The notes under the pieces were generated by a model. That model searched no databases, was not told where the DNA came from, and saw only the letters and a list, made by a program, of their open reading frames with translations. A stretch of 27,186 nt of DNA from a virus (taxonomy: Duplodnaviria; Caudoviricetes). The stretch lies in the IMG/VR virus record IMGVR_UViG_3300037631_002605, positions 1-27,186 of that record; one strand, 5' to 3'. A program made the position numbers and the translations under genes. Shown here piece after piece: positions 1 through 27,186 of the stretch. Position 1 is the first letter of the stretch. Every line of letters begins with the position of its first letter.

Positions 1-10
1 CATCCTATCA

Positions 11-3000
11 TTACTCATGTGTCATGTCATGGATCAATTTGAAGTTCACATCCAAACCCAAAATATGAAGGTAAGGAAGATTTCTGTTCAAAGCTCTAGC
101 ATGTGCTGTGCTGTCATTGTTCATATAATCACGCGCAGCCTTTGCTAAATCACGCACCTGTGTAGGTGCAGGGCCGAACAATGGATCAAATCGCTCTCCT
201 GTTGTAGGGCGATATTTACCGCGAATAGGTAGGCTATCAGGATCTACACCAGCAGCCGTAGCCGTATGAATACCTTCAAACAACAAATCACCATAAATGC
301 CGGTCATGCCAGCCCGGTCAACAGCGCGAACAGCTATATCCATTGTGCTTTTGTTTTCAAACCACCAGTCTGGTTTTTGTATATAAAGCAAAGCCAAGCC
401 TGTAGCAAAAGAAGCAGCCATGTGTTGCATTGTGCGTTCATGCACCGGATCAAATGCCCGACCAACAACAGAGTTGGTTGCGCCAAATGTATAGTTCATA
501 AATTGCACTGGAAACTTAAACAAACCAGTTTGAACTTTTGCATATTGAATACCATCCAAAGAGGCTTTGGGGTCGGGCTTCATTCCGAACACTTTCATAA
601 TTGGGTGATAAGGAATAAAGGCAAGGCCATCAATAATCCGAGGTTTATCAAAGTTTTTAGCCATAATTACTTGAGCATCTGTGGCAATATCAATCGCCTC
701 AGAAAACGCAGCTAACGCATCACGCCCAGATTTGGTGCTAATATCCCACTGTCTGCTATTTGCAAAAAATACACGCCCACTATCACTTTTTTGCAATACG
801 GTTTCACCGCTCGGTAGCCTCCTACTAAGCTGCTTGTAAATGTTATCTGCAACTTTAGGATTTAATCCCAATGTTCCAAGCTGTTGCTTTTCTTTGACAC
901 TAACCTTTTTGCCTTCCCCTATTTTTACAATCAACTTTGTAATATCAGAGGTGTTATAAGCAGCCGCAAGGTGACGAGTTGCAGAAGTAATTGGCAATAG
1001 ATCGTTACCGATAATTGGAGTTTGAAACCAAATCTTGTCTGGGTAATGCGTAATTCTATCAGCAAGGCTTGGCTGCACACCAGTCTTTGCATCAGCCATT
1101 AACTGCTCACGAATAAGATTGGGATTCATAGAAAGCACTTCTGCAAACTCATCTACATCTGCAATTACTTTTTGCAAATCCTTAAAATCCGTCACCAAAT
1201 CGGAAACCATTCCCTTAAATGGTCGGGCAGCTACAGTGTTTGCCAAGTCACCAAAGGCAGTAATTCCTGATGCAGGAAGGCGCGTATATGCAGACACGCT
1301 AGAAAGCACACGGGCAACCTGATTATCCCAACGATGAGGTGAGCCGGCGCCACCACCAGTTACACGAAGATAGTCGCCATAAAGAGCCTGTTTGGCTTTG
1401 GCAATCTTCTTGGGACTTAAACCTTCGCGCTTACCAATTTTCTCAATATCACCGAGAACATCATCCAAAGTTTTCTTGCCGAAGTTTCTTGCCCAAGCAA
1501 TGTTAAATCCTTGTGACTCCGCATACTTGCCAAAAACAGAAAGGTCTTTAACCAAAAACTTTTTAATCTTGTTGTCAGGCATATTCAAAGAACGCGCCTT
1601 CAAATGCTTTGTTCTTGGTGAGCCGCCAAAAAATACAGGCTCGTGTCCCTGCTCAATAATGTTTGCAATAACCGCCTCGGCATCTTCCCGTGGATTAGCA
1701 TCATGGCGTTTCAATTTACCATTACTATCTCGGCTGTATTGAATCGGATTGTTTTCAAATTCCTCTACCAATACATCAATAAACTCTTCGTAATAACGCG
1801 AGTCAGCAGTATCTCTTCCCGCCCTAACAGCACGTTCACCATTTGTTAGCCGAACAATGTCATAAAAGCGAGGGATATTATATTCTTCTACTGCACGGGC
1901 AGACTTAGCCCAGCTTTCTAATTCAGTTATGTCATCAATAATAGATTGAATTTCTAACTCTAATTCTTCAAGCTGTTCTTTAACACGCGCTTCACCTTCC
2001 GGTGTAATTTCCTTTACACGCTCTTGCTCACTCAAGATACGCTTCATATCTTGGTTGAGTTCTTGCTCTCTTTTCTTTAACCGCCCTACCTCAATTTCAT
2101 AGTTACGCTTGCCAAGAAGCATACCTTCGTCTTGAGACATCAAAAGAAAATCTTTGAAATAAGTTTGAATTTTGCGATGCAACTTTTGTTGAGTTTCAGT
2201 CAGCACAATATTTGCCCCGGCTCGAACCTCAAGGTAAATATCTAGCTCGTTAGCAAACCACTCAAGCTTATCATTCTTTACAAATGGCGCATCTTCGGCA
2301 GAAAAGTTAATTGGTTTAATTCTAAGGGCTTTGCGTCCCTTTGTTGCCTCAACCCACAGGTCTTCGACATCCTCTGAAAATGCACGGAACTTAGCATTAA
2401 ACTGCCCCATCTGTTGATCGACACCATTTGTGCCAAAGCCAGCCGTATTGCGTTTCAAAGCAATCTGATTATTACCAGTCATAGTTGCTATCAGTCTTTT
2501 AATCCCCTCTGGCATATCAGGATCACGCAGGACGTTAAACGCAGGACTGCCAAACATATGGTATTTGGTAAAGGCATTTTCTTTTGTTCCAAAACCTTGA
2601 GCAGTATCAGAAATAGCAAAGGCATTGATTTCGTCCTCCAACTCAATGCGCTTTCTTTCATAAAGTTGAGCAGCCTTTTTGCCTGTTATATTTTTTTGAT
2701 CCAGTTCAATTCCATAACTGGTAAGGGTATCCTCAATAGGCTCTCTTTCAGCAATAACTTTAGCTTTGTTAAAAAGAAAGTTTTTATATTGTTCTGCACT
2801 TTCAAACGCACGGCTAGGCAAACCAGAACCGCCACTTGTTTCGGGAGATGTGTATGCTTCTAACTCAAACTCTTTATTTATCCGCTCTTGGTTTATTTTG
2901 ACAACAACACTTTCCTCTACAGCAGGAATAACTTCACCTGTTTCAGTGTCAACCTTTTCTGGCTCAAACTCTCTACGGCTAACAGAAAGGCCAACGCCCT

Positions 3001-3730
3001 CGGTAACTTCTTCGATTTCAATCTCGCCTAAGTCAACACCCTTCTGCTCAAATTGCTCCAGTTGTTTTTCAACTCGATCAAACTCCGGGCCAAGCTTACT
3101 ACGCAATGCGGGAATACGCCCAAGCGCAACTTTAGCTACAGCCGGAACAGCAGCACCCAGCACACCCCCAAAAGCAGCACTTCCAACAATATTTGCAAAA
3201 GCCTCTTCCTTTGTCTCTAATTGGTCAAACGGATAACGAATAGCCTCAGTAGCAAGCCCAGCATAAAGACCTTGCTTTGCGCCAACCACACCAGCTTGTG
3301 CGATACGCCCATATCCAGTAGCAGCGCGAACAGATGCGCCGACTGCGGGAAAGGCAAAAAGAACATTTATAGGATTAAGGAACTCCGCAGCGATATTGCT
3401 AACTATACCCGATTTTTCAAGCGCATCGCGTCTTGCTTGGTTTTCTCGCAAGCTATTGGCAAGAAAGTCAAAGTGTTCTTTGTTTTTTGCGTGAGCAAGA
3501 TGGCGAGCATTTGCATCCAAAAACGGGTCTTGCAATACAGCGTCAGCAAAATCAAATGACTCATCAAGAGGAGTATCATCACCAAAACGCAAACGCTCAA
3601 CTGTTGCCATTGTAATCGGAGCAACATCACGCTCTAGCGTTGCCCTCCAAGTCTTAGCAAAACTTGGCGCGTCACCACTACCTTTTACAAAAAGACGTTG
3701 CCCGTATTCGATTGGTTGGGTTTTAATCAT
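11..3730 (-). CDS. Large internal virion (ejectosome) protein, T7 gp16-like position, 1239 aa
   Basis: Long ORF, last of three tightly packed genes after the tail tubular proteins. Gly/Ala-rich hydrophobic segments near the N-terminus and a mostly helical, charged body. Assigned by synteny and size. Confidence 0.7.
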   Translation of the reverse strand: MIKTQPIEYGQRLFVKGSGDAPSFAKTWRATLERDVAPITMATVERLRFGDDTPLDESFDFADAVLQDPFLDANARHLAHAKNKEHFDFLANSLRENQARRDALEKSGIVSNIAAEFLNPINVLFAFPAVGASVRAATGYGRIAQAGVVGAKQGLYAGLATEAIRYPFDQLETKEEAFANIVGSAAFGGVLGAAVPAVAKVALGRIPALRSKLGPEFDRVEKQLEQFEQKGVDLGEIEIEEVTEGVGLSVSRREFEPEKVDTETGEVIPAVEESVVVKINQERINKEFELEAYTSPETSGGSGLPSRAFESAEQYKNFLFNKAKVIAEREPIEDTLTSYGIELDQKNITGKKAAQLYERKRIELEDEINAFAISDTAQGFGTKENAFTKYHMFGSPAFNVLRDPDMPEGIKRLIATMTGNNQIALKRNTAGFGTNGVDQQMGQFNAKFRAFSEDVEDLWVEATKGRKALRIKPINFSAEDAPFVKNDKLEWFANELDIYLEVRAGANIVLTETQQKLHRKIQTYFKDFLLMSQDEGMLLGKRNYEIEVGRLKKREQELNQDMKRILSEQERVKEITPEGEARVKEQLEELELEIQSIIDDITELESWAKSARAVEEYNIPRFYDIVRLTNGERAVRAGRDTADSRYYEEFIDVLVEEFENNPIQYSRDSNGKLKRHDANPREDAEAVIANIIEQGHEPVFFGGSPRTKHLKARSLNMPDNKIKKFLVKDLSVFGKYAESQGFNIAWARNFGKKTLDDVLGDIEKIGKREGLSPKKIAKAKQALYGDYLRVTGGGAGSPHRWDNQVARVLSSVSAYTRLPASGITAFGDLANTVAARPFKGMVSDLVTDFKDLQKVIADVDEFAEVLSMNPNLIREQLMADAKTGVQPSLADRITHYPDKIWFQTPIIGNDLLPITSATRHLAAAYNTSDITKLIVKIGEGKKVSVKEKQQLGTLGLNPKVADNIYKQLSRRLPSGETVLQKSDSGRVFFANSRQWDISTKSGRDALAAFSEAIDIATDAQVIMAKNFDKPRIIDGLAFIPYHPIMKVFGMKPDPKASLDGIQYAKVQTGLFKFPVQFMNYTFGATNSVVGRAFDPVHERTMQHMAASFATGLALLYIQKPDWWFENKSTMDIAVRAVDRAGMTGIYGDLLFEGIHTATAAGVDPDSLPIRGKYRPTTGERFDPLFGPAPTQVRDLAKAARDYMNNDSTAHARALNRNLPYLHILGLDVNFKLIHDMTHE

Positions 3731-5677
3731 TTAATCAACTATCCGCATTGGAGATGATAAAGAAGAATCGTTTATTTTACTTAATGCAGTATTTCGCATA
3801 AATTGCAGTTCGGTAGCCCGCAATTTTTTTTGAGCTTCATAAGACTTCTTAAAGTTTTTTGAATAAAAAACTGCCGGGCGACCATTGCTATCTAAAACAA
3901 AACTTTTTGCGCCACGATTGTCTAGTTCATAAACCATCCAACTAGCACCAATAGAACTGCTTTGAATCGGCTCTAAAAATCGGTTTGCATCTGTTTGTTT
4001 ACCAATGTTAGAAAAGGCGGCTCGAAATACATCTAGTTCCTCACCATTAAAATAAGTTTCTGGCGGGTTAATGTATTTTGAATAAGAATTATTTTCGCTG
4101 TAAGCTTCATAAAACTCAGAAGGCCTATAGGCGCGAGCAGCAAAATCCTCTACAGCAGACTCAATATTGCCAGGCGTTTCAAAGGTAAGCATATATCCGA
4201 CTTGAGTAACTGCTTCCTCTCTAGCAGCATAAGGCAAGTCAGCAAGTTTATCTTCAACATAAGCTTGAGCAATGTCTCTTAAGCTTGCGTCATCCCTTCC
4301 TTCAAATCCAGAGTTTCGCCTAGCAATCTCAAGATTTTCTATAGAGTTACGTTCAAAGCGTTGTTGATAGGCGCGAATAAGCTCTTCATCACCCATTCTT
4401 CCCATTGCTTTTGTAAGGGATAAAAGGGATTCCATATCTTTACCAAGATCACCACCAAAATATTCGCGCAACCCACGACCTTTTGCTGATTGCGCCGCAT
4501 CCGTTTGAGCCAATCTTTTGGAAAATTCAACAATATCTGCTGGATTACTTAAGCCATTCTTTGCAGACAAAGCTAACGTATAGTAAGAAGCCGAGGGAAC
4601 TCCCGCATTATTTTCAATGTCTAACTGCTGCTGACTTGGGGCAAGAGCCTCAAAGGGCGTGGAATACTGCAATAATGAATCCATACCGTTGCGCGACTCA
4701 GCATTATTAACTACACCGCCGGATTCTAAGCCAAACAGTAAAGACTCAACAGAGCGAGATTGTGATTGAAGCGACTTGCGATCTTGGGCAATTCCACTTA
4801 TCCGAGTGTTAAACTCACTAAGTCGAGTAGCATCAAACCTTTCAATAAAGTTAATTGTTTCCTTAAACTGACCAGATTCTTTTAACGCATCCCATTGCTG
4901 TCTATCTTGAAGTGCTATCAAAGACCCGGCAGATAAATTTTGTGCCTCTTCATTAAAAATACTTAAAGCATTTTCATCCTTTGCATTGTCAAGCATTGCA
5001 GCAACTTGAGTTGCGCTAAATCCATAGTCACGAATAGCAGAATCGTTAATATCCTCAACCAAAGCATCATACGCAAACTTACGATCTGCCCCTTCTAGCC
5101 CAGCCAAATCACCCATACGCATATCTACAATAGATATAAAGCTAGCTTTTGATTGCTCTTCTTTTATTGCAAGGTTTTTTGTTTGAATATCGTTTACATG
5201 AAGCTTGCCGACATTATAAAGGTCAGGAGCAACAAGCGCAGCTATATCACCACCGCCTTGAGAGGCAATATCGGTTAGGCTTTGCTTTACATAATCATTA
5301 AAAAGTTCCTCATATCTAACAGGATCTTTTTCTTCTAAGCGCAACTGTTTTGCAAATGCGCGAGTATCATTCTGAAAAGCATCCATATATCTTTTTTGAT
5401 AAATACGGCTTGCCTCTTCACGACCATAAGACCCCAAGTGTTGTGGAACTTTTTGATAGCCACGCAGACCATTTTCATCCTCAACCAAAACCTCACTTGC
5501 CCATTCTCGCCCTTTAGAAACTTGAACTTTTTTAGCAAAGTCAAAGGCAATGTCACCCACTCGTCGGGCTGTTTCGGCTCTGGCTGCATAAGCTTTATCT
5601 GCGCCGGTAGTTACATTAACAACACCAATCGGCTTGTTAAGAAATGATTGTCCTGCTGGAGATCTTTTAATAGCCAT
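3731..5677 (-). CDS. Internal virion protein, T7 gp15-like position, 648 aa
   Basis: Long ORF abutting both neighbours (TAATG overlap at 5677). Helical-looking composition; podovirus synteny. Confidence 0.65.
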   Translation of the reverse strand: MAIKRSPAGQSFLNKPIGVVNVTTGADKAYAARAETARRVGDIAFDFAKKVQVSKGREWASEVLVEDENGLRGYQKVPQHLGSYGREEASRIYQKRYMDAFQNDTRAFAKQLRLEEKDPVRYEELFNDYVKQSLTDIASQGGGDIAALVAPDLYNVGKLHVNDIQTKNLAIKEEQSKASFISIVDMRMGDLAGLEGADRKFAYDALVEDINDSAIRDYGFSATQVAAMLDNAKDENALSIFNEEAQNLSAGSLIALQDRQQWDALKESGQFKETINFIERFDATRLSEFNTRISGIAQDRKSLQSQSRSVESLLFGLESGGVVNNAESRNGMDSLLQYSTPFEALAPSQQQLDIENNAGVPSASYYTLALSAKNGLSNPADIVEFSKRLAQTDAAQSAKGRGLREYFGGDLGKDMESLLSLTKAMGRMGDEELIRAYQQRFERNSIENLEIARRNSGFEGRDDASLRDIAQAYVEDKLADLPYAAREEAVTQVGYMLTFETPGNIESAVEDFAARAYRPSEFYEAYSENNSYSKYINPPETYFNGEELDVFRAAFSNIGKQTDANRFLEPIQSSSIGASWMVYELDNRGAKSFVLDSNGRPAVFYSKNFKKSYEAQKKLRATELQFMRNTALSKINDSSLSSPMRIVD

Positions 5678-6114
5678 TATGATAAACTCGCTAGCTTAAA
5701 TGCGGTGTCAAATAAACTTTGACGCGCTTCTTGACGATAAACATCAGACGTAACTTTACCGCGAGCGAGGGTCGCCTGTGCCTGTTTTTCAAGACTTTCT
5801 TTTTCGCGTTTTTCTTGCGCGCGAAGACGATCAACATCTCGACCATATCTGCGTTCTTCTTCCCTCCGCAGCGCAGCAATGCTGCGGTCAGTTCGTCCAG
5901 AATATGCAGCCATAGCTTGATTGTAATCAGCCAATTCCCTGAAAGCCTCAGAACGCTGCTCGTGTTGTTGAGTGGCGAGTTCTGATACCGCAAACCTTTG
6001 TCTCCTGATTTCAGCAGCCTGACGTTCTGCCTCACGCCTTGCAGCGCGCGCAGCTTTGCGCTTGCCACGACTGCCCATGATTCCAGAGCCTACTGCTAGT
6101 GCCGCTTGCCACAT
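5677..6114 (-). CDS. Small internal virion / DNA pilot protein (T7 gp14-like), 145 aa
   Basis: Hydrophobic Gly/Ala N-terminus (MWQAALAVGSGIMG) followed by an Ala/Arg/Gln-rich coiled coil; directly follows tail tubular protein B. Confidence 0.65.
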   Translation of the reverse strand: MWQAALAVGSGIMGSRGKRKAARAARREAERQAAEIRRQRFAVSELATQQHEQRSEAFRELADYNQAMAAYSGRTDRSIAALRREEERRYGRDVDRLRAQEKREKESLEKQAQATLARGKVTSDVYRQEARQSLFDTAFKLASLS

Positions 6115-8336
6115 TAGAAAGTCACCTCAATAACCATACCGTTTAGTTGTAAATCAAAAGGAACAGACTGACTAACTGTAACAGACGGGTCTTTTGAAAT
6201 ACCAATTAACCTAAACTCTTTTCTACCAGTAAACTTAGACCTATCCAAAGAGAAATCATCGTTTACATTCCTGATAATCATATCCTTACTATTGACCGAT
6301 GCAGACAAAGTATCCTGCAAATCAAGAGTAACCATATCAATCTTGCGCGGCGCAGCAGTCATCGGGCCGCCACCCATCAACGCATCAATAGGCATTGTCT
6401 GTAGGATGGGGGTAAATTGATAGCCGATGTAAGCTGTCGTAATTTCTTTAACGCTAGATACATCAACCTCCCCAGAGGCCACAGTAAACTCGCCAATGTA
6501 ATCTGTGCCGCTAACTACGCGAACCACAGCACCATCAGAGAACTGGCTGCTAACATCAAACACACCAGCAGTGCCAGTGAACTCATCGCAGTAATCCATC
6601 GGCATCTCTTCGTTAAACTTCTCAAGGTAGTAACGATTAGTGTCATCGCCCTGATCGCGAACAGCAATGCAATACACATTGCGGTCAACAGCGCAAACAC
6701 TGTGGAACTTGCCTGATGTATCCCACAGCATCCACCCAGCGCGTTGATCGCCGCGAGAGGAGTAGAAGACAGACATAGTGCCATCATTGTTAATCAAGAA
6801 GCAGTATGACTCAGCCCGGTCAAAGCCGCCCTTAATACTTGCAGACTGGATGGGAGAACGCATCAGATGGGTAGCAGTCACAGACACATTCTCTGTGTTG
6901 TAGGCTTGTTCTACCTCACTATACACATAAGACCCCAGCATCTTGCCAGAGGCTTGCGTATAGAGGGTTGCACCATCAAAGGGCTGTGGTCGCATATAAG
7001 ACGAGCCGTAAGGTGTCTGACGCTTGATTATGGCGTTTGCAGGGGTAACAGGTCTATCAGTGAAAGCAGGAATGAATGACTCAGCAGAAGCAGAGAATAT
7101 CTGTAAGTCACGATTAACCACAAGATGACGGATATGAGAGAACTCACCAAAGTTAGAGTTAAGATCAATGGCATCACTGTCCGCTCCCGTGCCTATGTCG
7201 AAGTTGAAGAAGTTGGCAGACTTGGAAGCCCAAACATGACCGGGCTGTGCTGTTGTGCCAGCAAACCACAAACGACCTTCGTGGAATGTTACGGCAGCAG
7301 GGTAGCCGCGAACAGCAGAGTAAGATTGCTCATACCACTCCGGGGTAGCAGCATCGCTTGAGATTTCAACAGAACCGCCACCAATAGCAGAAGAGGAGGC
7401 ATTAGACCCAGCAGTATATTCAAACGTATTAAGGTCAATAACCTTGCTTACGGTCTTTGTTCCCTCCATGTGAGAGGCGTTAAGACCTCCCAAAGCCCCC
7501 ACGCGGTCAATAACAAAGCTGTCACCAACAGCCATGCCATGAAGAGGCATAGTAACTTGAACAGCACTAGTGCCAGCAAACACTTCAACAGAATCTGGCG
7601 CAAGGCGACGAAGTATTGTGCCAGTAATATCGACAGTAACTTCAGTTGCGCTAACATAGGTTTTAATTTCACAAGGCGTATTACCAATTAACAAATACGA
7701 TCCTACATGACCTGATACAAAATAGTTGCTGCTTGCAACGACAGTAACGCCAGTGCCGGATGTAGCCGCAGGGTCTAGTGTAACACCACCCTTTTGGAAT
7801 TTGTAGTAGGGGTGTGTTGGAGAATCATCATTACCATTATCCTCAAACTCAAACACCTCAGAGACAAAGGTCTTCAACCCAGTCCGGCGGATGATGCGAG
7901 GGGGGAATGTTTCATGGCAAATAATTGTTACATCGCCAGAGGAGGCCATTGTAATTTCTTTTAGCTTTGCCGTTGTCCACGGGCAACTGCTAGAGCCAGA
8001 CAAGCTGACAGGTGTGGTGTCAACCTCACCAGTAGTCGGGTTGATAAAGAAAATATCGAGGGCGTTGTTTTTGAAACAAAAGATATACCGCTCGTCATCC
8101 GAAAAGATAAACGGCTCAATGCGAATCTCTAACTCATTTGCAGGAGTTACAGTATCGCTAAACTTATAAATAAACTCACCACCAGCGCGTTTCTTTACAC
8201 CACCCTCATTAATGATAATAAAGTTACGCACCTTTTGCGCGCCAGCCTGATACACAGCAGCGTCCACACGAGATGTAAAAGATGGGCTAAGTTCGCCAAA
8301 CTGAAAGCTGTGAAGCGGAATCTTAATCTTCGCCAT
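6114..8336 (-). CDS. Tail tubular protein B (nozzle; T7 gp12 / P22 gp10-like), 740 aa
   Basis: N-terminal SFQFGELSP...NFII..GGVKKRAG, central GYPAAVTFHEGRLWFAG and C-terminal beta-rich end are characteristic of this family. Confidence 0.88.
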   Translation of the reverse strand: MAKIKIPLHSFQFGELSPSFTSRVDAAVYQAGAQKVRNFIIINEGGVKKRAGGEFIYKFSDTVTPANELEIRIEPFIFSDDERYIFCFKNNALDIFFINPTTGEVDTTPVSLSGSSSCPWTTAKLKEITMASSGDVTIICHETFPPRIIRRTGLKTFVSEVFEFEDNGNDDSPTHPYYKFQKGGVTLDPAATSGTGVTVVASSNYFVSGHVGSYLLIGNTPCEIKTYVSATEVTVDITGTILRRLAPDSVEVFAGTSAVQVTMPLHGMAVGDSFVIDRVGALGGLNASHMEGTKTVSKVIDLNTFEYTAGSNASSSAIGGGSVEISSDAATPEWYEQSYSAVRGYPAAVTFHEGRLWFAGTTAQPGHVWASKSANFFNFDIGTGADSDAIDLNSNFGEFSHIRHLVVNRDLQIFSASAESFIPAFTDRPVTPANAIIKRQTPYGSSYMRPQPFDGATLYTQASGKMLGSYVYSEVEQAYNTENVSVTATHLMRSPIQSASIKGGFDRAESYCFLINNDGTMSVFYSSRGDQRAGWMLWDTSGKFHSVCAVDRNVYCIAVRDQGDDTNRYYLEKFNEEMPMDYCDEFTGTAGVFDVSSQFSDGAVVRVVSGTDYIGEFTVASGEVDVSSVKEITTAYIGYQFTPILQTMPIDALMGGGPMTAAPRKIDMVTLDLQDTLSASVNSKDMIIRNVNDDFSLDRSKFTGRKEFRLIGISKDPSVTVSQSVPFDLQLNGMVIEVTF

Positions 8337-8923
8337 TATGACAGCCTTTCAGTGATAAACCTCGAAGTCGTAAGTTTGCGTGTCGTGTTCTGCTGGCTAT
8401 CAAGGTTACGGGCTTTCGCCATAAGGTTGTTTGCCTTGATTTCCATAATCTGTGTCAGACCCTCGTTCCGAGCAATAGAACTTGCAAAGATGGCAGCAAG
8501 GGAATACTCGACAGCAAGTGTAAAGTAGGAAGGCCAATCAGACTCATCTGCACGATAGATGTAATCAGCAATAACCTCATCTTGGTCTGAGGTATTGGTA
8601 AATACCTTGTCGCCGTAGATTGTATGGTTCGTATTGTTATCATTTACAGTAACGGCATTAAGCATCAAAAGGTTAGATGGAAGCTGATAGGCCGCATCAA
8701 AGCGTCCAGTTGGCTCATCTGATAAACGACTAAGCTGCGCTTGCTCAGTAGCAAAACGCCAGCGTGTATTGCAGAGACTAGCTTGCGCTACGTCTTCATA
8801 CATATTAACAGCGACCAGTGCCTCTGTTGTATTGTCTTCAAACGAAGTAATAGGCTCTGCCCCAATAAGGATCAAAGCCCGTGAACAAATGTCGATAGCA
8901 CTGTTAGCTACTGTGGATGTCAT
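8336..8923 (-). CDS. Tail tubular protein A (adaptor; T7 gp11-like), 195 aa
   Basis: IDICSRALILIGAEPITSF...WRFAT...YQLPS motif pattern; lies immediately after the capsid gene; GAGG RBS upstream. Confidence 0.88.
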   Translation of the reverse strand: MTSTVANSAIDICSRALILIGAEPITSFEDNTTEALVAVNMYEDVAQASLCNTRWRFATEQAQLSRLSDEPTGRFDAAYQLPSNLLMLNAVTVNDNNTNHTIYGDKVFTNTSDQDEVIADYIYRADESDWPSYFTLAVEYSLAAIFASSIARNEGLTQIMEIKANNLMAKARNLDSQQNTTRKLTTSRFITERLS

Positions 8924-8935
8924 ACTTACCTCGTC

Positions 8936-8971
8936 AAGAAAGGGGGGAGCAGCAGTCTCCTACCGCTCCCC
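8936..8971 (-). terminator. Rho-independent terminator after the major capsid gene
   Basis: Minus strand GGGGAGCGGTAG-GAGA-CTGCTGCTCCCC (12-bp stem with two G-U pairs, GNRA loop) followed by CCTTTCTT. The short U tract suggests partial read-through into the tail genes. Confidence 0.75.
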
Positions 8972-8979
8972 TACCAGAC

Positions 8980-9792
8980 TTAGTTGTTGTCCAGAACCTC
9001 GTAGATGCCATTGTCGTCGATACCGACAGCACCCATGCTCATGTGAGCAGTGACCAAGTGAGCCACTTTCTGCGGCACATAGTTCACTTCGGTTTGAACA
9101 TCAGAACCAACACCCAGACCAATAGCAGAGCTGTGGTAGGCAAAGTTCTTACCGCCAGCAACAGCAGACGTTGAGAAGATCTTGAAGCCCAAGAACTCTT
9201 TCATTGTCATGCCGCCAGCAAACGGGAGGTTTTGGTCGCCAACAAAATCGCTAGATGCGAACTCGTTGATGCTGAACAGGTCAGCGTAACCAGCAGGAGA
9301 CATTGCAAGATAACGGTTGCCATCTTCCGGAATGTCAGCAGAACCCATTGTTTCAAACAGGGTCAGCAAGTCGCCTTTAACCAGCGCGCCACCAGTGTCA
9401 GCAATCTGAGTGCTGTTTGCGCCAGCGTCGAGAGCAGCAACAATCAGCTCGTCAGTCTTACGACCCAGAGCATAAGCAGCCGACTGAGCAACAGCTTGAC
9501 GTTCGTCAATGTTGGTTTTCAGTTCGTCCAGCTTGTCGATATACTCAGGTGCATAGTGATCGGTCAGCGTTGCTGATACGTTGGTGTGTGCGACTTCCAT
9601 GCCAGTAACGTCGCCGTTACGAGACTTGGTATTAGCAGCACCTTTACCAATTTTTTGAAATTTAACAGTAGAACCCGTTACGCCATTAACCTGACGGACA
9701 GTGTTACGGAGTTTAGACCCCATACGCTGATACGCCAAATGAACATCAGATTCAAACTGCGTGATGAAGGCTTGATCAATAGTATTAGCCAT
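8980..9792 (-). CDS. Major capsid protein, about 270 aa
   Basis: MANTIDQAFITQFESDVHLAYQRMGSKLRNTVR...AAYALGRKTDELI...MSMGAVGID is a podovirus capsid pattern. GGAG lies 7 nt before the ATG at 9792, which favours it over the ATG at 9798. Confidence 0.92.
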   Translation of the reverse strand: MANTIDQAFITQFESDVHLAYQRMGSKLRNTVRQVNGVTGSTVKFQKIGKGAANTKSRNGDVTGMEVAHTNVSATLTDHYAPEYIDKLDELKTNIDERQAVAQSAAYALGRKTDELIVAALDAGANSTQIADTGGALVKGDLLTLFETMGSADIPEDGNRYLAMSPAGYADLFSINEFASSDFVGDQNLPFAGGMTMKEFLGFKIFSTSAVAGGKNFAYHSSAIGLGVGSDVQTEVNYVPQKVAHLVTAHMSMGAVGIDDNGIYEVLDNN

Positions 9793-9909
9793 TTTCATTC
9801 TCCAGTTGTGAAGTTTCAGTTACAATGTCAGGAATGGTTGTCCGTGCGATGCCTCATCTAGTTATCCGTTTCCGGGCTATCCGCAGCGTATCGGGCCTCT
9901 AACAAGAGA

Positions 9910-9938
9910 ATAATGCCTTAACTGATATATTTTAGCAA
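9910..9938 (-). promoter_or_regulatory. Sigma70-type promoter for the capsid gene
   Basis: Minus strand TTGCTA (9938-9933), 17-nt spacer, CATTAT (9915-9910); sits right after the scaffold terminator. Confidence 0.55.
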
Positions 9939-9941
9939 CAC

Positions 9942-9982
9942 AAAAAGAACACCGCCCCCCAATGGAAAAGAGGGCGGTGTTC
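9942..9982 (-). terminator. Rho-independent terminator after the scaffold gene
   Basis: Perfect 11-bp inverted repeat GAACACCGCCC (9947-9957) / GGGCGGTGTTC (9972-9982), followed on the minus strand by TTTTT. Confidence 0.8.
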
Positions 9983-10003
9983 AGGAGGGGTCTCGTTTAT
10001 TAC

Positions 10004-10705
10004 TTATTTGTAAAGCTTGGCAAAGCCTTCGTCAACTTGTTTGACAAAAGCTGGATCGCGCCGAGTATTATCCCAGTAGCGCGGGTCTTTCATCATAGAC
10101 TCTAACTCACCCTTGTCTAATACTGTCGGAGCGGTAACTTCGCCGCTAACAGATGTGTCAGACAACGCACCCATAAAATGCTCAAGGAGTTCGATACCCT
10201 TGGCAGTTTCGCCAAGACGCATAATCTCATCACCAAGTTCGGTGGGAACATTTTTCTGCGACCACAATGCAACGGCTTCGATGCGAGCCTCGGCATTGTC
10301 ACCAAGCTTGGCTGACTCAGCCTCAAGGTCGGGTTGGTTAGGCATCATACGAGCCAGACCTTCTTCAAACTCATCCTGAGAGAAACCGTTTTCCCAAGCA
10401 AAGTTCGCCCACCAATCTACATTGGGATCATCTGCCAGTTCGTCAGCACCCTCTGGAAGGGTGTAGTCACCAGATGATTCAGGGCGATTAGCAAAAGCCT
10501 CTTGCTCAATCTCACCCATGATAGACTCGCGCAACTCATCTTGCCCCTTACCCAGTTTGCTCTCTAGGGAAGAGTAGGAATTAACCAAGTCTTCTGGTGT
10601 GTTAAATTTTTCGGGAAGCCACTCAGGGCGGCTATCTGCTACCTCAGTTGTTACGGCTTCAGGTGCTTCGGCTTGCGCTTCCACATTATCTGTTGCTTCA
10701 CTCAT
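10004..10705 (-). CDS. Capsid assembly scaffolding protein, 233 aa
   Basis: Acidic protein with RPEWLPEKF...YSSLESKLG and C-terminal MMKDPRYW...DPAFVKQV; lies between portal and capsid. Confidence 0.88.
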   Translation of the reverse strand: MSEATDNVEAQAEAPEAVTTEVADSRPEWLPEKFNTPEDLVNSYSSLESKLGKGQDELRESIMGEIEQEAFANRPESSGDYTLPEGADELADDPNVDWWANFAWENGFSQDEFEEGLARMMPNQPDLEAESAKLGDNAEARIEAVALWSQKNVPTELGDEIMRLGETAKGIELLEHFMGALSDTSVSGEVTAPTVLDKGELESMMKDPRYWDNTRRDPAFVKQVDEGFAKLYK

Positions 10706-10953
10706 TTGCTTTCTACCTTTTCTGCATGTTTAATGCGCCGTTCAATCAGCGCAACGATAAAGCGTTGACCCTCCAAGTGACGGAGTTCGCCATCGCTAAT
10801 GCCTCCGCCAGCTACCGCATCCAATGTAATGGAACGGAGATAGCGAAGAACCTCTGAGCCTGCCGGAGTTCCGAGCAGGGCTTTAATATCCATCGAAATC
10901 TTTTCATCCTCTTTTTGTGGTCGAGGAAAACCATCTACTCCAATATGTGACAT
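10702..10953 (-). CDS. Conserved small head-module protein (Bbp19-like), 83 aa
   Basis: TPAGSEVLRYL...LEGQRFIVALI motif; typical position between portal and scaffold. Confidence 0.7.
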   Translation of the reverse strand: MSHIGVDGFPRPQKEDEKISMDIKALLGTPAGSEVLRYLRSITLDAVAGGGISDGELRHLEGQRFIVALIERRIKHAEKVESK

Positions 10954-12486
10954 TTATACCACACCACCGCCTTGTTGCTGCGCTTGCATCTGCGCCATAA
11001 GTTGTTGCATCTGTTGAATCTGTTCACGCTCGGCTTCGTCTCTAATTAGATTATCAGGAACGCCAAACTTCTTAGCTAAGTAAACCGCTGTCTCTTCTGA
11101 GTCGATAAGCAAGTTGACCATCTCCGGCCCAAAGTTTGCACCGACTACTTCAAGGAATCTCGCAACAGTTGTGATGTCCTGATTAGATTGGGCTTGCGCC
11201 AAAGGAGATACACTCCGGATTTTTACTTCGCGACCATTAACTGTTGGGAGATCAATGCGACCCTGCTTACGCAGGATATAAACTACACGTTGCAGAATGG
11301 GTTGAACCATCTCTGCTTGCAAGCGACCAAAAGCAGAACCAATACGGCGGCTTAAGTCAGCCATGCGTTCTGCGATCTCGGTAGCCGTGGCGGGTGTTCG
11401 ATTGGGATCACCAAGCATATCATTATACAATGCGCGCTTAATGTTCATCCGCATGTCGTTAAGAACAAGATTGGCAACATCAAAGCTTCCGGCTGCCGCA
11501 ACAGGTTGTAAACCATTCGAGCCGGGTGCTTTAGGAATGACAGTCCCCGGCACAAGATTGATCGTATCGACATTGATAATCCCATCATCATCCATTTGGT
11601 AAATGCCAGAGATAGCCATCTGTGCATTTTCCAATACAAGCTGAATTGTAAGGTTAGTTGTTTTAATTGCAGACAGCGCGTTTACCAGTGGGCCGCGACC
11701 ATATACTTCGCCAGCAGCTTTAGACCAACGGAAGCAAACAAACGGATTGCTGCCCACGCCCTCAAAGATGTCTTCAAATATTAACTCGCCATGCGTTTTA
11801 TCAATGGCGTAGTAGCCGTAACGCTCTTGGTTAGGCTTGTCATATAGGCGACATACAACCTCAAGAACCTTGCACTTTTCCTCACCCTTGCGGTTAATCA
11901 TATCCTGCATCTTGGGAGAGAGTTTTGCTTTGGGATAAACAATCTTTATATCGTTATGGCGAATCTCACGCTCACGATATACATGGTCAATGCGGTCATC
12001 CGGCCCGTTCTCAAGAACGACCTTGGGAAGGGGGATAGCACTAAAGCGGATTGGGTTTACTGCATCACCCTCTTCAACCAGCAAACAGCCAGTTCCGACA
12101 GCCAAGTCCATAAATGACTCATGAACCTCTTGAGCAAAGTTACTGTTTGCAAGAATCTCAAAGATATACTCTGTGACTTCATCAAGGCTGTTGTTGATTT
12201 CATCGGCTTCTTCTGGCGGCACTTCTGAGCCAGCAACCAAGTCAGACCAACGAGCAAAGTTGGGAACAAGCCCAGATTGCAAACGAGAGGCAAACTCTTG
12301 AACGCCAACTACAGCAGTTTCGTCAAAGATTCGGTCATCACGGCGTTGACCCGGTGCATTGAAGTAAAAGCCTTCACGCTGGGGGAGAGCATAGTCGTAA
12401 CACTCTTGGAAAAGATCTTCAAAGGGAGTGCGTTGAGTTCGCGCAGTCTCATACTTCTTGATGTAATGTTTAGCTGTTTTGTCCAT
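10954..12486 (-). CDS. Portal / head-to-tail connector protein, 510 aa
   Basis: FASRLQSGL, SNFAQEVHESFMDLAVGTG, RWSKAAGEVYGRGP and TATEIAER motifs of T7 gp8-like connectors. Confidence 0.95.
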   Translation of the reverse strand: MDKTAKHYIKKYETARTQRTPFEDLFQECYDYALPQREGFYFNAPGQRRDDRIFDETAVVGVQEFASRLQSGLVPNFARWSDLVAGSEVPPEEADEINNSLDEVTEYIFEILANSNFAQEVHESFMDLAVGTGCLLVEEGDAVNPIRFSAIPLPKVVLENGPDDRIDHVYREREIRHNDIKIVYPKAKLSPKMQDMINRKGEEKCKVLEVVCRLYDKPNQERYGYYAIDKTHGELIFEDIFEGVGSNPFVCFRWSKAAGEVYGRGPLVNALSAIKTTNLTIQLVLENAQMAISGIYQMDDDGIINVDTINLVPGTVIPKAPGSNGLQPVAAAGSFDVANLVLNDMRMNIKRALYNDMLGDPNRTPATATEIAERMADLSRRIGSAFGRLQAEMVQPILQRVVYILRKQGRIDLPTVNGREVKIRSVSPLAQAQSNQDITTVARFLEVVGANFGPEMVNLLIDSEETAVYLAKKFGVPDNLIRDEAEREQIQQMQQLMAQMQAQQQGGGVV

Positions 12487-13100
12487 TACTTAAAATACCT
12501 CTGAAAGAAACCCGCACCGCCAGCTTGGCTTGAAAGAAGTGATGCTTTGCCTCGTTTGCGTGTCATGCCAACAGTAGCTTGCTCTACCGCCTTCTCTCTG
12601 CGGCGACGAATTTGTTTAAGTTCTGGTTGTTTCGCAACATCAGAGGACAAAATAGCTTTTGCTTCTCCTACTTTTTTGGCAACTTCTTTTTCTCGGCGCT
12701 TTCTTGCATTTTCTCTATACTGCGCCTTGCCACCTTGCCTACGGACTTGAGGGGTAGTGTAGGCAGAAATCAAGCTTGTTTTTAATGCCTCAACTGTTCG
12801 GGGGTCAGACCCCGCAGCAACAGCTTCCGCTAGTTCTGGCTGTCCGATTTTTGCTAACTGCACTTGATAAGCTTTTGTAAAAAGATCTGCTGTTTCTTGT
12901 TTTGTGTAATTTTTTCTATAGGCTTTGCCGCGCCGAACAGAGTAAACAGGATCGGGAACACGACTAAAGATTGCAGAAGCAATATCGGGATCAACGTCTT
13001 TTGCCAAACCCAATTCAGAAATAAGACTTTGTTTAGCTTCGCGTTTACGTTTTGCAGCCGTTTCTCTCTTGCGTTTCCATACACTACTAGGCAGTCCCAT
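12486..13100 (-). CDS. Basic protein between terL and portal, probably a virion component, 204 aa
   Basis: Coupled to both neighbours by TAATG overlaps. Lys/Arg-rich, with a C-terminal RKRGKASLLS..GG motif like small pre-portal proteins of podoviruses. Confidence 0.6.
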   Translation of the reverse strand: MGLPSSVWKRKRETAAKRKREAKQSLISELGLAKDVDPDIASAIFSRVPDPVYSVRRGKAYRKNYTKQETADLFTKAYQVQLAKIGQPELAEAVAAGSDPRTVEALKTSLISAYTTPQVRRQGGKAQYRENARKRREKEVAKKVGEAKAILSSDVAKQPELKQIRRRREKAVEQATVGMTRKRGKASLLSSQAGGAGFFQRYFK

Positions 13101-14620
13101 TACTTCATCCTATTCCAAAAACCTTGTTTCCCTTGCTTGGGTTTCCGTGTAAATATATCAAAGTCCCGCTTCATAGTAAACGGTTTAGCGGTCTTGTTAT
13201 TTCCGAGGACTTCACGACCTTCACCACCACCAAGCATTAAGTATTGTAAAGCATCATGTATATGAGAGAATCTATTCTTATCGGGTTTGTCATCGTAACG
13301 CTCGCCGGACACTTGCATACGCCGATACCCATAGCCACCATCAAAACCCTTGATCAACTCCTTGCATCGCGGGTCTATTAAGATACCCGACTTGCCCTCA
13401 ACCAAACGGTTTAGTGTGCCAGCTACGGCCTCAATACGCAAGGAAACATCGTTAGATTGTGCAGGACGCGCAGTAAGACCAGCACCCCGAAGCACTTGGA
13501 ACGGAGTGCTTTCATCTGTTTGCGCGCGGAAATCACCCGCAGGGTCGCCAATAATATTTACTTCACACCCGCTATAACGTGTAGCAATCTCCTGCCTGAG
13601 TAACTCTGCAAATCGCACGATTCCCATGTCGAAGGCGACAATCTCTTGAAGTATCAACCAACGACCACGAACACGCTGACCAAACACAGCAGCAGGAGTA
13701 AGCCCAAAGTCAAGACCAATAAAGACCGGAACTCCAGCAGCGACAGGTATTTCTTCTTTAGCGATGTGTAAGTCTGGTGCAAACATTTGATATACCGGCT
13801 TCCCATCATTTATCTGTCCTAGCTTATTCATAACATAGACATCAATCCAGCTTTTAGTCTTACCCCTGATAAGGTTGGGGTAATAGCTCTTCATCATGTT
13901 CTTTTGGTTTTCTGCCTGTTTGTTAGGCACATAGTCTTGGATAGAACCGTCTTTATCTTTCTCTTCTACCATTCCAGCAGGCTGTGTGTAGAAACTCCAG
14001 TTATCCGGCTTTACCATCATACGCGCTTCGTCAGCAGAGATGTGATCAGGGATTGGAACTTCGCCAGACATGATAGGCCACCAGTGGTCTTCTTCTGGAG
14101 CGTTGGTATCAGCGATCACGCCAGTCCAAGTCGGGCCTCCCTCTCGCATAGAGGGGAAGCGACCAACACGCATAGTGCAAGCATCAATGATTGACTTGGG
14201 TAATTCCCTCGCCTCGTTAATCCAAATGCCAGTCAACTCCAATGACAGAAGTTTCTTTACATCCTCTGGTCTATCGAGAGCAAGAAAGATAACCTCAAGG
14301 TCTAGGTCGCCTTGCTTGATGTGATGTGTGTAAGGGACTGACCACTGGAACTTGCCCCATTGGTCTTCGGGAAACCAGTCAAGCCAAGTCTTAATAGTCG
14401 TGGTTCTTAGCTGTGGGTTAGTGTTACGAATGATAGCCCAGCGAGAGCGGCGTATGCCATCATCATTCTTTTGCTGTGCTAATGCACGGCGGAATACCTC
14501 AACGCAGCAGCCAACAGATTTGCCAGAGCCGACCGGGCCGCGAATACCACGGAAAAAGGTATCGTCCTTCATAAAGGACTTTAGAACATCGCCATCCGGC
14601 TTATACTTAAAGTTCGTCAA
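13100..14620 (-). CDS. terL: Terminase large subunit, 506 aa
   Basis: Walker A GPVGSGKS, Walker B GIWINEARE, coupling motif DTNAP, nuclease GLDFGLTPAA and SHIHDALQY; TTG start. Confidence 0.96.
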   Translation of the reverse strand: MTNFKYKPDGDVLKSFMKDDTFFRGIRGPVGSGKSVGCCVEVFRRALAQQKNDDGIRRSRWAIIRNTNPQLRTTTIKTWLDWFPEDQWGKFQWSVPYTHHIKQGDLDLEVIFLALDRPEDVKKLLSLELTGIWINEARELPKSIIDACTMRVGRFPSMREGGPTWTGVIADTNAPEEDHWWPIMSGEVPIPDHISADEARMMVKPDNWSFYTQPAGMVEEKDKDGSIQDYVPNKQAENQKNMMKSYYPNLIRGKTKSWIDVYVMNKLGQINDGKPVYQMFAPDLHIAKEEIPVAAGVPVFIGLDFGLTPAAVFGQRVRGRWLILQEIVAFDMGIVRFAELLRQEIATRYSGCEVNIIGDPAGDFRAQTDESTPFQVLRGAGLTARPAQSNDVSLRIEAVAGTLNRLVEGKSGILIDPRCKELIKGFDGGYGYRRMQVSGERYDDKPDKNRFSHIHDALQYLMLGGGEGREVLGNNKTAKPFTMKRDFDIFTRKPKQGKQGFWNRMK

Positions 14621-14801
14621 TTTTATGATCCACGCCGACTTTGATTAGACGCTCAACCACATCGGGGGCGATAATCGAAATAAGCTTGTCAGCTTCATAG
14701 TCAGTGCAGAATTCTTTGGGGTGATGCTTGAGGTGAACCTTCTTAACTATGTTGCGTAAGACTCGACGCTCCTGCTCACTAATTGTGTGTAGAAAACTCA
14801 T
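14607..14801 (-). CDS. Hypothetical protein, 64 aa
   Basis: ATG with AAGGT RBS; overlaps the terL start and tiles with its neighbours. Confidence 0.65.
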   Translation of the reverse strand: MSFLHTISEQERRVLRNIVKKVHLKHHPKEFCTDYEADKLISIIAPDVVERLIKVGVDHKIDEL

Positions 14802-14913
14802 CTGTTACCTTTCTTGCCTCCTGCATAGCCTCGGAGAAAGACATCTTGCGAGAACTATTGTTCTGCATCTTGATTGCTTTTCTACGAAGCTTGCGGATCT
14901 CTTGCTTAGACAC
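14779..14913 (-). CDS. Hypothetical basic protein, about 44 aa (MSKQEIRKLRRKAIKMQ...)
   Basis: GTG start overlapping the upstream gene end; fills the gap between two genes. Start position uncertain. Confidence 0.4.
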   Translation of the reverse strand: MSKQEIRKLRRKAIKMQNNSSRKMSFSEAMQEARKVTDEFSTHN

Positions 14914-15157
14914 GACGATGCTTCCGCGTCTTTTCAGCAATACCTTTTGGCTGTTTTGAGAACTGCTTGCCAGCACGACGAGCCGCACGTTTCTTTGCGG
15001 TGGTGCGAGCATACTCTTCATCGCTTAGGCTTTTGATTGCCTTCTCTGGCAAGTAACGTTCACCAGTAGCCTCAGAACCCTGAGTGCTGGGCTTGCCTGA
15101 TTTAGTCCGCCACTTCTGTTTCGTCCAAGCGCGGAGAGATTTTTGCGGGGCTTTCAT
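14906..15157 (-). CDS. DUF5872-like protein, C-terminal part, 83 aa
   Basis: QKSLRAWTKQKWRTKSGKPS...GERYLPEKAIKSLS...TTAKKR...GKQFSKQP pattern recognised from memory of the family. Confidence 0.7.
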   Translation of the reverse strand: MKAPQKSLRAWTKQKWRTKSGKPSTQGSEATGERYLPEKAIKSLSDEEYARTTAKKRAARRAGKQFSKQPKGIAEKTRKHRRV

Positions 15158-15324
15158 TAGCTAGTATAGCCTCCACCACGAGCCTTGTATTCGCGCGCGA
15201 GCATCTGAGCCTTGCGTGCAGACCATTGCCCCGGCGAGCCACCTTTGCCACCGCGCTTAATTTTCTCGAAGAGATTCTTACGCATCCGTGGTTTGGTGTA
15301 GTTGCCAGCTTCATTAACCGCCAT
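15157..15324 (-). CDS. DUF5872-like protein, N-terminal part, 55 aa (not in the ORF track)
   Basis: Manual translation MAVNEAGNYTKPRMRKNLFEKIKRGGKGGSPGQWSARKAQMLAREYKARGGGYTS; TAATG overlap with the next gene. Confidence 0.75.
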   Translation of the reverse strand: MAVNEAGNYTKPRMRKNLFEKIKRGGKGGSPGQWSARKAQMLAREYKARGGGYTS

Positions 15325-15562
15325 TCTCTTCTTCCTTCAACTTACGCAAGGAGGTAGGGGTGTTTTTTGTTTTTACTTTCTGGACGCGCTTCTCCGGCAC
15401 ATGGGCTACTGCCTTTACGCCGCGATCAGCAAGTTCCTCTTCCGTAAAGAGACGAACACTATCAGTGGTAAACGACTTGCCTGAGTGAGGGCGACCATCA
15501 GGAAGAACGAAATAATCTTTGCTGATGTATTCCGAACCATCAATCTTATAAAGCTTGCTCAT
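15314..15562 (-). CDS. Hypothetical protein, 82 aa
   Basis: ATGA overlap with the upstream gene and AAGGA RBS; contains LPDGRPHSGK. Confidence 0.65.
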   Translation of the reverse strand: MSKLYKIDGSEYISKDYFVLPDGRPHSGKSFTTDSVRLFTEEELADRGVKAVAHVPEKRVQKVKTKNTPTSLRKLKEEENGG

Positions 15563-15678
15563 TTACCATATCCTTTCAACATTGATTTCTTTTTCCCCTT
15601 CTTCTTGGCAGCAGCTTTCTTAGCCGCTTTGATGCCAGCAGGGGTGTATGGGTATTTCTTTCCAGCCACGTTAGGCAT
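15559..15678 (-). CDS. Lys/Ala-rich microprotein, 39 aa (not in the ORF track)
   Basis: Manual translation MPNVAGKKYPYTPAGIKAAKKAAAKKKGKKKSMLKGYGK; coupled by TAATG upstream and ATGA downstream. Confidence 0.7.
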   Translation of the reverse strand: MPNVAGKKYPYTPAGIKAAKKAAAKKKGKKKSMLKGYGK

Positions 15679-15959
15679 TACTTGTCGCCTTTTATAAAAG
15701 CGTCTTTTTCATTAAGATCTACAACTCGGCGAACATAACGAAGCATACTTCTATACTTGTCTGTTTTTTCAGGATTTGTTTTTTCTAGTTTTTGAACAGC
15801 ACCATAAGCATGATCAAATATTTGCATAGATCTAACTTTTTTATGTTCCTTATTGTCTTTCAAAAGCTTGGCGTTTAACTTCGCTGCCGAAGAGCCTTCA
15901 TACTTAGACCGTGCATAATTGAACAAACTTTTTGAATCTTTAATATTTTTGAAATCCAT
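15678..15959 (-). CDS. Hypothetical Lys-rich protein, 93 aa, AT-rich gene
   Basis: ORF tiles between neighbours; GGTGA RBS-like sequence upstream. Confidence 0.65.
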   Translation of the reverse strand: MDFKNIKDSKSLFNYARSKYEGSSAAKLNAKLLKDNKEHKKVRSMQIFDHAYGAVQKLEKTNPEKTDKYRSMLRYVRRVVDLNEKDAFIKGDK

Positions 15960-15964
15960 CTAAA

Positions 15965-16246
15965 TCACCATTTAACCTTATTAGCCCAGTATGCCGCAGA
16001 CATCTTGCCTTTGGCAATGTTTTTTCTGTGACGCGCTTTGAAGCTACGCCGCTTTGCTTTCATACGCGCTGACTCTCCAGCCTTCGGCTTGCCAGCAGTA
16101 GAAGCACCCTGCTCACCAAAACGGATAATCTTTTCCTTCCCTCCCTCGCAAGCCTTCACAACGTGCGACTTCTTTGGGTGGCTAGGAGTTCGTTTCGGCT
16201 TATTGCACTTGAGATTCTTAATACCAGCGCGTGTCTTCTTACTCAT
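15965..16246 (-). CDS. Conserved basic phage protein (DUF5754/DUF6321-like), 93 aa
   Basis: KIIRFGEQG...RRSFKARH...SAAYWANKVKW pattern; ATG at 16246 with GGTGA upstream. Confidence 0.7.
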   Translation of the reverse strand: MSKKTRAGIKNLKCNKPKRTPSHPKKSHVVKACEGGKEKIIRFGEQGASTAGKPKAGESARMKAKRRSFKARHRKNIAKGKMSAAYWANKVKW

Positions 16247-16919
16247 CCGCAATCACCATCTGCCCCGTATAGTCTGCGCCATACGGATCAACCCTTACTT
16301 TTTCTGGGATATTCATTTCGCGCGGTAGCCCCGTAGTCCGGTCTGACCCAAAAGGATCAACTTCGGTTGAATACTTTTCGCCCCTATACTCAAACTCTTT
16401 CACGCCAGCCGCATGTTGGCGAGCAAACGCCTGAGTAAATGTAAGGTCATCAAGACTAGCAGAAGGAGTGGTTTCATTAAAAGCAGTCTTCACAGCCTCC
16501 AAAGCATTATCCAAACGCCCGTCTCCGATATAGCCAGTAGGAAGCGTAGGACGTTCCTCAGTCATATCCGGGCGAGACTCAACGATAAATCCAAAGCGTT
16601 CAAAACTAGCAGGGATAGCAAAAGAATACTCAGGGATAGAATCAGATCCAATGAAATATCCACCCTGCTGGTTCTTTACTGCCACGAATGAATTAAAGAA
16701 AGGAGGAAAGGAGGAGGGAGAGGGAAAGTCAATAAGGGCTAGTGGGGCTTCTTCGGCATTGGGGTTTCCAGCAAAGTAACGATCAGCACCCTCTTTCAGA
16801 ATAGCGGATAACTCAAGGGGAATGTTCTCCTCAGAGATATAGCCATCATACATAAAGTTATCCATCGCAGTGTCATACGCCGCTCTAGCAAACTTCTCTT
16901 GATATTCCCTTGAAGGCAT
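16239..16919 (-). CDS. Hypothetical acidic protein, 226 aa
   Basis: AAGGTG RBS; first gene after a predicted promoter. Contains TFTQAFARQHAAGVKEFEYRGEKYST and two VDP(F/Y)G(S/A)DxT repeats. Confidence 0.75.
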   Translation of the reverse strand: MPSREYQEKFARAAYDTAMDNFMYDGYISEENIPLELSAILKEGADRYFAGNPNAEEAPLALIDFPSPSSFPPFFNSFVAVKNQQGGYFIGSDSIPEYSFAIPASFERFGFIVESRPDMTEERPTLPTGYIGDGRLDNALEAVKTAFNETTPSASLDDLTFTQAFARQHAAGVKEFEYRGEKYSTEVDPFGSDRTTGLPREMNIPEKVRVDPYGADYTGQMVIADE

Positions 16920-16952
16920 AACGCACCTTTTGAACTAAAAAATATATTTCAC

Positions 16953-16981
16953 ACTATACTTTTTTTATCGAGCCTTGAGAA
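16953..16981 (-). promoter_or_regulatory. Sigma70-type promoter for the packaging/head operon
   Basis: Minus strand TTCTCA (16981-16976), 17-nt spacer, TATAGT (16958-16953), in AT-rich DNA upstream of the 226-aa gene. Confidence 0.5.
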
Positions 16982-17146
16982 GGAAAAATGTTTGTAGGAG
17001 TCCTGACCACTGTCCGTGCCGACGGTTTTTCCCCCCACCCCCTCCACACACTCGACCTCACGCCCGTGTAAGAGATTTGACGCGAGGCACACTGCAAGGA
17101 GGCACAATCGAGAAGTCCGACTACAAGGAGGTCATATATCTCAGGG

Positions 17147-17533
17147 TCAACCGAGGTCAATCTCAACCTTGATGTCCCCGGCGTGTAAGTGCATATGCTT
17201 CTCAGGGGCTTTCAATCCCGCCCTATCCAACAAGTCTTTGCTTGCCTCTAGCTGGACATACTCTGATTTAGCATTGGCTGACAGTCGCGTCACCTGATGG
17301 AGGGCTTGGGTCGCCTTAGCTCCAAGTTCATCCCTTACCCTTTGCATCATATACGCTTGAACCTTTGGCAGTGCTAAAGCCTTGCTTGCGCTGACTCTTC
17401 CCGTTTCACCCTCAGCATACCCAGCTGCTTGCGCGGCTTCTTTTATCGTGCCGCCATACGCTACCAAGTGTTCCACAAGGGCGGTCTGTTTCTCTGTCAA
17501 TCCTGTCTCAGGATTCTTGACCGCATTACCCAT
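17147..17533 (-). CDS. terS: Terminase small subunit, 128 aa
   Basis: LTEKQ...TIKEAAQAAGYA...ASKALALPKVQAY HTH and C-terminal ASKDLLDRAG typical of TerS; first gene of the minus-strand arm. Confidence 0.85.
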   Translation of the reverse strand: MGNAVKNPETGLTEKQTALVEHLVAYGGTIKEAAQAAGYAEGETGRVSASKALALPKVQAYMMQRVRDELGAKATQALHQVTRLSANAKSEYVQLEASKDLLDRAGLKAPEKHMHLHAGDIKVEIDLG

Positions 17534-17804
17534 TTTCTTTTATTTCCCTTCTTCCCTTCTGCTAGATTGTCGCTAGCACATAATCCTATAAGCGGCACGA
17601 AGCGCGCCGCATAAGCGGAGTTTAAGAGGGTTTGTCAAGAGAAAGCAAGAGAGAAAGAGAGGAGGAAGGCAAGAACGCAATAATCTTTCAATGAGACGAA
17701 ACAATATTGCGCAAATAGCATAAACTTCGCAAGCACATTGCGTGGGGAATGTGTATAATAATGGGTATAAAGAAATGGTTGAGACTGTAGGAGGTAACGC
17801 AATC
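17534..17804. promoter_or_regulatory. Divergent control region between the late and early arms
   Basis: About 270-nt non-coding gap between divergent genes. Contains TATAAT at 17754-17759 (+), a GCGGC/GCCGC hairpin at 17592-17610 and palindromes at 17702-17714. Confidence 0.55.
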
Positions 17805-18077
17805 ATGACAAACAGAGTAGGAATGAAGGATTTAGAACTGCAGACAGCAGTTATCAACGGTCTGAAAGGTTCGCCTGTGAAATACAGCGCAAACAAAGAA
17901 GGCGAGAAATTCAAAGCAAATATCGGACACCGCTATATTCTAGCAAGCCATAATCATTATGCGCTGGCCTGTGTCATCAATGAAAGCGGAGGCGTATCGG
18001 TTCGCTTTGGTTCAAAGAACAAGCGCGACCTTTTCAACAAGCTTGACGCATACATCACAGCATTAGACGAGGAGTAG
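17805..18077 (+). CDS. Early hypothetical protein, 90 aa
   Basis: Strong AGGAGGT RBS before the ATG at 17805; the ORF-track start at 17742 is probably too far upstream. Confidence 0.75.
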   Translation: MTNRVGMKDLELQTAVINGLKGSPVKYSANKEGEKFKANIGHRYILASHNHYALACVINESGGVSVRFGSKNKRDLFNKLDAYITALDEE

Positions 18078-18082
18078 AAACC

Positions 18083-18352
18083 ATGAACGCAAACAAATTA
18101 GAAACCGCATTAGCTGAAATGTTCAGCACTCTAAAACTGTCGCGCCGGCATTTTGAATTTATTGCTGACGAAATTGCACCCCTGCTAGAGTTTCCGACCA
18201 GCATCGAAGCACTGGCAGACAAGCTAGCGGCAACAAACCCACGCTTTGACCGGGAAAAATTCACCGAACGCGCCTTGCGTAATTGGGAAGACGCAAACCT
18301 TGAAACCTTATTGCAAGAATTATACGCAACCGGAGAAAACCCAAATGACTAA
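18083..18352 (+). CDS. Early hypothetical protein, 89 aa
   Basis: GAGGAG RBS; RRHFEFIAD...NPRFDREKF motif is recurrent in small early phage proteins. Confidence 0.75.
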   Translation: MNANKLETALAEMFSTLKLSRRHFEFIADEIAPLLEFPTSIEALADKLAATNPRFDREKFTERALRNWEDANLETLLQELYATGENPND

Positions 18353-18467
18353 GCTAGGTCGCGACATGATACGGGACGAACTACACCGCCAAAGCCTCAA
18401 CCGCTGGCAATGGCGCAAAAGAAAATGGCAACGGTTAATAAATACTATTCTTTTTTGGAGGTCATGA
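18345..18467 (+). CDS. Hypothetical Arg/Trp-rich peptide, 40 aa
   Basis: GGAG RBS before the ATG at 18345; tiles between neighbours. Confidence 0.5.
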   Translation: MTKLGRDMIRDELHRQSLNRWQWRKRKWQRLINTILFWRS

Positions 18468-18468
18468 A

Positions 18469-18660
18469 ATGAATTGGAGACGCACAATCGGGGTATATAT
18501 CGAAGCCCTAGAGACGGGCAACAAGCAGCAAGCAGACGCTGCGGCCTGTGAATTGATGGTCATTGCAGACCATTTGAACAAGCTAGAGGTCAAGTATCCT
18601 GACATGATACAAGAGACACCTAGCAAAATAGTTTACCCCGACCAATGGTGGACGCTATGA
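18469..18660 (+). CDS. Hypothetical protein, 63 aa
   Basis: GGAGGT RBS; ATGA overlap with the next gene. Confidence 0.7.
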   Translation: MNWRRTIGVYIEALETGNKQQADAAACELMVIADHLNKLEVKYPDMIQETPSKIVYPDQWWTL

Positions 18661-18914
18661 GCCAGCCAACATTCAATGAAATGAGTTCAATGTTTTACGC
18701 ATTGCAGACAGTGACCGGGGCAAACCTAAACGGAGAAGAAGGCTTTTGGAATGTGAACGGGGAGTTGATGCACGGCGAAGACGCAGACACACCAGTCACC
18801 GACGATGAGTTCGAGCAAGCATCGCAACGTTGTCGCTTTGCGGCTTGGTATATAGAAAAATGGTGCCTCGAATACTGCGAGAACCAACGAAGCTGGGCGG
18901 ACTTGGAGGACTGA
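18657..18914 (+). CDS. Hypothetical acidic protein, 85 aa
   Basis: ATGA-coupled start at 18657; Asp/Glu-rich. Confidence 0.65.
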   Translation: MSQPTFNEMSSMFYALQTVTGANLNGEEGFWNVNGELMHGEDADTPVTDDEFEQASQRCRFAAWYIEKWCLEYCENQRSWADLED

Positions 18915-18915
18915 C

Positions 18916-19089
18916 ATGAAAAAAAGAAAGATAGACAAGCAAGGGCAGCCGGCAAAATGCGACATCTGTGGAGAGGTAACTCACCAATTTGTTTGCCTGT
19001 TGGTTAGTCCCGACCCTGTAGAGCATGAGACATGGTGCGACCCCTGTTACACCAAAGCACAAACGGAGAAACAACATGGGAATTTATGA
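18916..19089 (+). CDS. Small zinc-finger protein, 57 aa (not in the ORF track)
   Basis: GGAGG RBS; manual translation MKKRKIDKQGQPAKCDICGEVTHQFVCLLVSPDPVEHETWCDPCYTKAQTEKQHGNL, with CxxC...CxxC. Confidence 0.7.
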   Translation: MKKRKIDKQGQPAKCDICGEVTHQFVCLLVSPDPVEHETWCDPCYTKAQTEKQHGNL

Positions 19090-19252
19090 CAGTATCGAGC
19101 AAATGAAATACGAATACGAGCAGCTATTGAATGGCGGGGATTTTCAATCACACCTATTGCAAGTCGAAAATTGTGCCAGAAATATTTTAACTGAAATCGA
19201 AAAAACATTTAAAGGAATAGACGGGGTTGAACTAAGTGACCAGCAAAAGTAA
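19076..19252 (+). CDS. Hypothetical protein, 58 aa
   Basis: GGAG RBS before the ATG at 19076; tiles with neighbours. Confidence 0.6.
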   Translation: MGIYDSIEQMKYEYEQLLNGGDFQSHLLQVENCARNILTEIEKTFKGIDGVELSDQQK

Positions 19253-19583
19253 AGCAAAGGGAACGTATCACGAGAATTGGTTCGTGAAACTGTTCAAGGA
19301 ATGGGGCTTGCCAGTCAAACGCCAGCCCCTATCTGGCGCGCTTGGAGGAGAATATTCGGGCGACCTAGTCATCAACTTAAATGGCCGGGACTACATTGCC
19401 GAGGTCAAATACCGCAAAGAGAAAGGCTTTCCCTCGCCGTTCTCGGTCTTAAAAAATCGAGATGTTGCCTTGTTCAAGCTGGGCAAGGGGGAAGAAGGCT
19501 CACCAAAATGGGTGCTGATTGTGCCTGATAGAATTGTAGAAGAACTAATGGAGAAAGAAAATGAACATGACAATAACGATTGA
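19236..19583 (+). CDS. Holliday junction resolvase-like PD-(D/E)XK nuclease, 115 aa
   Basis: SKAKGTYHE...RQPLSGA...GDL...AEVK motif arrangement of Hjc-type phage resolvases. Confidence 0.8.
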   Translation: MTSKSKAKGTYHENWFVKLFKEWGLPVKRQPLSGALGGEYSGDLVINLNGRDYIAEVKYRKEKGFPSPFSVLKNRDVALFKLGKGEEGSPKWVLIVPDRIVEELMEKENEHDNND

Positions 19584-19977
19584 AGCAGACAAGCAAGAGA
19601 CTTACTCGGTCAAGAGTTTAGTCCGGGCGATATGCGAAACCTTTGGTGTCGAGCAAGACCTATTGCTAGGCAAGCGGCGGGTCGGTTATGTGATGGCTGG
19701 TCGCCATGCCCTGTATTATCTCGGCTATCGAAACACAGCACACACAACCACAACGCTCGGTAATTATTTGGATCGTGACCATACAACTATTCTGCACGGC
19801 CTAAAGAAATGCCAGTCACTGATGGAGAGAAACAACAACTATGCCTTCAAGATAGAGCAAGCGCATTTGCTTGCATTGCAATATGAAATCCAACGGCGCG
19901 AGGGTTTGGACAAACTAAAAGCCGAGGTTCAAGACATGGTTGAACGCTTTCAAATGGAGAAGTTAAATGAACTTTGA
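19561..19977 (+). CDS. Protein with DnaA C-terminal (domain IV) HTH, 138 aa
   Basis: ICETFGV...LLGKRR...GRHALYYL...LGNYLDRDHTTILHG matches the DnaA signature RDHTTVxH; no AAA+ domain present. Confidence 0.82.
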   Translation: MNMTITIEADKQETYSVKSLVRAICETFGVEQDLLLGKRRVGYVMAGRHALYYLGYRNTAHTTTTLGNYLDRDHTTILHGLKKCQSLMERNNNYAFKIEQAHLLALQYEIQRREGLDKLKAEVQDMVERFQMEKLNEL

Positions 19978-20485
19978 GCAAAGAGAAGCACTAATTCACG
20001 AACACTTTGTTCGCAAAATGACAACGATGTATCTGCCACCAAACAATGTGAAGCAGAGTGACGCATCAAAAAAACTTTACGGAGAGGAAATCAGAAAAGC
20101 AATCAACTCTAGGTTGAGCAGCGACATACCCAATGCCGATGTGTTCAATGATTTGCTCGGCAGAGTGTGGGACAAATGCGTATCGGCACACGACTTTCGC
20201 ATCTGGTTTACACCTCACCTAGTCGGCAAGCATGCAGCCAAAGTAAATGCCGAGTGGCAACAGCGCAACACAAAGGCAAACAAGTTGTTCGAGACTGCAA
20301 GCATACATCAAGACGAGCGACCTCGCGCAGGCAAGGCCGACCCGGCCGGACAAGGCTGGACAATCGAGAAGTGTGACGCAGCTATCGAGATGACAAAGAA
20401 AGAACTAGGCAACAGCCACATGGCAAAGGTGCTGTGCCGCATACCAGAAAAAGCAAAGGAACGATTGCTCAATGCACGTGATTAG
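19967..20485 (+). CDS. Hypothetical protein, possibly replication-associated, 172 aa
   Basis: GGAG RBS and overlaps with neighbours. Function suggested only by its position after the DnaA-domain gene. Confidence 0.65.
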   Translation: MNFEQREALIHEHFVRKMTTMYLPPNNVKQSDASKKLYGEEIRKAINSRLSSDIPNADVFNDLLGRVWDKCVSAHDFRIWFTPHLVGKHAAKVNAEWQQRNTKANKLFETASIHQDERPRAGKADPAGQGWTIEKCDAAIEMTKKELGNSHMAKVLCRIPEKAKERLLNARD

Positions 20486-21149
20486 TCTTTACGATTACAC
20501 TGGGCTTGCACTCATGCCTTGGCGAAATGCTGGGTATGAGTGTTATGCCTATGACATTGCTCACAAGGACACACAAAAGGACGGAATAAACTTCCTTCAT
20601 GCAGACCTTCACCAACAGTCAACGCTAAACGAGATTGCAGAGTTTCACGATGGACGCGCCATGTTCATGTCTTGCTTTCCTGTTTGCACTGACTTGGCTG
20701 TGTCCGGGGCAGCGTGGTTTGCCAAAAAACGTGAAGCCAATCCGCGCTTCCAAGACGAAGCAGCCGGCCACGCAATCGCTTGCGCGGCAGTCGGTGACTA
20801 TCTTGGTTGTCCATACTTTGTTGAAAACCCCGTGTCGGTTTTGTCAAGCCTATGGCGCAAACCCGATTACTCTTTCCACCCCTTCGAGTATGGGGGCTAT
20901 CTACCAACAGATGACAAACACCCGACATGGCCTGACTACATTGCCGGGCAAGATAAATACTCAAAGAAAACGTGCCTATGGACTAACGGCCTGTTCAAGA
21001 TGCCCAAGAAAAAACCAGTTGACCACACTGTAAAAGGGCGAAGCACTCAGGACTCGCAGCTTGGCGGGAAGTCAGAGAAGACAAAAAGAATTAGGTCAGC
21101 GACACCAAGAGGTTTTGCACAAGCGGTTTTTGAGGCAAATAAATACTAG
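20472..21149 (+). CDS. Phage Dcm-like DNA (cytosine-5) methyltransferase, 225 aa
   Basis: Motif I-like VISLYDYTG, catalytic-type FPVCTDL, VENPV (motif VI) and C-terminal RSATPRGFAQAV. Confidence 0.78.
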   Translation: MHVISLYDYTGLALMPWRNAGYECYAYDIAHKDTQKDGINFLHADLHQQSTLNEIAEFHDGRAMFMSCFPVCTDLAVSGAAWFAKKREANPRFQDEAAGHAIACAAVGDYLGCPYFVENPVSVLSSLWRKPDYSFHPFEYGGYLPTDDKHPTWPDYIAGQDKYSKKTCLWTNGLFKMPKKKPVDHTVKGRSTQDSQLGGKSEKTKRIRSATPRGFAQAVFEANKY

Positions 21150-21176
21150 ACAAACTGATACGAATTACCCTAATTT
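21147..21176 (+). promoter_or_regulatory. Possible sigma70 promoter for the recombination genes
   Basis: TAGACA (21147-21152), 18-nt spacer, TAATTT (21171-21176), upstream of the exonuclease RBS. Confidence 0.35.
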
Positions 21177-21194
21177 GTATTGAAAGGAAGGCAA

Positions 21195-22010
21195 ATGAGT
21201 AGAGATAACGAAATCAGAAAAGCATCTATCGGCGGCAGTTGTGCCTTGCGAATCATGGACGGTGATTGGCACGACCTTTGGCTAGAGAAGATGGGCTACA
21301 AAAAAGGCGTTGACCTGTCCGATGTCTTGCCTGTCCAGCTTGGCGTTTGGACTGAGGAGTTTAATATCAGGTGGTTTCAAAAGCACATGCAAGTCGAGTG
21401 CTTCAAAGACCCCAACGCAGCCACGCATGAACAACGCTATCACTACAAGTGGGACGGTATTCCCTGCCGAGCAACGCTTGACGCTGAGTTTATGATGCGC
21501 GGTGAGCGATACGGTTTGGAGTGCAAGCACACAAACGACAGAGCCACCATCAATAGCCAGCTTGAAAGATACATGCCACAGCTACAGCTTTATCTAGAAA
21601 TCTCTGGTGTGAAGGCAATGTATTTTGCAAACATCTTTGGCAATGGTCGCTATGAATATGTGAAGGTTGCAAAGAATGAGGAATACATTCAGACAATGCT
21701 CGAACATCTCAAAGAGTTTTGGGGTTATGTCGAGCGTAAAGAAGAGCCGCCACTATCAATGCCGCACTTCTCTGCTGGCATAGACAGGATTGCAATCAAC
21801 GATATGGTGGCGCGTGACGCAAGCAGCGACAACTATTTCAGAGTAAGAGCAGCCGAATACATCAGCACAAAGGAAGCCGCGAAAGAACACGCAGCAGCCG
21901 GGAAAGAATTGAAAGCAATGGTCGGGTTAGATGAACGCGAGGTCTATACCGATGAACTTAGTATCAAACGAGACAAGCGTGGTTCGCTACGCATCAACAT
22001 AAAGAAGTAG
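21195..22010 (+). CDS. YqaJ-like (lambda exonuclease family) recombination nuclease, 271 aa
   Basis: RKASIGGS...LWLEKMG...QLGVWTE...ATLDA...LECKHT...YMPQLQLY motifs; AAGGAAGG RBS before the ATG at 21195. Confidence 0.9.
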   Translation: MSRDNEIRKASIGGSCALRIMDGDWHDLWLEKMGYKKGVDLSDVLPVQLGVWTEEFNIRWFQKHMQVECFKDPNAATHEQRYHYKWDGIPCRATLDAEFMMRGERYGLECKHTNDRATINSQLERYMPQLQLYLEISGVKAMYFANIFGNGRYEYVKVAKNEEYIQTMLEHLKEFWGYVERKEEPPLSMPHFSAGIDRIAINDMVARDASSDNYFRVRAAEYISTKEAAKEHAAAGKELKAMVGLDEREVYTDELSIKRDKRGSLRINIKK

Positions 22011-22039
22011 GGGACAGGGGAGTAGAAACCCTGCCCCCC
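22010..22039 (+). other. GC-rich hairpin after the exonuclease gene (no U tract)
   Basis: GGGGACAGGG-GAGTAGAAA-CCCTGCCCC, a stem with one bulged A. Confidence 0.5.
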
Positions 22040-22044
22040 GCTGT

Positions 22045-22247
22045 CGAAAGGAGGTAACAGCATGACCGATTATACAGCATCACCATTGATAAGTGAAGAG
22101 GCCGAGCCTCTTATCCACCTAATAGGAAATGAATACCAGCTTGGCTGGCGTTCAGTGTGGCTTCACACACCAGACGAAGCGGTGCGAGTTGAATACCGCA
22201 ATAGCAGACTTGTTCTAACAGTAGTGCGAAAGGAGAAACAGCATGAC
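22045..22247 (+). repeat. Near-identical direct repeat of a translation initiation region
   Basis: CGAAAGGAGGTAACAGCATGAC (22045-22066) and CGAAAGGAGAAACAGCATGAC (22227-22247). Confidence 0.8.
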
Positions 22248-22358
22248 AGTGAACAACCTAGCCCCCAACGCAGCGAGGGCAGCAAACAAACCGACGAACA
22301 ATATGGAACTATGGGAGAGGGTGTCCCCATCGGACTCAGCTTACCTGAAGAAGGTTAG
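22062..22358 (+). CDS. Hypothetical protein, 98 aa; C-terminal 116 nt overlap the annealase gene
   Basis: Perfect AAGGAGGT RBS. The first ~60 aa look globular; the overlapped tail is low-complexity. Confidence 0.6.
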   Translation: MTDYTASPLISEEAEPLIHLIGNEYQLGWRSVWLHTPDEAVRVEYRNSRLVLTVVRKEKQHDSEQPSPQRSEGSKQTDEQYGTMGEGVPIGLSLPEEG

Positions 22359-22731
22359 CTTTGGGTCACGTTCTTTTACCAGCATTGACCCAATGTATCA
22401 GGTTCGAGAGGCCACACGCGCTTTCGGGCCGGTGGGTCAAGGTTGGGGATGGCACTCCCAAACAGAGATAATCACTATGGCGAATGGTGATGTGGCGTTT
22501 CTTGCACACATTACAGTTTGGCATGGCAACGCACACAACAGCTTCGGGCCGTTCACTGGTTGCAGGACTTTCTACAAGAAAGACCGCATTGCAGAAGACG
22601 CACCCAAGATGGCTGTAACAGATGGGCTGACCAAGGCATTGTCGCACCTTGGATTCAACGCCGATGTGTTCCTTGGAGAACACGACAACAAGTATGCGGC
22701 AGATAGTAAAGGCGTAAAAGGAGAATGGTAA
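22243..22731 (+). CDS. Rad52/Sak-like single-strand annealing protein, 162 aa
   Basis: FTSIDPMYQVREATRAFGPVGQGWGW...DAPKMAVTDGLTKALSHLGFNADVFLG; lies between the exonuclease and SSB-like genes. Confidence 0.75.
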   Translation: MTVNNLAPNAARAANKPTNNMELWERVSPSDSAYLKKVSFGSRSFTSIDPMYQVREATRAFGPVGQGWGWHSQTEIITMANGDVAFLAHITVWHGNAHNSFGPFTGCRTFYKKDRIAEDAPKMAVTDGLTKALSHLGFNADVFLGEHDNKYAADSKGVKGEW

Positions 22732-23105
22732 TGAGCCAGACTTACGACAAAACTGATAGCGGAGCAGTATTCCCCCCGCGTGATAACCACAAGATGATTC
22801 TGACAGGCAAGGCCAACAACGATGGTCGTGACTCTCAGATGGTAGTAACCATGTCAACGCTGCCTGATGGTCGCAAGATTATGGATGTATATGAAAAGGT
22901 CGGAACTCTTTTCGAGAACGAGAAGAAAGGTGAAAACCCAAACTCGCCGGATTACACCGGGCCGATGGGTAGCCGCCGCATCGCCGCATGGCGTAAGACC
23001 AAAGACGACATGGCATATATGTCTCTTTCATTCAGCGACAAACAGCAAGGTGGTAACAATGCAGAAGCACGTAGCAAGCCAGTGGATGACCACATCCCCT
23101 TCTAA
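22731..23105 (+). CDS. SSB-like protein (DUF736-like) with acidic C-terminal tip, 124 aa
   Basis: GTLFEN...PDYTG...IAAW...YMSLSF and C-terminal DDHIPF resembling the SSB DDDIPF tail; TAATG-coupled start. Confidence 0.72.
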   Translation: MSQTYDKTDSGAVFPPRDNHKMILTGKANNDGRDSQMVVTMSTLPDGRKIMDVYEKVGTLFENEKKGENPNSPDYTGPMGSRRIAAWRKTKDDMAYMSLSFSDKQQGGNNAEARSKPVDDHIPF

Positions 23106-23274
23106 GCTACTGACCATCGAAGAGGTGGGGGCGGCACTATCCGTCCCCCCTCAAGATGTGAAGAAGCTATGCCGCAAACACAGTGTGGCAGTGGTCAAAG
23201 TAGGCCACAAGATTAGGATGACCCCCAAAGATTATGAAGAACTGGTCGGAAAGATGACAACATATTATGGATGA
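23086..23274 (+). CDS. Excisionase-like / MerR-superfamily HTH protein, 62 aa
   Basis: LLTIEEVGAALSV...VKKLCR...VKVGHKIRM pattern. The ORF-track start at 22867 lies inside the SSB gene and is unlikely. Confidence 0.7.
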   Translation: MTTSPSKLLTIEEVGAALSVPPQDVKKLCRKHSVAVVKVGHKIRMTPKDYEELVGKMTTYYG

Positions 23275-23608
23275 ACTAACAGCATGGCAGCAAAGAGCAA
23301 TCCAAGCAGAAAATAAACTGCGTGAAATTGCATCCATACCTAACGACTCAGTTGGATGGAAACAAATGAGGGCAGCGACAGCAATGAAAGCCCTTGAGGA
23401 AATGGATGTGCCAGAAAACATTCTCATCTATATCCGGCAATCAAATGACCCGCAGTATCCGGCGCAGCTATGTGTTCGGGATAATACAGTTGACCCCTCT
23501 TACAATGTATGGGGCATGACCCCTCGCGCCTTATACAATATGGTGCGAATTGGGGTAAGTCTGATGTCACAGGAAAAGTTTTTTAATAATGCACATCACT
23601 CTGAATGA
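23267..23608 (+). CDS. Hypothetical protein, 113 aa
   Basis: Tiles with neighbours via short overlaps. Confidence 0.65.
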   Translation: MDELTAWQQRAIQAENKLREIASIPNDSVGWKQMRAATAMKALEEMDVPENILIYIRQSNDPQYPAQLCVRDNTVDPSYNVWGMTPRALYNMVRIGVSLMSQEKFFNNAHHSE

Positions 23609-24101
23609 AGCAGAAAAAAGACTCTGCCTTTTTGTAGCGCGTTCCCGCAACGCTGCTGCTCGTGAGGTCGCCCCAGAAGATGCACTCAGGGTATCTCCCA
23701 AAGACCCTATCTTCGTTGATTACGAAGGTGCAATGGGTGAACTGGCTTTCTCCAAAATGCTAGGCGTTTACCCAACAGAAATCTTCGAGATTTATCACCG
23801 CTCCTCCTTCAATGGTGAAGATCCGGGCGACCTCACATTCAATGGCTTAGTCATTGACGTTAAGACAACGATACACAAAACAGGCCGACTCATTTCGTTC
23901 AGGAAAAACCCTGCTATCAATATGTTCGTGCTGATGACGGGACAAGATGGGGAGTATGACCTTGCTGGTGGCATGTGGTCATCAGAACTTTACCTTCCCT
24001 CTCGGTATGGTGTGCCTAGCGGCCTGTCGAAAGAGTGTTACTGTGCAACACAAGACGAGTTGCTAGACTCCAAGCAAGTAATGGAATCAATCAGCTTCTA
24101 G
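23589..24101 (+). CDS. Putative PD-(D/E)XK-fold protein, 170 aa
   Basis: GAMGELAF...GDL...IDVKTT motif pattern. Confidence 0.6.
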   Translation: MHITLNEAEKRLCLFVARSRNAAAREVAPEDALRVSPKDPIFVDYEGAMGELAFSKMLGVYPTEIFEIYHRSSFNGEDPGDLTFNGLVIDVKTTIHKTGRLISFRKNPAINMFVLMTGQDGEYDLAGGMWSSELYLPSRYGVPSGLSKECYCATQDELLDSKQVMESISF

Positions 24102-24262
24102 TGTAGGTATGATTTTGGTTCTTCGCCCGACATGATAGCGAACAATTCTTCTGATAGTTCTTCCGCTTCTTCCATATCAACAAGCCCAGAAAACTCCAGC
24201 ACCAACACGGGGAAACCATCATCCCCTTCGACAATAGTCATCTTGAAATCATACTGGTTCAT
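24098..24262 (-). CDS. Small acidic protein, 54 aa (not in the ORF track)
   Basis: Manual translation MNQYDFKMTIVEGDDGFPVLVLEFSGLVDMEEAEELSEELFAIMSGEEPKSYLH; ATGA overlap with the endolysin stop. Confidence 0.7.
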   Translation of the reverse strand: MNQYDFKMTIVEGDDGFPVLVLEFSGLVDMEEAEELSEELFAIMSGEEPKSYLH

Positions 24263-24750
24263 TTAACTAGACCTTGCTGGTAACTGCGACCATTGAACGT
24301 TAGGGCTTGTTTGCGGTTCTGTCCATCACTCTTATACGACACATGCACCCATCCGCTATTAGGTTTCCCGGACTCATAGTGTTCAAGTATCAACTGATCA
24401 TACTCTAGGTTGGCTTGAATCCAAGACGCGACCTTGTGGTTATCGACCCCGATGATTTCAAAGTCAACAGCCTCCCCCTTACAGTGCTGACTGGTTGGCT
24501 TGCTGCCAATCTCTTCGCACAGAAACTCACTGCGGTAGCCGCTTGATACAATCACAGGGGCATTGAACTGGCTGCGCGTAGGCTCAAGGACTGCTTCACA
24601 CAACGCCCGAAGGGAGGAAATGTGTTCCTCTGTTGGGGTGTTGTCGAGGCCTAGCCGGGTCGCGGTTTGGCTCTTGGTCATCTCCTGCAAAGTAAAGTTG
24701 GGTGTGATTCGCCCTTTGGTGGGGGCTGGTTTACCCGCAGGAGTTACTAC
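24259..24750 (-). CDS. Endolysin, peptidase M15 (Zn D-Ala-D-Ala carboxypeptidase-like) domain; start unresolved, possibly reached by -1 frameshift
   Basis: ITPNFTLQEMTKSQTA...SSGYRS...SQHCKGEAVDF (HxxxxxxD)...WVHVS motifs. Confidence 0.88.
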   Translation of the reverse strand, partial: VVTPAGKPAPTKGRITPNFTLQEMTKSQTATRLGLDNTPTEEHISSLRALCEAVLEPTRSQFNAPVIVSSGYRSEFLCEEIGSKPTSQHCKGEAVDFEIIGVDNHKVASWIQANLEYDQLILEHYESGKPNSGWVHVSYKSDGQNRKQALTFNGRSYQQGLVK

Positions 24751-25136
24751 TTTTTTCCGCGCATACTCATCAGTTTGTCTGCACCCTTCACCCCAAACGA
24801 ACTCGTCACGGCGATGAACAGAAGATACTGATACCACTGCGGGAGCGTATCCAACACCGCGAACCCCTCCCGCACTTGCTGGGTAAGCGATGGAATAAAA
24901 ACTAGGATTGCAGGGAGCATCAAAACAACAAGAGCAAACTCATCTTTCCAAGAGCCTTTGGTTGCGTCAGCCATATTGGCTTCCCAATCAATCTTGCCTG
25001 TTGCAATCTTCTTTTGAACGGCAGCGTCAGCCTTTGCCTTTTCGACCTTGACCTCTGCTTTGGCTTTGGTTTCTTGAACCTTGCCATCTACCCAGTTCCC
25101 GGCAATGCCAGCAACCGCACTAAAGATATTCATCAT
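24747..25136 (-). CDS. Holin-like membrane protein (GTA 3TM holin-like), 129 aa
   Basis: Amphipathic N-terminus, coiled coil, SWKDE followed by two hydrophobic segments and a basic C-terminus; directly upstream of the endolysin. Confidence 0.72.
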   Translation of the reverse strand: MMNIFSAVAGIAGNWVDGKVQETKAKAEVKVEKAKADAAVQKKIATGKIDWEANMADATKGSWKDEFALVVLMLPAILVFIPSLTQQVREGFAVLDTLPQWYQYLLFIAVTSSFGVKGADKLMSMRGKK

Positions 25137-25552
25137 CTTCGCTTCCTAACCTTATCCAATGCTTTGCGTATCTGCGTAGCTTCGGGTTCGTCAAAATCTG
25201 TAGCGCGAACAGTTGTCCGCTTTTTTTCTACAGCAGTAATACACTTTATCACGCACCTTCTTATTGGCAAGGCTACGAAACAAACTAAGTCTGCATCTTC
25301 GCTATTAATAATGCGCTTTGATTTGCTTCCCTTGCTGGTCATAAACTTGTAGCGCAATCCACCAGACTGGCTAACGCTGGCAGCTTTTACCTCAACGCGA
25401 TAGCTTTCATTGTCGTCATCAAATATTAGTAAGTCAAAGCCTTCATGATTTACTCGACAGCACTTTAGACCCGTCTCCTCAAAGACAGCTTCGGCTATTA
25501 ACTCTCCTACGCGACCCAGTTGATGTGCATTACGCACAGTCTGATAGCCCAC
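25133..25552 (-). CDS. PD-(D/E)XK endonuclease, 139 aa
   Basis: GRVGELIA...FDLLI...RVEVKA...DLVCFV; GTG start with AAGGA RBS. Confidence 0.75.
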   Translation of the reverse strand: MGYQTVRNAHQLGRVGELIAEAVFEETGLKCCRVNHEGFDLLIFDDDNESYRVEVKAASVSQSGGLRYKFMTSKGSKSKRIINSEDADLVCFVALPIRRCVIKCITAVEKKRTTVRATDFDEPEATQIRKALDKVRKRR

Positions 25553-25780
25553 TTACTTATCCTTTTCTTCTAGCCTGTCTAGTTTATCAAGCCTACGCTG
25601 CGTTGACTGGTTAAAGAAAGTAAAAAGTTGAGTGATTTTGGATTCGCTATCTTTCAAGCGTTCATCCATTCTATCTGTTTTGTTTTCGAGAGAAGATATA
25701 GCCCGGCTAAACCACCAAAGCATAGCCATCGCTGCGGTGAGAATAGGCCAGTAAGCAAGAAGTGTCTCGCCAAAGTTCAC
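25553..25780 (-). CDS. Single-TM coiled-coil protein (lysis accessory?), 75 aa
   Basis: LLAYWPILTAAMAMLWWF TM segment followed by a heptad-rich tail; GTG start with AAGGTGA RBS. Confidence 0.65.
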   Translation of the reverse strand: MNFGETLLAYWPILTAAMAMLWWFSRAISSLENKTDRMDERLKDSESKITQLFTFFNQSTQRRLDKLDRLEEKDK

Positions 25781-25782
25781 GG

Positions 25783-25947
25783 CTAGTCACCTTTGAAAAG
25801 CTTTTGAACCGTGTCAGTTTCCCAGATACGAATGACCCACCAGACCAGTGCAAACAAAGCGGCAACTTCGGGCAGTGCATCAAAGAACGCGCCGAGCGTT
25901 ACGCCGCCGCTTGCAAGGTCAACGGTGGATTTCATTTCGTCTGTCAT
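25783..25947 (-). CDS. Small holin-like membrane protein, 54 aa (not in the ORF track)
   Basis: Manual translation MTDEMKSTVDLASGGVTLGAFFDALPEVAALFALVWWVIRIWETDTVQKLFKGD; ATGA-coupled. Confidence 0.68.
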   Translation of the reverse strand: MTDEMKSTVDLASGGVTLGAFFDALPEVAALFALVWWVIRIWETDTVQKLFKGD

Positions 25948-26093
25948 TTCTCTTTACGCAAGTTAAGGGCCAACTTCTGAATGAAGTCATCAATCTTGGC
26001 GAGAATCTCATTGTCGCGCATAGACGGAGTTACATTAGCAATCACCGATGCGGCTGCTACAATAGCTGTAATCCAAGTAATCAGAGTTTCCAT
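25944..26093 (-). CDS. Small membrane protein, 49 aa (not in the ORF track)
   Basis: Manual translation METLITWITAIVAAASVIANVTPSMRDNEILAKIDDFIQKLALNLRKEK; GGAG RBS and TAATG-coupled. Confidence 0.68.
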   Translation of the reverse strand: METLITWITAIVAAASVIANVTPSMRDNEILAKIDDFIQKLALNLRKEK

Positions 26094-26308
26094 TATTCTG
26101 TCTCCGTCTCTTCTTCTAATGAGGCTTCAAGCAGTGACATAAATGCCTTACGTCCGACCTGAAGCTGGTCTAGGTTAAACTGGGTAGAGCCAATCTTGCG
26201 GTCAAGGTCAGTGATATGATTAATCAAAACCTTCTGGTCGTCTGTGAGTTGCTCTTCAGTGTATTCTTTGTCGTTAATCGTAATGACGTTTGTTTGTTTC
26301 TCGGTCAT
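26093..26308 (-). CDS. Hypothetical coiled-coil protein, 71 aa
   Basis: AAGGAG RBS; ITINDKEY...LTDDQK followed by a coiled coil, a type often found after tail fibre genes. Confidence 0.75.
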   Translation of the reverse strand: MTEKQTNVITINDKEYTEEQLTDDQKVLINHITDLDRKIGSTQFNLDQLQVGRKAFMSLLEASLEEETETE

Positions 26309-26329
26309 TAGTCTCTCCTTTAATTTACG

Positions 26330-26647
26330 TTACCACGGCACTCCGTCAGTAGTAACAGGGGTTTTCTGCCCAGCAATATCAGCAGCCAGAGCAGCTTCGG
26401 TTTCGTCTTTATCAACGCTTTCATGCACCCAGCCAAGCACATTAGCTTCGGTCAGGGCATCAAAAGCAATAAAGCCGTCAGCACTTGCATCAGGCGTAAA
26501 GCCTACAGTGCCATAAGAGGAAGCAGAATAGGTTACGGCATCATCGCCTTCCCCAACTGTTTCCGTTTCAGTGACGCGCCAATGTGCGACTGTTACACCG
26601 CCATCGGCAGTGTTACGCTCCAAGTTTGCGATAGTCCAGTTTGCCAT
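26330..26647 (-). CDS. Tail-fibre-associated protein, 105 aa
   Basis: WTIANLER...FIAFDALTEANVLGWV...GVPW pattern; immediately downstream of the tail fibre. Confidence 0.72.
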   Translation of the reverse strand: MANWTIANLERNTADGGVTVAHWRVTETETVGEGDDAVTYSASSYGTVGFTPDASADGFIAFDALTEANVLGWVHESVDKDETEAALAADIAGQKTPVTTDGVPW

Positions 26648-26650
26648 AAT

Positions 26651-27186
26651 TTAGTTTCCTTCAAGTGTTGCGACCCGTGCTTCCAGTGTTTCGATTTTAG
26701 CGATTGCCTCTTGCAGGGCTGCGGTCAGCAACGGCACAAGTTTGGCTTGGTCGATGCCTTGATAGTCAGGCACAGAACGTGTTCCCATAACCGCTTCAGT
26801 GACAAGCTGTTGTTCTGTGCGTTCAGCTTCAATTTCATTGCCATCATCATCCAAAACGGCAGGAACAACCACATCTTCATAAACGGCTGGCGTGACTTCA
26901 TATTCTTCATCACGCATTGCATCCTTCTCGCCAGTGATTGCTTCAGGAACAACTGTCTGCGCTTCGTGTGCAAGAAAGCCATCGACAGTTTTGTCAGGGT
27001 CTGAAATAAAATTGAAACGTGATGGATTGAGTTGCTTAACACGCTCAATGCCATTTGTAATGCCAGTGACGTTTTCTTTTAGGCGATGGTCTGATGTGGT
27101 GTTGTAAGATGTAGATGAGCCACTTGTTTTTATTGCGCCAACAAAAGCACGGTTGCCAAAACTTCCGTTATAAAAATTATGATGGC
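26651..27186 (-). CDS. Tail fibre/spike C-terminus with peptidase S74 intramolecular chaperone (5' partial)
   Basis: Frame is open to the window edge: ...YNTTSDHRLKEN...GFLAHEAQTVVPEAITG...YQGIDQAKLVPLLTAALQEAIAKIETLEARV. Confidence 0.92.
   Translation of the reverse strand, partial: HHNFYNGSFGNRAFVGAIKTSGSSTSYNTTSDHRLKENVTGITNGIERVKQLNPSRFNFISDPDKTVDGFLAHEAQTVVPEAITGEKDAMRDEEYEVTPAVYEDVVVPAVLDDDGNEIEAERTEQQLVTEAVMGTRSVPDYQGIDQAKLVPLLTAALQEAIAKIETLEARVATLEGN

Follow-up and report, generated by a model that had tools for sequence, protein, structure and literature searches.

How does a phage produce an endolysin whose reading frame has no start codon ahead of it? The question arises near one end of a linear virus record of 27,186 bases (46% GC, 81% complete), which was analysed over its whole length and is referred to here as the window. 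Profile matches to terminase, portal, capsid, tail tubes and internal virion proteins identify the gene set as that of a short-tailed phage, and the sequence is present in marine metagenomes. Among RNA runs, the share of sequence words present was only 11–14%. On the minus strand, a small membrane protein gene (ORF1) ends shortly before a Peptidase M15 domain that lies in the −1 frame (Table 1). A preliminary description of this locus had proposed that a programmed −1 ribosomal frameshift joins the two into a holin-endolysin fusion.

Table 1 Coordinates of ORF1, the putative frameshift site and neighbouring features in the window
Feature	Position	Strand	Remarks
46-aa acidic ORF	24122..24262	minus	ATGA overlap with the peptidase stop; no family match; context
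Peptidase M15 endolysin domain	24259..24699	minus	−1 frame; PF08291, PHROG 894
Predicted 3′ stimulatory stem-loop	24682..24743	minus	Starts 6 nt after the heptamer
Linker, 17 codons	24700..24750	minus	−1 frame; Pro/Lys/Gly-rich; start predicted disordered
Spacer from slip site to stem, 6 nt	24744..24749	minus	ORF1 stop TAG plus 3 nt
ORF1, 129 aa (129 codons)	24747..25136	minus	Holin-like membrane protein; PHROG 2524
Slippery heptamer A_AAA_AAG	24750..24756	minus	In phase; last two ORF1 codons
PD-(D/E)XK-like nuclease gene	25133..25552	minus	Weak match; upstream of ORF1, context
75-aa membrane protein	25553..25780	minus	Tail helical; weak resemblance to Rz spanin (E 0.009); possibly another lysis gene
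50-aa membrane protein	25783..25935	minus	Weak lead to Phage_holin_2_2; possible second or true holin

The 3′ end of ORF1 reads GGA AAA AAG TAG TAA, and the heptamer A_AAA_AAG fits the X_XXY_YYZ phase, as had been claimed from the sequence; of the double stop said to follow it directly, the first codon holds, whereas the second is not conserved in relatives. The −1 frame stays free of stops between 24837 and 24259 (minus strand) and does run into a full peptidase, whose match to Peptidase_M15_3 (PF08291) begins at the N-F motif (24699) and scores 67.6 bits against a cut-off of 23.2 (E 1.3e-18). The structural model of this domain has a pLDDT of 89.7 and finds its best fold match in the Zn DD-peptidase 1lbu (E 1.2e-5), while a PDB sequence search with the peptidase gave no match. 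An Arg, a His-x6-Asp and a later His, which we take to be the zinc and catalytic residues, are invariant in all eight aligned proteins from the group of related junctions described below.

The reported absence of a start codon was borne out: no ATG, GTG or TTG lies between the ORF1 stop and the N-F motif. A TTG at 24690 and an ATG at 24681 fall within the Pfam match, and neither shows Shine-Dalgarno pairing (+0.4 and +1.6 kcal/mol); 33 of the 35 tested gene starts in the window pair at −0.9 to −10. Nearly all stand-alone M15 relatives start with an ATG 5–6 codons before the N-F motif, and at the position of their initiator Met the linker of the window has GGG (24714-24712). The upstream GTG at 24837 was rejected as a peptidase start because the −1 frame closes 25–28 nt before the stop in the related loci L025 and L028–L033. 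As a check on chance, in-phase A_AAA_AAG was counted in 7,512 codons from 35 window ORFs and occurs twice, at the end of ORF1 and in the upstream nuclease gene. This second copy (about 25220-25226, minus strand, inside 25133-25552) is probably fortuitous, since L209 and L646 have other residues at the corresponding positions.

Relatives were collected by protein-only searches of IMG/VR, which returned 40 distinct contigs with ORF1 and M15 genes adjacent. All 40, drawn from many metagenomes, carry the heptamer in the −1 phase, and two further contigs that stop just past the site have the heptamer as well. A wider census covered 43 distinct ORF1-M15 junctions with the two genes within 100 nt. 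Heptamer, −1 phase and open linker occur together in 36 of the 43 (hereafter slip junctions), from 15 lineages at 85% identity, a fraction that is not a prevalence because some loci came from patterns containing the heptamer or the stem. Across these slip junctions identity falls to 32% for ORF1 and to 54% for M15. Their linkers vary in sequence and take eight lengths (10, 11, 12, 15, 16, 17, 19 or 20 codons), yet stay stop-free and always in −1. Before the two lysines stands Gly, Arg or Leu (GGA, AGA, CTA), with the third-position A always kept. As controls, 215 distinct 3′ ends of the ORF1 family were compiled, 186 of them non-slip. The heptamer is found in only 3 of these 186, and in only 2 of 148 ends with two lysines. 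A frame-blind DNA pattern gave 47 viral matches, which are relatives and not independent events, all with lengths of 1 mod 3, that is, in the −1 register; two of its three matches in cellular genomes were chance matches out of register.

At the remaining seven of the 43 junctions the genes form conventional pairs, an ATG or GTG lying five codons ahead of the N-F motif. Relatives with a normal start and no slippery site, which the preliminary description had named as evidence against recoding, exist at six of the 43 junctions, but not at the 36; the seventh conventional junction has both a start codon and the heptamer, but its −1 frame is closed. Every junction without a start codon has the heptamer. 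The seven conventional two-gene pairs look like the ancestral state.

At locus L104 (2118-2980), a peptidase 71–81% like those of the window group stands behind an ORF1 homolog only about 32–37% identical, and the nearest sampled relatives of that homolog are without the slip site. This pairing suggests that a module of slip site, stem and enzyme moved onto another holin-like gene.

An arrangement of this kind could also arise from a sequencing or assembly error, or from a fused gene that was recently broken; homopolymer runs are error-prone, and an in-frame fusion does exist in the family (P0076, below). Against this, the same six-A run recurs in all 40 contigs and in the 15 lineages, and the T6/A6 run shows no indel at the site in four independent sequencing runs, judged on contigs and not on raw reads. 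One 5.2-kb contig from another run spans 24268-25200 gap-free and differs by 13 substitutions. A search for in-frame ORF1-M15 fusions found none among 25 longer M15 proteins or among 1,031 longer candidates, the latter obtained with an ORF1 query and counting as weak evidence. Error or recent breakage is effectively refuted.

Beyond the spacer, a closing helix pairs 24743-24737 with 24688-24682 at a pair probability of at least 0.99, and the inner part of the structure varies between relatives. The GCCC/GGGC hairpin pointed out earlier can indeed pair, but it is only the variable tip of this larger stem-loop (24743-24682). The window stem-loop ranks in the most stable 2% of minus-strand windows of its size, and the 80 nt following the site fold with a z of −3.6, against −0.97 for a 101-nt stretch that also takes in upstream sequence. 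RNAalifold, run on 20 junctions, recovered a 10-bp helix 6 nt past the site with 95% of cells paired, compared with 44–53% in slid controls. Four of its pairs have two-sided change, as seen in 0 of 500 shuffles, a test inflated by the relatedness of the junctions. The stem core occurs as four haplotypes, CTCCTG/CAGGAG (25), CTCCCG/CGGGAG (5), CTCTTG/CAAGAG (1) and CTCTCG/CGAGAG (1), each Watson-Crick matched; the retrieval pattern permitted wobble and mismatch cores, but those found were solely Watson-Crick. The stem is common to 33 of the 36 slip junctions, one of them offset by a base, and L034, L035 and L037 have a different, shorter hairpin. Rfam gave no match to E 1. An upstream Shine-Dalgarno stimulator is not conserved, its pairing averaging −2.3 kcal/mol over 29 slip ends and −2.0 over the 186 controls.

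The stem also bears on transcriptional slippage, in which a base added on the A6 run would fuse the frames in part of the mRNA and give the same two products. Transcriptional slippage sites are usually longer than six A, and the run here is only six. The ribosome is indicated instead by the conserved G, by the codon phase and by a 3′ stem whose spacing suits a ribosome, leaving slippage during transcription with very little probability.

In the 36 slip junctions, the codon at the ancestral start is GGG or GGC in 23, another non-start codon in 5 and ATG in 8. The linker is free of ATG, GTG and TTG in 12, including that of the window, and has some such codon in the other 24, so some members of the group can produce free enzyme. 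In L663 and L671 (about 801-880), slip site and stem are accompanied by an ATG inside the loop with a strong Shine-Dalgarno (−7.6 and −8.2); since both the ATG and the strong ribosome-binding site are kept, these phages may also make free enzyme, for a total of three lysis products. L441 and L518 have a plain ATGA overlap, likewise in −1. These loci suggest a route from coupled genes to frameshifting with start loss. In a quick M15 tree the slip label is clustered, and the tree does not establish that the origin was single or in which order the steps occurred.

Translational coupling would account for several of the same features without recoding. The stem would then hide a weak or non-canonical start, such as the ATC at 24708, or ribosomes would reinitiate at the stop, and two separate proteins would be made. 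Consistent with this, the stem begins where a terminating ribosome would unwind it, TAATG and ATGA overlaps are frequent in the family and also create a −1 frame, and the ancestral ATG persists at eight slip junctions. The ATC at 24708 has a short-spaced AAAGGG upstream (−4.2), an isoleucine start has reportedly been found for a lactococcal lysin, and coupling to termination is reportedly the revised account for the MS2 lysis gene. Coupling leaves unexplained, however, why the A_AAA_AAG codon choice is invariant when controls so rarely have it (2 of 148), and why the −1 linker is stop-free across eight lengths. Nor is any alternative start conserved: the stop is overlapped by different codons (GTA, GTG, GCA, GCG, ACA, GAT), and the ATC position varies as well. 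We therefore regard coupling as improbable.

Together, the conserved site, phase and open linker, the covarying 3′ stem, the loss of the start and an in-frame fusion elsewhere in the family support the frameshift first proposed for this locus. Site, phase, linker, missing start, their conservation and the stem covariation are all visible in the sequence, and they make it very probable that a programmed −1 ribosomal frameshift yields both ORF1 (129 aa) and an ORF1-peptidase fusion.

The identity of ORF1 is less direct. It had been called holin-like; it has no Pfam match, and the family that it does match, PHROG 2524 (E 9.5e-30), has function unknown. The protein consists of an N-terminal amphipathic helix, a charged helical stretch, the clear transmembrane helix (residues 67–83), an amphipathic helix, a weaker second hydrophobic helix at about 101–116 and a basic tail ending in two lysines, with 5 K/R and 1 D among the last 16 residues. 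If both helices span the membrane, this tail predicts a cytoplasmic C-terminus, and the enzyme is accordingly predicted on the cytoplasmic side at synthesis. The ORF1 model is of low confidence (pLDDT 53), and a fold search with it returned nothing significant, the top match being labelled holin at E 0.08.

A small membrane protein with a basic C-terminus and endolysin linkage, ORF1 fits the traits of the holin class. Neither ORF1 nor 14 aligned homologs match PF11351 at its cut-off of 24.8 bits, and 3 of 108 further homologs match below it, at 17–18 bits. The ESM neighbour cluster of ORF1 is 40% PF11351, one GenBank homolog is labelled DUF3154, and the Jorvik homolog is a putative holin with an HHpred E of 0.03 to PF11351 (PMC10589892, in part). 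Of 84 non-slip family members, 19 are directly followed by an endolysin (PHROG 7, 315, 894 or 465). Natural in-frame fusions, suggested as a check at the outset, exist to a GH108 endolysin though not to M15: P0076 (337 aa, from Logan) carries a PHROG 2524 domain, a linker of ~45 aa, GH108 and PG_binding_3 in one frame, is 38% identical to ORF1 (E 8e-26) and forms a one-member cluster from 6 contigs. P0076 suggests that members of this family are able to bear an endolysin C-terminally. Indirectly, this evidence points to ORF1 as a putative holin partner, though it is not filed under PF11351. ICP1 TeaA, an experimentally tested holin (PMC7182436, in part), was considered as a tested homolog and rejected, its similarity to ORF1 not being detectable.

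PHROG 2524-like genes (H18–H40) are annotated as hypothetical in Salmonella, Shigella, Klebsiella and Dickeya phages (about 150–160 kb) and in pelagiphages, and are holin candidates there.

The frameshift could also be real while ORF1 serves as a membrane anchor, an export adaptor or a virion-associated membrane protein, with the 50-aa ORF upstream as the holin. ORF1 has no holin annotation in Pfam or PHROG and no detectable relationship to TeaA, separate small membrane ORFs do lie upstream, and 65 of the 84 non-slip homologs have no endolysin directly after them. The 50-aa ORF (25783-25935) has an ESM score of 0.87 to a neighbour cluster that is 26% Phage_holin_2_2. Such a role for ORF1 seems to us unlikely, though clearly less so than coupling, given the sub-cut-off PF11351 matches, the ESM cluster, the DUF3154 label, the Jorvik annotation and the ties of the family, by linkage or fusion, to four endolysin families. 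A spanin of the outer-membrane lipoprotein type was not recognised.

With ORF1 as the holin partner and the frameshift as its link to the enzyme, lysis could proceed as follows; the slip itself, its efficiency, the holin action of ORF1 and the delivery of the enzyme are what we infer. Ribosomes at the two terminal lysine codons of ORF1 would pause at the stem-loop 6 nt downstream, where both lysine tRNAs on AAA AAG could re-pair on AAA AAA, slip back one base and continue. A single start codon would give two products, ORF1 of 14.1 kDa and a 292-aa fusion of 32.1 kDa, and, as with lambda G and GT, the N-terminal part common to both would let them assemble together in the inner membrane. Held at the cytoplasmic face by its basic, unstructured linker, the enzyme would wait for the holin lesion to open or the C-terminus to flip out before cutting the peptidoglycan at that lesion. 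How often ribosomes slip would set the ratio of enzyme to holin. In the lineage of the window, endolysin would come from the fusion alone; apart from an internal virion protein, no second lytic enzyme was recognised in the 40 ORFs scanned in this 81%-complete record.

On balance we lean towards such recoding-based lysis, in which the endolysin exists only as the frameshift extension of the holin, and a minority or tuned share of the subunits carries the enzyme into the lesion. We hold jointly with it, and at the same modest strength, an evolutionary path that would lead from an ATGA-coupled pair, through a slip site combined with an ATG and ribosome-binding site (three products), to loss of the start (two products), in-frame fusion being the end state elsewhere in the family.

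The closest cultured capsid is that of Pelagibacter phage Hodr (52.6%), and the closest cultured ORF1 homologs belong to SAR116 phage HMO-2011 (46%) and Roseobacter phage CRP-902 (43%). Our guess is that the host is an alphaproteobacterium. A host derived from a MAG was not accepted: the one true cellular match of the frame-blind pattern is a phage-like contig in an Opitutae bin (L646), which has the same slip cassette (~140 nt long), a resolvase and a methylase, and an early-gene set unlike that of the window. A run of short, very basic ORFs adjoins the terminase at window positions 14906-16252 (PHROG 14910 and 7595, function unknown), and ORFs like these often come after ORF1 homologs in other marine phages.

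If the lysis reading is true, tethering an endolysin to its membrane partner by frameshifting is a new way to set lysis stoichiometry, and bears directly on the proposal that a holin can take a folded enzyme through the membrane attached to its own C-terminus. Slip efficiency, acting through the supply or modification of host lysine tRNA, could then tie lysis timing to host physiology. PHROG 2524, widespread and unannotated in SAR116, Roseobacter, Pelagibacter, Vibrio, Salmonella and Klebsiella phages, would gain a lysis role. Gene callers mis-start these endolysins.

In phages, frameshifts have been described chiefly in tail chaperone and structural genes, and holins and endolysins are as a rule made as separate proteins. 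Shearman 1994 is said to concern an in-frame overlapping gene with an isoleucine start, not a fusion. That work is cited where lysins are listed among genes known to contain a frameshift (PMC10885494, in part). A literature search found no paper on a frameshifted holin-endolysin, its scope being outside most subscription journals and frameshift-survey supplements; the words holin and endolysin are absent from the searched text of the frameshift review PMC5009743, and holin and lysin from PMC3711429.

Several known systems resemble parts of this arrangement. Expression of the MS2 lysis gene was once ascribed to frameshifting in an upstream gene; it was later reportedly ascribed to termination-coupled initiation, and its product is a separate protein, not a fusion. 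In the TpeE family of Clostridium sporogenes, an endolysin is likewise carried on the holin C-terminus, and flipping of that C-terminus has been proposed; unlike the window, this in-frame fusion is hard-wired at 1:1, with no recoding and no free holin, and involves a single-helix holin of another family in a Gram-positive host (PMC9527704, in part). GTA_holin_3TM (PF11351; R. capsulatus rcc00556, ICP1 TeaA) is like ORF1 in size and layout, with a weak profile and language-model resemblance. ORF1 stays below the curated cut-off, however, and these holins are encoded separately from their endolysins. As regards the three transmembrane helices of this family, ORF1 has one clear helix, one weak helix and an amphipathic N-terminus (model pLDDT 53).

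Similar in mechanism is lambda G/GT, where a slip close to the short gene's 3′ end gives a short and a C-terminally extended product at a set ratio (PMC5009743, in part). As in lambda, the extension would reach the same complex by way of the N-terminal part that both products have in common. The window differs in that the site lies in the lysis module of a short-tailed phage, the extension is an enzyme, and the signal is A_AAA_AAG with a strong covarying 3′ stem. Set ratios range from 30:1 for G:GT to near 1:1 for the DnaX products, and the shiftiness of A_AAA_AAG with a single lysine tRNA has been described (PMC5009743, in part).

The heptamer and the 3′ stem-loop stimulator are shared with E. 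coli dnaX and IS3-family elements (PMC5009743, PMC4066793, both in part). The marks of dnaX/IS3-type sites are likewise present here: an in-phase heptamer, a conserved 3′ structure and an open, conserved −1 frame without a conserved start of its own. In contrast to these elements, the window group does not conserve an upstream Shine-Dalgarno and has the 0-frame stop directly after the site, and the −1 product is the long one in the window but the shorter one in dnaX. The feature is real and likely a programmed −1 frameshift, which puts a known recoding mechanism to a new use.
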